From Promethearchaeota archaeon (GTDB lineage: Archaea > Asgardarchaeota > Thorarchaeia > Thorarchaeales > Thorarchaeaceae): a DNA stretch of 64,000 nt. Location of the stretch: contig WJMJ01000046.1 of assembly GCA_014728035.1 (NCBI GenBank), forward strand, positions 64,001 through 128,000, written 5' to 3'. Every line of letters starts with the position of its first letter. Position 1 is the stretch's first letter. Below are positions 1 to 64,000 of the stretch, one piece after another. Both the position numbers and the translations under genes were made by a program. The notes under the pieces were generated by a model. That model saw only the letters and a program-made list of their open reading frames with translations. It made no database searches and was not told the origin of the DNA.

Positions 1-648
1 GGGCATCAGCAGACAGAAGGTTCTGATGAAAAGTATACTTGTGAATTATATGCAGACGACCTGTATGCATTGATTCAACAATTAGAAACACCGAATCCAG
101 TACTATGTGGTTTATCACTGGGAGGAATGATTGCTCAAGAATATGCTATAAAATATCCTGAACAATTAAGAGGATTGATTTTGGCTGATACTGCTGTAAG
201 CTCAGCTTTGACGCTCTCAGACAAAATAACAAAAGCATTGTATCCTGCACGATTAGTAAAGTGGACTGTCAACCGGATGAGTAAAGAGAGATATGCCGAA
301 TGGTCCTTCAAGTTTTATGAGATGAATGAAGAGGTTCGCGAGTATCTAATTCAACAACAGCTGTTGATAGAAAAGGAGGAGTTAGTCAAACTCATAGATG
401 CCATCTATTCATTTACACTTCTACCACTTGAAACTATAGAAGTACCAACACTGATATTATTAGGAGAGAATGAAAAAAAGGCAGTCTTCACACATGCTGA
501 GAGGATGTTAGAATTACTGCCATATGCAAGAAAGGTAGTAATCCCAGATGCAGGACATGTTTCAAACCTTGAGAATGTAGAATTCTTCAATCGAGAGGTA
601 GAGCAATTTCTTCAAGTTCATGACTTTGCTTCTACTGAAGGGCTCTAG
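1..648 (+). CDS. Alpha/beta hydrolase (5' partial, frame open from base 1)
   Basis: GLSLGG nucleophile elbow, ILLGENE and AGH motifs. Confidence 0.85.
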   Translation, partial: GHQQTEGSDEKYTCELYADDLYALIQQLETPNPVLCGLSLGGMIAQEYAIKYPEQLRGLILADTAVSSALTLSDKITKALYPARLVKWTVNRMSKERYAEWSFKFYEMNEEVREYLIQQQLLIEKEELVKLIDAIYSFTLLPLETIEVPTLILLGENEKKAVFTHAERMLELLPYARKVVIPDAGHVSNLENVEFFNREVEQFLQVHDFASTEGL

Positions 649-2248
649 CAAGGTATGGACCTTTATCTGAAAATCCAAGCTTGCGATAGTACTCCTTCAC
701 ACCAATTCCACTATTTACCAAAATCTGGCGAGCATCAAAATCCTCTACGCCTATCTGATAGGCCGCATGCATCATCTTTTCACCAAGACCAAGATGTTGC
801 CATGCATCCGGGTCGCGTTGACCAAGATCAACTACAGGCCCATAAACGCGAAGTTCGCGAATCACTACTGTTGAAGTATCTCGAATCTCAACTCTCATGG
901 CATCATCACTTGGGTACCTAAGGCGGAGGAATCCAAATAGGATGTCAAGGTCAGGATGCTCATAAGACAGGAATATTTCAGTCCCATCACCAGCACGATA
1001 ATCTCTACGAATAAGTTCAATTTGAGCTGGGTCAACCTCGGTATCGGAACGCATTTGAAAGTGGCCAATCTCACGATATCTGATGGTGGAATTTCGTAGT
1101 CCATTCTTCTTCATTTGCTGGTGAACTAATTCACGAAGGTGTCCTTTGTCTAGACCAGCCTCAATCTGATGAAGAGGGATGTCACGCTGCATACGTTGAA
1201 TACGAACATACTCAGGCATTTTACTGACAGCTCTACTTACTAAAGATACAACTTGATCAGTTGACAGAGGTTCGTATTCACCACTAGTCCACCATTCATA
1301 CAGTTTTGTGTTCTTTACAACAATGGTAGGATAGATTTTCAACATATCCGGGCAAAAACGAGAGTCTGTGAATAACTGTTCAAAAGTTTCGAGGTCCTGT
1401 TCCAAAGTGCTGCCAGGGAGTCCCGGCATCATATGATAACATACTTTCAAGCCACTGTCACGAATCTTCTTTGTTGCCCTTATGGTAGCAGCAGTATCAT
1501 GTCCGCGTTGCACTTTTTCCAAAATGGTGTCTGAAAGAGTCTGTACCCCAATCTCAACACGAGTACCACCCATTTCAAGCATATCATCAATTGAGTCATC
1601 TGTTACCCAGTCGGGACGAGTTTCGAATGTTATTCCCACGTTTCGAATAATGGCAGTTTCATTGATTTGCTTAGCTTCAGTAAGTGAATTGCTTGACACT
1701 CCATTCATAGCATCCAGACAGTTCTTCACAAACCATTCTCTGTATTCTCGTTCTTTAGAGCACCAATCGCCACCCATCACAATCAATTCGACTTTTTGAA
1801 CAGAATGGCCAATTGTAGTTAGTTGATTGAGGCGTTTTGTGACCTGTTTATATGGATCAAAATCGTTTTGGATACCCCTCATGGTAGCAGGTTCGTGGCC
1901 CGTATAGCTTTGAGGTACGTCAAAATCAGGACCACCTGGACAATAAGCACATTTTCCATGTGGACATGCAATTGGTTTAGTCATAGTAGCTACGACAGCA
2001 ACTCCAGATACTGTTCGAACTGGCCGTTTCTGCATGATTGGAATAAGAATATCGAGCTCTTCAGGAATAGCAGCTTGGAGAACATCAGCATTTGATGGGA
2101 CTCGAGAAGCACCATAGATTTTACACACCTGATTCTTGATACGATTAACTACACGTTTTGATAGAGTTTCTTCTGTATCTAGAAGTCTATCGATAATTTC
2201 ACGATATAGTTGGTATTCTTCATCAAGAAGAGGCATAATGTTTCTCAC
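632..2248 (-). CDS. elp3: tRNA U34 carboxymethylation radical SAM/GNAT enzyme Elp3
   Basis: CPHGKCAYCPGG, QSYTGHEP, ETRPDW, C-terminal GNAT (QHLGLG, GVKEYYRKLGF). Confidence 0.96.
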   Translation of the reverse strand: MRNIMPLLDEEYQLYREIIDRLLDTEETLSKRVVNRIKNQVCKIYGASRVPSNADVLQAAIPEELDILIPIMQKRPVRTVSGVAVVATMTKPIACPHGKCAYCPGGPDFDVPQSYTGHEPATMRGIQNDFDPYKQVTKRLNQLTTIGHSVQKVELIVMGGDWCSKEREYREWFVKNCLDAMNGVSSNSLTEAKQINETAIIRNVGITFETRPDWVTDDSIDDMLEMGGTRVEIGVQTLSDTILEKVQRGHDTAATIRATKKIRDSGLKVCYHMMPGLPGSTLEQDLETFEQLFTDSRFCPDMLKIYPTIVVKNTKLYEWWTSGEYEPLSTDQVVSLVSRAVSKMPEYVRIQRMQRDIPLHQIEAGLDKGHLRELVHQQMKKNGLRNSTIRYREIGHFQMRSDTEVDPAQIELIRRDYRAGDGTEIFLSYEHPDLDILFGFLRLRYPSDDAMRVEIRDTSTVVIRELRVYGPVVDLGQRDPDAWQHLGLGEKMMHAAYQIGVEDFDARQILVNSGIGVKEYYRKLGFSDKGPYLARALQ

Positions 2249-2361
2249 AAGTATAGCAAATAAGTACCATACGGTATGGAAATGGTATTTTTTAAACTGT
2301 CCATTGGATAGCTTTTTATGACCACGTTTCGAATCTAACTATATAGAACGGAGGATAAACA

Positions 2362-2523
2362 ATGCCAGGTTCACACGGATCACTTACAAAAGCAGGAAAA
2401 GTCCGAGAATCAACTCCAAAAGTAAAAGGGCGCGTACGACGCACACCTATTCCTCGAATTCGCAACAAGAGGAACTACCACAAGCGTTTTGTCCGCGGTC
2501 AGACCGTCGGAGTACGAAAATAA
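2362..2523 (+). CDS. rps30e: Ribosomal protein eS30 (S30e), 53 aa, not in ORF track
   Basis: Manual translation MPGSHGSLTKAGKVRESTPKV...RNKRNYHKRF; GGAGG SD upstream. Confidence 0.95.
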   Translation: MPGSHGSLTKAGKVRESTPKVKGRVRRTPIPRIRNKRNYHKRFVRGQTVGVRK

Positions 2524-2573
2524 CTCGGAATACTGAGCTCAGGTCAACGTGCATAGCGTTTGCCTGATTCTCA

Positions 2574-3392
2574 TTATCTACACTTCTTTTTCACACCTGT
2601 TGAATCTCGCGCATAGAGACCAAATTCTGTTAGATTAGAGAGACCAGAACGATCAAACACTGGGCCTTCTAAACAGACAAGTGCTCCATTGGGATCCATA
2701 GCACATGTACCACAAATTCCGCACCCACATTTCATATATCGTTCTAGAGAAAATTGTAGACCGACATCATATTCTTTCAATATATCAAATAGTCCCGACA
2801 TCATTAATTCGGGCCCACAAGCATAGACCATATCAAACTGATAATCAAGAAGAAGTTCTCTTGCAGCATCAGTCGCAAACCCCTTGAATCCTACAGATCC
2901 ATCATCTGTCGCTATTCTAATCTCTAGATTCTCCTTAGAAGAAAAATCATAGACTAGTAAATCCTTTTTCGTTCTTGCAGCAACCAGAAGAACAACATGG
3001 GTTCCTTGTTCGATGAGACGCTTAGTTAGGAATCTAAGAGGTGCCATACCAATACCCCCACCAACAACCAGTGCTTCTTTGCTATCAAGGTTGAATGTTG
3101 AACCAAAGGGGCCTCTTATACCGATCCAATCACCAACATCAAACTTAGCTAGAGACCTGGTAGCAGTTCCAATAGGATGTATGTTGATACCCATAATAGG
3201 CGAATTCCAATATGAGATGCTCATTGGAATCTCATCAACACCAGGTACCCACACCATCAAAAATTGACCAGGACATACAGACTTGGATGTATGTGGAAAT
3301 TCAAACTTCAAGGTGCAGATTGTATCGGTGTCCATTGTTTTCTCGGTTATCTTAACAGATGTTAGATTACCCATTAGATTCTCAATATCCAT
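2574..3392 (-). CDS. pyrK: Dihydroorotate dehydrogenase electron transfer subunit
   Basis: PGQFLMVW, RGPFG, GGGIG, ACGPELM, CGCGICGTC...VCLEGPVF 2Fe-2S motif. Confidence 0.93.
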   Translation of the reverse strand: MDIENLMGNLTSVKITEKTMDTDTICTLKFEFPHTSKSVCPGQFLMVWVPGVDEIPMSISYWNSPIMGINIHPIGTATRSLAKFDVGDWIGIRGPFGSTFNLDSKEALVVGGGIGMAPLRFLTKRLIEQGTHVVLLVAARTKKDLLVYDFSSKENLEIRIATDDGSVGFKGFATDAARELLLDYQFDMVYACGPELMMSGLFDILKEYDVGLQFSLERYMKCGCGICGTCAMDPNGALVCLEGPVFDRSGLSNLTEFGLYARDSTGVKKKCR

Positions 3393-3394
3393 AA

Positions 3395-4282
3395 TTATCG
3401 TCTCCCAGCCAACCCAACGAGTTCAGAGGGGAGTGAAAACCCCTTTTCTTTTGTGAACTTCAGAACACCACGTTTGATTGATGCAAAAACATCCATTCCA
3501 CCCAGTACCGCACTGCCAATTTGAATTGCACTCGCACCGGCCATATGCATCTCTATCGCATCTTGCCATGTAGAGATACCACCCACTCCAATGATTGGGA
3601 TGTCCAGAGCGTTATACAAATCATACACGCAACGGATTGCAACCGGCAAAATCGGAGGGCCTGAATATCCGCCAACAAGATTTCCAAGAACTGGACGATG
3701 TTGATAGATATCAATTCGCATTCCACGCAAAGTGTTAATTGCTACAACAGCATCAGCCCCAGCTTTTTCTGCTGCCAGTCCGACTTCTACAATATCTGAT
3801 GCATTGGGAGTAATCTTTGCAAAAATTGGAAGGTCTGTTAAATCCCGCACTGTGTGCACATACTTGTAGGTAAGCTCGGGACTATGAGCAATCAGACCGA
3901 TTTCAGCATGTGGACATGATAGATTGAGTTCGAAGGCATCAGGTTTCCCATCAAGTCCTTTTGTGACAACATTTCCAATTTCTTCAGGAGAGTTTCCAAA
4001 AACACTCAAAATGACAGGGATATCATCTTCTTTGAGCATTTTTACCTCCTCTACAAATGCATCTATTCCAGGATTTGTGAGACCAACTGCATTGACGAGT
4101 CCACCACGAGCTGAAACAAGAATAGGTCCTGAATGACCAATCCTAGGACTAGGGCCTATTGATTTTGTTACAACAGCATCAGCCCCTGAACGGATAACAC
4201 GTTTCATTATGGATGCTGTCACGCCCAATATTCCAGATGCCAACCAATATCCTTCAATCTTCATGGCTAGACCTGCATCCAT
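3395..4282 (-). CDS. pyrD: Dihydroorotate dehydrogenase B catalytic subunit
   Basis: NAVGLTNPG, ELNLSCPH, AINT, GGYSG, IIGVGGI; start uncertain. Confidence 0.93.
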   Translation of the reverse strand: MDAGLAMKIEGYWLASGILGVTASIMKRVIRSGADAVVTKSIGPSPRIGHSGPILVSARGGLVNAVGLTNPGIDAFVEEVKMLKEDDIPVILSVFGNSPEEIGNVVTKGLDGKPDAFELNLSCPHAEIGLIAHSPELTYKYVHTVRDLTDLPIFAKITPNASDIVEVGLAAEKAGADAVVAINTLRGMRIDIYQHRPVLGNLVGGYSGPPILPVAIRCVYDLYNALDIPIIGVGGISTWQDAIEMHMAGASAIQIGSAVLGGMDVFASIKRGVLKFTKEKGFSLPSELVGLAGRR

Positions 4283-4374
4283 GCACAGTAACTGCAGTAA
4301 TAAGCTCAATGGCTCAGCGAGATAGCGTCATACTTATCCGCTAGTACGTTTTCTGTTCATGATAGGGATAAAAC

Positions 4375-5598
4375 ATGCCAATCTACATTGGAATTGTACC
4401 AACCGGAATTTACGCTCTCGACAAAGAGGGTAAGATTATTGGAAAAAAAGAAATCTATCCCAATGTAGACCTTGCCATAGAAATGCTCAATGCAGCAAAG
4501 AGTGGAAATGCGATAGAAGACATCAAAGCATTTTCAGAGCAAATTAATACTATGGATGTAGATATTGTAATTGTCGAAAACAACATGTTTGCAAGATCAC
4601 TGAAAAAACAAATTTCTCATGATATTCAGGTGGACGAGCATAGTGACCCAATAAAGTGGTTTAGGATGAATCTCGACGATTACATGAAAAAGGAAGTATC
4701 TGAGATAGACTTGCAACATCTTAGTGCATTCAAACGAGAGGTTGCTTTTGGAGTAGCAAAGGATGCAGTAAGTACGGCAAGTCAAGAAAAAGATATTCTG
4801 ATAAAACAAGCAATAGATGGAATATCAGAAATTGACAAATCCATCAATATACTGACTATGCGACTCAGAGAGTGGTATTCAGTTCATCATCCGACACTTA
4901 GTGACCTTATTGAAGAGCCAGAAGTTTTTGTCAGCATACTCCAAACATGTGGTGGTCGAGATAATATTTCACAGGATAGTCTCAGAAGCATGGGACTCTC
5001 TGAAAAAATTGTACAAGAAACAATGACTCGCCTCAAGTATGATGTTGGAGCAGATGTAAGTGAATCTGACCTTGATACCATTCTTAGATTGAGTAAAAGC
5101 ATAGAGGAACTATTTGTTACAAGAAATCATATTGAACGATACATTTCAGATTTAATGGAAGAGATTGCACCAAATATTAGTATGTTAGTGGGCCCAATGG
5201 TTGGGGCGCGATTGATTAGCCTTGCGGGGTCTTTAAAGGAACTAGCAAGAAAGCCCTCAAGCACAATCCAAATTCTTGGTGCAGAAAAAGCCCTGTTTCG
5301 GGCACTAAAAACGGGAGCAGATCCACCAAAACATGGGATAATATTCCGTGTGCCAGAGATTAGTACTTCACCATATTGGCAAAGAGGGAAAATAGCAAGA
5401 GCATTGGCAGGAAAAGTAGCATTGGGTGCAAAAGTAGATGCATATTCAGATAAGAAAATAGGAAAGGAATTGAAAGAAGAATTCCAAGCAAGATACAAAG
5501 AGATTCAAGAACAGTATCCCGATCCGCCAAAGAAGAAAACGTCCAAGAAGAAACCACGTAGAAGAAAAGGACGAAGGCGTAGAAAAGGAGGAAGATGA
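4375..5598 (+). CDS. nop5: Box C/D sRNP protein Nop5 (Nop56/58)
   Basis: RLREWY, PSSTIQILGAEKALF, PKHGIIF, basic tail. Confidence 0.96.
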   Translation: MPIYIGIVPTGIYALDKEGKIIGKKEIYPNVDLAIEMLNAAKSGNAIEDIKAFSEQINTMDVDIVIVENNMFARSLKKQISHDIQVDEHSDPIKWFRMNLDDYMKKEVSEIDLQHLSAFKREVAFGVAKDAVSTASQEKDILIKQAIDGISEIDKSINILTMRLREWYSVHHPTLSDLIEEPEVFVSILQTCGGRDNISQDSLRSMGLSEKIVQETMTRLKYDVGADVSESDLDTILRLSKSIEELFVTRNHIERYISDLMEEIAPNISMLVGPMVGARLISLAGSLKELARKPSSTIQILGAEKALFRALKTGADPPKHGIIFRVPEISTSPYWQRGKIARALAGKVALGAKVDAYSDKKIGKELKEEFQARYKEIQEQYPDPPKKKTSKKKPRRRKGRRRRKGGR

Positions 5599-6296
5599 TG
5601 ATGCGGATTGAAAAACACAAGCATCCACATGTTTTCAGAGTCATTGAAAGGGAGCGAAAGTCATTAGCTACCAAATCGCTTGTAAAAGGGCAGACAGTAT
5701 ATGGAGAGAAGCTAGTAAAGGCGGATGATGGGGATTATCGAATCTGGTCTGCAAGGAGATCAAAATTGGGTGCTGCAATTCGAAAACGAATAAGAGAGAT
5801 GCCAATTCAACCAGGTTCACGGGTTCTTTACCTAGGTGCTGCCTCAGGTACTACTGTTAGCCATGTGTCAGATATTGTTGGAAAGCAGGGTATAATATAT
5901 GCAGTGGAATTCTCACCAAGAACTGCAAGAGACCTCATTAAACTCGCTCAGACTCGGAAGAACATAATTCCAATTGTTGAAGATGCAAGACATCCAACAC
6001 GATATTCAAGTCTAGTGACCGGACCGATTGATGTTGTATATCAAGATGTAGCTCAAGCAGATCAAGCACGAATCCTACTTCAAAACGTTCAAGCATTCAG
6101 CTCATTCGGAACTTGGGCAATGCTAGCAATTAAAGCTAGAAGTATAGACTCAACTTCACGTGTCAAAGACATCTACGAGAATGAAATCAAGACTCTTACA
6201 GAGGGTGGTCTTGAATTGGTAGAGAAAATTCGTTTGGACCCATTAGAGAAAGACCATGCAATGGTCGTTTGTAGAGTAGGAGAATACATTTCATGA
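5595..6296 (+). CDS. flpA: Fibrillarin rRNA/tRNA 2'-O-methyltransferase
   Basis: VYGEK, VLYLGAASGTTVSHVSD, DVAQ; follows nop5. Confidence 0.97.
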   Translation: MMMRIEKHKHPHVFRVIERERKSLATKSLVKGQTVYGEKLVKADDGDYRIWSARRSKLGAAIRKRIREMPIQPGSRVLYLGAASGTTVSHVSDIVGKQGIIYAVEFSPRTARDLIKLAQTRKNIIPIVEDARHPTRYSSLVTGPIDVVYQDVAQADQARILLQNVQAFSSFGTWAMLAIKARSIDSTSRVKDIYENEIKTLTEGGLELVEKIRLDPLEKDHAMVVCRVGEYIS

Positions 6297-6730
6297 CATT
6301 CTTCATTGAACGAAGAATCGAGAAAGAAATTGATAAAATCAACGACCATCTCCCAGAGAAACGATATAGTCTATCTGAGATTACTAGTATGGAAAAACCA
6401 GGTTTTCCAACAAGAGGTGGAGAGTTTTCAGCAATTCGTAAAGAAGAGTTAGATATTCTTATCAAACAAGTCCCAAAAAGATATCATACTGAAATAATGC
6501 TTCCAATCATCATTCTGAGGAGAGTAGATCAAGGCCCTGGAGTATATTCCATCGCAGGAGGAAAAACGGAGCTGTTTTTGGTTGGTCGATTGATAGGATA
6601 TGTAGACCTAGACTGGAATCAATTTCATCAATGGCAACAGATTGACCATTTAGCAAGGCCGCAAGTGCAGAAAATTAGATCTATTCTAAAATCTACCACT
6701 ACCGTAGGTTTTACATCAACTAATGAATAG
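6293..6730 (+). CDS. DUF61/UPF0216-like protein
   Basis: INDHLP...SL, LPIIIL pattern; typical position after fibrillarin. Confidence 0.65.
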   Translation: MTFFIERRIEKEIDKINDHLPEKRYSLSEITSMEKPGFPTRGGEFSAIRKEELDILIKQVPKRYHTEIMLPIIILRRVDQGPGVYSIAGGKTELFLVGRLIGYVDLDWNQFHQWQQIDHLARPQVQKIRSILKSTTTVGFTSTNE

Positions 6731-6792
6731 AACAGATATACATTCAGAAATCTTGAAAAACTTCAACACGTATGATATAAGCGGCGATTAGT

Positions 6793-7746
6793 ATGACAAA
6801 AGCACGATCTAAACTCTTGGAGGAAGTTTCAATATCACTACAGGAGGCTGGATTTGATTTATCATCTCAATGTGATGTAAGACCAAGTTGTTTTGACCTA
6901 GTCGCTAGAAAAGACGAACGTCTCATTTTAGTCAAAGTTCTTGCAAACATCGATTCCCTATCTCGTGAAGACGCTATGGCACTCCACACAGTTGCACATT
7001 TCTTTGGTGCAACACCATTGATCGTTGGTATGAAAACAAGAAGAGGTCCATTAGACTCAGGAGTGGTATACAAAAGGTATGGAGTATCTACTATTGCCCC
7101 TCATAGTCTAAAGACAGTCATTGCAGAGCAGCAATTACCTCGTGAGTTTATTCAAAGGGGAGGCAGGTTCGTTGCTATTGACGGTGCAAAATTGAAAGAA
7201 GTCAGGATTCAACATAAACTTTCCCAAGAAGATTTAGCACAGTGCGTTCAGGTATCAGCTCGAGCAATCTTAGCGTATGAGAAGGATGAAATGGATGTAA
7301 GCTCAGATATCGCAGAACAACTTGAAGAAGTCCTTGAAACAGACCTAGTCATACCTATTGATGTATTGAGTGAGAGTCCAAAAACATTACATCAGTTCCA
7401 AAACCCCCAACAGATTCCAGACTTAGAGAGAAGAGTAAACGAATTCTTTGATAGGATTGGCATGAGAGTTCTATGGACAGACAGAGCTCCATTTCATGTT
7501 GCCGCCAAAGAAGACGGCCCCCCAGTAATATCTGGTGTAGGTTCATTAAAGAGCTGGGGGCTTAAGAAACGAGTAGAAATTTTGAAGAGTGTATCAAAAG
7601 TCACCGAATCCAATGCGGTCATAATCGTTGAAGAGGGAAAAGCGAAAGACCGAGTTTCGGATTTACCAGTTATTCGACAGCTCGAACTTGAAGAAATTGA
7701 GAGATCACGAGACCTCAAAAAGATAATTGAAGAACGAGCTGGTTGA
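6793..7746 (+). CDS. Archaeal HTH transcriptional regulator (MJ1164 family, PD-(D/E)XK-like plus Cro/C1 HTH)
   Basis: FDLVARK...LVKVLANID, RGG..V.IDG, LSQEDLA...YE. Confidence 0.85.
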   Translation: MTKARSKLLEEVSISLQEAGFDLSSQCDVRPSCFDLVARKDERLILVKVLANIDSLSREDAMALHTVAHFFGATPLIVGMKTRRGPLDSGVVYKRYGVSTIAPHSLKTVIAEQQLPREFIQRGGRFVAIDGAKLKEVRIQHKLSQEDLAQCVQVSARAILAYEKDEMDVSSDIAEQLEEVLETDLVIPIDVLSESPKTLHQFQNPQQIPDLERRVNEFFDRIGMRVLWTDRAPFHVAAKEDGPPVISGVGSLKSWGLKKRVEILKSVSKVTESNAVIIVEEGKAKDRVSDLPVIRQLELEEIERSRDLKKIIEERAG

Positions 7747-7747
7747 T

Positions 7748-8443
7748 TCATAAGTCCAATATGGTCTGTTTTGTTTCGAGTTCAGCAACGATTCGTTTCA
7801 CTGATTCCCAACTTCTGCGAATAATTGGAGGAATTGGTTCTTTTGAGATAACTAGTTCGCGTACAAAGCTCACAGTTCTTTCATCGGAGGGATAGCCAGA
7901 ACCGAAATCACCATATTGTTCATGAAATTGGCTAATCATCCTGTCTCGCTCTACCTTAGCGATGATTGATGCTGCCGACACGATTGGATATTTAGTATCA
8001 GCTTTATGTTCGGACACTATTTTGCATCCCTCGTTCCATAGCCCACTTCGGGTTCCTATAGAATCACCAAATCGTTTTGCTTTTACATCCGCTGCATCCA
8101 CATAAGCAACAAGGGGACGGAGAACCTGTAAAATTTCAATGAATTTCCGAATCTCAAGTTCATTTAATGAAACACCGCGAGCCCTATGTTCATCAATTTC
8201 TGAAGCAGAAATGTAACGAGTACAAATACGTGTGGCATGTGATTCTATGAGTTCAGCATATTCTTGCCTGCGTGTTGGACTAAGAGTTTTTGAATCACGC
8301 AGACCTAATGAAGGCAGATTCTTCAAAGATACATCGTCAAAAAGAACTCCACACACTACCAAAGGTCCAATCATGGGCCCTCTTCCGGCCTCATCAACTC
8401 CAACAGTTCCAAATAAAGAAGGACCGACTGGACACATAATCAC
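7748..8443 (-). CDS. rnhB: Ribonuclease HII
   Basis: GVDEAGRGP, DSK, VSAASIIAKVERD, GSGYPSD, C-terminal PIP-like QTILDL. Confidence 0.96.
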   Translation of the reverse strand: MIMCPVGPSLFGTVGVDEAGRGPMIGPLVVCGVLFDDVSLKNLPSLGLRDSKTLSPTRRQEYAELIESHATRICTRYISASEIDEHRARGVSLNELEIRKFIEILQVLRPLVAYVDAADVKAKRFGDSIGTRSGLWNEGCKIVSEHKADTKYPIVSAASIIAKVERDRMISQFHEQYGDFGSGYPSDERTVSFVRELVISKEPIPPIIRRSWESVKRIVAELETKQTILDL

Positions 8444-8572
8444 TTTATCATGACTGACACTTATTAGATTCTCGTATTATTGATCGGTAGAACTAGGCAC
8501 AATACGAAAGCTTCATATCTGCACACCAGTATCACATCAAATACTGGTCCTAGACCAGAAGCATATGAAAAC

Positions 8573-8767
8573 GGGGCGGTGGCCTAGTCAACAATATGGA
8601 TTCTCCATGTTGCCTAGAACGGTATGGCGACGGGCTCCAGATCTAGGCTCGTTTCGAGTCTAAAGACACGGGGTCAAATCTGACCGTCGCATGGCGATAC
8701 TCGTCGACCGTGAGAATCATCCTCGTTTAGAGGTTGGTCACGAATTCAAATCTCACTCGCCCCACCA
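8573..8767 (+). tRNA. tRNA-Trp(CCA) with three introns (8590-8619, about 8641-8698, 8715-8744)
   Basis: Acceptor GGGGCGG/TCGCCCC-ACCA, anticodon stem ACGGG/CTCGT with CCA at 8637-8639, T arm GTGAG-TTCAAAT-CTCAC after splicing. Confidence 0.9.
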
Positions 8768-8894
8768 TATGATTCATCCCAATTTTGTGACCCGCAACTG
8801 TCACCACATTATAGAGTTACAGGATGTAACAAAATGCGTTAAATGAATTCTTTATCAATGAAAATGACTAATATCTACAAGACGGAGATAGCTG

Positions 8895-9737
8895 GTGATG
8901 AACCCGAACAGATGGCTCATAGGAATAGTTTTTGGGATTATGATGGTGTCGATGATTGTCACACCATCTGTAATGGCTGCAGAAAACGATGGCAGTAAAA
9001 AGATATCCCCAAAGCTTCAGACTTTTGAAATTGATGCGTTTACTTACAGAATATCCTTTCAGCTTTCAGATGGGATAGAAATCTTTCTGCTAAGATGCTC
9101 ATTTAAAACTCTGTACTTGTATCAACACCATCATCCAACAGTTTCAAAACACTACTTCCAATCGTATGTCGGGTTTTACTTCGGAAAGTCCCCTCTCGGA
9201 AGGTCACTTGTTAGCTCGATTGATGTAACTAATCTTGCTTTTTATCCACAATGGATTGATAGCCGAGGAGACCCCCACAATATGCTGGGTGAAACTCCCG
9301 CATTTGCAATCAATGGAAAAATCCGAGACGGACAACTTTCAGGAAATTTCCAGCTGATAGACCCGTATGCATCATCAAGATATTTGCTGCAATTTGGAGG
9401 TACTTTTGAATTCAAAGGTCTCGTCATCACATTAGCAGAGGGAACCAAGTATAATCTCACAGAAAATACCATTCACATCGAAATTGTCAAGGAATTCAAT
9501 GAATATAATCCAAATGAACCAGACATAGCCTCTGGAAATATTGCTCATGATAGCTTTGCAAACTATGCATATCTAACCATAGAAGGTCCAACGCCACTTC
9601 TTCAATTGCTTGATCTAGTAGTTCTTATTTCAGCTGTCAGTCTTGTACTAGTTAGCATCTCACTTTTCATCCTCTGGTTTAAAGGAAGAATAGACCTACC
9701 AATGTTGAAAAGAGTCGCCTCACCATCCCAACAATAG
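8895..9737 (+). CDS. Hypothetical surface protein (signal peptide, C-terminal TM anchor)
   Basis: Hydrophobic N-terminus ending VMAA, hydrophobic helix near C-terminus; GGAG SD. Confidence 0.7.
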   Translation: MMNPNRWLIGIVFGIMMVSMIVTPSVMAAENDGSKKISPKLQTFEIDAFTYRISFQLSDGIEIFLLRCSFKTLYLYQHHHPTVSKHYFQSYVGFYFGKSPLGRSLVSSIDVTNLAFYPQWIDSRGDPHNMLGETPAFAINGKIRDGQLSGNFQLIDPYASSRYLLQFGGTFEFKGLVITLAEGTKYNLTENTIHIEIVKEFNEYNPNEPDIASGNIAHDSFANYAYLTIEGPTPLLQLLDLVVLISAVSLVLVSISLFILWFKGRIDLPMLKRVASPSQQ

Positions 9738-9797
9738 GCTCCAAATCCGGTTCCCCTAGAGCAACCTTTAAATTTCAATCGTGAAACAATTCGTCTT

Positions 9798-9916
9798 GAT
9801 GGCGGTCATAGTTCCCCGTAATCACCTGCCCTCATCAGAACGCAGAAGTTAAGACGGGGCTACGTTGTGGCAAATGTGCGGTGCGCGAGCCCGTGACAAG
9901 GCCACAAACTGCCACA
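9798..9916 (+). rRNA. rrf: 5S rRNA (stand-alone)
   Basis: TGGCGGTCATAG...CACCTGCCCTCATCAGAACGCAGAAGTTAAG...GCGAG...AACTGCCA, about 119 nt, ends pair, TTTAAA TATA box upstream. Confidence 0.9.
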
Positions 9917-10012
9917 TTTTCATTCTTCAAATAACAAAGATCACACAAATACACGCCCGCAACCCGTGTATAGATAGTTAGCCTTAAAGCGAAATTATAG
10001 ATTTGAGCTCTC

Positions 10013-11134
10013 ATGCAATTCGGAGCAGAACCCAATGAGTTCAGTTGGATAATCAACTTAGCATTCTTTGCATTTATCATGATATTCAGCCTCTATGGAC
10101 AGAAAATTCAGATGTGGCAATGGCTGAAACAGATTGAATTAGGTCTAATTGAACTGAAGAAGATGGCATTGGAATCAAGACAGACCGCGATTGACACGTT
10201 CAAGATTTATGGACGTGAGGAAGAATACGTCGCGAAGGAGATTGATCGCTGGAGTGACTTTTTCACAATTATGCCAGTAGACCTTGATCCAGCAGGAGTT
10301 TTACAACGTATCGACCACTTATTCGAACAAAGAAGTGACCGGTTCAAAGAGTTCGTAGGCCAGTTAGCTCCAGAAGCAACAGATAGTGAGAAGCTATCAC
10401 TCGAAAATACACTAGAGGTTGCTCAAGTTCTAGGACTCATATTCCGAGTTGTCAGGCATTTCTATATCCTAGGAAAGAAGACTGGAAGTACCATAATGGT
10501 CATGCAAATTCAGATGCAGCTCCCCGAGTTACTTCGTTTAGCTAAAGCATATCACGGTGCAATCGATGCTTTTGCTGAGGGAAAACCCATTGGGGATGCC
10601 ATTGGGCCTCTTGTTGTGACCAAATTTGCCCGAGAACATGGTGCTACCGCAGATAGCTATATCCCAGAGATAACACGAGAGGTGGGATATTACGAAGTTG
10701 AATTTGAAGGGAGGACAATCTATGCAATTCGCGCTTCTGGGCCTGGAGGAACCGTTGGAAAACCTGGCTTTGCAGTTAAGAAAATGGTGGAGCAAAAATC
10801 TGGCAAGATCACGCGTATAATCACCGTTGACGCAGCTCTGAAGCTAGAAGGAGAAAAAATGGGACGTGTCGCAGAGGGAACTGGAGCAGCCATAGGAGAT
10901 ATAGGTCCTGAGAAACATGCTATTGAACAAACTGCTACCGACCACGGAATCGGTATCGAAGCCATAGTAATCAAAGAGAATGAAGAAGTAGCTGTAGGAG
11001 TAATGGATAAGCGAGTCCTTGATGCGGTTCCAGAAGTTATAGAGAGAATTGAAGCATCTATTAGAAACAGAACGAAGCAGGGAGATCATGTTATTCTCGC
11101 AGGAATAGGTAACACGATCGGTATAGGGCTTTGA
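10013..11134 (+). CDS. DUF1512 family protein
   Basis: N-terminal TM, PVDLDPAG, PIGDAIGP, TVDAALKLEGE, GIGNTIGIG. Confidence 0.85.
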   Translation: MQFGAEPNEFSWIINLAFFAFIMIFSLYGQKIQMWQWLKQIELGLIELKKMALESRQTAIDTFKIYGREEEYVAKEIDRWSDFFTIMPVDLDPAGVLQRIDHLFEQRSDRFKEFVGQLAPEATDSEKLSLENTLEVAQVLGLIFRVVRHFYILGKKTGSTIMVMQIQMQLPELLRLAKAYHGAIDAFAEGKPIGDAIGPLVVTKFAREHGATADSYIPEITREVGYYEVEFEGRTIYAIRASGPGGTVGKPGFAVKKMVEQKSGKITRIITVDAALKLEGEKMGRVAEGTGAAIGDIGPEKHAIEQTATDHGIGIEAIVIKENEEVAVGVMDKRVLDAVPEVIERIEASIRNRTKQGDHVILAGIGNTIGIGL

Positions 11135-11135
11135 G

Positions 11136-11513
11136 GTGAATGAATTGGGATTAGTATCTAAAATAATTGGTTTTCTTATTGCAGCAGCTGGAGGATTTCT
11201 CATCTACTGGGGGTCTCTTCCGGGAATGGAAGCATGGTCGATGATTTTGTTCTTAGTAGGAATTACTGTCGTAGCAATCGGTTCAAGCTTACTCTTTGCA
11301 GGAAGAGGACAAGAGGAACCAGAGCCAGAACCACCAACTGTGACCGAGTTGCAATGCCAAGAACAAGACTGTGATTTCAAGGAGATAAGAGATTTCAAGA
11401 AAGGAGATTTCATTCTTAAAGAAGTGGAACAAGAATGTCCAAAATGTCAAGGACTAATGATGATAGAGGGAATATACATAGTCAGAAAAGAGGAGGAGAC
11501 CCCTCAATTCTGA
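11136..11513 (+). CDS. Membrane protein with C-terminal Zn ribbon
   Basis: Two TM helices; CQEQDC...FKKGDF...CPKC...IEGIY; coupled to DUF1512. Confidence 0.75.
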   Translation: MNELGLVSKIIGFLIAAAGGFLIYWGSLPGMEAWSMILFLVGITVVAIGSSLLFAGRGQEEPEPEPPTVTELQCQEQDCDFKEIRDFKKGDFILKEVEQECPKCQGLMMIEGIYIVRKEEETPQF

Positions 11514-11515
11514 CT

Positions 11516-12421
11516 CTATTCTGTCAGAATAATTGTTTCATCTTCACTAATGAAGACCGTATGTTCTGATTGACTTGACGGTCTTCCCTTCTTTGTTATT
11601 TGAACGGGATATTTTTCGAGGTATTTGTGTTTGATTAGCTCTAATAACGATTGAAAGATATCGATGTCCTTCGATTTTGTCCCAATCCATCGAGATGTAA
11701 ATGGAAAGGGCCCATATTGTTTTCTGAGATGTAATCGAAGTTTTTCAGTTTCTCCAGTCAGAGGTTCATCCTTAGGAATATTGGAAAAAATATAGATCAA
11801 ATCACTATCTATTACAGATCCAACTCCATTTGTTGCATATGGTTCTATGGCATAGCACTCGCCAATCTCCACAGTTTCGGATGTTCTCGTCTTAACATTG
11901 GGAACAGATTTGCCTGCATGAAGTCGGTATCGTTCTATACTATGCCCAAACAGGTTCTTAATTGGTTTGAGTCCATATGTTTTAATGACTTTTTCAATAA
12001 CCTTTCCAATCTCGCCTAAGGAGGTTCCTGGACGCATTACTCGAATAGCCTCTTGTAATGCATCATCCGTAGCGATGGCAAACCCTTCCAAATCACCACT
12101 CAAATCAATTGTTCTAGCCGTGTCTACAATGTATCCCTCGACATGGACACCAATATCCACCTTTACCATAGCATCAGGAGAAAGTACTGTTGGATCTCCA
12201 ATAGGAGAGGTATAATGAGCGGTATAATGATTTTGACTAATAGTGCAGGGAAATGCAGGTTGGCCACCATATTCCAAGATTTTCTTCTCTGCTAACGTGC
12301 AAAGAGTGAATATCTTACTTTCGGGTTCAAGAATAGCACAAATCTCATCACGAACACGAGCTGCAATTTTTCCAGCTTTGACATGGGAAGGGTGGGGTTT
12401 CGAAGTCAAGTAATACACCAA
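11516..12421 (-). CDS. map: Methionine aminopeptidase type II, paralog A
   Basis: AFPC, HYT, KVDIG..DTART, GHSI..LHAG, AIEP, QSEHTV. Confidence 0.92.
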   Translation of the reverse strand: MVYYLTSKPHPSHVKAGKIAARVRDEICAILEPESKIFTLCTLAEKKILEYGGQPAFPCTISQNHYTAHYTSPIGDPTVLSPDAMVKVDIGVHVEGYIVDTARTIDLSGDLEGFAIATDDALQEAIRVMRPGTSLGEIGKVIEKVIKTYGLKPIKNLFGHSIERYRLHAGKSVPNVKTRTSETVEIGECYAIEPYATNGVGSVIDSDLIYIFSNIPKDEPLTGETEKLRLHLRKQYGPFPFTSRWIGTKSKDIDIFQSLLELIKHKYLEKYPVQITKKGRPSSQSEHTVFISEDETIILTE

Positions 12422-12467
12422 TTCTAACCATGTGAAATGATACTTAAGATATTCCTTAGGCGCGAAT

Positions 12468-13388
12468 CTAGTTTCTTCTAGTAGTCACAATAGCTCCGTC
12501 AGATCCAACAAAAACAGAATGTTCTGCTTGGCCAACCATTCCTTGCTTTCCTTCTAAGAGAACCGGATAAGAGTGGATTACACCGGACCGAACCAAGGTT
12601 CGCAGAACAGATCCAAGGTCAATATTTTCAACCATGCCAAATAACCACCGAGATGCCCAAGGGAGACTTCCAAACTTGCGTCGAGCAATGTTACGAACTC
12701 GTGTGGAGATGGCATCCAATTTTTTCTTACTTGAAAGATTGTTAGAAAAAATGTATGCAAATCTATCATTGCGAATAGTGCCATTGCCATCAGTGGAAAA
12801 AGGTTCTATCGCATAACACTCGCCCAACATCATTTTTTCAGAAGAACGTGTAGACACGTTTGGCACGTTCTTACCAGCATGAAGTATACCACGACGAAGT
12901 TGATGACCTGAAAGCTGATGGACTGGCTTCAAACCATAAGATTTGATTCTCTTTTCAATAACTGAACCAATATCACCAAGCCGAACCCCTGGGCGAACCA
13001 TAGAAATGGCTTCTTTCAATGCATCTTCTGCAGCCAATTTGAACTTCTCGTATGAGCCATCAAGATCCACTGTAAGTGCAGTATCGGATAGATATCCATT
13101 TACACTGACTCCAAGATCAATTTTGACAAGTCCTTTTTCGGGAAAAATTTTGGTGTCACCATATGGACTTGTATAATGTGCAGCCTCTTGATTTATTGAA
13201 ATATTACAGGGAAAAGCGGGTCTACACCCCTTCCCGCCATATTCCAAGATTTTCTTCTCTGCCAATGTGCAAATGCGTAATACTTTTTCTCCAGCTTTTA
13301 TGTGATGCACTATATCATTCATTACGCGCGCTGCTATTTTGCCAGCAATTACAAAATCAGGATGTGGAGTCCCTGTCATAATGACCAC
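12468..13388 (-). CDS. map: Methionine aminopeptidase type II, paralog B
   Basis: AFPCN, AAHYT, KIDLG..DTALT, GHQL..LHAG, AIEPF, QAEHSV. Confidence 0.92.
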   Translation of the reverse strand: MVIMTGTPHPDFVIAGKIAARVMNDIVHHIKAGEKVLRICTLAEKKILEYGGKGCRPAFPCNISINQEAAHYTSPYGDTKIFPEKGLVKIDLGVSVNGYLSDTALTVDLDGSYEKFKLAAEDALKEAISMVRPGVRLGDIGSVIEKRIKSYGLKPVHQLSGHQLRRGILHAGKNVPNVSTRSSEKMMLGECYAIEPFSTDGNGTIRNDRFAYIFSNNLSSKKKLDAISTRVRNIARRKFGSLPWASRWLFGMVENIDLGSVLRTLVRSGVIHSYPVLLEGKQGMVGQAEHSVFVGSDGAIVTTRRN

Positions 13389-13487
13389 AAATTGAACGAA
13401 ACATCCTTTGACTTAAGCAGTTCTATTGTGACTGGCGAAAAATAGAAGAATGATATAATACTATATCAAGAATAGGAAGAATTCAAG

Positions 13488-14156
13488 ATGAAGATTACAT
13501 ATTTAGGCCACGCATCATTTAAGATTGAAGGAGATGGAAAGACCATCTTTGTAGATCCTTGGCTAACAGGGCCGAAATCTACTACGAGTATAGATAAAGT
13601 TGACAAGGCAGATATAGTTCTTGTTACTCACGACCACGGCGATCATGGATATGCAGAGGCAATTAAGATTTGCAAAAAGACGGGGGCAACTTTTGTAGCA
13701 ATAAATGAACTTGGAATAAAAGCAAAAGATGAGGGAGTGTCGAATGTTCACACGCTTAATATAGGTGGTAGTGTGATGATAGAAGATGTTGTTGTGACGC
13801 TCGTTCAGGCATTCCATTCAAGCGCAAAAGGAGGACCCACTGGATTCATTGTGAAATTCCCAAGTGGAACATTCTATCATGCGGGAGATACAGGTATTTT
13901 TTCAACAATGAAAATATTTGGGGAATTATACAAACCTGATGTCTGCTTACTCCCAATCGGCAGCTATTACACTATGGACATACAGCAAGCAGCAATGGCA
14001 ACAAAATTGCTAAATCCTAAATATGTCATTCCTATGCATTATGATACTTTTCCAGTCATCCAAGCGGACCCCAAAGAATTCAAAGAGCTAGTTAGAAAAG
14101 TAAACCCGGAAACGGAAACTAGAATTTTGAAACCTGGAGAGTCAACTGAGATTTAG
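13488..14156 (+). CDS. Metallo-beta-lactamase-fold hydrolase (UPF0173)
   Basis: LGHASF, THDHGDH, YHAGDTG, IPMHYDTF. Confidence 0.9.
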   Translation: MKITYLGHASFKIEGDGKTIFVDPWLTGPKSTTSIDKVDKADIVLVTHDHGDHGYAEAIKICKKTGATFVAINELGIKAKDEGVSNVHTLNIGGSVMIEDVVVTLVQAFHSSAKGGPTGFIVKFPSGTFYHAGDTGIFSTMKIFGELYKPDVCLLPIGSYYTMDIQQAAMATKLLNPKYVIPMHYDTFPVIQADPKEFKELVRKVNPETETRILKPGESTEI

Positions 14157-14165
14157 AAGTAAAAC

Positions 14166-14397
14166 GGTGGTCGATGCCTCTCGCCCATCACACCAACTCC
14201 CAGTATCATAGCAACGGATATTGCATCCGGCTCTACTGAGCTGTCTCGCGGAGGGTCTCACAGCATCGACCTGCCCGCCAATGTACGATGCCTGGGTGAC
14301 CCGAAGTTCATCTGAAAGACATTCGTCTTCATCACTCAAGTCCGTTACGACTCGTCCGATTGGTCTTTGGCAGGCTTTGTTCAAGTTGTGACCCACC
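14166..14397 (-). ncRNA. Unassigned structured RNA, about 232 nt, with two K-turn hairpins
   Basis: GC-rich intergenic tract; 5' GGUGGGUC pairs with 3' GACCACC; U-tract follows; G-U pairs and K-turns form only on the minus strand. Confidence 0.7.
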
Positions 14398-14897
14398 ATT
14401 TGCGCACTATATCATAGGAATTAACCTCAATGTGCCCTCGAAAATGGGTCTTGAATCACTTGAACATGATTGAATTGACATCAATCGTTATTAGATTTGT
14501 TAATTGTGTGTTACAGGTATCATTTTTTGGTCCAAATCAATCTGACATAACGACAGCTTCAAATAAGCAATTGTCAAGAGTCAACAAGTACGGTGGACCA
14601 ATATGGGTCTACTTTGCAAATCATCAATTCATCATAATTACATGCGCCATGAACTCCCCAATTGATTTTATCAAATGACGAGTTACCGCTGCGCAAATCA
14701 CATGACAATTATCATTCACATCATTCACAGGATTATCAACTTGTCAATCACACTGCAAAAACTAGGCAGAGTTTGAGAATATGGATTTATACTGAGTGAG
14801 CTGGAGTGGGAATAGTACTCTATTCCTGATGTGCATAAGAGCGGTTGCCCCGTGTCTTACGAGGGAGATTATGGTAGCAATATCATAGGAGAAGTGT

Positions 14898-16163
14898 ATA
14901 GAAATCGGAGCAGGCGATTTCGACTCAAGTACCGCCAAGTACGTCATTCGAGCAAAAATCGAAGTTGACGGAGTCGTTGACAAACCAGACGTTGTTGGTG
15001 CAGTATTTGGTCAAACGGAAGGGCTTCTTGGAGAAGACCTAGATCTACGCGAATTACAACGCACAGGAAGAATCGGAAGAATACAGATTGCTATCCGTTC
15101 ACAGGGCGGAAACAGCACTGGTGAGATAGTCATTCCAGTATCTCTTAACAAGACTGCTACTGCAATACTTGCCGCATCTCTAGAAACAGTTGATAGAGTA
15201 GGTCCTTGTACAGCAAAGATTACTCTAGAAAAACTTGAGGATATTAGAGGAGCCAAAAGGCGGAAAGTGGTAAGTAGAGCGATTAGCATTTTGAAAGGGT
15301 GGGAGGAAGACATTGCACCAGGTGCCGAAGAAATCAAAGGAGCTGTAACCCGGGCTAGCAAGAAATCCGTGACGAAATATGGTTCTGAAAAACTACCAGC
15401 TGGGCCAGATTTGTCGTCAAGTGACGAGATTATCATTGTTGAAGGACGTGCGGATATAATCACTCTCATGAAGAGTGGAATCAACAATACAATTGCTGTA
15501 GAGGGAACACATGTACCAAAAACCATTATGGAATTGACTAAGAAGAAGGGTAAAACCATTATTGCATTTCTTGATGGGGATCGAGGAGGAGATCTGATAC
15601 TAAGAGAGCTTATGCAGGTAGCCCAAGTTGATTATATTGCGAGGGCACCAAAAGGAAAAGAAGTAGAGGATCTAACACGCCATGAGATCACAAAGGCGTT
15701 ACAGGCTAAAATTCCTGCAGAACAAGCACTTGCACTAGTTAAGGGAAGAAGTTCAAAACAAAAACAAACAAGAAAGTCAACCCGTTCCAAGAGCAGAGAG
15801 TCAAAAAGGGATAAGCCATCCCGTCGGAAAGAACCAAGGTCGAGAGAGAGAAAAACCACCACAAGAACATCTACAGTAGATGCAGTATTTTTGGAAAAAG
15901 TAAAGGAAATCAAGGAAACATTCCAAGCGGTCCTTTATAGTGAAGAGCAGAAAATCATAGATCAGTGCGGAGTAGCAGATTTAGCTCAAACCCTTGAGAG
16001 AACAAATGATGTGACAACAGTCGTTTTTGATGGAGTTGTAACTCAAAGGTTAGTTGATATTGCAGCTGAAAAGAAGATTGAAACTCTTATCGCAGCAGCT
16101 GTGGTGGACTTAGATAACAAGCCACGAGGCGTCAAAATAATAACATTTGAAGACGTAAAGTAA
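14898..16163 (+). CDS. dnaG: Archaeal DnaG (exosome-associated, TOPRIM); start probably non-canonical ATA 14898 or ATC 14904
   Basis: In-frame extension KYVIRAKIEVDGVVDKPDVVGAVFGQTEGLLGEDLDLRELQRTGRIGRI upstream of the ORF-track start; VEGRAD, FLDGDRGG, FDGVVTQRLVD. Confidence 0.92.
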   Translation: MEIGAGDFDSSTAKYVIRAKIEVDGVVDKPDVVGAVFGQTEGLLGEDLDLRELQRTGRIGRIQIAIRSQGGNSTGEIVIPVSLNKTATAILAASLETVDRVGPCTAKITLEKLEDIRGAKRRKVVSRAISILKGWEEDIAPGAEEIKGAVTRASKKSVTKYGSEKLPAGPDLSSSDEIIIVEGRADIITLMKSGINNTIAVEGTHVPKTIMELTKKKGKTIIAFLDGDRGGDLILRELMQVAQVDYIARAPKGKEVEDLTRHEITKALQAKIPAEQALALVKGRSSKQKQTRKSTRSKSRESKRDKPSRRKEPRSRERKTTTRTSTVDAVFLEKVKEIKETFQAVLYSEEQKIIDQCGVADLAQTLERTNDVTTVVFDGVVTQRLVDIAAEKKIETLIAAAVVDLDNKPRGVKIITFEDVK

Positions 16164-16207
16164 GTTACATACCGTAAATAATAATGGCCATTTCCCCACC
16201 ATTTATG

Positions 16208-16253
16208 TACTCTCTGTGAGTGAAAACCTACAAGAAATAACTCACAGAGGGTA
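16208..16253 (+). other. 14-bp hairpin between dnaG and the OsmC-like gene (terminator or processing signal)
   Basis: TACTCTCTGTGAGT / ACTCACAGAGGGTA with 18-nt loop. Confidence 0.5.
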
Positions 16254-16301
16254 TTGCCCCCTGTTTTTGTAAGTTTGACCGTACAAAGGAGTTAGAATGC
16301 C

Positions 16302-16748
16302 ATGGGAAACTCGACTTTCGAAATAAAACTTAGTAAAACACAGAAAGAAAAAGTGCATCAAATCCAACTTGGAGGCGAAAAGAGTACACTAGTATGTCCT
16401 CCACCAATGATTGGTGAGATTGATGATGCAACCAGCCCGCACCATTTATTTTTAGCATCAGTGGGAGCATGTGTCAATCTTGTATTTGAGATAGCGTTAT
16501 CCAAAGCTAGAGTGGAATTATACGATATCCAATCGGATATTGTTGGGGAATATGAAACTATTGAAGAAACTAATGAGAGCAAATTCACGAAAATAAGGAT
16601 TACAACTTATGCCACGGTTCCAGAAGGAGTTCCTGAGAGCAAGATTCAACGCCTCTATTCTTTAGCACATGGAAATTGTCCGATTGGTAATTGCCTTGTA
16701 GGTTCATGTGTAGATTTGGAAACCAAGCTTGAAATCACCTACAAATAA
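16302..16748 (+). CDS. OsmC/Ohr family protein
   Basis: SPHHLFLASVGAC and AHGNCPI cysteine motifs. Confidence 0.82.
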   Translation: MGNSTFEIKLSKTQKEKVHQIQLGGEKSTLVCPPPMIGEIDDATSPHHLFLASVGACVNLVFEIALSKARVELYDIQSDIVGEYETIEETNESKFTKIRITTYATVPEGVPESKIQRLYSLAHGNCPIGNCLVGSCVDLETKLEITYK

Positions 16749-16848
16749 TACTTCAACGTGGAGAATGATATCTCCACTATATTTTTTGTATCAAGAATAC
16801 CGTGTATTACTCACAATTATGTCAGGTTAATTCAATTCACTTCTTGAT

Positions 16849-18306
16849 GTGACCAGTAAAATGGATGCTGACAAAAAAGATGAATTCCTGCAAATAGAAA
16901 CCACTGCTGAGATTAGTGTTAGCAGCAATCCATTTGAGAAAATAATAGGACAGGAACATGCAATATCACTTGTGAAGTCAGCAGTAATGCAAAGAAGACA
17001 TGTCTTGCTCTGTGGAGTGCCAGGAATAGGAAAATCCATGCTAGCGAAAGCAGCAGCAACATTGCTTCAAGCCCCAAAACATGAGATTAGAATTCATAAC
17101 AATCCAGAGAACCCGGAGAGACCAATCATTTCAGTCCATGATTGTGATTATTCACAAAAAGATGATGATGTATCAGACTATATCGACACAAAATACGCTC
17201 GTCCTGAGGAGTTGCCCTTTGACATAGGAGTTGAAATGGGATACCGATGCCCAAGGTGTGGCAGCTATTCGCTTCCAGAGCACAACTTGTGTATGGAATG
17301 TGGATCTAGCAAGAGATGTGACCACATTGGAGATAACTCGTATCATGGCCTGTTTCGTATGCTTGATGTTATCCAGGAACCAGCTCTTGGAAGCCATTCT
17401 TGCTACGAAGAAATTGATGGGACAGTTTATGAAGTTCTATATCAAAGAACAAATCGAGATACTATTCAGATAACAAGACAAGTAGCGAAAAGTCAGGCAT
17501 ATCCACGAGAAGAAAAAATGGATATTTCACAGAGGATACTCGTATCTAGAAATACTTCACGATTCATAAGAGTGAGCGGAGCAAGTCCTGTTGAACTCTT
17601 GGGAGACGTAAAACATGACCCATATGGTGGTGAAAGAGGACTTGGAAAGGAAGCATATCTTCGAGTGATACCCGGTGCGATTCATGAGGCTCATGAAGGA
17701 ATATTGTATGTGGATGAGATAGCGGCACTTGGTTCATATCAGAAACATCTACTAACCGCAATGCAAGACAAGAAATATGCAATTTCTGGGCATAACGCTC
17801 AAAGTTCAGGAGCATCGGTGAGAGTTGATGACGTTCCTTGTGATTTCATACTTTTTGCGTCTTGTAACTTAGAAGATATACAAAAAATAATCCCTCCATT
17901 ACGTTCGCGAATTCGCGGATATGGATATGAGATCATGTTAAACTCATGGGTTGATAAGAATTCAAGCAGTATAAATGACCTCTATCGTTTTGTAGCTCAA
18001 ACTGTCAAAGAAGACGGAAAGATTCCACACTTCACCCAAGAAGCACTGGAAGAAGTAATTGATTATGCTGAAGAAATGGCAGAGAGTCATGATGGGAAAC
18101 GGAATGCACTTACACTCCGTCTGCGAGAATTAGGTGGCTTAGTACGAATAGCAGGAGACCTCGCCGTACAGGACGACTGTGAGATAACAGAGCCGATATA
18201 TGTAAAGCGAGCAAAATCAATCTGCAAGGGAATAGAGCTCCGAATTCATGGAAGAACCAAGTCTACTGAACAAGTGCATCGAGATTACGGAAGCTATTTC
18301 TTCTAA
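16849..18306 (+). CDS. LonB-type AAA+ ATPase lacking the protease domain
   Basis: IIGQEHA, GVPGIGKS, LLGDVKHDPYG, GAIHEAHEGILYVDEI, LRSRIRGYG, LRLRELGGLVR; stop soon after. Confidence 0.88.
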   Translation: MTSKMDADKKDEFLQIETTAEISVSSNPFEKIIGQEHAISLVKSAVMQRRHVLLCGVPGIGKSMLAKAAATLLQAPKHEIRIHNNPENPERPIISVHDCDYSQKDDDVSDYIDTKYARPEELPFDIGVEMGYRCPRCGSYSLPEHNLCMECGSSKRCDHIGDNSYHGLFRMLDVIQEPALGSHSCYEEIDGTVYEVLYQRTNRDTIQITRQVAKSQAYPREEKMDISQRILVSRNTSRFIRVSGASPVELLGDVKHDPYGGERGLGKEAYLRVIPGAIHEAHEGILYVDEIAALGSYQKHLLTAMQDKKYAISGHNAQSSGASVRVDDVPCDFILFASCNLEDIQKIIPPLRSRIRGYGYEIMLNSWVDKNSSSINDLYRFVAQTVKEDGKIPHFTQEALEEVIDYAEEMAESHDGKRNALTLRLRELGGLVRIAGDLAVQDDCEITEPIYVKRAKSICKGIELRIHGRTKSTEQVHRDYGSYFF

Positions 18307-18333
18307 GGATTCAGAATCTTCTTTGATGCTACT

Positions 18334-19422
18334 TTGAAAATCCTGAAACGCATACTAAAAGAAGGAAAAATGGTTCTGAAAATGGAGTCATTAGATGATC
18401 TCTGGCACCTTTACAACATCATTGCCAATGGAGACCGAGTGATTTCTCGTACTTCACGACGAATACGAATAGGAGATGAAGACAGCAGAAAAAGAGAGAG
18501 TGTTCGAAAGGTGATGACACTCGTTTTAGAGGTCGAGGATGTTGCATTTCATTCATTTAGTAATAGGCTGCGGATAAAAGGAATCATTCTAGAAGGTCCG
18601 GACGACTTGGTAAATATCGGATCGTATCATACATTCAATGTGGAGCAGAACGATATTATAACAGTCATCAAAGAATATTGGCCAAAATTCTTACTGAAAC
18701 GAATCAAGAAAGCAGTTCAGGACGAGAAAAGTCCAGTCTGTATGATAATAACAATAGATGATGACGAAGCTGAATTATTTCTTGCAGCAGACTTCGGGCT
18801 TCAAAGTGTATTGAGTATTAGATCGGGAATTTCGAGAAAGCGAGGGGACCAGAAATCACATGATGCGACTATGAGAGAGTATTTTGATGATGTTACATTA
18901 GCGGTACGAGCGCAGATAGAACAGAATGAAATAGCACTTATCGTATCAGCTGGTCCTGGATTTGTCAAAGAGCATTTTGCTAAACATCTTCGAGAAGCTC
19001 ATATCAAAGACCTGCCTTCAATTGCAGTTGAAACAACAAACTCTACTAAGGTTACGGGAGCAAAAGAAGTACTATACAGAGGTGTAATATCAGAAACTCT
19101 GACAGAGATAAAACTCGAACGTGAAACTCAACTTGTAGAGAATATCCTCACTCATGTAGCAAAAGATGATGGATTGGGAATTTACGGTAAAGACGAGGTT
19201 GCAAAAGCTGTTCGATTCGGGGCAGTTGAAGAATTATTGATTACTGATAAGAAACTAAGAGAGGGCTCTGAAAAAGATAGGAAATGGATGGATCGACTTA
19301 TTCGTGATACTGAGAAAATCAGAGGTGAATTCCATATTGTAAGTACAGAACATCCTGCAGGAGATTTACTTGAGAATTTAGGAGGGATAGCTGCGGTTCT
19401 CAGATTTCGAGTTGAATATTAG
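18334..19422 (+). CDS. pelA: Pelota (Dom34) ribosome rescue factor
   Basis: ESLDDLWHL, GSYHT, AGPGF, LGGIAAVLRF. Confidence 0.96.
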   Translation: MKILKRILKEGKMVLKMESLDDLWHLYNIIANGDRVISRTSRRIRIGDEDSRKRESVRKVMTLVLEVEDVAFHSFSNRLRIKGIILEGPDDLVNIGSYHTFNVEQNDIITVIKEYWPKFLLKRIKKAVQDEKSPVCMIITIDDDEAELFLAADFGLQSVLSIRSGISRKRGDQKSHDATMREYFDDVTLAVRAQIEQNEIALIVSAGPGFVKEHFAKHLREAHIKDLPSIAVETTNSTKVTGAKEVLYRGVISETLTEIKLERETQLVENILTHVAKDDGLGIYGKDEVAKAVRFGAVEELLITDKKLREGSEKDRKWMDRLIRDTEKIRGEFHIVSTEHPAGDLLENLGGIAAVLRFRVEY

Positions 19423-20528
19423 ACTGGTTCGAATAACACTTGTAATCGATCCCAAGTGGGATATTCGTAGACAATCCCAATTTCGAGAGGGATAGAGAAT
19501 AATGCACGAATATCCAAAGAGATCTCCTCCAATATCCAAGGTGCAATTTCAATCCGACTTCGCACATAATCTCGATTCATTAGATTCATTGGTACCTCAA
19601 AGTATTCATGCAATACTGAAACGATGTGGTCTATATTCTCGTCTGATAGAGTTGAGCCGTGTGTACTGCGAATAACACCGAGAATGACAAGAGGTTCATC
19701 TGCATCCTGTTCTTCAAATTCACGAATTGTTCTTTCAATGCGTCGAGAGAGCCGATTTCGCATCTGCACACTATCTTTGAAAGTAGCTGAACAAAAGTGC
19801 AATGATAAAGTTTCAAGATTCTTTTCACCCCACTGAATAAGACTAATTGCATCTTCTTTGCTGCCAAGTATACTAGAATAAGCCAAATCAGTTAGTTGAA
19901 ATCCAAGTTTTCGTAATCTAGCGAAATTAGTTTCGCTGGCTTCAAGTTCATTTAGATTGACAAATGACACAGATAGCGCTTCTGCACGTTGTAGAAGTTT
20001 TTTTGTAGAATCTAATTTTCCTGGAATAACAGGAATTTCAATACCTGTCATCAAATCTAACTTCAAAGCAGTTTCGATTCCAGACCAATTCTGCGTTTGT
20101 GGATGAAACCGTATCTCATCTAGTCCAGCAGATCTTAATTCTTCCAAAGCAATTTCTTCTACATCAGTATGGCATGTATAAAGGTGAATATGAAATTTTT
20201 CTCCGAAGGATTCCTTTAACTGGCGGATATACGAAACTGTACGGTCAAAAACGCATAATGGATCACCACCACTAATGCCCACCCCTTCTGCATTAATTGC
20301 CTTTGCTTCAAATAAGATGTCGCCATAGGACTTTACAGGCATTTCATCCGCGAAGACCAAGTCCTTCTCACGTTTGCCAATAGAGAGAGGACAGTAATAG
20401 CAGGAACTATCACATAATCCTGTGACGAACAACACCATCTTGGATCCATTAGAACAAAAACGACATCCCAAGGGTAGTTCACCTAAGAGAAGAGAACCAC
20501 CTTCAAGTTGCTTCACCGTCCTGGACAT
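19419..20528 (-). CDS. Radical SAM protein (archaeal COG2108-like)
   Basis: GCRFC, FVTGLCDSSCYYCPLS, GGDP, LDEIRFHP. Confidence 0.88.
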   Translation of the reverse strand: MSRTVKQLEGGSLLLGELPLGCRFCSNGSKMVLFVTGLCDSSCYYCPLSIGKREKDLVFADEMPVKSYGDILFEAKAINAEGVGISGGDPLCVFDRTVSYIRQLKESFGEKFHIHLYTCHTDVEEIALEELRSAGLDEIRFHPQTQNWSGIETALKLDLMTGIEIPVIPGKLDSTKKLLQRAEALSVSFVNLNELEASETNFARLRKLGFQLTDLAYSSILGSKEDAISLIQWGEKNLETLSLHFCSATFKDSVQMRNRLSRRIERTIREFEEQDADEPLVILGVIRSTHGSTLSDENIDHIVSVLHEYFEVPMNLMNRDYVRSRIEIAPWILEEISLDIRALFSIPLEIGIVYEYPTWDRLQVLFEPV

Positions 20529-20538
20529 ATCAACACCT

Positions 20539-21240
20539 CTACCTTCTTCGTCTGCTAATAGTCCTTCTTAGAGCTGGGTCCGAATCCTTCAAAGCCTTTG
20601 CTACTTGCTCAAAACCTTCATCTGGAGTAAGACGTCTTGTGAGGTAAACACCTGTACGACCCACTTGGTCACGTCTATGTAACACACGTATTCGTTCATT
20701 AGCAATTTCTACAGAAACCCCCAAAATTTTTGCGACTCGTGCTTCATTTCCAATAATTCCAGACTCTACATGTCCTTTATCTATAGGCTCGATAAGCAAT
20801 AGTCGTTTGTCCACTCCGGAAACCCTTTTTTGTGACTTCAATCCCTCAAGTGAAAGCTGTCCACCCCATCGATAGAACTCTCGTTCGCGTGGCATGAATT
20901 TGAAAAGAGGAAATGTAACTACGGTTTCATAGTCAAGATGAATATGTCCTTTTAGAACCGTTGAGGGTGTCGCTTGAACCAATTCTCGTTTAATCCCAGA
21001 GCCAACTGCCACTTCAACACGATAGCTTGAAACGGGATGTGGAATAATGATATCTATATCGGACGAATCTGATACATCACCACGAGCAACAGACCCATAG
21101 GTAAAAGAAGGAATATTTGATTGACTCAACGAAGCCATAACCTCAATTGCTCGTTTTCTAAGGGATACAAGTCTATTCCAGTGTTGAGAAGTATATTCGA
21201 CCACACGGAAATCGTGTAAATTCTCAGGTTTTTCTGCCAC
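20539..21240 (-). CDS. Pol beta-superfamily nucleotidyltransferase (COG2413-like)
   Basis: GSVARGDV..SDIDI, QATP, GVDKRL, GRTGVY; GTG start at 21240 inferred. Confidence 0.85.
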   Translation of the reverse strand: MAEKPENLHDFRVVEYTSQHWNRLVSLRKRAIEVMASLSQSNIPSFTYGSVARGDVSDSSDIDIIIPHPVSSYRVEVAVGSGIKRELVQATPSTVLKGHIHLDYETVVTFPLFKFMPREREFYRWGGQLSLEGLKSQKRVSGVDKRLLLIEPIDKGHVESGIIGNEARVAKILGVSVEIANERIRVLHRRDQVGRTGVYLTRRLTPDEGFEQVAKALKDSDPALRRTISRRRR

Positions 21241-21244
21241 AGTA

Positions 21245-22165
21245 TCACAACTCCTCAAGGAGAGAACACGCTTTGCAGACATTACGTGGAGTCGGCGAAC
21301 CACATTTGTCACATTTTCTAAAAGTGGAATCACTAGGTCGAGTGAGAAGGGATTTGCTAATCACATCACCAGAACTGAGTATTGCAAGAAAGGTCCCGGG
21401 ATGACGATACTCCATCTTATTTAGAAAGATTCGAACTTCACTTCTGTATGCTTCTTCTGCATAGGGACAAGGAACATCATGATAAGGCAGATGCATATAG
21501 TGGGTATATGCTATAACATCACGTTGTGAAATGCCCATTAGAGGTTTGATTCTAGGAATAAACCCATCAACAGGGTTTGCCCGAAATCGATTTCCTCTCG
21601 TAATCCTCCGGGTGTCACCCCGCATAATGTTCATGAGGATTGTTTGTGCCTCATCATCCATTATATGACCAGTAGCAACAACATCAGCATCCAAAGCTAT
21701 GGCTGCATCATTCATAGCCTTTCGTCTAAAAACACCACAATAAGAACAAGCCCCAAAACTTGTATCCGAACGATTCTTTACAATCTCATCAAGTGTCTTT
21801 CCAAAGAGTTCATTGAATGACCAAATATGTAAATCAAGTCCATGCAGACCTACTAATTTTTTTGCCGCTTTTAGTGCTTCATCACGGTATCCCATAATTC
21901 CCTCATCGATAGTAAAAGGTAAAATTTCCGATTCGGAATATGCATCCTCGATGCGGACAAGGATATCTAATAGCGCTGCACTATCCTTCCCACCAGAAAT
22001 AGCTACCGCAATCCTGTCATGTCTTTTTAGCATATCATATTTATTGATGGTCCTTCTAACTCGGTCAAGAGTGCATTCTAAAAGACATGATACACATAAT
22101 CGTTCATTCGTATAGCGTCTAAGATAGACTGCTGATTTTTCACACTTGGAGCATTTTACAGACAT
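21245..22165 (-). CDS. ncsA: tRNA 2-thiolation protein NcsA/TtuA (TIGR00269-like)
   Basis: N- and C-terminal Zn fingers, SGGKDS PP-loop, CSYCGVFRR, ATGH, CPY. Confidence 0.88.
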   Translation of the reverse strand: MSVKCSKCEKSAVYLRRYTNERLCVSCLLECTLDRVRRTINKYDMLKRHDRIAVAISGGKDSAALLDILVRIEDAYSESEILPFTIDEGIMGYRDEALKAAKKLVGLHGLDLHIWSFNELFGKTLDEIVKNRSDTSFGACSYCGVFRRKAMNDAAIALDADVVATGHIMDDEAQTILMNIMRGDTRRITRGNRFRANPVDGFIPRIKPLMGISQRDVIAYTHYMHLPYHDVPCPYAEEAYRSEVRIFLNKMEYRHPGTFLAILSSGDVISKSLLTRPSDSTFRKCDKCGSPTPRNVCKACSLLEEL

Positions 22166-22259
22166 TTCAAGATATACTCCATTGGAACCTATTTCAAGTT
22201 GCAGTTATATCTTCACCATATAAAAAAGAGAAGTTGTTGCCTCTTTGAGGCAACTCGTA

Positions 22260-23429
22260 TTAGAAAAGACCCTTCCCAAGCCAAAGGCTCAAACCCATGC
22301 TCAACAAGACCACAGCTATGGAAAATATTCGCAGGGGATACATTACAGCTTTTATCTTTCGTTCATCTTCAGTAATCAAACTCAAACCATTGGAGAGTAG
22401 CTTGTCACCATCAAAAATTGGGATTGGTAAAAGATTGAACAAAGCCACTGAGAAAAGAATCACAAAAGACCAAGTCAAAGTCATTTGGAAATGAAAAGCA
22501 AACATAGGATCAAACAAAATATCCCAACCGGGCTTGGGCTCCCAATAATCAGCCCCATAAACTCCAATATATCCTTTATACGGCACCGCATCATTTTGCC
22601 CTAAAATGATTGACACACTCTCACCACTCATTAAATGAACAACAAGTGTATCACCAGGAGATGTATCATTCATATAGATTGATAGATCAGACCATGTTTC
22701 AATTTCTGTTGAATTCAGACCAATAATTACATCACCAACCTCTAATTCGCCCATTGCAGCAGAGGTCGGAGCGATATCGTACAAGTATGCACCATTTGGA
22801 CTATTGAATCCAAAGGACATGACTGTGCCAAAGTTAGACAAAAGAATAAGGAAGACAAACGCCCAAATCATATTGGCATAGGATCCCGCAGCAAGCAATC
22901 GCATTCTATCTTTGGGAGTTGCCTCTTTCTCAAAAGCTTCTTCATCAGGTTCAACAAACCCCCCGAAAAGTACAAGCAAGAATAACAACCCGGAGCTCTT
23001 AATGGGAATATTATCTTTTGCAGATGCCAAACCATGTGCGAACTCGTGCGTGAGGAGTGTGATTCCCAAACCAATTAAAATATAGATCATGGGAAGACCA
23101 GTTATTGTGACTCCCGGGATTATAGGAACGACTCCTCCTGCAGCTGAAGGAGCTATGAAAAACTTGAGCAAATTATCAGTGAAGATATAGAACCCGAAAA
23201 TCATCCCGCCAAATGCAGCGACGATGCCAATATTGAAGAATGCACGCGGGAACTTTTTGCCCATTCTTGTTAAGAATTTATTCAATCGCTCTGTCTTTAT
23301 CAGAATGAAGAAAGGAGTACCTACATCAATTCCCCGTTCAGCGAGTTTATCAAATCCAATTGCCTGAGCTACAAAATATATGACAAGATAGAGTGCTGCT
23401 ATGATGATTATTACTGTTAGAGGGTCCAT
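22260..23429 (-). CDS. Site-2 protease (M50) with PDZ domain
   Basis: HEFAH, FVEPDE, AAGSYAN, NLLPIPIFDG. Confidence 0.93.
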   Translation of the reverse strand: MDPLTVIIIIAALYLVIYFVAQAIGFDKLAERGIDVGTPFFILIKTERLNKFLTRMGKKFPRAFFNIGIVAAFGGMIFGFYIFTDNLLKFFIAPSAAGGVVPIIPGVTITGLPMIYILIGLGITLLTHEFAHGLASAKDNIPIKSSGLLFLLVLFGGFVEPDEEAFEKEATPKDRMRLLAAGSYANMIWAFVFLILLSNFGTVMSFGFNSPNGAYLYDIAPTSAAMGELEVGDVIIGLNSTEIETWSDLSIYMNDTSPGDTLVVHLMSGESVSIILGQNDAVPYKGYIGVYGADYWEPKPGWDILFDPMFAFHFQMTLTWSFVILFSVALFNLLPIPIFDGDKLLSNGLSLITEDERKIKAVMYPLRIFSIAVVLLSMGLSLWLGKGLF

Positions 23430-23619
23430 ACAATCACATGTCCTGTTTTTGTCAGCAGATTGAGCCTTCGAAGCTCAGGAAAGTTATAACGATTATGTAC
23501 TAGGCTAAAGATTCAGTTCCTACTTGCGACTAAACCGTAATCCTCATAAAGTCAATTAAACACGCTACGGCAGTGTCCGTACTAAGGACCAAATACAAAC
23601 AAAGGTAGGCGAATGAACA

Positions 23620-24003
23620 ATGCCATTCAAACTTGTCATTTCGGATCCAGAAACTGGAAAAGCAATCCAGTATGAGTTAGATGATGCAAAAACAAAAGCA
23701 TTAGTTGGTAAAACAATCGGAGAAATTGTGGATGGAGATGTATTAGGCCTACCAGGCTACAAACTCAAAATTACTGGTGGTAGCGATTCTTCGGGATTCC
23801 CAATTAGACCGGATATGCACGGAAGTGGAAAAAAGAGAATTTTAATTCGTGGGAGACCCGGATTGCGGCCAAAAAGAGAAGGAATAGCAAGAAGAAAGAC
23901 GGTTCGCGGACGTGAACTGAGTGCTGCAATTTCTCAAGTCAATATGAGAGTTGAAGAAAAGGGTTCAACATCTATTGAAGAATTGATTGTCAAAGCGGCA
24001 TAA
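23620..24003 (+). CDS. rps6e: Ribosomal protein eS6
   Basis: FKLVISDP, ITGGSDSSGFP, RRKTVRG. Confidence 0.97.
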   Translation: MPFKLVISDPETGKAIQYELDDAKTKALVGKTIGEIVDGDVLGLPGYKLKITGGSDSSGFPIRPDMHGSGKKRILIRGRPGLRPKREGIARRKTVRGRELSAAISQVNMRVEEKGSTSIEELIVKAA

Positions 24004-24083
24004 TCGATTTTGGGCGAAACCATAGACTTCATAAGAAGTCTGTAGAAATCTGAAGGATAATGGACATTGGAAGTGAATACTAG

Positions 24084-25331
24084 GTGACTTCAAAGTACGT
24101 CGGACAATCGGAAATCAGTATAGGGACACTTGGACATGTAGACCATGGAAAAACCACACTTGTTCAGAAACTCACAGGAGAATGGACAGATAGACACTCT
24201 GATGAGATTCGAAGAGGAATCTCAATCAGATTAGGCTATGCTTCCACAGTGTTGATGAAATGCAAGAAATGTCCTGAGCCAGAAGCATTCACTACTAAAT
24301 ACCTTGCAAGAAAAACAGATGGAAAATGTCCAAATTGTGATGGTGACCTTGAAGTCATGAGAGAGATTTCTTTTGTCGATAGTCCAGGTCACGAGTCTCT
24401 GATGGCAACCTGTCTTAGTGGTGCCAGTCTAATGGATGGAGCAATCCTAGTAATAGCAGCAAATGAACCATGTCCAATGCCCCAGACTTCAGAACATCTC
24501 CGTGCACTTGAAATCGTAGGTGTTAAGAATCTGATAATTGTTCAAAATAAGATAGAACTTGTCAGTCCAGAAGAGGCAAAAGAGCATTACAAACAGATTC
24601 AAGATTTCGTTAAAGGTACGATTGCAGAAAACGCACCAATTGTCCCATTATCCGCGATTTTTGGAGCGAACATGGATATTCTCATTCAAACCCTTGAAAA
24701 AGTGATACCTACTCCAGAAAGAGATGAGGATGCACAACCAAAGATGTTCATTGCAAGATCATTTGACATCAATAAACCAGGTACTCTTCCTCAGGACTTG
24801 AAAGGTGGAGTAATAGGAGGATCTATTGTTCAAGGAAAGTTGAAGGTGGGAGATGAGATAGAAATAGCCCCAGGATATAGGTCAGATAGAGGATTCATAC
24901 CAATCAGAGCTAAAGTGCTTAGTCTTGTTTCAGGTAGTGGAAACCATCTGGAGGAGGCCTACCCAGGAGGGCTTATTGGTGTTGGAACCGCATTGGATCC
25001 AGCTTCAACACGTGCAGACCGACTTGTGGGAAATGTTGTTGGAAAAGTAGGTAAAATGCCGGAGATCTATGAGGAGCTAATGGTAAAACCGACTCTTATG
25101 CAACGAGTTATCGGGATGGAATCGAAAAAAGAAGTTGACAACCTTCGACTCAATGAACCACTAATGCTTGTTGTGGGAACTGCAGCAACAGTTGGAGTAA
25201 TCACCCGTCTTCATGGCGACGAGATTGAGATGGCCCTTAAACGACCAGTTGCTGGGGAGAAAGGGCAGCGAATTGCAATTGGAAGACGTGTTGAAAACAA
25301 ATGGCGACTCATTGGCTATGCCGAACTTTAA
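24084..25331 (+). CDS. eif2g: Translation initiation factor aIF2 gamma
   Basis: GHVDHGKTT, RGISIRLGY, Zn knuckle, DSPGHE, QNKIE, WRLIGY. Confidence 0.97.
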   Translation: MTSKYVGQSEISIGTLGHVDHGKTTLVQKLTGEWTDRHSDEIRRGISIRLGYASTVLMKCKKCPEPEAFTTKYLARKTDGKCPNCDGDLEVMREISFVDSPGHESLMATCLSGASLMDGAILVIAANEPCPMPQTSEHLRALEIVGVKNLIIVQNKIELVSPEEAKEHYKQIQDFVKGTIAENAPIVPLSAIFGANMDILIQTLEKVIPTPERDEDAQPKMFIARSFDINKPGTLPQDLKGGVIGGSIVQGKLKVGDEIEIAPGYRSDRGFIPIRAKVLSLVSGSGNHLEEAYPGGLIGVGTALDPASTRADRLVGNVVGKVGKMPEIYEELMVKPTLMQRVIGMESKKEVDNLRLNEPLMLVVGTAATVGVITRLHGDEIEMALKRPVAGEKGQRIAIGRRVENKWRLIGYAEL

Positions 25332-25337
25332 TGTTGC

Positions 25338-25754
25338 GTGAGTGATTTGCCAGTTGTGGTGGTTATTGATACTAACTTCATCACGATTCCCGCACAATTT
25401 GCACTTGACATTTTCCTAGAAACAGAAATTGTTGTAGAAAGAAAAGTGGATTTTCATATTCTTACTTCAGTTATAGAAGAAATAGATCGAAAAATAGCAC
25501 AGGCAAAAAAGATGTCGAAAAAACGAATATTTCGAATCGCTAAGTCACTTGTAGAACAATGCCAAGTAGTTCAAACTGACGCGTTTCTTGAAGGACTCCC
25601 TGTCGATGATCAGCTTATTCAGTATGCAAGGAGGGTTAAAGGAATCATTGCAACCAATGATAGAGAACTCAAACACAAGGCACGAGCACAGGGCATACCA
25701 GTACTTATGTTACGCAGTAGAAAACACTTAATCCTCGAAGGCAATATACTTTAG
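25338..25754 (+). CDS. PIN-domain protein (Fcf1/Utp24-like)
   Basis: VIDTNF, VIEEI, VDD, ATNDREL; conserved slot between aIF2gamma and rpoE1. Confidence 0.88.
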   Translation: MSDLPVVVVIDTNFITIPAQFALDIFLETEIVVERKVDFHILTSVIEEIDRKIAQAKKMSKKRIFRIAKSLVEQCQVVQTDAFLEGLPVDDQLIQYARRVKGIIATNDRELKHKARAQGIPVLMLRSRKHLILEGNIL

Positions 25755-25882
25755 GCGATGTCGTAACGTTTTTATGATTCCCAAAATGTTGTGCCGCTGA
25801 GCCGACGAGTTCATACCATTATGCCATCCTCTAGGACGGTATGATTGTTCTACGACAAGTTGTCCATCAGGAGCCTCTAACA

Positions 25883-26485
25883 ATGTATTCAATTGTCACA
25901 GTCAGGGATATAGTTCGAATCCCCCCACGAGAGTTCGGTGAACCCCTAGAAGAAGCAGCTCTTACTCACCTGCGAAAAGCTAGTGAGAATGTCTTAGACC
26001 GAGATATCGGTCTCATGATAGCAGTCATCGATATAGAAGATATTGGTGCTGGTAGACTAATGCCGGGTGACGGTGCAACATATCATTCAGTAGTATATCA
26101 AGTACTGGTGTTTAAACCAGTCCGAGGTGAGCTTGTGGAAGGAAATGTCGTCGAAATAATGGACTTTGGAGCTTTCATCAGAATGGGGCCATTAGATGGT
26201 CTTTGTCACGTAAGTCAAATCTGTGATGACTTCATTACCCAAGATACCAAAGGTAGTGCTTTGCTTGGAAAAGAAACAGGACGTACTCTAACTGAGGGTG
26301 ACCAAGTGAGAGCAAGAATCACATCAATAAGTTTTGAGCCAGGGAATCGGTCTGGGAAACTAGGGTTAACAATGCGTCAACCATACCTAGGAAAGATTGG
26401 ACCGGACATTTCATGGATTGAAGAAGATGTCAAGATTGCCAGAGGCGAGATAGAGAAAGATGGCAAGAAGAAGAAGAAAGAGTAG
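25883..26485 (+). CDS. rpoE1: RNA polymerase subunit Rpo7 (E')
   Basis: VRIPP, PGDGA, FGAFIRMGPLDGLCHVSQI, LTMRQPYLGK. Confidence 0.96.
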   Translation: MYSIVTVRDIVRIPPREFGEPLEEAALTHLRKASENVLDRDIGLMIAVIDIEDIGAGRLMPGDGATYHSVVYQVLVFKPVRGELVEGNVVEIMDFGAFIRMGPLDGLCHVSQICDDFITQDTKGSALLGKETGRTLTEGDQVRARITSISFEPGNRSGKLGLTMRQPYLGKIGPDISWIEEDVKIARGEIEKDGKKKKKE

Positions 26486-26496
26486 AGGTATTGATT

Positions 26497-26709
26497 ATGG
26501 CAAAAATGAAAGCATGCAGAGACTGTCACTTTCTCACAAATGAAAGCCAATGCCCGAATTGTAAAGGCACGAATCTCTCAACATCCTATACAGGAATTGT
26601 AGTCATATTACCAGCAAGAGACCCACTTGAGGATCCGCGGAAGACCTCTTACGTAGCTTCAAGACTCAATATAGACAAACCCGGAAAATATGCTCTGAAG
26701 GTTAGATAA
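26497..26709 (+). CDS. spt4: Transcription elongation factor Spt4 (RpoE'')
   Basis: KACRDC..CPNC, PGKYALKVR. Confidence 0.95.
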   Translation: MAKMKACRDCHFLTNESQCPNCKGTNLSTSYTGIVVILPARDPLEDPRKTSYVASRLNIDKPGKYALKVR

Positions 26710-26787
26710 GCGGTCATGGTGAAAGCTTTATTAGATAACTTAAGTTCGACTGCCTGACTTGCCTCACGGGCAAGGTAAATACCAAGA

Positions 26788-27087
26788 GTGATGCCAATGA
26801 AAATAGACATCCTTCAGGAACGAGAAAATAAACCCCTTGCAAGGAAAGAAATTGACTTTGCAGTTGAGCATCTAGGAGGCACCACTCCAAGCAGAGCTGA
26901 TGTCAAATCAAAGCTTGTAGCAAAGTACGATGCTGATTCTGAAACTGTTGTGGTTAAGAAGATGATTACCCACTTTGGTTCTGGAATGACCAAAGGACAG
27001 GCACGTATCTATACTAGCAAGGACCAGATGGAACGAATCGAACTCGACTATGTCAAAAAGAGACACATCGTTAAGGAGAAGAAATAG
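26788..27087 (+). CDS. rps24e: Ribosomal protein eS24
   Basis: ENKPLARKE, TPSR, THFG..G.ARIY. Confidence 0.95.
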   Translation: MMPMKIDILQERENKPLARKEIDFAVEHLGGTTPSRADVKSKLVAKYDADSETVVVKKMITHFGSGMTKGQARIYTSKDQMERIELDYVKKRHIVKEKK

Positions 27088-27246
27088 ATGGCACATAAAC
27101 TTTACAAAGTAGATAAAAAGTCTGGAAAAGTCACCTCTGAACGCAGACCTTGTCCTAGATGTGAAAAAGGAACCTATATGGCTGAGCACTTCGACCGTTA
27201 TGCTTGTGGTCGTTGCGGATACACAGAGTTCAAGCGTAAAAAATAA
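27088..27246 (+). CDS. rps27ae: Ribosomal protein eS31 (S27ae), 52 aa, not in ORF track
   Basis: Manual translation MAHKLYKV...[27 protein letters not shown]. Confidence 0.95.
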
Positions 27247-27300
27247 CCAACACGCACGATTATTGTTATATCTATTCTTCACAGTAGAGATAAGGTCTTA

Positions 27301-27558
27301 TCATTCTCCTACTATGGCCATAACCCATCTGACAAAAAACAGTATACCAATAACAACTGTAAGAAGTATGTCAATTTGAAAAACCCCAGGAAGAACAACC
27401 TCTGCCGATGCTGCTAGCATTAGAGCAAAAGGAAAAGTCACTATGAATGGCAATGTAGCTATAGTCAAAGACACTTCTTCACTTGCTACCATAGAATATA
27501 CTAAGGATAAAATCCATATCGCATAAATTGCGACTAGTACAGCTAACTCGAAAATCAT
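27301..27558 (-). CDS. Small three-TM membrane protein
   Basis: Hydrophobic throughout; AAGGA SD-like motif upstream. Confidence 0.6.
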   Translation of the reverse strand: MIFELAVLVAIYAIWILSLVYSMVASEEVSLTIATLPFIVTFPFALMLAASAEVVLPGVFQIDILLTVVIGILFFVRWVMAIVGE

Positions 27559-27714
27559 CAGACTTCCTTCTATCTTTATTCTGTACCGTTCCCTTTTCAA
27601 GTCCTCCTTTTGTCATTTTCATCGCTCACAACATCTCAGCTCATTACCTCATTGAAATAGCAACGACCCAACAAAAACCCTTAAAACTCCATGAAAGGCT
27701 TTCATAGTAAGCAT

Positions 27715-27823
27715 AGCGGGTTGGGGAAGCCAGGCCTATCCCGCAGGGCTCATAACCCTGAGACCGGTTGTTCGTCGTGTCTTGACTTCCAAGGTGCGGA
27801 CAAAAATCAACCACCCGCTACCA
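27715..27823 (+). tRNA. Initiator tRNA-Met(CAT) with 30-nt T-loop intron (27775-27804, position 57/58)
   Basis: A1-U72, GGG/CCC anticodon stem, encoded CCA; full bulge-helix-bulge (UGUU/GACA central helix) restores UUCGAAU. Confidence 0.93.
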
Positions 27824-28483
27824 TTTCTTCTAACTATCATTCTTCTCAAACTCATACTTGGCATCCAACATTTCAAGAAGATCGGGTCGTTCAAATGGAG
27901 CAGTCTGATTTGACTAAAGAATTGAATTGGTTTCTTTTCATATTCCTAGAAAGGTTGCCAGACTAACAACAGGATGGTCTCGATCAGGTGAAGTCAGGTC
28001 CTGCTCAAGGCCCACGTCAGCGGCTGCCTCAAGAACTACAATGAATGCGCTAGGCAGCAGTCTTGAGAGGGGAACAATCAAGGTCAGTGTATTATTTTCG
28101 ATATGTTCATGCAAAATGGATTCTGAGAGAGAGCCATTTTGATATGAAAACCGGTATACATGTGTGCCAGGAGTATCAATAAATCTAGCTACTATCAAGA
28201 ACCAAACGGAACTTGGAATTTAGTACAAAATCAATGTTAGCTCCTTTGAAATAAACGCCAGATATAGGAACGTATTCGATATCCAATAGGAATAGAAACA
28301 ACATGGGAAGAAGGAATGAACTCACCTTTGGCACGAATCTTGGAAAGTTTTGTATGTCTACGGGCAAGAGATTGTTCCATCATTGATGCAATCACAACAT
28401 CATTATTTTTTGCTGCTAGCTGTTTTCTTGATGTGCCAATCATGTGTAAAGTAAGTAAAAAATCCTAATAAACATTATCAACT

Positions 28484-28894
28484 CTAACACGCTACAAATA
28501 TGTCCTCCTTTGATAAGAGTGAAAGCCAGTTGACGGCTTCAAGATTGAAATCATGCAGACCTCTGCATCGACCAATCCATCTCCAGCAAGGCACACCATC
28601 AATTTGCTCAAGTCTGAAGAGATTAATCATTACACTACTAAATCTAACTTCGATAATAGTTCCTTCAGGAAAGTCGCCTAAACTGGCTGCCTGAAGAGTT
28701 CGCTTTCCAGAGGTTGAGTATTCACCACGTTCAGACAAATAGTACCTAACAATATGATGTGATGAATAATCGTAGAGAATAAGTGCAATATGGGGACGAC
28801 TAATAAAATCCCACCGAAGAGGAATTGCAGGTTTCCGAACTAATACGGATTCACCACATTGTTTGTGGGGAGTATGAACATTCGCAACCACCAT
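28484..28894 (-). CDS. Hypothetical protein
   Basis: 136-aa ORF with GAGG SD and TTATATT upstream; no recognisable motif. Confidence 0.45.
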   Translation of the reverse strand: MVVANVHTPHKQCGESVLVRKPAIPLRWDFISRPHIALILYDYSSHHIVRYYLSERGEYSTSGKRTLQAASLGDFPEGTIIEVRFSSVMINLFRLEQIDGVPCWRWIGRCRGLHDFNLEAVNWLSLLSKEDIFVAC

Positions 28895-29113
28895 AATCCT
28901 CTCTAGATAACATGTTTACTTTGAATAATATAAGGAGAGTCTGTTTCGTTCGCAATTATAATTCCCGCGGTATTCACGACTAAAGGCCGTTTTCCAAGCA
29001 ATACAGTTTTCAATGGATAAATAAAGACAGATATTTCTCAAAAATCAATCGGATTAACATGCTCCAACTAAACAAACGGACACAGAGGAAGCTGCGCCCT
29101 CTGTATCTGTATT

Positions 29114-29974
29114 TCATATCAATTCCAAAATCGTTTTCCACATATCATTCAAGAGGGAAGATATTGCATGTTGAGGTGCAAACTCTGGAATAGTTTTTGC
29201 ATCAAGCATAGACTTTGTTACAAGGGGGTCGAAAGGAATCATTCCGAGTAGAGAAAGACTATTTTCTTTACAGAAGGATTCAATTCTTGCACTATTTGCT
29301 TCACTCAAGTCAAATTTATTGATGATGACTGCGGAGGGAACATTGAATCGGTCAGCTAATTGAAGCACACGGCTCATATCATGAATCCCAGACATAGTTG
29401 GTTCAGTTACAATAACAGCTAAATCAATAGACCTGATAGTTGCAATAACTGGACAGCCAATCCCAGGGGACCCATCAATGAGTATTGTATCAGACCCATT
29501 TGATTTAGCTAATTCTTCTCCTTGTTTTCTTACCTCTGTAACAAGCAATCCTGAATTTCCCTCACCAGGTAAGAGTTTGGCATGGCTCATGGGACCAAAA
29601 CGAGTTAGAGATTCAAAAAGGTGTCCAGAAACACGATCAACCATTTGTACCGCATGTTCAGGACATACATACTCACACACTGCACACCCTTCACAAGAAA
29701 TAGCATCAATCATAGGAGGATGAGCAGCATCAAAACGACAGCTCTCTTCACATAGACCACATTCTGTACATAGCTCAGAATCTATCTTAGCAACCTTTGA
29801 GCTTTGAAACTCCTCGGTCTTCTTTATTTCTGGTTGGAGAAGAATATGTAAATCTGGAGCATCCACATCGCAATCAGCAAGTATTATGTTTTCGGCTAAA
29901 GAGGCAAATGCTGCAACAACAGAAGTCTTACCAGTTCCACCTTTTCCACTTATTACCGCAATCTCACAAACCAT
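29114..29974 (-). CDS. MinD-superfamily P-loop ATPase with inserted 4Fe-4S ferredoxin
   Basis: SGKGGTGKT, DCDVDAP, two CxxCxxCxxxC, DGSPGIGCP, VTEPT. Confidence 0.92.
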   Translation of the reverse strand: MVCEIAVISGKGGTGKTSVVAAFASLAENIILADCDVDAPDLHILLQPEIKKTEEFQSSKVAKIDSELCTECGLCEESCRFDAAHPPMIDAISCEGCAVCEYVCPEHAVQMVDRVSGHLFESLTRFGPMSHAKLLPGEGNSGLLVTEVRKQGEELAKSNGSDTILIDGSPGIGCPVIATIRSIDLAVIVTEPTMSGIHDMSRVLQLADRFNVPSAVIINKFDLSEANSARIESFCKENSLSLLGMIPFDPLVTKSMLDAKTIPEFAPQHAISSLLNDMWKTILELI

Positions 29975-30805
29975 TTAGATACTCTCCTGAATAGATTTGA
30001 TAAGTTCTCGAAATAGCTTGCGATACTCTGGCATTTCTTTGACAAAAGGTACACCATTGGAATATAACTCAGCAATCCTTCGATCAAACGGGATTTCAAG
30101 AAGCAAAGGAATATCGTGTTCTGCACAGTAATCTTTGACCGAATCATCTCCAATTCCAGCACGATTAATTACAACTCCATGAGGAATCCCCAATCCTCTA
30201 ACTACATCCACCGCCATAGAGAGGTCATGAAGTCCAAATGGGGTTGGTTCGGTAACGAGTAATACATAGTCACTACCATGAATAGTCTCTATGACGGGGC
30301 ATGCAGTGCCAGGAGGAGAATCAAGGAGATTTAATTCACCAGATACAATTCTAGTTTTGACTGCTTTGATAATAGGAGTAGCTATCGGTTCTCCTATTGT
30401 TAACTCTCCATACGTAATCCTAAGCTGTTCATAATCGGATGTGTACACTAGACCAACTTCGCGGTCTTCTTCGTGAATTGCCTTCTCGGGGCATACTATA
30501 GAGCAACCCCCACATGAATGGCAAATTTCTGGATATACTATTGTCTTCGTTCTGCCCACAAGAATAGCATTGAATTGGCAGAAAGATCCACACTTGCCAC
30601 ATAATGTACATTTTTCTTGATCAACTATTGGAGTAGGTAAATAGACAGAACTAGACTCAGCTTCATCGATGGGGAGTAGAGCAGGAACATTGGGTTCTTC
30701 AACGTCACAATCGAGAAGGTTTGCCTTTTCCACTGACAAAGCCAGATTAACGGCAACAGTAGTTTTACCAGTTCCACCTTTTCCAGATGCTATTGATACT
30801 ATCAT
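29975..30805 (-). CDS. MinD-superfamily P-loop ATPase with inserted 4Fe-4S ferredoxin (paralog)
   Basis: SGKGGTGKTT, DCDVEEPN, two ferredoxin motifs, DSPPGTAC, TEPTPFGLHDL. Confidence 0.92.
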   Translation of the reverse strand: MIVSIASGKGGTGKTTVAVNLALSVEKANLLDCDVEEPNVPALLPIDEAESSSVYLPTPIVDQEKCTLCGKCGSFCQFNAILVGRTKTIVYPEICHSCGGCSIVCPEKAIHEEDREVGLVYTSDYEQLRITYGELTIGEPIATPIIKAVKTRIVSGELNLLDSPPGTACPVIETIHGSDYVLLVTEPTPFGLHDLSMAVDVVRGLGIPHGVVINRAGIGDDSVKDYCAEHDIPLLLEIPFDRRIAELYSNGVPFVKEMPEYRKLFRELIKSIQESI

Positions 30806-30827
30806 AAGATTTCACTCAACATCTATA

Positions 30828-31196
30828 TCATCTATGATGAGCATCTTGACATCCTTCAGTAAGCTCATCAAGACTGCCACTAATATATGAAGACAATACG
30901 GATCGTAGATCTGGACTGTCTGCCTTGTAGACAGGAATTCCCGCTGATGAGAATCCACGCAATCCACGAGGACCCATACCACTCACAATAAGTACTGTAG
31001 GTTTGTATCTGAGTACATTATCATGTGCATGGCCTCTGCCTCCATGATGTTCACCCTGATTGGGAGAAGTCTCCTTATTTTTAACTTGAAAATCATCGTC
31101 AATGTCTATAATGGTGAAAAATGGAGCTCTTCCAAAATGAGCAGCTACTCTAGTGCCCTCAGAATCCTCAGTGGGAATCAAAATACGCCTTGACAC
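30828..31196 (-). CDS. NifB/NifX-family Fe-Mo cluster-binding-like protein
   Basis: HFGRAPFF, GMGPRG; GTG start after the previous stop. Confidence 0.85.
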   Translation of the reverse strand: MSRRILIPTEDSEGTRVAAHFGRAPFFTIIDIDDDFQVKNKETSPNQGEHHGGRGHAHDNVLRYKPTVLIVSGMGPRGLRGFSSAGIPVYKADSPDLRSVLSSYISGSLDELTEGCQDAHHR

Positions 31197-31197
31197 A

Positions 31198-31623
31198 CTA
31201 TCTTCCTCCACCTCTACCCCCACCACGGCCTCGGCCTCCACCACGACCCCGCCCCATTCCACGATGAGCAGGACCAGGTGCTGTGATCTCAGATAACCTG
31301 TTCTCTTTGTAAGCTTGAACAGCTTCTCGAACTGTACCAGAGGGAACTGAAAAAATTTTCATTCCTGATGCAGATAAAGCACCATGTGCATTTGGCCCCA
31401 CACTTCCAGTAATTACGACTTCTACACCTTTATTGACAACAGTCTGTGCTGCTTGAATTCCTGCACCACTAGCTGCAGTTACACCTTGATTCGAAATTGC
31501 TTCAAATTCCAAATTTTCAGAATCGACTATTAAGAAGGCATTACAACGACCAAAGCGAGGATCAACCATTGCATCAAGATCTGTTCCGGAGGAGGAAATG
31601 CATATTTTTACCATGACAATCAT
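31198..31623 (-). CDS. NifB/NifX-family protein with RG-rich tail
   Basis: DPRFGRC, GAGIQAAQ, VGPNA, GRGRGGGRG tail. Confidence 0.88.
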   Translation of the reverse strand: MIVMVKICISSSGTDLDAMVDPRFGRCNAFLIVDSENLEFEAISNQGVTAASGAGIQAAQTVVNKGVEVVITGSVGPNAHGALSASGMKIFSVPSGTVREAVQAYKENRLSEITAPGPAHRGMGRGRGGGRGRGGGRGGGR

Positions 31624-31808
31624 CTCAAATGAATTATAATCACTAACTAAAATGAATCAATATTCATTAAAAAGAGTTTGGCTGTGACCACCACACAGCG
31701 AGGATCAAACTAGAAAATCAAGCATCGTAACGGACTAGACAGGTATTGAGGTTGATTTATTTTTATGAAGACATTCAAGATAGTATAGATTATTCAGGAG
31801 AAAGCAAA

Positions 31809-33026
31809 ATGGGATTCAGTATTGGAATAGTGGGAAAACCTTCTGCAGGAAAGACTTCGTTCACAAACGCTGCTTGTATGACCGATTTCAAGGTAGGAAG
31901 CTACCCCTTCACGACTATTGATGCAAATGTGGGAGTAACACATGTTCGGACAAAATGTGCATGCATAGAATTCGATGTGGATGACAATCCCCAGAACTCG
32001 ATATGTATCGATGGAGTACGGCTGATTCCAATAAAACTCATTGATGTGGCTGGATTAGTGCCCGGGGCTCACAAAGGAAGAGGAATGGGAAACAAGTTTC
32101 TAGATGATTTACGACAAGCCGATGTACTAATTCATATCGTTGATACAAGTGGAGCTTTGGATTCAGAAGGCCAAGAGGTTGAATCGGGAAGTTATGACCC
32201 ATCAGAAGATGTAAAATTTTTAGAAACAGAAATTAACGAATGGATTCTTGGGATTATAGAAAAGGACTGGCGAAGAATAACTGGGAGGATTCGAGCTGAG
32301 AAAGTCAAACTAGATGAACTACTTCTGGAAAGGCTTTCAGGATTGAAGATAAACAGAACACATATTCTCCGAGCAATCCGTGTTGCAGATCTAAAAGCGG
32401 AGGCAGCTGATAAGTGGGATGATGAGGACTTGCGTAGATTTGTACTGGAGCTTCAAAGAGTAGCGAAGCCAATAATAATTGCAGCAAACAAGATAGATAG
32501 GCCAGGAGCTGAAGAGAACTATCAGCGACTGAAAAAAACATTTCCAGAATATTTGGTAATTCCTGTCAGTGCCCTAGCAGAAAAAGTTCTCAAAGATTTA
32601 GAAAAGAAAGATATAATCAAGTATATTCCAGGAAATAATGATTTTGAAGTACTCCAAACAGACAAATTAAGTGATGGTGAGATGGGGCAGCTTGACAAGA
32701 TTCGAAAACAAATTTTGAAAAAATATGATGGGACTGGTGTGCAAAACGTCTTGAATACTGCTGTATTTGACTATCTCAAAATGATAGCTGTCTATCCAGT
32801 ACACGATGCGTCATCTCTTACAGACAGTGAGGGGAATGTATTACCGGATGTATTTCTCATTCCTGAAGGAAGCACCGCAAAAGAATTTGCAGGGCATATC
32901 CACACTGACCTCATGGAGGGATTTATCCATGCAATTGATGCCCGAACAAAGATGCGAATCTCTGAAAAACACGTACTCAAAGATGGAGACGTAATTAAGA
33001 TAGTCAGCGCAAAAGGCGCCAAATAG
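31809..33026 (+). CDS. ychF: YchF/Obg-family ATPase with TGS domain
   Basis: [34 protein letters not shown]. Confidence 0.92.
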
Positions 33027-33071
33027 GTATGAAGTGATATTCTGAGGAGACAGAGAATATCACTCATCGGA

Positions 33072-33602
33072 CTACATTCTTTCACCAAGAGACCAGTATT
33101 GACCGGCCAAAGGAAGGTAAGTAAATGCTTTCATTTTTTGTGGATCAAACCGTCCATTTTCCGTAACTGATTCATCCATATGGAAAGCAACAACCTCAGC
33201 AATAAACAGATCATGTACCCCCGGCGAGATTACTTCACGAACTTCGCATTCGAGATTGATGGGACATTCTTCAATCAGAGGGGAGCTTATTTTACTACTT
33301 GGAACTGCGTGAAATCCACACTCTGCAAACTTGTCGATATCTCGACCGGATTTTGTGCCACATAATTTTGCGGCTTCAAATTGCTCCTCTGCGGGTATAT
33401 TCAATACAAAATTACCAGCTTCTTTAACGAGGTCATAACTATATCGCTCAGGACGAATGCCAACCGCAACGCTCGGAGGTTTGCTACAAACATTTGCAAC
33501 CCAAGACAATGTGATAATGTTTGGTTTTAAACCACCTTCAACACTTAGTAAAATCACGGGGCAAGGAATGACTCCAGTTGTGGGTTTGCTCTCAATTTTC
33601 AT
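33072..33602 (-). CDS. Flavin reductase-like (flavoredoxin) protein
   Basis: P.PV, CGTKSGRDIDKF, ECPINLEC, HDLFIAEV. Confidence 0.9.
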   Translation of the reverse strand: MKIESKPTTGVIPCPVILLSVEGGLKPNIITLSWVANVCSKPPSVAVGIRPERYSYDLVKEAGNFVLNIPAEEQFEAAKLCGTKSGRDIDKFAECGFHAVPSSKISSPLIEECPINLECEVREVISPGVHDLFIAEVVAFHMDESVTENGRFDPQKMKAFTYLPLAGQYWSLGERM

Positions 33603-33703
33603 AGTGTGATAATGAAAAATGGTCACTTATAATTGTCCACGTCGAAGAGCTTAAGACAAAGGGATACAGGTCAAACCACAACTCAACAAGAGGGTTTAAG
33701 CAA

Positions 33704-34615
33704 ATGGCACGAATACTTATTGCTGATCCAATAGCGGAATCCGCCATTGATGAAATCAAAGGCGCTGGTCACGAAGTTGTATTAAGAAACAAAGAGGAGG
33801 ATGGTCCAATAAAAGACCAGCTTCAAGGATTTGATGGTGTTGTGATTAGAAGTGCAACTACAATCTCCAAAGAGGTGCTGGAATCGGTGGACACTCTGAA
33901 GCTTGTCGTACGAGCTGGTGTAGGTCTTGACAATGTTGACCTTGAAGCAGCAAAAGAGCAGAATGTAACTGTTATGAATACACCAGAAGCACCAACAGTT
34001 TCTGTAGCAGAGATGGTAATTGCGTTCATGTTTGCTTTAGGTAGAAGAATCTCAAACGCAGACAGCTCTATGAAAGATGAAAGATGGGAAAAGAAGAAAC
34101 TCAAAGGCACAGAAGTCTGGAAAAAGACCTTGGGTATTATCGGATTTGGAAGGATAGGCTTTGAAGTAGCAAAAAGAGCTCGCGCCTTAGAGATGAATGT
34201 TCTTGCATATGATGTGGTGAACATTGATGAAGATTGCAAAAAGATAGGTGCACAACGATGCGACCTTGAAGAAGTCATTAAAAATGCAGATTATCTTACT
34301 CTTCACGTTCCTCTAATACCCCAGACAAAAGGAATGATTGGAGAGAAAGAGCTCAAAATGATGAAGGAAACTGCATATCTGATAAATACAGCAAGGGGTG
34401 GAGTAGTTGATGAAAAAGCACTCCTCAAAGCTCTTGAAGAGGGCTGGATAGCTGGAGCGGGTCTCGACGTGTATGAGAATGAACCTCCAGAAGATTGGAC
34501 CTTGATTAAACACCCAAAGGTTATAGCAACACCACATGTGTCATCCTCAACAAAAGAGGCACAAGAACGAGTAGGAGAACTTACAGTACAAAAAGTATTG
34601 GACGGTCTTAAATAG
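33704..34615 (+). CDS. D-2-hydroxyacid dehydrogenase (short SerA-like)
   Basis: RAGVGLDNVD, GFGRIG, INTARGG, LDVYENEP, TPH. Confidence 0.92.
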   Translation: MARILIADPIAESAIDEIKGAGHEVVLRNKEEDGPIKDQLQGFDGVVIRSATTISKEVLESVDTLKLVVRAGVGLDNVDLEAAKEQNVTVMNTPEAPTVSVAEMVIAFMFALGRRISNADSSMKDERWEKKKLKGTEVWKKTLGIIGFGRIGFEVAKRARALEMNVLAYDVVNIDEDCKKIGAQRCDLEEVIKNADYLTLHVPLIPQTKGMIGEKELKMMKETAYLINTARGGVVDEKALLKALEEGWIAGAGLDVYENEPPEDWTLIKHPKVIATPHVSSSTKEAQERVGELTVQKVLDGLK

Positions 34616-34666
34616 CAAAAATAATCCAGAGCGTTACATCTTTAAGTGAACTCCTCTGGCTCTTCA

Positions 34667-34798
34667 ATGGTTCGACCTAAACAGAGGGTCGAATCATACC
34701 ATTCCTTTGTGTTGGCGGATCCGTCCGCACGGGATGTGGCCCATATGGGCTGAACCACAAACAAAGTGAATAGATTACTACAAAGGAAGGAATCAATA
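34667..34798 (+). promoter_or_regulatory. Structured 5' leader of rpl15e (putative eL15 ribosomal leader)
   Basis: TTTAAG at 34641; hairpins TGGTTCGACC/GGTCGAATCA and CTTTGT...ACAAAG enclosing two GC-rich hairpins. Confidence 0.55.
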
Positions 34799-35377
34799 TT
34801 GGCTTACAAATACATGAATGAAGCATGGATTCAGGAACAAAAAGAGCGTTCCGAAAATGTCAGAAGCAGGCTTATTGTATGGCGAAAGCAAGGTAGCATG
34901 GTAAGGTTAGATAAACCTACTAGATTGGGTAGGGCTCGTGAGCTAGGATATCGTGCAAAACAAGGATATGTTATTGTGCGAGTTAAGACAGGAAGAGGCC
35001 CGCGAGAAAAGCCTCGACCAAAGATGGGAAGAAAACCACGAAGCATGGGTGTATCAAAATATACTCCACAGAAATCACGCCGCTGGATTGCAGAAGAACG
35101 AGCAGGAAAGAAATTCCCAAATCTTCGGGTTCTGAATTCATATTGGGTAGGATCAGACCACAAATGGGTCTGGCATGAAGTGATTATGGTGGATCCAAAT
35201 CATCCAGTCATCTATAATGATCCAAAGATCAATTGGATTTGTGACCCAGTTCAAAAAGGACGAGAAAATCGAGGACTCACATCAGCAGGCAAGAGAAGTC
35301 GTGGTTTGAGAAGAAAAGGACGAGGCGCCGAGAAGATTCGTCCCTCACTAGGTGCCAAAGATAATACTGGCAAATAA
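34799..35377 (+). CDS. rpl15e: Ribosomal protein eL15 (TTG start)
   Basis: [37 protein letters not shown]. Confidence 0.97.
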
Positions 35378-35404
35378 TGAAAGCAGATAATTCAGGAAAG
35401 TACC

Positions 35405-35863
35405 ATGTCAATACTACGCAAGGTTGAGATTCGAGCTCATGCCCTTGCAACCGAGGTGCCTGAGAGAGTTGAGGAAGCAATCCTCAATCTCTTCCCTGAA
35501 TCTGTTCAAAAAAGCATCACGTTCAATCGTAGTGAAACCGAGGCCCATCATGGGTATCGTATTCTGATTCTTGAAACAAAAATCAAGAAGAAAAAACACT
35601 GCCAGCAAACACTTGTGCATCTTTTAGAAGCTCTAAGTAAATCAGACAAGACATTTCTTATGAAATCAATCCGGTATCGGATAGATGATCGTTGTAAGTT
35701 TTACCTACGAATTGATAAGCAACAAGCCTATCTAGGTAGGGTAGAACTAGCTAAATCCTCGGACATGATAAGAATTCAATTCGATTACATCAATTACACA
35801 GGGTGTGACCCACAAGAAATTATTCACATAATTTCCGACATAATGCATAAAGCGGAGTCGTAA
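35405..35863 (+). CDS. Predicted exosome-linked RNA-binding protein (DUF54/COG1325)
   Basis: HALATE..ERV, HHG, FYLRIDKQQAYLG; superoperon context. Confidence 0.8.
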   Translation: MSILRKVEIRAHALATEVPERVEEAILNLFPESVQKSITFNRSETEAHHGYRILILETKIKKKKHCQQTLVHLLEALSKSDKTFLMKSIRYRIDDRCKFYLRIDKQQAYLGRVELAKSSDMIRIQFDYINYTGCDPQEIIHIISDIMHKAES

Positions 35864-35866
35864 CGT

Positions 35867-36547
35867 ATGACTACGGATTTGAACATAAGAATCCAAACCC
35901 ATGCAGATATAGCTGAATTCATCGAAATGAGTCAAAAATTAGGATATACTGGTTTTGTAACACGAAAATTCAATTCGCTCATAGAAGAAATGAACGGGAT
36001 TAGGGTTTGTAAAAGAATAAGACTCCAAGGACGAAAACTATCCAAATTGAAAAAGGTTGTAGCAAGTCAAAGATATCAAGCGGTAATCATATCGGCCATA
36101 GTCGGAAATGTTACAATTGCAAATTGGGCAGCAGGGGATTCGCGAGTTGATTTACTTACATTGCCAGAGTCAGGCAAATATAGACTGAAAGAGAGTACAG
36201 CGCGCATAGCTGCAGACACAGGAACTTCACTTGAAGTTATTATTTCACCCTTATTGAAATCCTCAGGACTATCAAGATCAATTATCCTGAAGGGGTATCG
36301 AGATTCGATTCGAACTGCTCTTTCTGCAGGTATGAGGATTGTACTATCGAGTGGAGCAAGAAACCCGTATCAAATGAGGTCACCCAAAGCACTTAGTCAT
36401 ATAGGCTATATTTTAGGACTCGACCAAGCTCAATCAAAAAGAGCAATTCTTGAAACCCCAGACGACATTATTCGATATAATGTTAGAAGACTAGACCGAG
36501 ATATAATAACAAAGGGTTTAGAGGTTAGGAGGATAGAGAATAAGTGA
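35867..36547 (+). CDS. rnp3: RNase P protein Rpp30
   Basis: DL.I, RVDLL, LSSGARNPYQMRSP. Confidence 0.88.
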   Translation: MTTDLNIRIQTHADIAEFIEMSQKLGYTGFVTRKFNSLIEEMNGIRVCKRIRLQGRKLSKLKKVVASQRYQAVIISAIVGNVTIANWAAGDSRVDLLTLPESGKYRLKESTARIAADTGTSLEVIISPLLKSSGLSRSIILKGYRDSIRTALSAGMRIVLSSGARNPYQMRSPKALSHIGYILGLDQAQSKRAILETPDDIIRYNVRRLDRDIITKGLEVRRIENK

Positions 36548-36858
36548 AAACTTCACGAAGAAGACATATCTTATTTCAGATACACTGCAGTGAAAAAATA
36601 TCAGAGGGCGACTGGATAGTTCAAACTATTCGAGAAAACCTACATTCTCTATTTGGTGAAATTGTAGTTGCGGATTCAAAGCTCTATCTTGAAGAGTACT
36701 TGGAGAGTACAGGTAAAGGTATACTTCAATGTGAAGCTGATGTCTTAAGACAGGTTCTTGCTTCAGCAGCTCTAGTTAATGAAATAGGCAAGAGAGAAGT
36801 TTCATTTCAGCCCCTGAAGACATCAGGCACATTGAAGACGCTGCAGTCAAAACTATAA
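36544..36858 (+). CDS. rnp2: RNase P protein Pop5
   Basis: RRRHILF, LFGE, GILQC, TSGTLK. Confidence 0.88.
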   Translation: MKTSRRRHILFQIHCSEKISEGDWIVQTIRENLHSLFGEIVVADSKLYLEEYLESTGKGILQCEADVLRQVLASAALVNEIGKREVSFQPLKTSGTLKTLQSKL

Positions 36859-37275
36859 TATCACTAATTCAACATTATGGATTTTTCCATTATCGAGAAT
36901 ATATCCACGATAAATCCATGAACCGGTCAAATTGGAGGCAATTATCCAAACAACAGGGTTTAATCGCATATTTGAAATATCAGAAGATGAAGGAAAGGGA
37001 GGAGCAGGATGAGAGTGAAAAATACCCACCAATTCTTCATTATCTCTTTCTGCTGCAAGAAGAAGAGAGTATAATTCTTCAGGGTCAATCCGGAATTGCG
37101 TTTTAGACCGTAGCGTGTTGTTCATATGAACTGCTCGGGTAGCATGAAATCCAGACTCGGTTTCATTACCGAACAATAGTGAAACAGATTCGAAGGGTAA
37201 ATCTTCTTCTGCATGCGATAGTAATAGGTCCAAATCAGATTGTTTCATGCTCAAACTTTTCTTCAAAGCACTCAT
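36853..37275 (-). CDS. JAMM/MPN+ metalloprotease
   Basis: E...IFHSHP..P.PSSSD motif. Confidence 0.92.
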   Translation of the reverse strand: MSALKKSLSMKQSDLDLLLSHAEEDLPFESVSLLFGNETESGFHATRAVHMNNTLRSKTQFRIDPEELYSLLLAAERDNEELVGIFHSHPAPPFPSSSDISNMRLNPVVWIIASNLTGSWIYRGYILDNGKIHNVELVIL

Positions 37276-37284
37276 CTTCGAAAC

Positions 37285-37746
37285 CTAATAGGGAGTCTTG
37301 ATGTCTTCAAGAACGATACAGGTTTCGACCTCACCTACACCGTCAATATTTCCCAATTTTTTCTCAAGGAATTGTCTAAGCTCGTTCAAGTCATCTACAG
37401 TGACCTTAAGCATAAGACCACAAGCACCATCGAGAAAATATGCTTCATTTACTTCTGCGTAGTCCTTAATCTGTTCTGCTATGAGAGAGGCTTCTTTCAT
37501 TACCGTCTTCACACGAATAAACGCTCTTATTTTCCTTCCAATTTTTAGAGGATCGATGACTACGGTGAACCGTTTAATCACACCAGACTTAATCATCTGC
37601 CGTACACGGCGACGAATCGTTACCTCCGTCATCTTTAGTTCCTTTTCAGTAATTTCGTCAGATATCTCAGAATATGATTTGCGTCCATCTTCCCGTAGTA
37701 GCTCAATGATTTTTCTATCCTTCTCATCTATAGACATGCATTCCAC
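37285..37746 (-). CDS. Lrp/AsnC transcriptional regulator
   Basis: DEKDRKII..L..DGR.S, GVIKRF, RAM domain. Confidence 0.92.
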   Translation of the reverse strand: MECMSIDEKDRKIIELLREDGRKSYSEISDEITEKELKMTEVTIRRRVRQMIKSGVIKRFTVVIDPLKIGRKIRAFIRVKTVMKEASLIAEQIKDYAEVNEAYFLDGACGLMLKVTVDDLNELRQFLEKKLGNIDGVGEVETCIVLEDIKTPY

Positions 37747-37903
37747 CTATTCGAGCTTCGATTCGTAAGCGAAATGTTCAATATCATACATATATAGTCA
37801 TTGCATTATACATTAAGATAATTATTTGATGATTTTCTAAAGAAGACCATCGCGAACCCTTGATTAGTGTCTGTAAAGATAAATAAAGAATACAACTAGA
37901 TCT

Positions 37904-38737
37904 TCAAAGGATACGCAATTGCTCACTTAGAATCCTATCTTCACTTCCAGTCATAACTGCATAGAGCTCAATATGTCCAGTCAGTTGTTCTGCACTCTCA
38001 ATCTTTTTCTCTAACAGCTCTTGAATCTGGAATATTCCCGATGCATTACTCATCGATACCTCTATACGAACTGTGCGGTCTTTTCCGCGATGAATGGTGA
38101 CTCGCTCAATTGCCATAGCAGAAGCAGAGTGAATGTTTACACTTCCAGCCTCGAAGGGGATTCTTGCACGGCCTTTTGTCATGTCAAGCGCGTCAGCAAT
38201 ACCAACAATTCCTGCCTCAATTGTGCTGGGAGAAATCACTTTATCATGTGCTTGAATCGCATGAAGAACATGTCCGCGAACATGAACTTGCTTATGAAGA
38301 TCCTTTGGATATACCTTCGCAAGAATCCGATTTAAGATGGGGAGTGCAATACTTACTGAGAATTCGTGATGTCCCTCTCTATGAACCGACATACCAACAT
38401 CATGTAGATAACAGCCAAGCAATACAATAAGTTGTGCATCCTCAATGGTGCCAGTTTCTTCCTGAACAATGGTGGGAGATACAACATCTGTAAGGATTCG
38501 GAACAGTCTCATACCATTCATTGTTACGATTAGAGAATGAATATGTCCATGGTCAGAATAACCCAATCTGTCTATTGCCATACGATTACTATCTTCAAGT
38601 AAAGTCTGAACCTCAATATCTTCTTCCAATGCATCGAATGCAAGTGTGCAAAGTTCGTTATTCTTAAACATTCTACGAACTCTATCTTTTAATGTGCTCT
38701 TTGATTTGTGAGTCTTTGCCATCAATGGCGCCTCCAT
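37904..38737 (-). CDS. HD-domain phosphohydrolase (COG3294-like)
   Basis: RLGYSDHG..H, YLHDVG..VHR..H, ADALDMTKGRAR. Confidence 0.88.
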   Translation of the reverse strand: MEAPLMAKTHKSKSTLKDRVRRMFKNNELCTLAFDALEEDIEVQTLLEDSNRMAIDRLGYSDHGHIHSLIVTMNGMRLFRILTDVVSPTIVQEETGTIEDAQLIVLLGCYLHDVGMSVHREGHHEFSVSIALPILNRILAKVYPKDLHKQVHVRGHVLHAIQAHDKVISPSTIEAGIVGIADALDMTKGRARIPFEAGSVNIHSASAMAIERVTIHRGKDRTVRIEVSMSNASGIFQIQELLEKKIESAEQLTGHIELYAVMTGSEDRILSEQLRIL

Positions 38738-38851
38738 AATAAGAAAAATGATACTAGCGCCAGCTAATTCTTTTCTCTCTTGTCAGAGGTAATTAGGGAA
38801 ATTACAGTAATAGCCCTTCTGCCTGAGGCACACGACCAAGTAAGATTTACA

Positions 38852-40045
38852 CTAGCGATCATCAGTGATATGCCCACCATAAAGAACATACAAGAAAACA
38901 CATATCAACGGTACAACTAGGCCCAGAAGCATTGCGCTTTGCCAGCCAAATAGTGTATCTATGATACCAGATAGAGGAGCGCCAAGAGCAACACCACCTA
39001 CATTCAAAGCGTAGAATACTCCAGTGGCGATCCCTCTGTTATCCTCATCACTCCTATCTCGAACACTAGCAGCACTGGTAGGAAATACAGTTCCGTGCCC
39101 AAAACCCAAAATGACCATCCCCAAAATACCAAAAAAGAGGTCAAGGGACAAAGAAAGGACAACGAAGGACAAAGCAGTAGTTATCAGTCCTAAGACGGTA
39201 ATCTTTGGTTTTCCAACTTTATCACTTGCTATTCCTGCGGGGTAATGTACCACAAGAGAGGTCAGCACCATAACTGCCAACAGCATCCCTACCTGACCAG
39301 AACCATATCCTACCGACTCCAGAATGATCGCATAAGAAACAGTAATAATTCCAAGATTGAAGAATATCGCTAACACAGCAAAATAAGGAAGTAAAGTCAC
39401 ATTCTTGACTATGGTTTCAGAGAAGATGCTTAGCTCTCTCCGAATAGATGTGGTTTCGACCTTTGGCAAGTATCCCTCCGGCAACGTGGTAGAGAGAAAG
39501 CTGGTGAAAATCAATATTGCAGCGATGGCAAGAAAGAGAGGCTCATAACCGATTTGTTCGGCAAATACACCACCAATACTGAATCCGAGTAGCATAGAGA
39601 ACGCAATTGATATACCATAGAGGGCCATTCCTCGTCCACTTCGTTCACTAGACATATTATCGCTGATGTAAGACATAGTAGAGGGCCCACCAAAACCACC
39701 CCCGATACCATGGACAATACGCGATAACAGAAGAAATAGCGGAGTGCTGGCAAGAAAATAAAGTAACATGGCAACTCCATCTAAAAATATTCCAATAGGC
39801 ACCATTGCCTTTCGTCCAAACTTGTCTACTAGACGTCCCATGAATATGTTGGAGGGGATATGCACCATGGAATAGACCCCCACTATTAGCCCTGCAAGAA
39901 TGGATGTAGCACCAAGACTCACGGAATAATTTGCCATGATGGGGATAACCACGGCACTATCAAAATTCACAAGGAAGGATGCTAGTAGTACCACAATCAA
40001 ATGGCGTCGCTTCAGTATTGTTGAGGCCTTGGATGTCCCGTCCAT
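38852..40045 (-). CDS. MFS transporter
   Basis: About 12 TM, GRLVDKFGRK motif A, second SDKVGK. Confidence 0.93.
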   Translation of the reverse strand: MDGTSKASTILKRRHLIVVLLASFLVNFDSAVVIPIMANYSVSLGATSILAGLIVGVYSMVHIPSNIFMGRLVDKFGRKAMVPIGIFLDGVAMLLYFLASTPLFLLLSRIVHGIGGGFGGPSTMSYISDNMSSERSGRGMALYGISIAFSMLLGFSIGGVFAEQIGYEPLFLAIAAILIFTSFLSTTLPEGYLPKVETTSIRRELSIFSETIVKNVTLLPYFAVLAIFFNLGIITVSYAIILESVGYGSGQVGMLLAVMVLTSLVVHYPAGIASDKVGKPKITVLGLITTALSFVVLSLSLDLFFGILGMVILGFGHGTVFPTSAASVRDRSDEDNRGIATGVFYALNVGGVALGAPLSGIIDTLFGWQSAMLLGLVVPLICVFLYVLYGGHITDDR

Positions 40046-40307
40046 TGCAACTAGTCCCCAGTAGTACGATTATGAATTGAAATCTGATATTTCAATCAAT
40101 CGTATTGAGTCAGATATTGTATTCTTAATAGGTGAGTACACAACAATCAACCACTAAAACAGAACAAATGCTTTGTTTTATTCCTTAAAAGAATGATAGA
40201 CCAATCACATTCCAACAATTTCCTCAGTTACTCTCATAACCTGTCGATATAATCTGACGTTCAGATAGAATCCTGACTTGATCATCTAATCTAAGAGAGT
40301 ACTAAAT

Positions 40308-40704
40308 TCAGACAAATATTCTTCGAGTTAGTACTTGAATATGGATACCGATGGCGCTCAAACAGGGGATGCCAAAAATTTTAGCAGCGGTTCGTCCCAT
40401 CTTATCATCAATTAGAAGTAGCAGTCGCTTCTCCTTTGTCAATAAAATAGCTGCAGCTTCACCAGGATCAATTCCAGCACTGGCAGATAATATGTCAATG
40501 GTACTGTTCTTCATCGGTCTCACTAGACGCCAGCCTTCACCTATTGGGACTTGAATGATAACCGAATCGGGAGATTTCTGGATAACACAGGTCTCTCTGA
40601 ATACCTTGTCCGGAATCAGAATCTCTTGGTAAAGGTTTCGCAGAAGATGAAGTCTTACGACTCTTGCAAGATGAATCAAAGGACTCGCATTACTGACTGC
40701 CCTG
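40308..40704 (-). pseudogene. PIN-domain toxin (DUF3368-like), apparently lacking a start codon and truncated
   Basis: AVSNASPLIHL, IP..VFRE, IDPGEAAAI, LIDDKMGR; no start codon at the expected N-terminus. Confidence 0.6.
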
Positions 40705-41003
40705 TTACCTCTTAACAAAAGCAAGATCACTCTTCAAATCTTCCTCTCCATAAAGAATCGGAATTGCGGCCTTTTCAGCCTCCCACATCATCACTCTCAA
40801 AGGAACCTCGGCCATCAAAGCAGCGGATCATAAAGATACCGTTCTGTCCCGATATGCCTTTAGTGCGCGGTCCAATAGGAATTGTTGAATTCCATTATCA
40901 AGGGCCCGCTGTATCAACTCTAACCGGTCTATTTGTTCCTCTTTAGCGAGAAGTTCCAGTTTTTTAGCATCTCTTCAGGTAATCGAGCAGTGATGGGCTC
41001 CAT
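40705..41003 (-). pseudogene. UPF0175/RHH antitoxin pseudogene
   Basis: MEPITARLPEEML, frameshift in an A6 run, then LELLAKEEQIDR..RALKAYRDRTVSL*SAALMAEV...EEDLKSDL with an internal TGA. Confidence 0.7.
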
Positions 41004-41125
41004 CTATACCGTGTGCAATATATTATTTTATACACATAAAATGGACCATCAGTTCCAATTGTTATGTCTACAGTGCATCATAGATGATCCATAACTCAAA
41101 TATTCAATGAGAAACTAGCTATAGG

Positions 41126-41800
41126 TCATGCAAGATGCAGCAATGCAACTTCTTTCTCCTCAGACAGTTCTTCGACCTCATCAGGAAAGTACCATTTTTT
41201 CAAGAAGTATTTGATAGTGACTTCATCCTGTTCATAGAGTGAAGAACGGAGTTTCCATATGATGGTGTCCTTCTTAATCAAGATACCTTCGGATAATTGA
41301 TCTTGTATTTCCAAGATGATATCCAAAGCCCTGTCAACCGTTCGCCTGTTGACACCTGCACGCCTCGCTATCGCAGACACAGAGAGGTTATCCTCAATCT
41401 CCAAGACCCGATATATTCGCTCTACTACCTCCTCTACCGAGGTCCGTTCTTTGGAGGGGAACAATTCACAAATCTCCTCTTCGGAGATGGGTTCTTCGGC
41501 AGCCTCGAAGAATCGTTTCTGGATATACCATCGTCGAATCTCTTCAGGCAGACGTATCTTGTCCAAGCGGTCTCGGACCCAGACTATTCGTCCAGCCTTC
41601 CCCTTCATCACCCGGATCTGATGCGACGCAAACTCATCCTGCAACCTGACGAAGAAGTTCACTGCACGCTCAATGGCACGCCAATCAATCCCTGTTGATT
41701 CTGCAATGTTATGGATAGTTGTTGGCGATTCTTCTTTGATCTGCTCCAGTGTATTCTTGATGGTTTCTTCGAAGGAGGTTCGTTGGGACATGATAATCAC
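41126..41800 (-). CDS. Protein with two tandem winged-HTH-like repeats
   Basis: TIHNIAESTGIDWRAIERAV...QD..IVW..WYIQKRFF vs SVSAIARRAGVNRRTVDRAL...QD..IIW..YFLKKWYF. Confidence 0.75.
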   Translation of the reverse strand: MIIMSQRTSFEETIKNTLEQIKEESPTTIHNIAESTGIDWRAIERAVNFFVRLQDEFASHQIRVMKGKAGRIVWVRDRLDKIRLPEEIRRWYIQKRFFEAAEEPISEEEICELFPSKERTSVEEVVERIYRVLEIEDNLSVSAIARRAGVNRRTVDRALDIILEIQDQLSEGILIKKDTIIWKLRSSLYEQDEVTIKYFLKKWYFPDEVEELSEEKEVALLHLA

Positions 41801-41804
41801 ATTC

Positions 41805-41865
41805 AGTTACGTCGGTAGTTACGTCGGTAGTTACGTCGGTAGTTACGTCGGTAGTTACGTAGTTA
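41805..41865. repeat. Perfect 12-bp tandem repeat AGTTACGTCGGT x4 plus partial copies
   Basis: Units start at 41805, 41817, 41829, 41841; then AGTTACGT and AGTTA. Confidence 0.97.
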
Positions 41866-41973
41866 AGACTCATTTATGCTTATAATAATTATCATAGTGT
41901 CTATCATATATTTTATACCATAATAATACTGATTATTTTGTTACAATACACAATACTAATATAGTAAATTGAT

Positions 41974-42288
41974 ATGCACAAGACCATGTTCTCCAAGATC
42001 GACCTCATCATCATGGCCTGCATGTACAGAGAAGATCGAATTGGCAAACATCACGGGAATATCGAGAACATACTGAAATTTTGCGTTCCAAAGGAATATC
42101 GAGACCGTCATCGTATGAGTAAGGTAAAGAAAGGAATGAGGAGACTTGCAAGCAGAGGATATTTGATTCTCAAACAAGGCAGATTTGAAGCATTCGCACT
42201 CACTATAGAAGGTGTACGTGTTGTAGAACGCTGGATTGATGGATGGTCACTTGACCAAATCAATGATGCTGAAGAACAAGGGCAATAG
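41974..42288 (+). CDS. Small basic winged-helix-like protein
   Basis: VKKGMRRLASRGYL...FALTIEG recognition helix and wing pattern. Confidence 0.6.
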   Translation: MHKTMFSKIDLIIMACMYREDRIGKHHGNIENILKFCVPKEYRDRHRMSKVKKGMRRLASRGYLILKQGRFEAFALTIEGVRVVERWIDGWSLDQINDAEEQGQ

Positions 42289-42326
42289 GAAATCCTTGCA
42301 CACTTGTGACTAAATAGAAACTACTT

Positions 42327-42737
42327 CTACAGTCTAATTGGATTGGGTCCAATCTTACGAATCTCCTCAGCAAATTTGTTGATTTCCGAGGCGAAGAGGT
42401 CTCCCTCTGCGGCGCTCACGAACACCATCTTCACACGATCCTCGTTGAGACCCATCTGGCCCACCAACTTTCTCGCAAACCGGACTCGGCGCTCTGCTCC
42501 CAGATTTCCAGTCTTGTACGCACAGTCTCCAGGATGGCATCCAACAACGAGCACACCATCAGCCCCTTCCTGCAATGCTTTGAGGATGAAGTTGATGTCC
42601 AGCCTCGCTGTGCACGGCATTCGGATAATCCTGCTGCTCACGTCATACTGTAATTTCATGGTTCCGGCTAGGTCACTTGCTGCATACATGCACTGCATAC
42701 AGCCGAACACTATGATATTCATATCTTTGGGAGCCAC
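42327..42737 (-). CDS. mvhD: MvhD hydrogenase 2Fe-2S subunit (stand-alone)
   Basis: FGCMQCMYAASDLAG, RMPCTAR, GADGVLVVGCHPGDC, IGPNPI; GAGGTG SD before GTG 42737. Confidence 0.92.
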   Translation of the reverse strand: MAPKDMNIIVFGCMQCMYAASDLAGTMKLQYDVSSRIIRMPCTARLDINFILKALQEGADGVLVVGCHPGDCAYKTGNLGAERRVRFARKLVGQMGLNEDRVKMVFVSAAEGDLFASEINKFAEEIRKIGPNPIRL

Positions 42738-42830
42738 TGAGAGAACACCTCGATAATACGGAGAGAAAAAGAAAGAGAGGGACATATAATCTTTCAGATA
42801 GATTACGATATCCCGTCACCCAAGGATGTT

Positions 42831-42882
42831 TCGGCTGCATGCACCGACCTGTCAGATTCAGAATGAGAGTGAACCTCATCAG
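42831..42882 (-). ncRNA. Candidate box C/D guide sRNA
   Basis: UGAUGA - 14 nt - CUGA - AUC - UGACA - about 15 nt - CCGA, followed by two hairpins and a U-rich tract. Confidence 0.55.
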
Positions 42883-43036
42883 AGACCTCTAACTTCCGTG
42901 TTCCATCATTCACTCTGCTTCTGCTATGGCAATAGAGCAGGGCTTCAACCATTTTCAAAGGAATAGTGCATAGATTGAATAGATTAGAATCTATACATAT
43001 CATAGGATAGTACAACAAATAGCAGGAGGATGTACT

Positions 43037-43495
43037 ATGGTACTCAGCATAGAAGACAGAAAGATAGCAGACAAAGTACGAGAGTTGGGCGACGCAGTCG
43101 AATCTATGGAGATTGAGAGAATTGCATCAATGTTTACAGAGGATTGCAAGATATACATTCTCAATAAAGAACTGACTGGGAAAGAGGGAGTACGAGCCTG
43201 GCTAAATTGGCTCTTTCAAAACTTAGTATCCATCAGTTTTGAACCAATCACTGCAGCTGTCAAGGGAGACACATTCTATGAGGAGTTTCTGGTGATAGGA
43301 ACCATGAGGTCAGATGAAGTAATCACATCAAGACAAGCAGAAGTGATAGTCATAGACCGCGAGTCTATGAAGATAAAGAGCCTTCGCCTGTATTTTGACC
43401 GTATGGATTTTCTAAATTCCATATCGACAGACCCAATTACAAGATGGGCATCACGGAGATTGAAGAAACGCACAAGAAAAGGACTGGAAACATAA
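43037..43495 (+). CDS. SnoaL/NTF2-like protein
   Basis: IASMFTEDC, GKEGVRAW, KIKSLRLYFD. Confidence 0.8.
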   Translation: MVLSIEDRKIADKVRELGDAVESMEIERIASMFTEDCKIYILNKELTGKEGVRAWLNWLFQNLVSISFEPITAAVKGDTFYEEFLVIGTMRSDEVITSRQAEVIVIDRESMKIKSLRLYFDRMDFLNSISTDPITRWASRRLKKRTRKGLET

Positions 43496-43520
43496 CGACA
43501 GGAGCAAGCTAGTGTTTCTG

Positions 43521-43967
43521 TCAATCCATCTTCTTGAACACCAATTCGAATCTAACAGACCCATCACTATTCAGATCTGCAAACCTAAGTATATCTGAGT
43601 CCAGCAATTCGTATTTGAGAAAACCACTTTCAGGTTTATCTGAATTGACAAAGACCGCATGACTATCGGAAACTTCTGTTAAGATCAAATGAGCAGGGCT
43701 CTCTTTTTCCTCCCAGCTCACAAAATCCTTGTTGAAATGACGAAGGTAGAGATGAACGAGGTTATCCTGTTTCAATAGAGTAAAGATTTCGTAAAGATAA
43801 ATTTCTCCTTTCTTCATCCATCTGAACGTTCCAGAGATAACACCGTGTGCCTCATCCAACCAATATTCATCAAACTCATCTTCGCCTTCAACTCCTTTCC
43901 ATAGACCACATAGAAAACGAAGTTGTGAAACAGAACTCCCCCGCAATGGATTTTTTGAATGAGTCAT
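43521..43967 (-). CDS. Hypothetical beta-rich protein (DUF6265-like)
   Basis: LRFLCGLWKG, EYW, LYLRHF..WEEK. Confidence 0.65.
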   Translation of the reverse strand: MTHSKNPLRGSSVSQLRFLCGLWKGVEGEDEFDEYWLDEAHGVISGTFRWMKKGEIYLYEIFTLLKQDNLVHLYLRHFNKDFVSWEEKESPAHLILTEVSDSHAVFVNSDKPESGFLKYELLDSDILRFADLNSDGSVRFELVFKKMD

Positions 43968-44016
43968 AGGAATCAATTGCATAAACCACCTATTAAATTT
44001 CATAACAAAATGATAA

Positions 44017-44574
44017 TTATGCACGTTGCGTGTATGCATGTTGTACCAATGCTGAAATCTCGGAATCAAGTGGATAGCGATCCAGATATTCATCTCCTAA
44101 GAGAATTAGGGAGCTCCAATCCTCTAATTTTTCATAACAGCGAAGTGCAAGATAGTGTCCGTCTTTATATCCTGGAGCATATTGATGAATCTCCATCAAT
44201 ATTTCGAGGGCCTCATTCCAGTTTTGAGCTTCATAGTGATTTGTTGCCTCGGTGAACATTGAGATGACATGAATAGTTTCCACCTTTCTACGATAAGTTA
44301 TGACTCCCATCCCGTATAAAACACCGTCATGAACGATTCCCACAATTAATCCTACAATGAAAGCCCAAATTATTCCGACTTCAACAAAACCAATCCAAGC
44401 AAGAAGTGCAGAACCAGTACCCCAAGAGAGAGGTCGAAACACGTATTCGTATATCAATCGTCGACGACTAATAGGAATCTCTGACTCTTTCAATTGGTTC
44501 ATATATCTACTTCGAAATTTAGATATATTAGCACTGCTTTCTGAGTAAGATGGGCAGATTTTACTCTGCCCCAA
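44017..44574 (-). CDS. Membrane protein with C-terminal TPR-like helices
   Basis: Two TM segments, then YEAQNWNEA...YLALRCYEKL; start uncertain. Confidence 0.6.
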   Translation of the reverse strand: MGQSKICPSYSESSANISKFRSRYMNQLKESEIPISRRRLIYEYVFRPLSWGTGSALLAWIGFVEVGIIWAFIVGLIVGIVHDGVLYGMGVITYRRKVETIHVISMFTEATNHYEAQNWNEALEILMEIHQYAPGYKDGHYLALRCYEKLEDWSSLILLGDEYLDRYPLDSEISALVQHAYTQRA

Positions 44575-44588
44575 TCAGAAATCCGGGT

Positions 44589-45803
44589 TCAGTCGAGTAA
44601 GCGTTTTTCACCTTTGATTTTTCTGATTTCTGTTATGTCTTGGGATACTTCCAAACATCCAAGATAGTTATCAGAATCATCACGGACAGCAAAATACCGG
44701 ATATGAATCAGGCGACCTCCAAGATTTATCCAAAACTCTGCTGAATCACGCGAGCCGTCTCGGAAATCATTCAATATCTGTTTAACAACATGAACGCTCT
44801 TCTGAGGATGGCATAAATGAACGTCACGACCAATTACTGCTTTGGATCTGACAAAGATTCGTTCCGCAGAGTCACTGAAATATCGAACTTGGTCTTTTGC
44901 GTCAACAAAAGTGATGTCAATTGGGAGTGTGTTCAGTACAGCTTGAAGAGAATCCTTAGACATGGCACCCGTTTCAAACTGAACGAGGTCTTCTCTAACA
45001 TCTTTTGATGTTGTTTGTTTACTGACTGTTTCCTTAAATTCAGGAACATCAGGAGTAAAGCAACAATAACCGATTTCATCAAATTCCTTTCTTATTGTAG
45101 TCCACTCCTCTTCAGAGATAACCTGCAGAGATGTAGGAAATAGAATATTATTCTCTTTGTAAAAGTGGTCCGACAAGAGCTCGTTCATTTTGGAAATGAT
45201 TTTCACTATTTGAGTTATTTTTTCAAATAGAGAGGAATCGGTGTCATTGGTAAGTTCATACAATTGTTTCTCTGTTGAACGGATTTGATCGTGTTCCATC
45301 CACATAATAGCAGGAGGTTCTTTCACACCATGTTTCTCAAGATATGGAAATAGCACATTCTCTTCACGATGATAATGTTTTGATGATTCTTTGAAGTGAT
45401 GTACAAGGTGCTTCATTCGTTTTAGCTTCTCAGTTATCACATCTTGATTCATTTCACCAATCAAGGATTCTCCGATAATATAGAGTTCCTCCACAGTTGC
45501 GAGAAGAATTCGATGTTCTTCCATGAGTATATGGACAGGATGTCCGGGTGAGGCTAATGTTGACTCGCCTTCCAGACTTTCATCGAAGACTGCAAGGTGA
45601 ACATCACACAGTTTATGCACATTCTCTCGTGGCATCCCTTCTTTAATGAGCTCTTCTTCAGCTTTCGAGATAATTGAAGCATCCACACGGCGGAGAAAAT
45701 CCCCAAATTCCCGTTTGATTACATCAGGACTTTCTCCCTCATGTAACCGACTAATCATTGTTTTGATAGTCTTCTTCTTGTCTTCAAACATTGGTATCTC
45801 CAC
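44589..45803 (-). CDS. DUF438 / hemerythrin / PAS domain protein
   Basis: AEEELIKEG..LCDVH, GHPVH, HYHREENVLFP, MWMEHD, LPIDITFVD, CHP. Confidence 0.9.
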   Translation of the reverse strand: MEIPMFEDKKKTIKTMISRLHEGESPDVIKREFGDFLRRVDASIISKAEEELIKEGMPRENVHKLCDVHLAVFDESLEGESTLASPGHPVHILMEEHRILLATVEELYIIGESLIGEMNQDVITEKLKRMKHLVHHFKESSKHYHREENVLFPYLEKHGVKEPPAIMWMEHDQIRSTEKQLYELTNDTDSSLFEKITQIVKIISKMNELLSDHFYKENNILFPTSLQVISEEEWTTIRKEFDEIGYCCFTPDVPEFKETVSKQTTSKDVREDLVQFETGAMSKDSLQAVLNTLPIDITFVDAKDQVRYFSDSAERIFVRSKAVIGRDVHLCHPQKSVHVVKQILNDFRDGSRDSAEFWINLGGRLIHIRYFAVRDDSDNYLGCLEVSQDITEIRKIKGEKRLLD

Positions 45804-45939
45804 ATATTCAACATTAACTATTGTTAATAAATTATGGAGTTACCAAACGGGAAGTAAAAGAATAGTTTAAGGTCGCAAACTGGAACAGTTTATTAAAAAA
45901 AGTAAGACAACCGAAAGAGGTTGTCATTCTATGTTTTGT

Positions 45940-46818
45940 TTAGTTATCATAAGGTGTGCTGCCTTTGACTACAGGTCGATTGGGGTCTGCAGACCACTCC
46001 GTAAAGCTCCCCTCATAGAGTTGAACTCTCTCGTAGCCAAGGAGATGTTTGAAGATAAGGTATTCATTGGTTGCTTCACGGCCAGTACCACAGCTGCAGA
46101 TAATTTGCTTGTCAGGTGTAGCACCAACTTTCTCAACTATTGCTTTAATTTCCTCAAGTTCTTTTAGAAGACGAGGATTATCCGTATGCATGAGGTTTGC
46201 CCAGGGAAGATTAACTGCTCCAGGAATGTGTCCATCTTTGATCCACGGGGTGCTTTCACCCTTATACAGATGAGGAGGTCTAGCATCTAAGAGAATCACA
46301 TCATCCTGATCTTTGATTTTTATGAGGTCATCAGTGGTAATCTTCATATCTTCTTTAGCATCAGCCTTGAATTTTGTAGTCTTGACCTTCGGAAATTCTT
46401 GAGATATTGGTTTTCCTTCAGATATCCACTTTTCAAGGCCGCCATCAAGAATGTAGACTTCTTTTGCACCAAACCGTATGAGCGTGTACGCCATGAATGG
46501 CTGCTCCAGTCCATCACCCCAATTCTTGAAATCGCCTTTGTGAGTGTAGAGCACGACAATGGTTTCATTATCGATACCGACTTGAGCAAAAAGCTCAGCA
46601 AGTTGGTGGGGCTCCAGATAGACTGCAGGCTGACCATCTTTTGTTGCACGTTGCAAGTTTGGACTAAGATAAACCGAACCAGGTATATGTTGTAAGAAAT
46701 AATCATGAGGGTTTGGTTGAACATCTAGAATGAACACATCATCCATATGTTTCTCCAACCAATCCGTTGAAACATATTTTACGGAACCATGTCCAAGGGG
46801 AGCATTATCAATTTTCAT
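45940..46818 (-). CDS. Two-domain rhodanese/thiosulfate sulfurtransferase
   Basis: HIPG twice, LDGG..KW, CGTGREA, YEGSFTEW. Confidence 0.92.
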   Translation of the reverse strand: MKIDNAPLGHGSVKYVSTDWLEKHMDDVFILDVQPNPHDYFLQHIPGSVYLSPNLQRATKDGQPAVYLEPHQLAELFAQVGIDNETIVVLYTHKGDFKNWGDGLEQPFMAYTLIRFGAKEVYILDGGLEKWISEGKPISQEFPKVKTTKFKADAKEDMKITTDDLIKIKDQDDVILLDARPPHLYKGESTPWIKDGHIPGAVNLPWANLMHTDNPRLLKELEEIKAIVEKVGATPDKQIICSCGTGREATNEYLIFKHLLGYERVQLYEGSFTEWSADPNRPVVKGSTPYDN

Positions 46819-46894
46819 AGTTAACTATATTGAATTAGTTATATAAAAATCTTAGCTAATGTTGAGAATAAACAGTGTGTGATTGTACTGTCCT

Positions 46895-47269
46895 CTATGT
46901 TGTAACCACCTTATCACGTTCTGCAGTCCAAGGAGGAGAAACCAGACAGAGAAAGACCAACTCAGTTCCACCAGTATTCTCAATGTACTGAACTGCACCA
47001 GGAGGGATATAGATGGTATCTCTGGGACCTACTAGAGCAGATTCATCATCAATATACATCACACCTATTCCTTGAAGAATGTAGTAGACCTCAGATGCCC
47101 CCTCTATTACATGAGGAATAGATGCACTCCCAGGTTCAACAATGGCATGGGCAATGCTATATTGCATTTTAAGATTTAATTTTCCATGAGCGGGGTTCAG
47201 CAGCTCCCTCAGACGAGTCGAATCGTTAGCAATAATCTCCTCACAATCTTCAAACTTACGAATAAGCAT
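46895..47269 (-). CDS. Cupin domain protein
   Basis: H...EVYYILQG.G, YIPPG...IEN. Confidence 0.88.
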   Translation of the reverse strand: MLIRKFEDCEEIIANDSTRLRELLNPAHGKLNLKMQYSIAHAIVEPGSASIPHVIEGASEVYYILQGIGVMYIDDESALVGPRDTIYIPPGAVQYIENTGGTELVFLCLVSPPWTAERDKVVTT

Positions 47270-47319
47270 CACGAAACACCAGTAGTGCAAACATTAGTCT
47301 AACCATAAATATCTCTTCA

Positions 47320-48135
47320 TTAGGTCTGACATCGAGGACAGATATAGCTGGTTGTCGAACCAACACGGATCTTTTCGATTATAGATTGACAACGGGGGCA
47401 TGGTTTTCCGGTACGATATGCAACCTGATAGTGCTCTGGATAGCGTCCCTCATTTCCCCATATATCATGTTCTTTGGGGCCGCCGCCATAACGAATCCCT
47501 TCCTGAAGAGTAACCAGAATTGCTTGATGAAGAAGAGAGATGTCAATATCAGATAATGTGTTGGCTTTTCGTTCAGGATGCAATCGGGCACGCCAAAGAA
47601 TATCTTGGATATACACGTTCCCAATTCCTGCAATCACACGTTGGTCAAGTAAGTAGCTCTTGATTCGTCCTCGACGACCTGATAGAATATCCGATAATTT
47701 GCCTCTAGAAAATTCAGTTGATAGTGGCTCAACTCCTAAATTTCCTATTTGTTTGTGGCAATGAATCTCAGTAGATTCGATAAGATGAACATGTCCAAAC
47801 CACCAGAAATGAATCCAGAGTTGTTTGGAATTATCTAAATGAAGCACCACTCGTTCCTTCTTGGGATCGGGTTTTTCTTCGGCCGCATGCAATATAATCT
47901 CTCCGCCCATTCCTAAATTAAACGCTAATACAAGATTCTTATCAAGTTCAGCTAGAATCCATTTTCCCCGTTGGCGTATTTGCATAATCTTTCTACCAGT
48001 TATCAGAGAGATGAAAACTTCGACCGTCTTGTTGAGAACTTTAGGCTGATTGACTGTCGCATCTATAATAGTGCGTCCAGGTAGAACTTCGTTCATACTT
48101 CGAGTTAATACAACAATGTCTGGCAATTCAGGCAT
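47320..48135 (-). CDS. Fpg/Nei family DNA glycosylase
   Basis: MPELPD, RGKW, LGMGG, LLDQ..AGIGNVY H2TH, CPRC..CPRCQ Zn finger. Confidence 0.92.
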   Translation of the reverse strand: MPELPDIVVLTRSMNEVLPGRTIIDATVNQPKVLNKTVEVFISLITGRKIMQIRQRGKWILAELDKNLVLAFNLGMGGEIILHAAEEKPDPKKERVVLHLDNSKQLWIHFWWFGHVHLIESTEIHCHKQIGNLGVEPLSTEFSRGKLSDILSGRRGRIKSYLLDQRVIAGIGNVYIQDILWRARLHPERKANTLSDIDISLLHQAILVTLQEGIRYGGGPKEHDIWGNEGRYPEHYQVAYRTGKPCPRCQSIIEKIRVGSTTSYICPRCQT

Positions 48136-48177
48136 GGCCACAAACACCGACCATGCACGAATCACCTTTTACTTCAA

Positions 48178-49188
48178 TCATTCGTTCGATGCTTTTCTTT
48201 TCCACATCCAATATGCAGGAACCAGCAATCCAAGTACCGAAAGGTTGACGATTGTGAAACTGGTAATTCCAACTTGGACAATATCACCCCATCCGGTAGC
48301 AGCGGCGAGTAATCGATTAACTTGAGATCCCACACGACTCAGAATAACCAGAAGGACCACAGTAATCGCGGTCAGAGGGCGGAGAGATTCATTTTCATGT
48401 ACCTTAGCCACAGTTGATGAAAGCCCATAGAAAAGAAGAATGGATTGTACGAGAATATCAAAGAGAGTCCATTGGGGATTTGAAATGTTCACCAGACGGA
48501 AGGTATAGAATAGACCAATACAAAACAATACAAGGACCATAAAGCTTGATTGTTCAGGGCCTTTTGTTTTATCACGAAATAGAATAGTTACAACTGGCAG
48601 TAAGATCATACCTAGCGGAAACATCAACAGAATCATCTGTTGTTCGAATGGTAAAGATTCCAGTCCAAGGAGAGTATAGGCACCACCAAAAGAAATTATG
48701 CCAATAATCAAAAAGAAGAAAAACACAACCCAATTTATAGAGGGCCTGGATTCAATCTTATTCCGAATAGATTTGCCTATATTCCAGCCTAGAAGAACGG
48801 TGAAATAACCAGTTATCAGTGCATCTCCAAATGACAGAGATACACCAACAGGAGGCCCAAGAATTGCAGTTATTGGTCCAAGCACCATAAACAATGCAAT
48901 CACAACAAAACTAAGCAGGACTTGATTACGAAATGCATTAGGTCCATTGAAAAAGAGATGTTGCCCCTTGGCCACAAGAGAGAAGATAATCAATAGTATG
49001 ATGAAATACTGAAATGAGACTACAATTGATATCGCCAAACCTTGAAAGGGATCAGTGATAATGGGATCGAGTCCTCCAAACATTATAATCCAGAGAGAGA
49101 TGATAGCTGTAGCTACAAGTGAAAGGATGAAACTAAAACTGTACCAAGTCTTTGTTAGAAGGAGTCTAAGTCCTTTAATGAATCTCAT
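48178..49188 (-). CDS. Hypothetical polytopic membrane protein
   Basis: About 9-10 hydrophobic segments. Confidence 0.7.
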   Translation of the reverse strand: MRFIKGLRLLLTKTWYSFSFILSLVATAIISLWIIMFGGLDPIITDPFQGLAISIVVSFQYFIILLIIFSLVAKGQHLFFNGPNAFRNQVLLSFVVIALFMVLGPITAILGPPVGVSLSFGDALITGYFTVLLGWNIGKSIRNKIESRPSINWVVFFFFLIIGIISFGGAYTLLGLESLPFEQQMILLMFPLGMILLPVVTILFRDKTKGPEQSSFMVLVLFCIGLFYTFRLVNISNPQWTLFDILVQSILLFYGLSSTVAKVHENESLRPLTAITVVLLVILSRVGSQVNRLLAAATGWGDIVQVGITSFTIVNLSVLGLLVPAYWMWKRKASNE

Positions 49189-49403
49189 GATGGCATTCCT
49201 CTTATGCTATGTTCTTGTAGTAATCAATGTATGATATAGACTTGTTTTGTTTATCGTGTAGCTAGCGTGCCTCAATCAAACGACTCTGCGGTGGTTAAAA
49301 CGAGATATTGTAGAGTAAGAGATGTTAGAAGTCTGAAATTATATCTACAGGTGTGTAGATAACCATTCCACAAATCTTCATCGTTATCATCTTTGATAGC
49401 AAA

Positions 49404-50357
49404 TTATGATCGTAATAAGACACTACCGAGTACAATAATGTTCACAATAAGTCCAATTCCGTATGCAACATCAATTAGTGTAATCAACGGGTTAACACCT
49501 GCAAAGACGAATAACCATGTACTGATAGTAATAACAGATAACACAAGTAGTACTAGAATAGTACGTTCACCTTTAGTGAGAGGTTTCTCATGTACTGTAA
49601 GCACACGAATCCAAAGAACGATAGCAATACCAAGTAGAGGGGGAAGAGGTATGAGAATAACGCATAGAAAAGGTAAGATAATACCACTGAGTTGAAGACG
49701 AATCTGTTCGATTCGCTCACTATAGTTTGCAAATTCCTCAGCATATACCTTCCCATATTCTTTCCAAACCGTTGATTGGTATCCTTTCCAGATAGAGAAT
49801 TTTGTACCAGAGAACTTGTCTTTGATCTTATCGATAGTGCTTTTTTCATACTCGGGGTCATATGCACCACGTATTGCAGGAATGGCGTATATCATGAGCA
49901 TAAGAGACCAAATACCATACAATAATACCAAATTATCAAGGAGGGTAACAAGTTCCGTTCCAAAGAGGGTCTGTAAAATACTAGTTGTACCAGGATTTAG
50001 TGCATTGTATATCTTATAGACCCCATAACCAACGATAACAAATACAGGAATAATTAGTAGTAATTTGAAGCGACGTGCTCTATCAGCATTACCTTTTAAC
50101 CATTCAGAGTTCATCTGAAAAGCAATCGTGCAGATGCTGGCATATGTTAGCATTATACCTGTTCCGCTGAGAAACTTCATGGAAATTCCTGATATTCCAG
50201 CAGCATACAGAAATAGTGGTGAATTGGAGAGAATAGTTGGGTTCCAGTCATTGAAAAATAGCATCAATAACAAAATGAGACTTCCAATTAGAACTGCTAG
50301 AAGGTAACTAGTACCTAATCGATCTGCAATCTTTTTTCCAATGCCACCCATAAGCAA
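49404..50357 (-). CDS. Hypothetical polytopic membrane protein
   Basis: About 7 hydrophobic segments with a central soluble loop. Confidence 0.7.
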   Translation of the reverse strand: MLMGGIGKKIADRLGTSYLLAVLIGSLILLLMLFFNDWNPTILSNSPLFLYAAGISGISMKFLSGTGIMLTYASICTIAFQMNSEWLKGNADRARRFKLLLIIPVFVIVGYGVYKIYNALNPGTTSILQTLFGTELVTLLDNLVLLYGIWSLMLMIYAIPAIRGAYDPEYEKSTIDKIKDKFSGTKFSIWKGYQSTVWKEYGKVYAEEFANYSERIEQIRLQLSGIILPFLCVILIPLPPLLGIAIVLWIRVLTVHEKPLTKGERTILVLLVLSVITISTWLFVFAGVNPLITLIDVAYGIGLIVNIIVLGSVLLRS

Positions 50358-50445
50358 TCATCCACCTTTACTAATTCCTCCGTCCTATATTAAGAGTCGT
50401 ACTGATTTCTGTGGTGTTTATACGGTAATATCGACATAAAGCTCC

Positions 50446-50691
50446 ATGAGGCGAAAACTAAAGACCAAAGTATGGGATAAAAAGCAAGCCAAGTTTGTAG
50501 AAGTTCCAATTGCAAAAAAACCAGATGTTGATTTGGCATGCTCACAGTGCAGATACTTTGAACAAGCAACTCGCCAGTGTAAAGGCATTGGATCTTGGTT
50601 TTATGATAGAGAGATCCCATATCCTGAATATGTTCCCAAAATTTCAGAGTGCAAAATACGACTCCCCCTCAACCTATTTGCATATGTATGA
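50446..50691 (+). CDS. Small basic Cys-rich hypothetical protein
   Basis: CSQC.YF....C...C. Confidence 0.5.
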   Translation: MRRKLKTKVWDKKQAKFVEVPIAKKPDVDLACSQCRYFEQATRQCKGIGSWFYDREIPYPEYVPKISECKIRLPLNLFAYV

Positions 50692-50711
50692 TTTCTTCTT
50701 TCAAATTGGAA

Positions 50712-51734
50712 TTATGTAGCTTTTCTTTTGGTTTGTATCAAACGAATTATCGACAAAACAATCAACACAGTAGGAGCAATTAGTAGGCCAGCCCACACAA
50801 GATATCCAAGAGCTCCAAACACCAAAAGATGTAACTGGTTCTTTAGCTCTGTTTTCCAAATAGGATTAAGCAATAACCTCAGAGTGAACATCCCTAACAA
50901 TAATGGAATCAGTGTAAATACGATGGAAACACCAAACTCCCAAGTCGGAATTGCGTTGGATACAACATATGCAGTCTGAAAAGCAAAAGATGCAGCGCTT
51001 CCAAGATACATAAAACCACAGAGAACTGCAATAGACCATACAGGATCACTTACAGGTAAATTGTTTTTACGAGAATAAAGGAAAATTATTCCAATAGCAA
51101 TTAAAGCAAGAAAAGGAGAGAGAGCCAGTAAGAGATTTTGTCCTTCCCACTGATAGACTTGTAGACTGTAAACTGGTACTAATATCCATTCATCCAAATT
51201 GTAGGCCTCGACGTAGCCGATTGCCAGCATATACTCTCCACCATAATTCGGATCATGTATTGCAAGATAGTAGGTTCCTGTGGCATTTGCAGTAGAATCA
51301 ATATCTACAACTTTGTAATATGTACTAGGAGTGAAACCTTCATAGTATGCGTTCTCTGGAACAACTCCATCCAAAACAAGGTAGCCACTATCAGGAGAGG
51401 TTTCCACATAACTTGGAACAGAGCTGACATTACTCACATCAGGCCCCATCAAGACCACACCAGGAGAAAAACCAGTTTCACCAAGATGGACAGGGATTCC
51501 AAGTATTAGTCGGATTCGTTCGCCTTCATTAAATTCAAAACGGAAATATTGAGCCTCTGCACCTTCGTGAAGATTTTGGTATGTGACCCAAGATTTTATG
51601 GGATTATCAATATCTGCCGCAGTATCAAGAGTTTCGCCAGGACCGGATCCAATAGGGACATGACCTACAACAAACGGGAGTGAACCTATAATGGATAACA
51701 TTACAAAAAGTGAAGCTAACTTCCAAGATTGCAT
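50712..51734 (-). CDS. Membrane protein with N-terminal extracellular beta domain
   Basis: Signal peptide, YEGFTP..Y, GTYYLAI, four C-terminal TM. Confidence 0.75.
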   Translation of the reverse strand: MQSWKLASLFVMLSIIGSLPFVVGHVPIGSGPGETLDTAADIDNPIKSWVTYQNLHEGAEAQYFRFEFNEGERIRLILGIPVHLGETGFSPGVVLMGPDVSNVSSVPSYVETSPDSGYLVLDGVVPENAYYEGFTPSTYYKVVDIDSTANATGTYYLAIHDPNYGGEYMLAIGYVEAYNLDEWILVPVYSLQVYQWEGQNLLLALSPFLALIAIGIIFLYSRKNNLPVSDPVWSIAVLCGFMYLGSAASFAFQTAYVVSNAIPTWEFGVSIVFTLIPLLLGMFTLRLLLNPIWKTELKNQLHLLVFGALGYLVWAGLLIAPTVLIVLSIIRLIQTKRKAT

Positions 51735-51812
51735 AAATTTAGTAACAAAAAACCAACCTATAACTTTTATTTGGAACTAGTAGAGGAGGTGTATGCCTCC
51801 TCCGATAGTCTA

Positions 51813-53012
51813 TTAGAAATCAGGTTCGTTCTTTAATCCCCATTTTGGAATATCTTTCATAGCTGGGTCATAGCCATCAAAAACATGACGGCTGAGAATC
51901 AGGCGCTGAATCTCACTAGTACCTTCATAAATCTGATATAATTTGGCATCTCTGAAAAGCTTCTCCATAGGATATTGATCGATATATCCATAGCCGCCAT
52001 GGATTTGAAGGGCTTCGGATGCAACCTCCATTGCAGCATCGGTCGCATATGCTTTAGCAACGCTTGCAGGAACAGTTGAGTCGCCTGTTGTATCAGCAAC
52101 CCATGCAGCTTTCTGATAGAGTGCCCGGGATGCTTCAATCTTCATATACATCTCAGCCAATTTGAATTGAATGGCCTGAAACTCCTTTAACTTTTTAGTA
52201 AATGCTTCACGTTTCTCAGCATATACTCTAGCGTACTCCATTGCAGCACGTGCAAGGCCAGTTGCAAACGCAGCAATTGCAGGGCGGGTCATTGCAAAAG
52301 TCTGCATAGCAATCAGAAAACCCATTCCTTCGGAGCCCAATAGATTTTCTTCAGGCACCTTTGCATCTTTGAAAATAACAGAAGATGTAACAGATGCTCT
52401 GTGTCCCATTTTTTCAACTGGAGGACCAGTTCTAACACCTGGTGTGTCAGCATCCACAATGAAAGCACATAGTGCTTGATGACGTTTTGTAGGATCAAGA
52501 CTTGCAAAAACAGTAAAGTAATCTGCATAGGGTGCATTAGTAATCCAAAATTTTGAACCGTTCAGAACATAATCAGACCCATCCTTTTTCACCCGTGTAC
52601 GAATTCCGGCAACATCACTACCCATATACGGCTCACTACAGGCAAAAGATACGAACTTCAATTCTTCAACGAGTGGTCGGAGGTACTTCTCTTTCTGTTC
52701 ATTATTACCAGCAACAAGAATGGGTTCAGCGCCAAGACTGTTAACATAGATGCTAGTAGTCATGCCTGCACATCCAGCTGCCATCTCTTCAACCACAATA
52801 CATTGTTCTAAGGCACCAAGTCCCGGACCACCATAATCATCTGGAATTCCAAGATTCATAAGACCCAGTTCCCAGCATTTTTTTATAATTGGAAGGGGGA
52901 ATTCACCTGTTTTATCGTAATGATGGGCATACGGAATCATATACTCTTGGGCAAAATCTCGTGCCTTTTTCTGAAGATTAATCTGTTCCTCTGTAAGACT
53001 AAAGTCAATCAT
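51813..53012 (-). CDS. Acyl-CoA dehydrogenase
   Basis: FACSEPYMGSD, LNGSKFWITN, KMG, FQAIQFKLA, QIHGGYGY, IYEGTSEIQR. Confidence 0.96.
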   Translation of the reverse strand: MIDFSLTEEQINLQKKARDFAQEYMIPYAHHYDKTGEFPLPIIKKCWELGLMNLGIPDDYGGPGLGALEQCIVVEEMAAGCAGMTTSIYVNSLGAEPILVAGNNEQKEKYLRPLVEELKFVSFACSEPYMGSDVAGIRTRVKKDGSDYVLNGSKFWITNAPYADYFTVFASLDPTKRHQALCAFIVDADTPGVRTGPPVEKMGHRASVTSSVIFKDAKVPEENLLGSEGMGFLIAMQTFAMTRPAIAAFATGLARAAMEYARVYAEKREAFTKKLKEFQAIQFKLAEMYMKIEASRALYQKAAWVADTTGDSTVPASVAKAYATDAAMEVASEALQIHGGYGYIDQYPMEKLFRDAKLYQIYEGTSEIQRLILSRHVFDGYDPAMKDIPKWGLKNEPDF

Positions 53013-53093
53013 TTTTGCTCCCTCTGAAAGCTGTCTAATGGAAAACAGTATACACAGAAGTATAAGTTACTTTTGAATTAACAGAATAGTAAC

Positions 53094-55355
53094 TTATTGC
53101 TTCTGAGAAATTTGTTTGACAACTTCAGGAAGATTCCATTTCAATTCTAAATCTAGAGCTCCTTCGTCAGGTCCCGGACATCGTCGCACACAGGTTCGAC
53201 AAGCCACACAGAGCCAGAGGTCAACTTCAACAGTGCCGAATCCAGGACTCTCTTCATTTAGAGGAATATCAAGGTCTGAACGATTAGCAGCTAGATTTCT
53301 GACGGTCTTGTAAAATAAAGATCTAGTGCTTGGAAGAGACTCAAGTTGCGATTCAGTTATTTCAAAGAATTTTGACATCTGCAAATGTGGTTTAAGCTCA
53401 ATTGCATTTTCTGGACAAGCAATCTCACAAGATTTGCATCCAAGACATTTTGACGAGTCCCAATTAACAGTTCCAAAACCAAGTATTGGAGCATACCCCA
53501 TCATTGACTCGTATTCTTCAAGAACTCGTGGGACATCCACATCTACAAGGTCATCCAGAGTTACTTTAGGACGAGTACTTGGGATTCTCGCACGTGTGCG
53601 GTAGGTCATGGAAACTGCGGATTTTATCGAGTCCTCGACTTCTGTGAGAATATTTGAAGCAATTATTTTACCTTTTACTTCAACTTTGGCAAGTTTATCA
53701 CGGGCTTTAGATATGGTTTCAAGAAGATTAGCTAAGGTACCAATATCCCTTGGTTCAAGTTCATCAACTAAGTCTCGAAGCTCGGAAACAGCAGAGAAAA
53801 GTTGTGAAGCAATTACACTAACTGTTTGAAGTGCAATTTCTGCCTCGGAGGGGGTTCTTGGTACATCATACAACAGATATCCATGCTCTTCACCAGCACC
53901 TATTAGCAATTCATCTTTTTTCATTCGTAATAAGTGCCGAAAAACTCTATCTTGGGGAATGCCAGTTCTCTTTGCGAGATCTTCCGCAGAAGAAGCACCC
54001 AATTCTCGAATAAGAACAAGTAATGTGCCACGTTCAAGTTCACTATCAAGATAGCTATCCATTATCATCTTGTAGCGTTCCGGATCTAATTTTTCACCGT
54101 ATACATTAAGACCCGATACAAGATTAGGACCCTTTTCAAGCGTGATTTTTAGTCGGAAACGAGCGAATGCTTCAAGACCCGCGGAGATGAGCAACTTAAG
54201 ATCTTCTGAATCAGAGATTGTTTGTTTTGAAATTGCTGATTCGATGCAAGTATCTACTATATCACGCAGCTCACCCATCTGATCAGATAATGCAGTTGCA
54301 TCATATTCACCCAAAATTTGAAGGCGTTCATAGAGAGACTCCAGTTCTTCGGATGAGGACTTGACAAGATCTCTGTCATCTCCTTTAACGGACTTCTTTA
54401 TTGCACGCATTTGTTGAATGATGCGTTTCAATACAAGAGTAGTTTCTGGAACGGATCCAAGCACACGAGAAAAGACAGGAGCATGATGGTCTAAACCAAC
54501 CATTTCCACCTCACCCCGTTGTATCATTGAAACAATTGCATACTGGATATCTTCAGTAGGCGTTTCCATTAGTTCTCCCAGTTCGACTACTGTTTTAGAT
54601 CCCATATTACTCAGAATGAATAGGATAATTCCACGATATAGTTCTGTAAGCACATTTTTCTTTACTAATGTAAGAAATCTTGATTCATCGATACGGCCTT
54701 CTCGCTTCCCTCTCTTTAGTTGAGCGACGGTTCTAAGAAATGGCCCATATCGTGTTTTAGTACCAAGTTTTTGTAATTTGGAGAGAGATTCATCAGGAGA
54801 TTTGTCAATATTAGGAATAATATCTGAAAGAGATGAAATTATCGTTTGGAGATCTTCCTCAGCATCAACAGCCTCTGCTTTTGCTATATCCTCTAGATTT
54901 GAAACCATAGATTCAACATCGGCAACAAGAGAGGGGATTTTCTGCAGTTGCTCTGAGATATCCGTTTCGTCTTTTGCTGTTTCAGAGTCAGTAGTTTGTT
55001 GTAGACGTTGAAGGCGATTCTGAATTAGTTTCAAGAAGTTAGCTAATACTTTCGAATCCGAATGGGAGATAGCTTCGTCAAATTGGGAAACGGATTGAGT
55101 TAGTATACCAATATCTTCTACGTCTTCCAGTAATTCCATTCTCTCAGCAGATTGAAGAAACTCATCAAAGTATTTCGCAGGAAATGACTCTATTGATTCA
55201 ATTAGAGGACTTAACCGATTTTTAAGCTGGGCTATTTCCTCTTGCACTTTACCAAGAGAAACTGCAGACTCCTCTTTGAGGCCTCCTAGAACCATTACCA
55301 TATCTAGCATTCGACGTCTTTTAGGTGCTATTTCTTTAACCACAGGACCACTCAC
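53094..55355 (-). CDS. Coiled-coil / double wHTH / 2x4Fe-4S ferredoxin protein in the hdr operon
   Basis: Helical N-terminus; two ELxRG..L...G.....L HTH repeats; CLGCKSCEIACP and CVACRTCVRRCP; overlaps the upstream stop. Confidence 0.8.
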   Translation of the reverse strand: MSGPVVKEIAPKRRRMLDMVMVLGGLKEESAVSLGKVQEEIAQLKNRLSPLIESIESFPAKYFDEFLQSAERMELLEDVEDIGILTQSVSQFDEAISHSDSKVLANFLKLIQNRLQRLQQTTDSETAKDETDISEQLQKIPSLVADVESMVSNLEDIAKAEAVDAEEDLQTIISSLSDIIPNIDKSPDESLSKLQKLGTKTRYGPFLRTVAQLKRGKREGRIDESRFLTLVKKNVLTELYRGIILFILSNMGSKTVVELGELMETPTEDIQYAIVSMIQRGEVEMVGLDHHAPVFSRVLGSVPETTLVLKRIIQQMRAIKKSVKGDDRDLVKSSSEELESLYERLQILGEYDATALSDQMGELRDIVDTCIESAISKQTISDSEDLKLLISAGLEAFARFRLKITLEKGPNLVSGLNVYGEKLDPERYKMIMDSYLDSELERGTLLVLIRELGASSAEDLAKRTGIPQDRVFRHLLRMKKDELLIGAGEEHGYLLYDVPRTPSEAEIALQTVSVIASQLFSAVSELRDLVDELEPRDIGTLANLLETISKARDKLAKVEVKGKIIASNILTEVEDSIKSAVSMTYRTRARIPSTRPKVTLDDLVDVDVPRVLEEYESMMGYAPILGFGTVNWDSSKCLGCKSCEIACPENAIELKPHLQMSKFFEITESQLESLPSTRSLFYKTVRNLAANRSDLDIPLNEESPGFGTVEVDLWLCVACRTCVRRCPGPDEGALDLELKWNLPEVVKQISQKQ

Positions 55356-57511
55356 TTACTCACTTCCATCCATTTTCCTGCTGTGCCTTTGTGAACTGGT
55401 GTTGGACCAAATTCGTTGGCACGTCGGACCATCTCATTAATCGCATTTGTGAAACGTTCAGGTTCTGCACTGAACATTCTAAACATATCAACGCGTTCAC
55501 CATTCCAACCAATTGCACTAAGGATTTCACGAGCGACATCAACTTGCACCTGAGCAATTTCATTTCCGGTCCCACCAATGTGGCAACGGTCGGTTTCGCA
55601 TGCAGCAATCATAACTGTGCTTGCGCCATTTTCAAACGCCTTCAAAATGTCAATTATTGATACTCTTCCAGCACAAGGAACAGAGATCATGCGAGTGTCC
55701 GCGGAATACTCCATTTTTTGCGTTCCTACGATGTCAATTGTTGAAACTGAACACTCTTCACAGTAAAAACACAGTGTTAGAGGAGGGTCAGGCCCAGCAT
55801 TCTCAAGTACACCCTCAATCTCACTCCAAAGTTGTTCATTATTTAGAAAATTCAATTGAGTTGCACCAGAAGGGCAAAGGCTTTGACATACCCCACATGC
55901 GTGACAATTCAGTGTGTCTATTGCCGCCTTAAACAGAATCTTCTTCGATTCATCCACAGCTTCGGCTTCAGTCTGCTCAATCATAATGGGAACACCACGA
56001 GGGCATTGTTGTGCACATAAACTACATCCCACACAATCATCTATTGATAGAACAGCTCCACGGGATAGTTTTCTTATTTCGCCACCTTGAAGCTCATTAT
56101 GTATCATGAGGGCACCAGCCTGCGCCTCTATAATTGATTCGGACACGAACTGAGGTCGGGTGACAGCTCCAACACCCACAACGCCACGACGCCGTGTTTC
56201 ATTTCTACGTAATTTGCCATATAGTTCTTTTATGTGCCCATCATCCTCAAGATGATATCCAAGAGTTTCACCAAGTTCAGACAGGCCATCGGGAGGTAGT
56301 ACTGCAGAGGAGAGAACAACAAGATCAGGAGTTGTTTCAAAGTATTTATTCAGTAACGAGTCGTAAAATCGGAGGTGAGTTCTGCCATCTTGCTCCCAGA
56401 CCAGACTTACTCTCCCACGAATATAATCTACTCCATTTTCACGAGATTCTTTGTAAATCATTTCGTTTTCAAAGGGCACACGAATGTCCATGTAGATGAT
56501 TCGAACTCGTGCATCAGAATTGTTTTTCATAATTTCTAATGAGTTATCAATTGCAAAAGTACAGCATAATTTGCTGCAATCACGTTTGTAATCCTCGGAA
56601 CGACTGCCGACACATTGAACCATTATGACCTCCTTAACAGGTTTGTCATCAGAGGGGCGTCTAAGATCGCCAGACGACAACATTTGAGAGAGTTCGTATT
56701 GAGTGACCACATCAGGATTCTTTCCATACCTATATTCATCCATCTCAAATGGCTTGTATTCTTTGAAACCCATTGCGAGAACTACAGCGGATGTCTTAAT
56801 CGTATCCTGTAATCCTTCGGATTGAAAGTGTATTGTGAAATCGCCAAGTTCGCCTTCAACAAATTTTACTCTAGTATTGTATAGAATGGTGATATTCTTG
56901 GATTTCTCGACCAATTCAAGTCGTTCACTTAGAATTTCTTTACCGGATTTCCCAGTTGGAGCAACAATTGGAAGATGACTAACATGGCCACCAAGTTCGT
57001 CAGATATCTCAATCAATGTGACCGAATACCCAAGGTTTTCAAGGCTGAGTGCAGACTCTATTCCTGCAATTCCTCCACCAATAACTGTAACATGATTGGG
57101 GATGCTCTTTTTATCAGTAAGTAATGGAGTTGAGAGTGTAGCTCTTTTTATCATACCCCGAAGCATTGCAAAGGACTTCTCGCTTGCTGCTTGTTGGTCT
57201 TTATGGACCCAGTCAGAGTGCTCGCGAATGTTGACATAATGAATAAGTGAAGGGTCTTTATTTGCACTGGTAAGGAAATTATCAATACGGGGTTTTATCT
57301 TCTGGCTTGTACACGCTGCTATGACAACAGGGCCATTTTCAACCATTTCTGCAATATTTCTCAAACCATCTGGCTGACACACCAAATCATGAATTATGAC
57401 ATCAGAGGTGTAATCTATATCCTTGACTTGACCAGCTAAAGTATCGAAATCTAGTTCTAATTGTTTACCACATGTGCAAATAATAACCGATGTCTTCTTT
57501 TCTGTCATCAT
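55352..57511 (-). CDS. hdrA: HdrA-like flavoprotein fused to ferredoxin and MvhD
   Basis: CTCG, ACT, VNIRE, GGGIAG, QCVGSR..CSKLCC, YMDIR, two ferredoxin motifs, MvhD part (FYCEEC, VPCAGR, AACETDRCH). Confidence 0.9.
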   Translation of the reverse strand: MMTEKKTSVIICTCGKQLELDFDTLAGQVKDIDYTSDVIIHDLVCQPDGLRNIAEMVENGPVVIAACTSQKIKPRIDNFLTSANKDPSLIHYVNIREHSDWVHKDQQAASEKSFAMLRGMIKRATLSTPLLTDKKSIPNHVTVIGGGIAGIESALSLENLGYSVTLIEISDELGGHVSHLPIVAPTGKSGKEILSERLELVEKSKNITILYNTRVKFVEGELGDFTIHFQSEGLQDTIKTSAVVLAMGFKEYKPFEMDEYRYGKNPDVVTQYELSQMLSSGDLRRPSDDKPVKEVIMVQCVGSRSEDYKRDCSKLCCTFAIDNSLEIMKNNSDARVRIIYMDIRVPFENEMIYKESRENGVDYIRGRVSLVWEQDGRTHLRFYDSLLNKYFETTPDLVVLSSAVLPPDGLSELGETLGYHLEDDGHIKELYGKLRRNETRRRGVVGVGAVTRPQFVSESIIEAQAGALMIHNELQGGEIRKLSRGAVLSIDDCVGCSLCAQQCPRGVPIMIEQTEAEAVDESKKILFKAAIDTLNCHACGVCQSLCPSGATQLNFLNNEQLWSEIEGVLENAGPDPPLTLCFYCEECSVSTIDIVGTQKMEYSADTRMISVPCAGRVSIIDILKAFENGASTVMIAACETDRCHIGGTGNEIAQVQVDVAREILSAIGWNGERVDMFRMFSAEPERFTNAINEMVRRANEFGPTPVHKGTAGKWMEVSK

Positions 57512-57513
57512 AA

Positions 57514-58776
57514 TCACTTCCGGCTTTGGAGAATCTTGCTGACTACTGCACGAGCCTGTGTTACACTTTCTGGTACTTCTGCAGGGCCTAGAGCGCCTCC
57601 ACATGCATAAACATGGGGGCCAATAACAATCTCATTACCAGTAGTGATGTCCTCTGGTTTGAAATATCCACTCGAAAGAGAAAGACCTAATGATTGGGCT
57701 AATTCGGCAGAACCAATTGGTGGTTCTAGTGCAGATGAGAGTACAAATAGGTCCACATTAAACTTCAAATATTTGTCAAGTAAAGAATCGTAGACAATTA
57801 CATCTATGGAGCCATTATCACATTCTTCAACCCGAGTAACTCTTCCCCGTACAAATTCAACACCAGCATCTCGCGCATCACGATAGTATTGTTCGTGTCG
57901 ATCGTAAGTTCGTATATCCATATATACAACACTTACTTTTGCAGAGTTACGCTCCATAGCTATGATATTTGCATGTTTTATTGCAAAGACACAACAGATT
58001 TTGGAACAGAATGGATAATAATTTTCATCTCTGCTTCCAACACATTGAACCATCATCACATGGTTTGCAGGTGCTCCGTCAGAGGGTCGAACAAGCTGCC
58101 CCTCAGAAGGACTATTAGGATCAAGAATTTTAGCTAATTCGAGTTGTGTGATAACATTAGATATTTTGCCATATGCATACTCATCTAGTTCAGTAGGTTT
58201 CATTTCATGATAACCAGTAGCAAGCACAACATCAGAAACGGCTATTGTTTTTTCCGTTGGTTCCGCGTCCAAAGAAATAGCTCCAGTAGGACATTCTTTT
58301 TCAGCTGTTTTTGCGCCCTCATCCGATTTAGAGGGGTTATAGATAACAGCTTGAGGTTGACATTGTGGCGATGTGAGTGAGAATGCTTTCGAATGTTTGA
58401 GACATAGACCACACATAGTGCATTTCTTAGAGTCAACATAAACTGGACCGACATCCAATTTTGCTTGGAATGTTTCACCTTTGCGGATGATATCAGAAAT
58501 ATTGGTATTGGTATGAAGTACAATATTCGGTTGATCAATCATGGCACTTCTATAGAAGCATTTTCTGATGCCGGGTCGCCAGCGATTTCCTTCAAAACAA
58601 TAAAAACAATCATCAGTGGGGAATGCTTTGTAGAGATTAAGAGAATTCCCACCAATAGTTGATAATCTATCGATAAGAATCACTTCAATACCAGAATCTG
58701 CTAGTTCGACTGCAGCAGTCATTCCAGCTACACCCGCACCGATGATAAGGACAGGATCTGCCATGGCATTCAGCAC
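57514..58776 (-). CDS. hdrA: HdrA-like flavoprotein (short)
   Basis: GAGVAG, KAFPTDDC, QCVGSRD..CSKICC, YMDIRT. Confidence 0.9.
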   Translation of the reverse strand: MLNAMADPVLIIGAGVAGMTAAVELADSGIEVILIDRLSTIGGNSLNLYKAFPTDDCFYCFEGNRWRPGIRKCFYRSAMIDQPNIVLHTNTNISDIIRKGETFQAKLDVGPVYVDSKKCTMCGLCLKHSKAFSLTSPQCQPQAVIYNPSKSDEGAKTAEKECPTGAISLDAEPTEKTIAVSDVVLATGYHEMKPTELDEYAYGKISNVITQLELAKILDPNSPSEGQLVRPSDGAPANHVMMVQCVGSRDENYYPFCSKICCVFAIKHANIIAMERNSAKVSVVYMDIRTYDRHEQYYRDARDAGVEFVRGRVTRVEECDNGSIDVIVYDSLLDKYLKFNVDLFVLSSALEPPIGSAELAQSLGLSLSSGYFKPEDITTGNEIVIGPHVYACGGALGPAEVPESVTQARAVVSKILQSRK

Positions 58777-58777
58777 C

Positions 58778-59644
58778 TCATTCAGATAGGTGTTCTAAAA
58801 TCGGGTCAGCTGAAACACGATTCAGTTCCAACCCAACCTCCTCTTCATCCATTCCCATAGATAAAGCTAAAATTTGGGGATAAAGGAGAATAGGAAGATT
58901 GTAATCTTCATTATAGGAATTCTTCAATCCTAATTGTTGCAAATCCAATTGATTCCCACAGGCAGGACATACCACTGTAGCAAACTTTGCACCCGACTCG
59001 GACATTGATTTAAGTTTGTCACGGGCTAATCTAATGGCAAGAGGTTCGTTGACTGGAAGAACTGTGGCGCCACAACATTGCTTCCAAAGTGGATATTCAA
59101 TAACAGACGCACCTGTTACTTCTACAAGCTCACTAAGAATGTCTGGAGTGAATTCAGTCACATCCAGAGGACGAAGCAGATGGCATCCATAATGAATAGC
59201 TATACCCACACCATCAAGTGGTTTCGTGACTTTCTTTCGAATCTCATCAATACCAATATCAGTATATAGTGCTTCCACAAAATGACGAACTTTGATTGTA
59301 CATTTAAGCTCCAAGTCCATCTCAGATAGTTTCTCATTGACTTTTTTCAGGTCTTCGGGAGCATGCTTCAAATGATGTAAAACATCCTTCAAAGATCCAA
59401 AGCACCCGTTGCAGGGAGTAACTATATCATATCCGTTCTTTTCGCCGATAGCTAATGTGCGTGCATTTACTACTAACCAGCCAAAGTAATCTATTGCACG
59501 GAGATTGGGACTACCACAACATGCGACATCTTCCATGTAGATTAATTCCATTCCAAAAGATTCAGCAACACGAATCATAGAAGCTTCATAATTGGGGTAA
59601 TTGGCAGGAACACTGCAACCCATATAGAGATTATAAGATGGCAT
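58778..59644 (-). CDS. hdrB: Heterodisulfide reductase subunit B
   Basis: Two CCG domains (GC...CCG...PCNGC; YGCHLL...CCG...CPAC). Confidence 0.95.
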   Translation of the reverse strand: MPSYNLYMGCSVPANYPNYEASMIRVAESFGMELIYMEDVACCGSPNLRAIDYFGWLVVNARTLAIGEKNGYDIVTPCNGCFGSLKDVLHHLKHAPEDLKKVNEKLSEMDLELKCTIKVRHFVEALYTDIGIDEIRKKVTKPLDGVGIAIHYGCHLLRPLDVTEFTPDILSELVEVTGASVIEYPLWKQCCGATVLPVNEPLAIRLARDKLKSMSESGAKFATVVCPACGNQLDLQQLGLKNSYNEDYNLPILLYPQILALSMGMDEEEVGLELNRVSADPILEHLSE

Positions 59645-59646
59645 CT

Positions 59647-60186
59647 TTATTCATCACCTGCAAGTTTTCCAGTTCTTGTGCTTTTTAGAATCAACTTGAC
59701 AGCATCAGTTGAAAGACCTGGCACTTCGGGTTCAAGTTCAAGGTCCTCACGTTCCCAATCAGCAGTCACTTGATAGAGCTGTCCTTTTCCAAGCAATTCC
59801 TTTCCAAGTCCAACTATACTAGAGGGGACTTTACCAGCTTCTGCAGCTAGATTCTTACAGTCAAAGAAAATGTCTGTAACACGAACATTCTGAGGGCAAC
59901 GCTCTTGACATTGGAAACAAGTTAGACATTCCCAAATTTCGGAACTTGAAAGGACTTCATCACGCATTCCTAGTATGATCATTCTGATTAGCTGATGGGG
60001 TTTATGATCCCATTGATTTGCAATAGGACACGCCGCAGTACATGTGGAGCAGGCGAAACACGCTGAAAGCTCCTCCCCATTTGGCATACTATGTATTGCA
60101 TCTCGGAAAGATGAATCTAATGAAGACATTTCAATTGGTTCGATTAGAGTATCTGGCACACCGGCCTTGTCTTTAGTTTCGGCCAT
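59647..60186 (-). CDS. hdrC: Heterodisulfide reductase subunit C
   Basis: CFACSTCTAACP, IWECLTCFQCQERCP. Confidence 0.95.
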   Translation of the reverse strand: MAETKDKAGVPDTLIEPIEMSSLDSSFRDAIHSMPNGEELSACFACSTCTAACPIANQWDHKPHQLIRMIILGMRDEVLSSSEIWECLTCFQCQERCPQNVRVTDIFFDCKNLAAEAGKVPSSIVGLGKELLGKGQLYQVTADWEREDLELEPEVPGLSTDAVKLILKSTRTGKLAGDE

Positions 60187-60283
60187 GATTTCACCACAGG
60201 TTTGAATGCCTGAATAGTTATGTTTGCGAACTTACTGCCTATATTTAATCTTTGCAGAGTGACAACACATTAAGAACTCAATC

Positions 60284-60502
60284 CTATGGTTGTTGTTCAG
60301 CTGGAAGACCTCGACGATAAGCCAAGTAGAGAATGCAGAAAATAGGAGGCAGTATGAGTATCTCATAAAGAAGGACAGATAATAGAGGTTCCTCGGTTAA
60401 TGGGTATGACATACCACCAATTGCAGCGAATATAACACATATCACTCCTGCAATACCGAGTATCCAGTGTCGAGTTGGCTTCATGGATACAGAACTGAAC
60501 AT
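60284..60502 (-). CDS. Small two-TM membrane protein
   Basis: GAGGT SD, two hydrophobic helices. Confidence 0.6.
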   Translation of the reverse strand: MFSSVSMKPTRHWILGIAGVICVIFAAIGGMSYPLTEEPLLSVLLYEILILPPIFCILYLAYRRGLPAEQQP

Positions 60503-60529
60503 TCTACCTCTTAGTGCTTTCGTTCTGCA

Positions 60530-60811
60530 CTAAATTGAATCACGAACCAAAATAAGTTGAGAAAGAAGATTATCATGACTGGCATCAATGTACACTTGAA
60601 GTTTGTTAGTAAGTTCAAGTATGTAAGTAATCAGATTGTTAGGATTTCCATGTAAGGCTACCAGGGTGGTAGTTCGTTCATCTTTCAATAATCTGAACAC
60701 ATTAGATAATGCAACACGTAACTTTTCAAAATTAGATGCAGTATCAGTTTTTGTCTTAACCAAATCAGCAATTATAGCGGATAGTTGTTCTTCCACAAAA
60801 TTTTCACTCAT
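60530..60811 (-). CDS. Small all-helical hypothetical protein downstream of GINS
   Basis: AGGTGA SD, amphipathic helices. Confidence 0.65.
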   Translation of the reverse strand: MSENFVEEQLSAIIADLVKTKTDTASNFEKLRVALSNVFRLLKDERTTTLVALHGNPNNLITYILELTNKLQVYIDASHDNLLSQLILVRDSI

Positions 60812-60824
60812 GATTTTCACCTAA

Positions 60825-61436
60825 TTATTTTTGAGAAACTACTCTTACTGCTACATGATTATGAATCATATTTTTCGCATTAGGCGCTGGAACCGAAGCT
60901 ATATCCTCAGCTTTGAACGGACCAAGTGTGGTTCCATCGATGCCAACACTCGCCGGAACATCGGTTAGAAATTTCAATGTTATATATTCGATTTCTCCTT
61001 CGGATTCAGGTGGCTTTTCCACGATATCATCAGTTGGACGAGTTTTGGAAGCTCTGTCAGATGAAACAGATCCAGCAAGCGATTCTTCTATGAACTTACT
61101 ATGAGCTTCCATTCCTCTAAGAACGCGATTATACAGCTCTTCTTCGGAGATTGTCATTAGACCTACTGGTCGCTTTCCTGCCAAAGCGGCATCAACTATT
61201 TTTCTACTTCGGATTTGAAGCAAATCACGAATCATAAATTCAAGATTCTGAATCTCTTGAGTAAAGAGGTTAGCTTGCAATTGATTATCAGCATCAGTGT
61301 GAGCAAGAGATAGACGTGTTTTTGATAGGTAGGAAATCATGTCGCCTAATCGCAAATCCTCAAGATCCCCTAATTCATCGAATTTTACTTCGGATTTCCA
61401 AATACGATATACATCATCATAGCTTAGTTTACTCAA
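60825..61436 (-). CDS. GINS subunit (Gins51/15 type)
   Basis: R.RKIV, MTISEEELY, C-terminal B domain VGIDGTTLGPFKAEDIASVP..NA; TTG start overlapping priS. Confidence 0.88.
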   Translation of the reverse strand: MSKLSYDDVYRIWKSEVKFDELGDLEDLRLGDMISYLSKTRLSLAHTDADNQLQANLFTQEIQNLEFMIRDLLQIRSRKIVDAALAGKRPVGLMTISEEELYNRVLRGMEAHSKFIEESLAGSVSSDRASKTRPTDDIVEKPPESEGEIEYITLKFLTDVPASVGIDGTTLGPFKAEDIASVPAPNAKNMIHNHVAVRVVSQK

Positions 61437-62865
61437 GATAAGCCACTCCTTTGCATAACAGGAATACTGCAGCAGGCATCGGTAACTCCAATGTTTCATC
61501 TCCATACGGACCAAATAATTCAGAGTCTATTTTGAATGAGGGAACTTTGATAATGCCACCAAGTGTACGAACCTTCAATGTACCCGTATTGAAAGCAATT
61601 GCATCGGAAAAGGGGTTGAAAGAGTCTATTTGCTCTCGGGTCAGTCTATTAACCTTGAAACCAGTCTTGCCATTTATACTGCCAATTAGCCGGATTACTC
61701 GCTTTATGTCATGTGTGACGGGTTCGTCAATATTTGCACCATATGCTTCAACTGCACGAACCGCAATTTCTTGCCAAGATTTTTCACCCACACCTCTGAC
61801 CTTGGGACTTAGTGTTGGTGGAACTTTTTTCAAGCCATGAATGGCTTCTTGCTTACTAGCTTTAAGAGGTTTCACCCATCTTTCTGTACCCGAATAAGTT
61901 TCAATATTACGTATGAATTCAATCATTGCCTCTGGAACGCGATTTGCCCAACCTGGAACACTCAGCTCTTTGATAGCAGAGGTTTGTAAGGGGATTTTCT
62001 CAGAAACCATTACCAATGGTGTTTTGTAATCATCAGCAGCGACCTTTGATCTAAGTGACGCAGTTGTAAAACCAGTACCTTGAAGATAATGAACAATTTC
62101 GACTCGTGCTGAGGAATCAAGAGAGTATATTCGAGGATCTTGAATACGAAGGTGATATCCACGATGGCCGCTATAGTTTAGCACAATATTCTCTGATGCA
62201 AACCCAAAATCCTCTGTAAGAAAAATGTCATACAATTTCAGGGTGTTCTCTTTTGCATCCTTCAAACAATCATCGCAAATCCATTTACGGGTGCTAAAGC
62301 TCGAACCTCCACAGGAGGAGCATCCTTCAGAAGGAGGTCTTCCGAGTCCAGCCTCGTCACAATCGGGAGTGTTGCATTTCCAAGAATCATGTCTATTCGT
62401 ACAATCAGAGTCTAAATGATCAGCATCGATATCGAAAACCAATTCAGCACCTTGCCATTTTTTTTCGTGCATGAATCGGGCAACCGGAGTTTCGTAAAAA
62501 GCTGCTGAATGATATACACTATGAGGTGCAGCTTGTACAAGTTCATGCAACAGAGCATCTCTATTCTGAAAACCTAAATGGCGTACCCAATTTGTCATCT
62601 GAATTTCACTCGAGTGACAAAAAGGACAGTTAGATAATCGTACATAAGAAGTTCCAGACCGACCACATCCTATTTCCTTTTGCTCACCAGATTCGGATAG
62701 GAAAGAGCGATTAGGACATCGCCAAGTCAGAGTAAGTAGTTCCATTCCAAACTCGCGTGTATTTAGTTTAGAGGGGATATCAATAAGGTCAGCATTTTCA
62801 ATATAATAGTCTTGAAAAGTAAGCTGCAGAAACTTCTGTTTTCGTTGAATGGGATTTATCGCCAT
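61429..62865 (-). CDS. priS: DNA primase small subunit
   Basis: REFG, RH, ELVFDIDADH, YSGHRGYH, IDEPVTHDIKRVIRL. Confidence 0.95.
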   Translation of the reverse strand: MAINPIQRKQKFLQLTFQDYYIENADLIDIPSKLNTREFGMELLTLTWRCPNRSFLSESGEQKEIGCGRSGTSYVRLSNCPFCHSSEIQMTNWVRHLGFQNRDALLHELVQAAPHSVYHSAAFYETPVARFMHEKKWQGAELVFDIDADHLDSDCTNRHDSWKCNTPDCDEAGLGRPPSEGCSSCGGSSFSTRKWICDDCLKDAKENTLKLYDIFLTEDFGFASENIVLNYSGHRGYHLRIQDPRIYSLDSSARVEIVHYLQGTGFTTASLRSKVAADDYKTPLVMVSEKIPLQTSAIKELSVPGWANRVPEAMIEFIRNIETYSGTERWVKPLKASKQEAIHGLKKVPPTLSPKVRGVGEKSWQEIAVRAVEAYGANIDEPVTHDIKRVIRLIGSINGKTGFKVNRLTREQIDSFNPFSDAIAFNTGTLKVRTLGGIIKVPSFKIDSELFGPYGDETLELPMPAAVFLLCKGVAYLE

Positions 62866-62929
62866 TTTTACTGCAACTCACAATTCAAGGAAGCAAATGA
62901 AGATTGATTTATTCTTTGTATTATAACAG

Positions 62930-63682
62930 TTATCTTCTTTCAACACGTGGTGCTAAGATAAAACTAATTCTGCCAGCTTCTGCTATTGAGAATTCCATGA
63001 GAATTGGTTTGTTCGAGCTGAATTGAATAATGACACTGTCACTGGCCATAGCTTTGGATATATCGGACAAGTATGTAATTGCATACATTGATGACGATTT
63101 CTTCTTGCTCTTCAAATCACACAATGCAGATTCTTCACCTGTTTTTAGAATCACTTCAGCTTCTCCTGTGTCACTATCACCAAGAAATGTTAACGAATTT
63201 TCATCTGCAGTTATTCTGAGGTAAGTTGAAACTACACTGATGTCTTTGACAGCCTGTTTAAACGCATCAGCAAAAAGTTCAGCTTGTACATCAAACTGAA
63301 TTGAGGGTTGTTTTGTACGTTCAGAGGGAGGTGTTAAAAGCTGAAGACTGAATCTTCGCTCAGCTTGTCCAAACATTTCAATCTCAAACCGGCTATCGGA
63401 TTCGTTATGAGTGAATACAAGCTTATCATCACCTGCCATTCTCTTACTGACTTTAGTAAGCTCATCAACTCCAAGACAGATTTCTATCTCACCGTCACAC
63501 TCAAATTCCTGAAATATTGCGGCAGGTAAATCAAGTGAGATCATTGCTGCTTTTGAGGAATCTAGTTGTCGCAAGGACATTCCTTTTTCAGATATTACAA
63601 AATGAGTTTCTGTCAGTAAAGTGGCTAAAGCATCAACTATTAGTTTCCAAGTCTTTGAACTATCAAGGGTCGCATGAAACAT
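62930..63682 (-). CDS. pcn: PCNA sliding clamp
   Basis: LDSSKAAMI, F..F.C, SMYAITYL, FILAPR. Confidence 0.95.
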   Translation of the reverse strand: MFHATLDSSKTWKLIVDALATLLTETHFVISEKGMSLRQLDSSKAAMISLDLPAAIFQEFECDGEIEICLGVDELTKVSKRMAGDDKLVFTHNESDSRFEIEMFGQAERRFSLQLLTPPSERTKQPSIQFDVQAELFADAFKQAVKDISVVSTYLRITADENSLTFLGDSDTGEAEVILKTGEESALCDLKSKKKSSSMYAITYLSDISKAMASDSVIIQFSSNKPILMEFSIAEAGRISFILAPRVERR

Positions 63683-63694
63683 CTTCTATCATCC

Positions 63695-64000
63695 TCAACT
63701 GATTTCAATATCAGGATTTAACTCAAGTGCCTCTTTGTAAAGCTTAACATCAAGCGAGTTAACATTATGTGCAAATGAAACAGCAATCATAAGTTCGTTG
63801 CCATCAGTACTTGTTCGTTCAACAACATCTCCAATAAGTAAATATTTCTCGTCAACGTTGAGAGTTCCTTCTACTTGTACTTGAATTGATTTATGCTGAT
63901 TTGGTTCATCCATTACATCCTGAACAAGTGCAATTCCTGCTTTTGCTTGTACAACAATACCAATTATGCGAACCGGACTTTGGGTTTCAGCAGTGATTTC
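63695..64000 (-). CDS. Small OB-fold protein, RPA14/RPA3-like (5' partial)
   Basis: Frame open to the window end: PVRIIGIV...LLIGDV...LDVKLYKEALEL C-terminal helix. Confidence 0.6.
   Translation of the reverse strand, partial: EITAETQSPVRIIGIVVQAKAGIALVQDVMDEPNQHKSIQVQVEGTLNVDEKYLLIGDVVERTSTDGNELMIAVSFAHNVNSLDVKLYKEALELNPDIEIS

Follow-up and report, generated by a model that had tools for sequence, protein, structure and literature searches.

In this work we describe a gene, here called X, whose product joins two winged-helix units to a C-terminal ferredoxin domain and which is probably a structural electron-wiring and docking subunit of an Hdr-type enzyme in Asgard archaea. Gene X occupies 53094..55355 on the minus strand of the window, by which we mean the whole 64,000-nucleotide stretch of Thorarchaeaceae DNA analysed here; the open reading frame claimed in an initial annotation made from the letters alone is real and encodes 753 residues from a GTG start, the stop codon being included in the coordinates. 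We propose that X belongs to the Asgard HdrC-HdrB-HdrA-HdrA'::MvhD complex as an iron-sulfur adaptor subunit, present stoichiometrically and with no catalytic role, and that it amounts to an "MvhD tail" that has been detached and elaborated. Its ferredoxin domain may shuttle electrons one at a time, with the MvhD [2Fe-2S] cluster on one side and an external partner on the other, taking the place that the hydrogenase (MvhAG), formate dehydrogenase or BamGHI holds in characterised HdrA complexes, and its winged helices, N-terminal peptide and helical arms would hold protein partners rather than DNA.

Asgard archaea are the closest known archaeal relatives of eukaryotes, and Hdr-type electron-bifurcating complexes are central to their proposed energy metabolism and syntrophy. 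The main hdr operon of Thorarchaeota encodes neither a hydrogenase nor a formate dehydrogenase, so that the electron donor is not evident from the operon itself. Fusions of HdrA with MvhD have been noted in Thor- and Lokiarchaeota (PMC11237513), where X goes unmentioned, as it does in the Helarchaeota paper (PMC6478937). Our full-text literature search returned no description of the protein.

X is a translationally coupled cistron of a conserved hdr operon

The operon in the window runs on the minus strand, as do all features given below, and comprises hdrC (59647..60186), hdrB with two CCG domains (58778..59644), a short hdrA encoding 420 residues (57514..58776), hdrA'::mvhD (55352..57511) and X. 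These assignments rest on Pfam and NCBIfam models and, for hdrA'::mvhD, which encodes an HdrA-like flavoprotein with a C-terminal 2x[4Fe-4S] and MvhD/FlpD domain, on homologues as well; its open reading frame extends to 57604, and homologues start at the Met at 57511. A conserved BRE/TATA-like box of the GCAAAnTTTTAATA type (60242..60255) lies upstream of hdrC, at the same distance in 15/15 loci.

X is translationally coupled to hdrA'::mvhD. Reading of the sequence shows that X begins with a GTG which overlaps the TGA ending hdrA'::mvhD in a shared GTGA (55352..55355), and a Shine-Dalgarno-like GGAAGTGA lies inside mvhD a few bases 5' of the GTG. The overlap of start and stop recorded in the initial annotation is therefore genuine and, moreover, a general feature: a 4-nt NTGA overlap between hdrA'::mvhD and X, together with a GGAGGTG Shine-Dalgarno within the last mvhD codons, recurs in 14/14 related Thorarchaeota loci.

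Among the sampled genomes of its family X was present in 24/24 and then in 59/59, its homologues sharing 50-80% identity, and the order hdrC-hdrB-hdrA-hdrA'::mvhD-X was kept in all 14 loci compared, drawn from 14 genera. Four Helarchaeota loci, Hel_GB_B among them, have the order (hdrA-hdrA'::mvhD)x3-X-hdrC-hdrB, which places X inside the operon and again directly 3' of mvhD, with an 8-nt overlap in one of them (L036). Linkage to hdr genes, raised initially from a single locus, thus extends to homologues in both Thorarchaeota and Helarchaeota. That X is the translationally coupled last (in Helarchaeota, internal) cistron of an enzyme operon implies its synthesis at about 1:1 with a catalytic subunit.

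Domain architecture and conservation of X

The layout of X is an acidic helical N-terminus, two homologous helix plus winged-helix units, and a C-terminal split 2x[4Fe-4S] domain. Near the N-terminus, homologue alignment defines a motif APKRxRMxDMxxxLGGLKEE (residues 10-29; 55269..55328), whose K12 and R13 are invariant even in Hel- and Lokiarchaeota; it has low pLDDT in the monomer model and is a candidate interface peptide. The acidic region that follows (residues 33-190; 54786..55259) carries a net charge of -21 and is the least conserved part of the protein. It is helical in the AF2 model, as the initial annotation had supposed of the N-terminus, and the coiled coil also supposed there is borne out only in part, since in a crude test of our own the heptad signal was clear only at about residues 28-64. 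A conserved basic segment, LGTKTRYG...QxKRGxRExRI (residues 191-223, net +8; 54687..54785), leads into the first unit.

Winged helix 1 (residues 224-300; 54456..54686) was modelled by AF2 at pLDDT 71-89, with helices at 224-251, 256-263 and 267-279 and strands at 283-289 and 292-297. A helical linker (residues 301-384; 54204..54455, from the AF2 model) separates it from the lead-in of the second unit, SAGLEAFARFRLKITLEKGPNLVSGxNVYGEK (residues 385-424; 54084..54203), which is near-invariant (column conservation 0.94); its NVYGEK motif is not conserved in the aligned Hel- and Lokiarchaeota homologues. Winged helix 2 (residues 425-500; 53856..54083), supported by structural and Pfam matches, was modelled at pLDDT about 90, with helices at 425-452, 457-464 and 468-480 and strands at 485-490 and 493-497. 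Both units thus show the H-H-H-beta-hairpin topology of a winged helix, and hhalign relates residues 190-305 to 380-505 (probability 91%, E 1e-6, 72 columns), so that the two repeats of a helical-plus-wHTH unit perceived initially are confirmed by profile comparison and, as to fold, by structure prediction.

Three long linker helices seen in AF2 models (residues 501-590; 53586..53855) and a highly conserved lead-in, PSTRPKVT..DVDVP..EY..MGYAPxLGFGT (residues 591-629; 53469..53585), precede the split ferredoxin domain (residues 630-753; 53097..53468). This domain, correctly recognised in the initial annotation, is of the bacterial 2x[4Fe-4S] type (Pfam Fer4 clan) and is predicted to bind clusters, on the evidence of Pfam (Fer4_7 39.2 bits against a cut-off of 27; Fer4 33.9 against 21.1), the alignment, the AF2 fold (pLDDT 83-88) and structural matches to PsaC (Z 8.5) and to the ferredoxin part of the M. 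jannaschii F420-dependent sulfite reductase (Z 7.6, rmsd 1.6 A over 59 residues). Its two CxxCxxCxxxCP motifs (C637-P648, 53412-53447; C716-P727, 53175-53210) lie about 68 residues apart and enclose a conserved insert, LPxN(R/K)...PGFG; their eight cysteines, the only conserved ones in X, are invariant across Thor-, Hel- and Lokiarchaeota homologues. The protein is not a canonical Hdr subunit, as had been stated from the outset: against the NCBIfam and Pfam models of HdrA/B/C, MvhA/G/D and QmoC it gave generic ferredoxin-motif matches alone, far below the cut-offs.

At the level of the whole protein the AF2 model reached pLDDT 66 and pTM 0.37, and the models of X (pTM 0.37 and 0.45) leave the relative arrangement of the domains unfixed. 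Conservation is highest where AF2 modelled the monomer worst (Spearman rho -0.56), which fits an interface or cofactor-dependent folding. Searches of wider scope returned little: Foldseek with the whole model gave no PDB match at E <= 1e-3, RPC62 and MarR appearing as weak matches beyond that limit, and with the model of residues 380-753 it gave matches at the level of domains only, at E 4e-3 or weaker; a PDB sequence search with the family profile matched only the generic ferredoxin motif, and residues 1-620 retrieved from the ESM Atlas their own Thorarchaeota cluster alone (score 0.75).

X shares its modules with MvhD tails and Asgard split ferredoxins

Key to our interpretation is that the two helix plus winged-helix units are, on profile comparison, members of the module family found as the C-terminal tail of long MvhD proteins. 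A long MvhD consists of an MvhD/FlpD domain and a tail of about 110 residues with FRLR and GNVYGEK segments and a winged helix of the same fold as in the units of X, and residues 385-424 of X align with the FRLR...GNVYGEK segment. Compared by hhalign with the tails of 38 long-MvhD proteins, unit 2 matched at probability 99.3% (E 4e-20) and unit 1 at 96.5% (E 8e-10), and phmmer with X matched MvhD/FlpD proteins bearing such tails (P0147, P0156, P0158). The resemblance of the NVYGEK-HTH unit to C-terminal extensions of some MvhD proteins, pointed out in the initial annotation, thus proves to be a homology detectable by two methods. The FlpD domain (PF02662) accompanied the relatives of these tails in 32/32 cases, and in 120/120 among the matches listed.

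Both long MvhD and X are associated with HdrA-type bifurcating modules. X differs in being a separate chain that lacks an MvhD domain of its own (PF02662 was absent from X in Pfam searches), this domain residing on the preceding, translationally coupled chain. The order of the genes, mvhD then X, matches that of the domains, MvhD then tail. Further differences are that X carries the module twice and is extended by an N-terminus of 190 residues, acidic and helical, and by a 2x[4Fe-4S] domain. The only structurally solved long MvhD that we found is BamF of class II benzoyl-CoA reductase (BCRII), an adaptor whose winged helix is reported to interface with BamI (bioRxiv 10.64898/2026.04.10.717634); we liken it to X on its published description. 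When the long MvhD P0158 was compared with PDB chains it matched short MvhDs alone, none of the chains covering the tail.

A comparable picture emerges for the C-terminal domain: away from X, members of its family are found either next to hdrA genes or joined directly to MvhD. Stand-alone split ferredoxins of 164-188 residues adjoin hdrA/hdrA' in other Asgard families, and in a 304-residue protein of a second Thorarchaeota hdr cluster the domain is fused N-terminally to MvhD. These uncharacterised proteins (164-188 residues alone, 304-322 as Fd-MvhD fusions) carry the same domain as residues ~620-750 of X (E 1e-25 to 1e-30), including the LPxN(R/K)...GFG insert and the eight cysteines, but have neither the winged helices nor the helical N-terminus.

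The initial annotation had suggested that X links the bifurcating complex to gene regulation as a scaffolding or redox-sensing DNA-binding subunit. The scaffolding half of this suggestion is well supported, because X is strictly linked to hdrA'::mvhD, with translational coupling, in two Asgard classes and its modules are fused to MvhD elsewhere; for the regulatory half no positive evidence emerged, and since the units of X belong to a module family that elsewhere forms part of MvhD, X is probably not a gene regulator.

A GltD-fusion variant and the identity of the electron partner

In six genomes (e.g. G009 and G015) the operon slot of X is filled by a variant of 972-998 residues. In the representative P0123 (972 residues), Fer4_20 and Pyr_redox_2 replace residues ~205-415; by these domain matches, a GltD-like FAD/NAD(P)H module takes the place of unit 1 in the ~975-residue variant. 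Such an exchange suggests that NAD(P)H is the electron donor or acceptor in these genomes, and that X is the input/output socket of the enzyme. A stand-alone GltD-like protein is also encoded on contig C65 of the source genome and is 46% identical to the insert of the variant. Docking of this protein by winged helix 1 was considered and found no support in presence and absence, as orthologues with 74-82% identity occur both in variant genomes (G009, G015, G122, G190) and in canonical ones.

In characterised HdrA complexes the electron-input modules are MvhAG in MvhAGD-HdrABC (PDB 5odc), FdhAB in Fdh-MvhD-Hdr (7bkb, 8rvu) and BamGHI in BCRII. X would hold the same logical position, that of a [4Fe-4S] partner beside MvhD, but it lacks any catalytic domain of the hydrogenase, Fdh or NuoEF-like kind, and its sequence match to solved chains is confined to the generic ferredoxin motif. 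A more specific version of the adaptor role, which we put forward tentatively and consider somewhat unlikely as stated, is that X is a modular socket replacing the hydrogenase of Mvh-Hdr, in which the ferredoxin domain wires MvhD and exchangeable donors are recruited by the peptide motif, acidic helices, basic patch and winged helix 1 that make up the N-terminal half. The donor would be present in cis as the GltD-like NAD(P)H module of the ~975-residue variant and would be recruited in trans by the canonical form, possibly as another Hdr module or the neighbouring acyl-CoA dehydrogenase.

Alternative explanations

The winged-helix fold invites a different explanation, that X is a redox-sensing regulator whose winged helices bind DNA, for example at the hdrC promoter, with the redox state of the Fe-S clusters switching binding so as to couple hdr expression to the electron pressure of the cell; we judge this unlikely. 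Fe-S wHTH regulators of the Rrf2/IscR type exist, and the closest solved neighbours of the X winged helix are DNA or chromatin binders: a MarR-like protein and, in VIA-align with unit 2, TrmBL2 (Z 9.3) and the Zalpha domain (Z 9.1, rmsd 1.2 A over 62 residues). Residues 439-484 resemble MarR_2 and TrmB in Pfam, where MarR_2 just reaches its cut-off for the whole protein (28.3 bits against 27, single stretches all falling below) and TrmB (21.3 against 25.6) and MarR (16.8 against 24.6) remain under theirs; in addition, the conserved basic patch at residues 191-223 could bind nucleic acid, and the tandem pair of homologous units might recognise a direct repeat. However, X shares with MarR/TrmB/ArsR and Rrf2/IscR regulators a fold (Z 8-9.4) and differs from them in being acidic, five times larger and a coupled cistron of an enzyme operon, made in implied step with a catalytic subunit. 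Its net charge is -31 overall, -3 in wHTH1 and -2 in wHTH2, and 37 homologues give these same wHTH values; with the wing tips (GEEHG and LDHHAP) acidic as well, both units lack a positively charged recognition surface or wing. The recognition-helix motif (V/I)(L/F)RH(L/I) is kept across lineages that share no operator or promoter, and inspection by eye of the region upstream of hdrC in 15 loci revealed no conserved palindrome or repeat, the shared elements being BRE/TATA and a Shine-Dalgarno, together with a semi-conserved A/T-TTCGC close to where transcription probably starts. Nor does the iron-sulfur part resemble a known sensor site: in 753 residues X carries a complete ferredoxin of the electron-transfer type, with no Pfam match to Rrf2 at E <= 0.01 and no Rrf2-type three-Cys sensor site. 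The homology of both units to tails covalently fused to MvhD in distant archaeal lineages, the replacement of unit 1 by an NAD(P)H oxidoreductase module and the reported protein contact of the BamF winged helix with BamI (bioRxiv 10.64898/2026.04.10.717634) likewise speak against a regulator. An analogy is offered by RPC62/RPC82 and TFE-alpha, scaffold subunits with several winged helices that serve RNA polymerase III and transcription initiation in archaea and which like X have tandem extended winged helices, used there largely for protein contacts; the structural matches are weak (Foldseek E 8e-3 for the whole model; Z 8.0), and these proteins have no sequence relation to X and an unrelated function.

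Two further explanations accept a docking function and differ in what is docked. X might plug the neighbouring acyl-CoA dehydrogenase (ACAD; 51813..53012, identified by Pfam and NCBIfam) into the Hdr complex for an ETF-independent, acyl-CoA/enoyl-CoA-linked electron bifurcation or confurcation, which we regard as quite unlikely. The gene lies directly 3' of X in 13 of the 14 Thorarchaeota genera examined, with 79-91% identity, and the Pfam and NCBIfam assignments place no other donor enzyme in the X-hdr operon; yet every locus leaves 81-170 nt between the two genes, in contrast to the hdr genes, which abut or overlap, and a conserved BRE/TATA-like box of the AAAGTGACTTATA type stands about 55 nt before the ACAD start (in the window, the 81-nt gap holds AAAGTAACTTATA about 55 nt before the ATG), so that ACAD is probably a transcription unit of its own. 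Furthermore, no ACAD was found in the four Helarchaeota loci, where X is retained, or beside X in one other genome (G016), its three-domain architecture in Pfam is ordinary, and etfB-etfA are encoded elsewhere in the source genome (contig C25). It is very unlikely, in our estimate, that X instead connects two or more HdrA bifurcation modules to one another rather than Hdr to a donor enzyme, each winged helix holding one HdrA'/MvhD module and the ferredoxin domain relaying electrons between them. Such a connector would suit the two units of a module otherwise borne singly by MvhD proteins, the three tandem hdrA-hdrA'::mvhD pairs that X follows in Helarchaeota, the second Thorarchaeota cluster, where two hdrA-type genes, with two hdrCB pairs flanking them, enclose the Fd-MvhD fusion, and the coupling of bifurcation modules described in BCRII (bioRxiv 10.64898/2026.04.10.717634), but the Thorarchaeota operon in the window encodes a single hdrA/hdrA' pair and a single hdrCB.

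Implications for Asgard energy metabolism

X is the sole unexplained component that is always present in the operon, and it is the best candidate for the input/output module of the enzyme. The GltD-fusion variant turns this into a directly testable hypothesis, that of an NAD(P)H-linked activity. If the winged helices are indeed docking devices, the single structural precedent of BamF would be extended to a widespread family comprising the long MvhD proteins of Thermoplasmatota, Bathyarchaeia and others together with X in Asgard archaea. It would also caution against the label of MarR, IscR or ArsR regulator that some automatic annotations give to such proteins. Should the socket arrangement prove true in addition, the winged helix of the MvhD tail would serve the flavin-based electron-bifurcating enzymes of both archaea and bacteria as a plug-and-socket device of general use.

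Genomic context and conservation

The reading frame annotated at 53094-55355 is present as an uninterrupted minus-strand ORF of 753 codons with a GTG start, encoding a winged-helix/ferredoxin protein (hereafter X). Its closest homologues bear source names that assign the host to Thorarchaeota. X occupies fifth place in a very compact run of minus-strand genes, after hdrC (59647-60186), hdrB (58778-59644), a short hdrA (57514-58776) and hdrA'::mvhD (55352-57604 as an ORF), the last encoding an HdrA-like flavoprotein whose C-terminal part holds a 2x[4Fe-4S] and an MvhD/FlpD domain. Spacing between the hdr genes is 1-2 nt; the hdrA'::mvhD ORF includes a 31-codon 5' extension overlapping hdrA, and in homologues the protein begins with the Met encoded at 57511 (MMTEKK...CTCG), 2 nt past the hdrA stop. 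The proposed overlap of the X start with the mvhD stop is real: the two share 4 nt (GTGA, 55352-55355), and a Shine-Dalgarno-like GGAAGTGA lies shortly before it. A conserved BRE/TATA-type box of hdrC (60242-60255) is present in 15/15 loci. Directly upstream of the operon lie the functionally unrelated genes for PCNA, primase small subunit and Gins51 (60825-63682, minus strand), a neighbourhood kept in 14/14 related loci.

Two samplings of the family's genomes both recovered X throughout (24/24 and 59/59). Of 1.84 billion cluster representatives, just 39 have a match to residues 1-620, comprising Thorarchaeota forms, full-length relatives (~740 aa) from Helarchaeota/Lokiarchaeota MAGs, fragments and tailed MvhD proteins. 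Linkage to hdr genes extends over 14 Thorarchaeota and four Helarchaeota loci. The 14 former, each from a different genus, all share the order hdrC-hdrB-hdrA-hdrA'::mvhD-X, the NTGA overlap and a GGAGGTG within the last mvhD codons (14/14). The Helarchaeota loci, including that of the published Hel_GB_B genome, instead carry three tandem hdrA-hdrA'::mvhD pairs, X and hdrC-hdrB, with an 8-nt X/mvhD overlap in locus L036; since X still directly follows mvhD in this rearranged order, it remains attached to mvhD through operon rearrangement. A PIN-domain gene separates X from hdrC only in Hel_GB_B (loci L036/L044; L036:8404-8793), and hdrC directly follows X in the other Helarchaeota loci.

Domain anatomy and predicted folds

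The only Pfam matches in X are a ferredoxin domain at residues 630-727 (Fer4_7, 39.2 bits) and, marginally, a MarR_2/TrmB winged helix at residues 439-484; in NCBIfam no model came near its cut-off, in keeping with the initial view that X is not a canonical Hdr subunit. The parts of the protein were defined from an alignment of 37 homologues and a second alignment with Hel-/Lokiarchaeota relatives (19-25% identity). An N-terminal motif, APKRxRMxDM...LGGLKEE (residues 10-29), in which K12 and R13 are invariant throughout, is followed by a poorly conserved acidic helical region (33-190, net charge -21), a conserved basic segment (191-223, net charge +8), winged helix 1 (224-300) and a helical linker. 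A nearly invariant lead-in, ...FARFRLKITLEKGPNLVSGxNVYGEK (385-424), precedes winged helix 2 (425-500) and three linker helices; a further conserved lead-in, PSTRPKVT...MGYAPxLGFGT (591-629), precedes a pair of CxxCxxCxxxCP motifs, at 637-648 and 716-727, with a conserved insert, LPxN(R/K)...PGFG, lying between them. The eight ferredoxin cysteines are invariant across these alignments, and no other cysteine is conserved.

The two helix-plus-winged-helix units are mutually homologous (hhalign probability 91%, E 1e-6). AlphaFold2 modelled the whole of X with mediocre confidence (pLDDT 66, pTM 0.37), unit 1 showing a clean H-H-H-hairpin topology; residues 380-753, folded with a more diverse alignment, reached an overall pLDDT of 82.5, within which winged helix 2 adopts its canonical form at ~90 and the ferredoxin domain scores 83-88. 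The relative arrangement of domains is unreliable in these models (pTM 0.37-0.45). With VIA-align the winged helix matched TrmBL2 (Z 9.3), a MarR-like M. jannaschii protein (Z 9.4) and Zalpha (Z 9.1, rmsd 1.2 A over 62 residues), and the ferredoxin part matched PsaC (Z 8.5). Every element of the initial sequence description, including the paired winged-helix repeats and the C-terminal split 2x[4Fe-4S] domain, was therefore confirmed, the coiled-coil only in part: the N-terminus is helical, and a crude heptad test found a coiled-coil-like stretch only at ~28-64.

Occurrence of the modules in other proteins

Residues ~340-490 match stand-alone MvhD/FlpD proteins carrying a C-terminal tail of the form FRLR...GNVYGEK...winged helix (P0147, P0156 from Bathyarchaeota, and P0158). 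The resemblance to MvhD extensions, raised in the initial annotation, was upheld by profile comparison with 38 such long MvhD proteins, with probabilities of 99.3% for unit 2 (E 4e-20) and 96.5% for unit 1 (E 8e-10). PF02662 is present in 32/32 and 120/120 listed relatives of two of these tails, whose named relatives are Thermoplasmatota or Euryarchaeota MAGs. The genes mvhD and X follow each other just as the MvhD domain and its tail do within one chain, and this collinearity is a classical fission/fusion signature.

The split ferredoxin domain (residues ~620-750) occurs in other Asgard families as a 164-188-aa protein adjoining hdrA/hdrA'. A second Thorarchaeota hdr cluster encodes it on the N-terminal side of an MvhD domain, as a fusion of 304-322 aa. 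HdrA-type genes adjoin the split domain in 10/10 loci examined. This second cluster (L033-L035; genomes G122, G015 and G021; e.g. L035:5498-6412) reads hdrC-hdrB-hdrA-hdrA'(MvhD)-[split ferredoxin-MvhD, 304 aa]-hdrA-hdrC-hdrB, and was not found in the window's genome using X as query (one match only).

The X slot of the operon holds a variant of 972-998 aa in six of the 59 genomes sampled from the family (e.g. G009, G015; loci L022, G015:C5, and L023, G009:C16). It keeps the helical N-terminus and the whole stretch that begins at NVYG (58% identity), with residues ~205-415 (basic patch, winged helix 1 and linker) swapped for a GltD-like Fer4_20 + Pyr_redox_2 NAD(P)H module.

Neighbouring redox genes

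Downstream of X, after 81 nt, lies an acyl-CoA dehydrogenase gene (ACAD; 51813-53012, minus strand). The gap (53013-53093, minus) contains a 7-bp inverted repeat, AAGTTAC...GTAACTT, overlapping the conserved TATA-like box of ACAD. Beyond ACAD are three ORFs (336, 317 and 340 aa; 48178-51734, minus) that match no Pfam model at E <= 0.01; the sister genome (L013) conserves them, and elsewhere their conservation is patchy.

The window's genome encodes five FlpD domains in all. Two stand-alone mvhD genes, on the separate contigs C46 (~32.4-35.2 kb) and C151 (~103.0-105.5 kb), adjoin genes for [NiFe]-hydrogenase large subunits, and therefore Mvh-type hydrogenase clusters, and hydrogenase-type input, lie elsewhere in the genome and not in the hdr operon of X. 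An orphan MvhD/FlpD gene (42327-42785, minus; 152 aa, PF02662 E 1.5e-45) is flanked by SnoaL-like, DUF6265 and hemerythrin-PAS genes and adjoins neither hdr nor hydrogenase genes.

Discussion

X looks like an MvhD tail that became detached, was duplicated and lengthened, and gained a two-cluster ferredoxin domain. It belongs to none of the curated Hdr, Mvh, Qmo or Flx subunit families, and differs from long MvhD proteins in lacking one of their defining features, an MvhD domain of its own. A full-text literature search found no description of it; the papers found on Asgard Hdr mention only HdrA-MvhD fusions (PMC11237513) or generic hdrABC (PMC6478937).

The initial annotation read X as a redox-sensing DNA-binding or scaffolding subunit linking the electron-bifurcating complex to gene regulation. 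In favour of a regulator are the DNA-binder-like fold neighbours of the winged helix, the basic patch and the marginal MarR_2 score. However, the two winged helices are acidic, wing tips included; the motif of the recognition helix is kept in lineages unable to share an operator; the most strongly conserved segments have the poorest models when X is folded alone (rho -0.56); and the GltD-like variant is sensible only if X is an electron-transfer subunit. These features favour docking over DNA binding, and we regard a regulator as improbable. That X couples ACAD to the Hdr complex is very unlikely in our judgement: ACAD is a conserved neighbour in 13/14 genera, but 81-170 nt separate it from X in every case, a conserved AAAGTGACTTATA-type box sits in this gap ~55 nt ahead of its start, no ACAD was found in any of the four Helarchaeota loci, and etfB-etfA lie on another contig, so that ACAD is probably an independent transcription unit.

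Alongside the mvhD coupling, module homologies, conserved cluster ligands and predicted folds established here, we consider it fairly likely that X is an electron-transfer/docking subunit of Hdr of the detached MvhD-tail type. The sole structural precedent found is BamF, a long MvhD homologue whose winged helix-turn-helix is reported to contact a protein, BamI (bioRxiv 10.64898/2026.04.10.717634). X would act most like a BamF-type adaptor joined to a polyferredoxin-type wire. Its ferredoxin domain would exchange electrons with the MvhD [2Fe-2S] cluster while the remainder holds protein partners, and X would thus fill the place of MvhAG (PDB 5odc), FdhAB (PDB 7bkb) or BamGHI (BCRII, in the same preprint) in characterised HdrA complexes.
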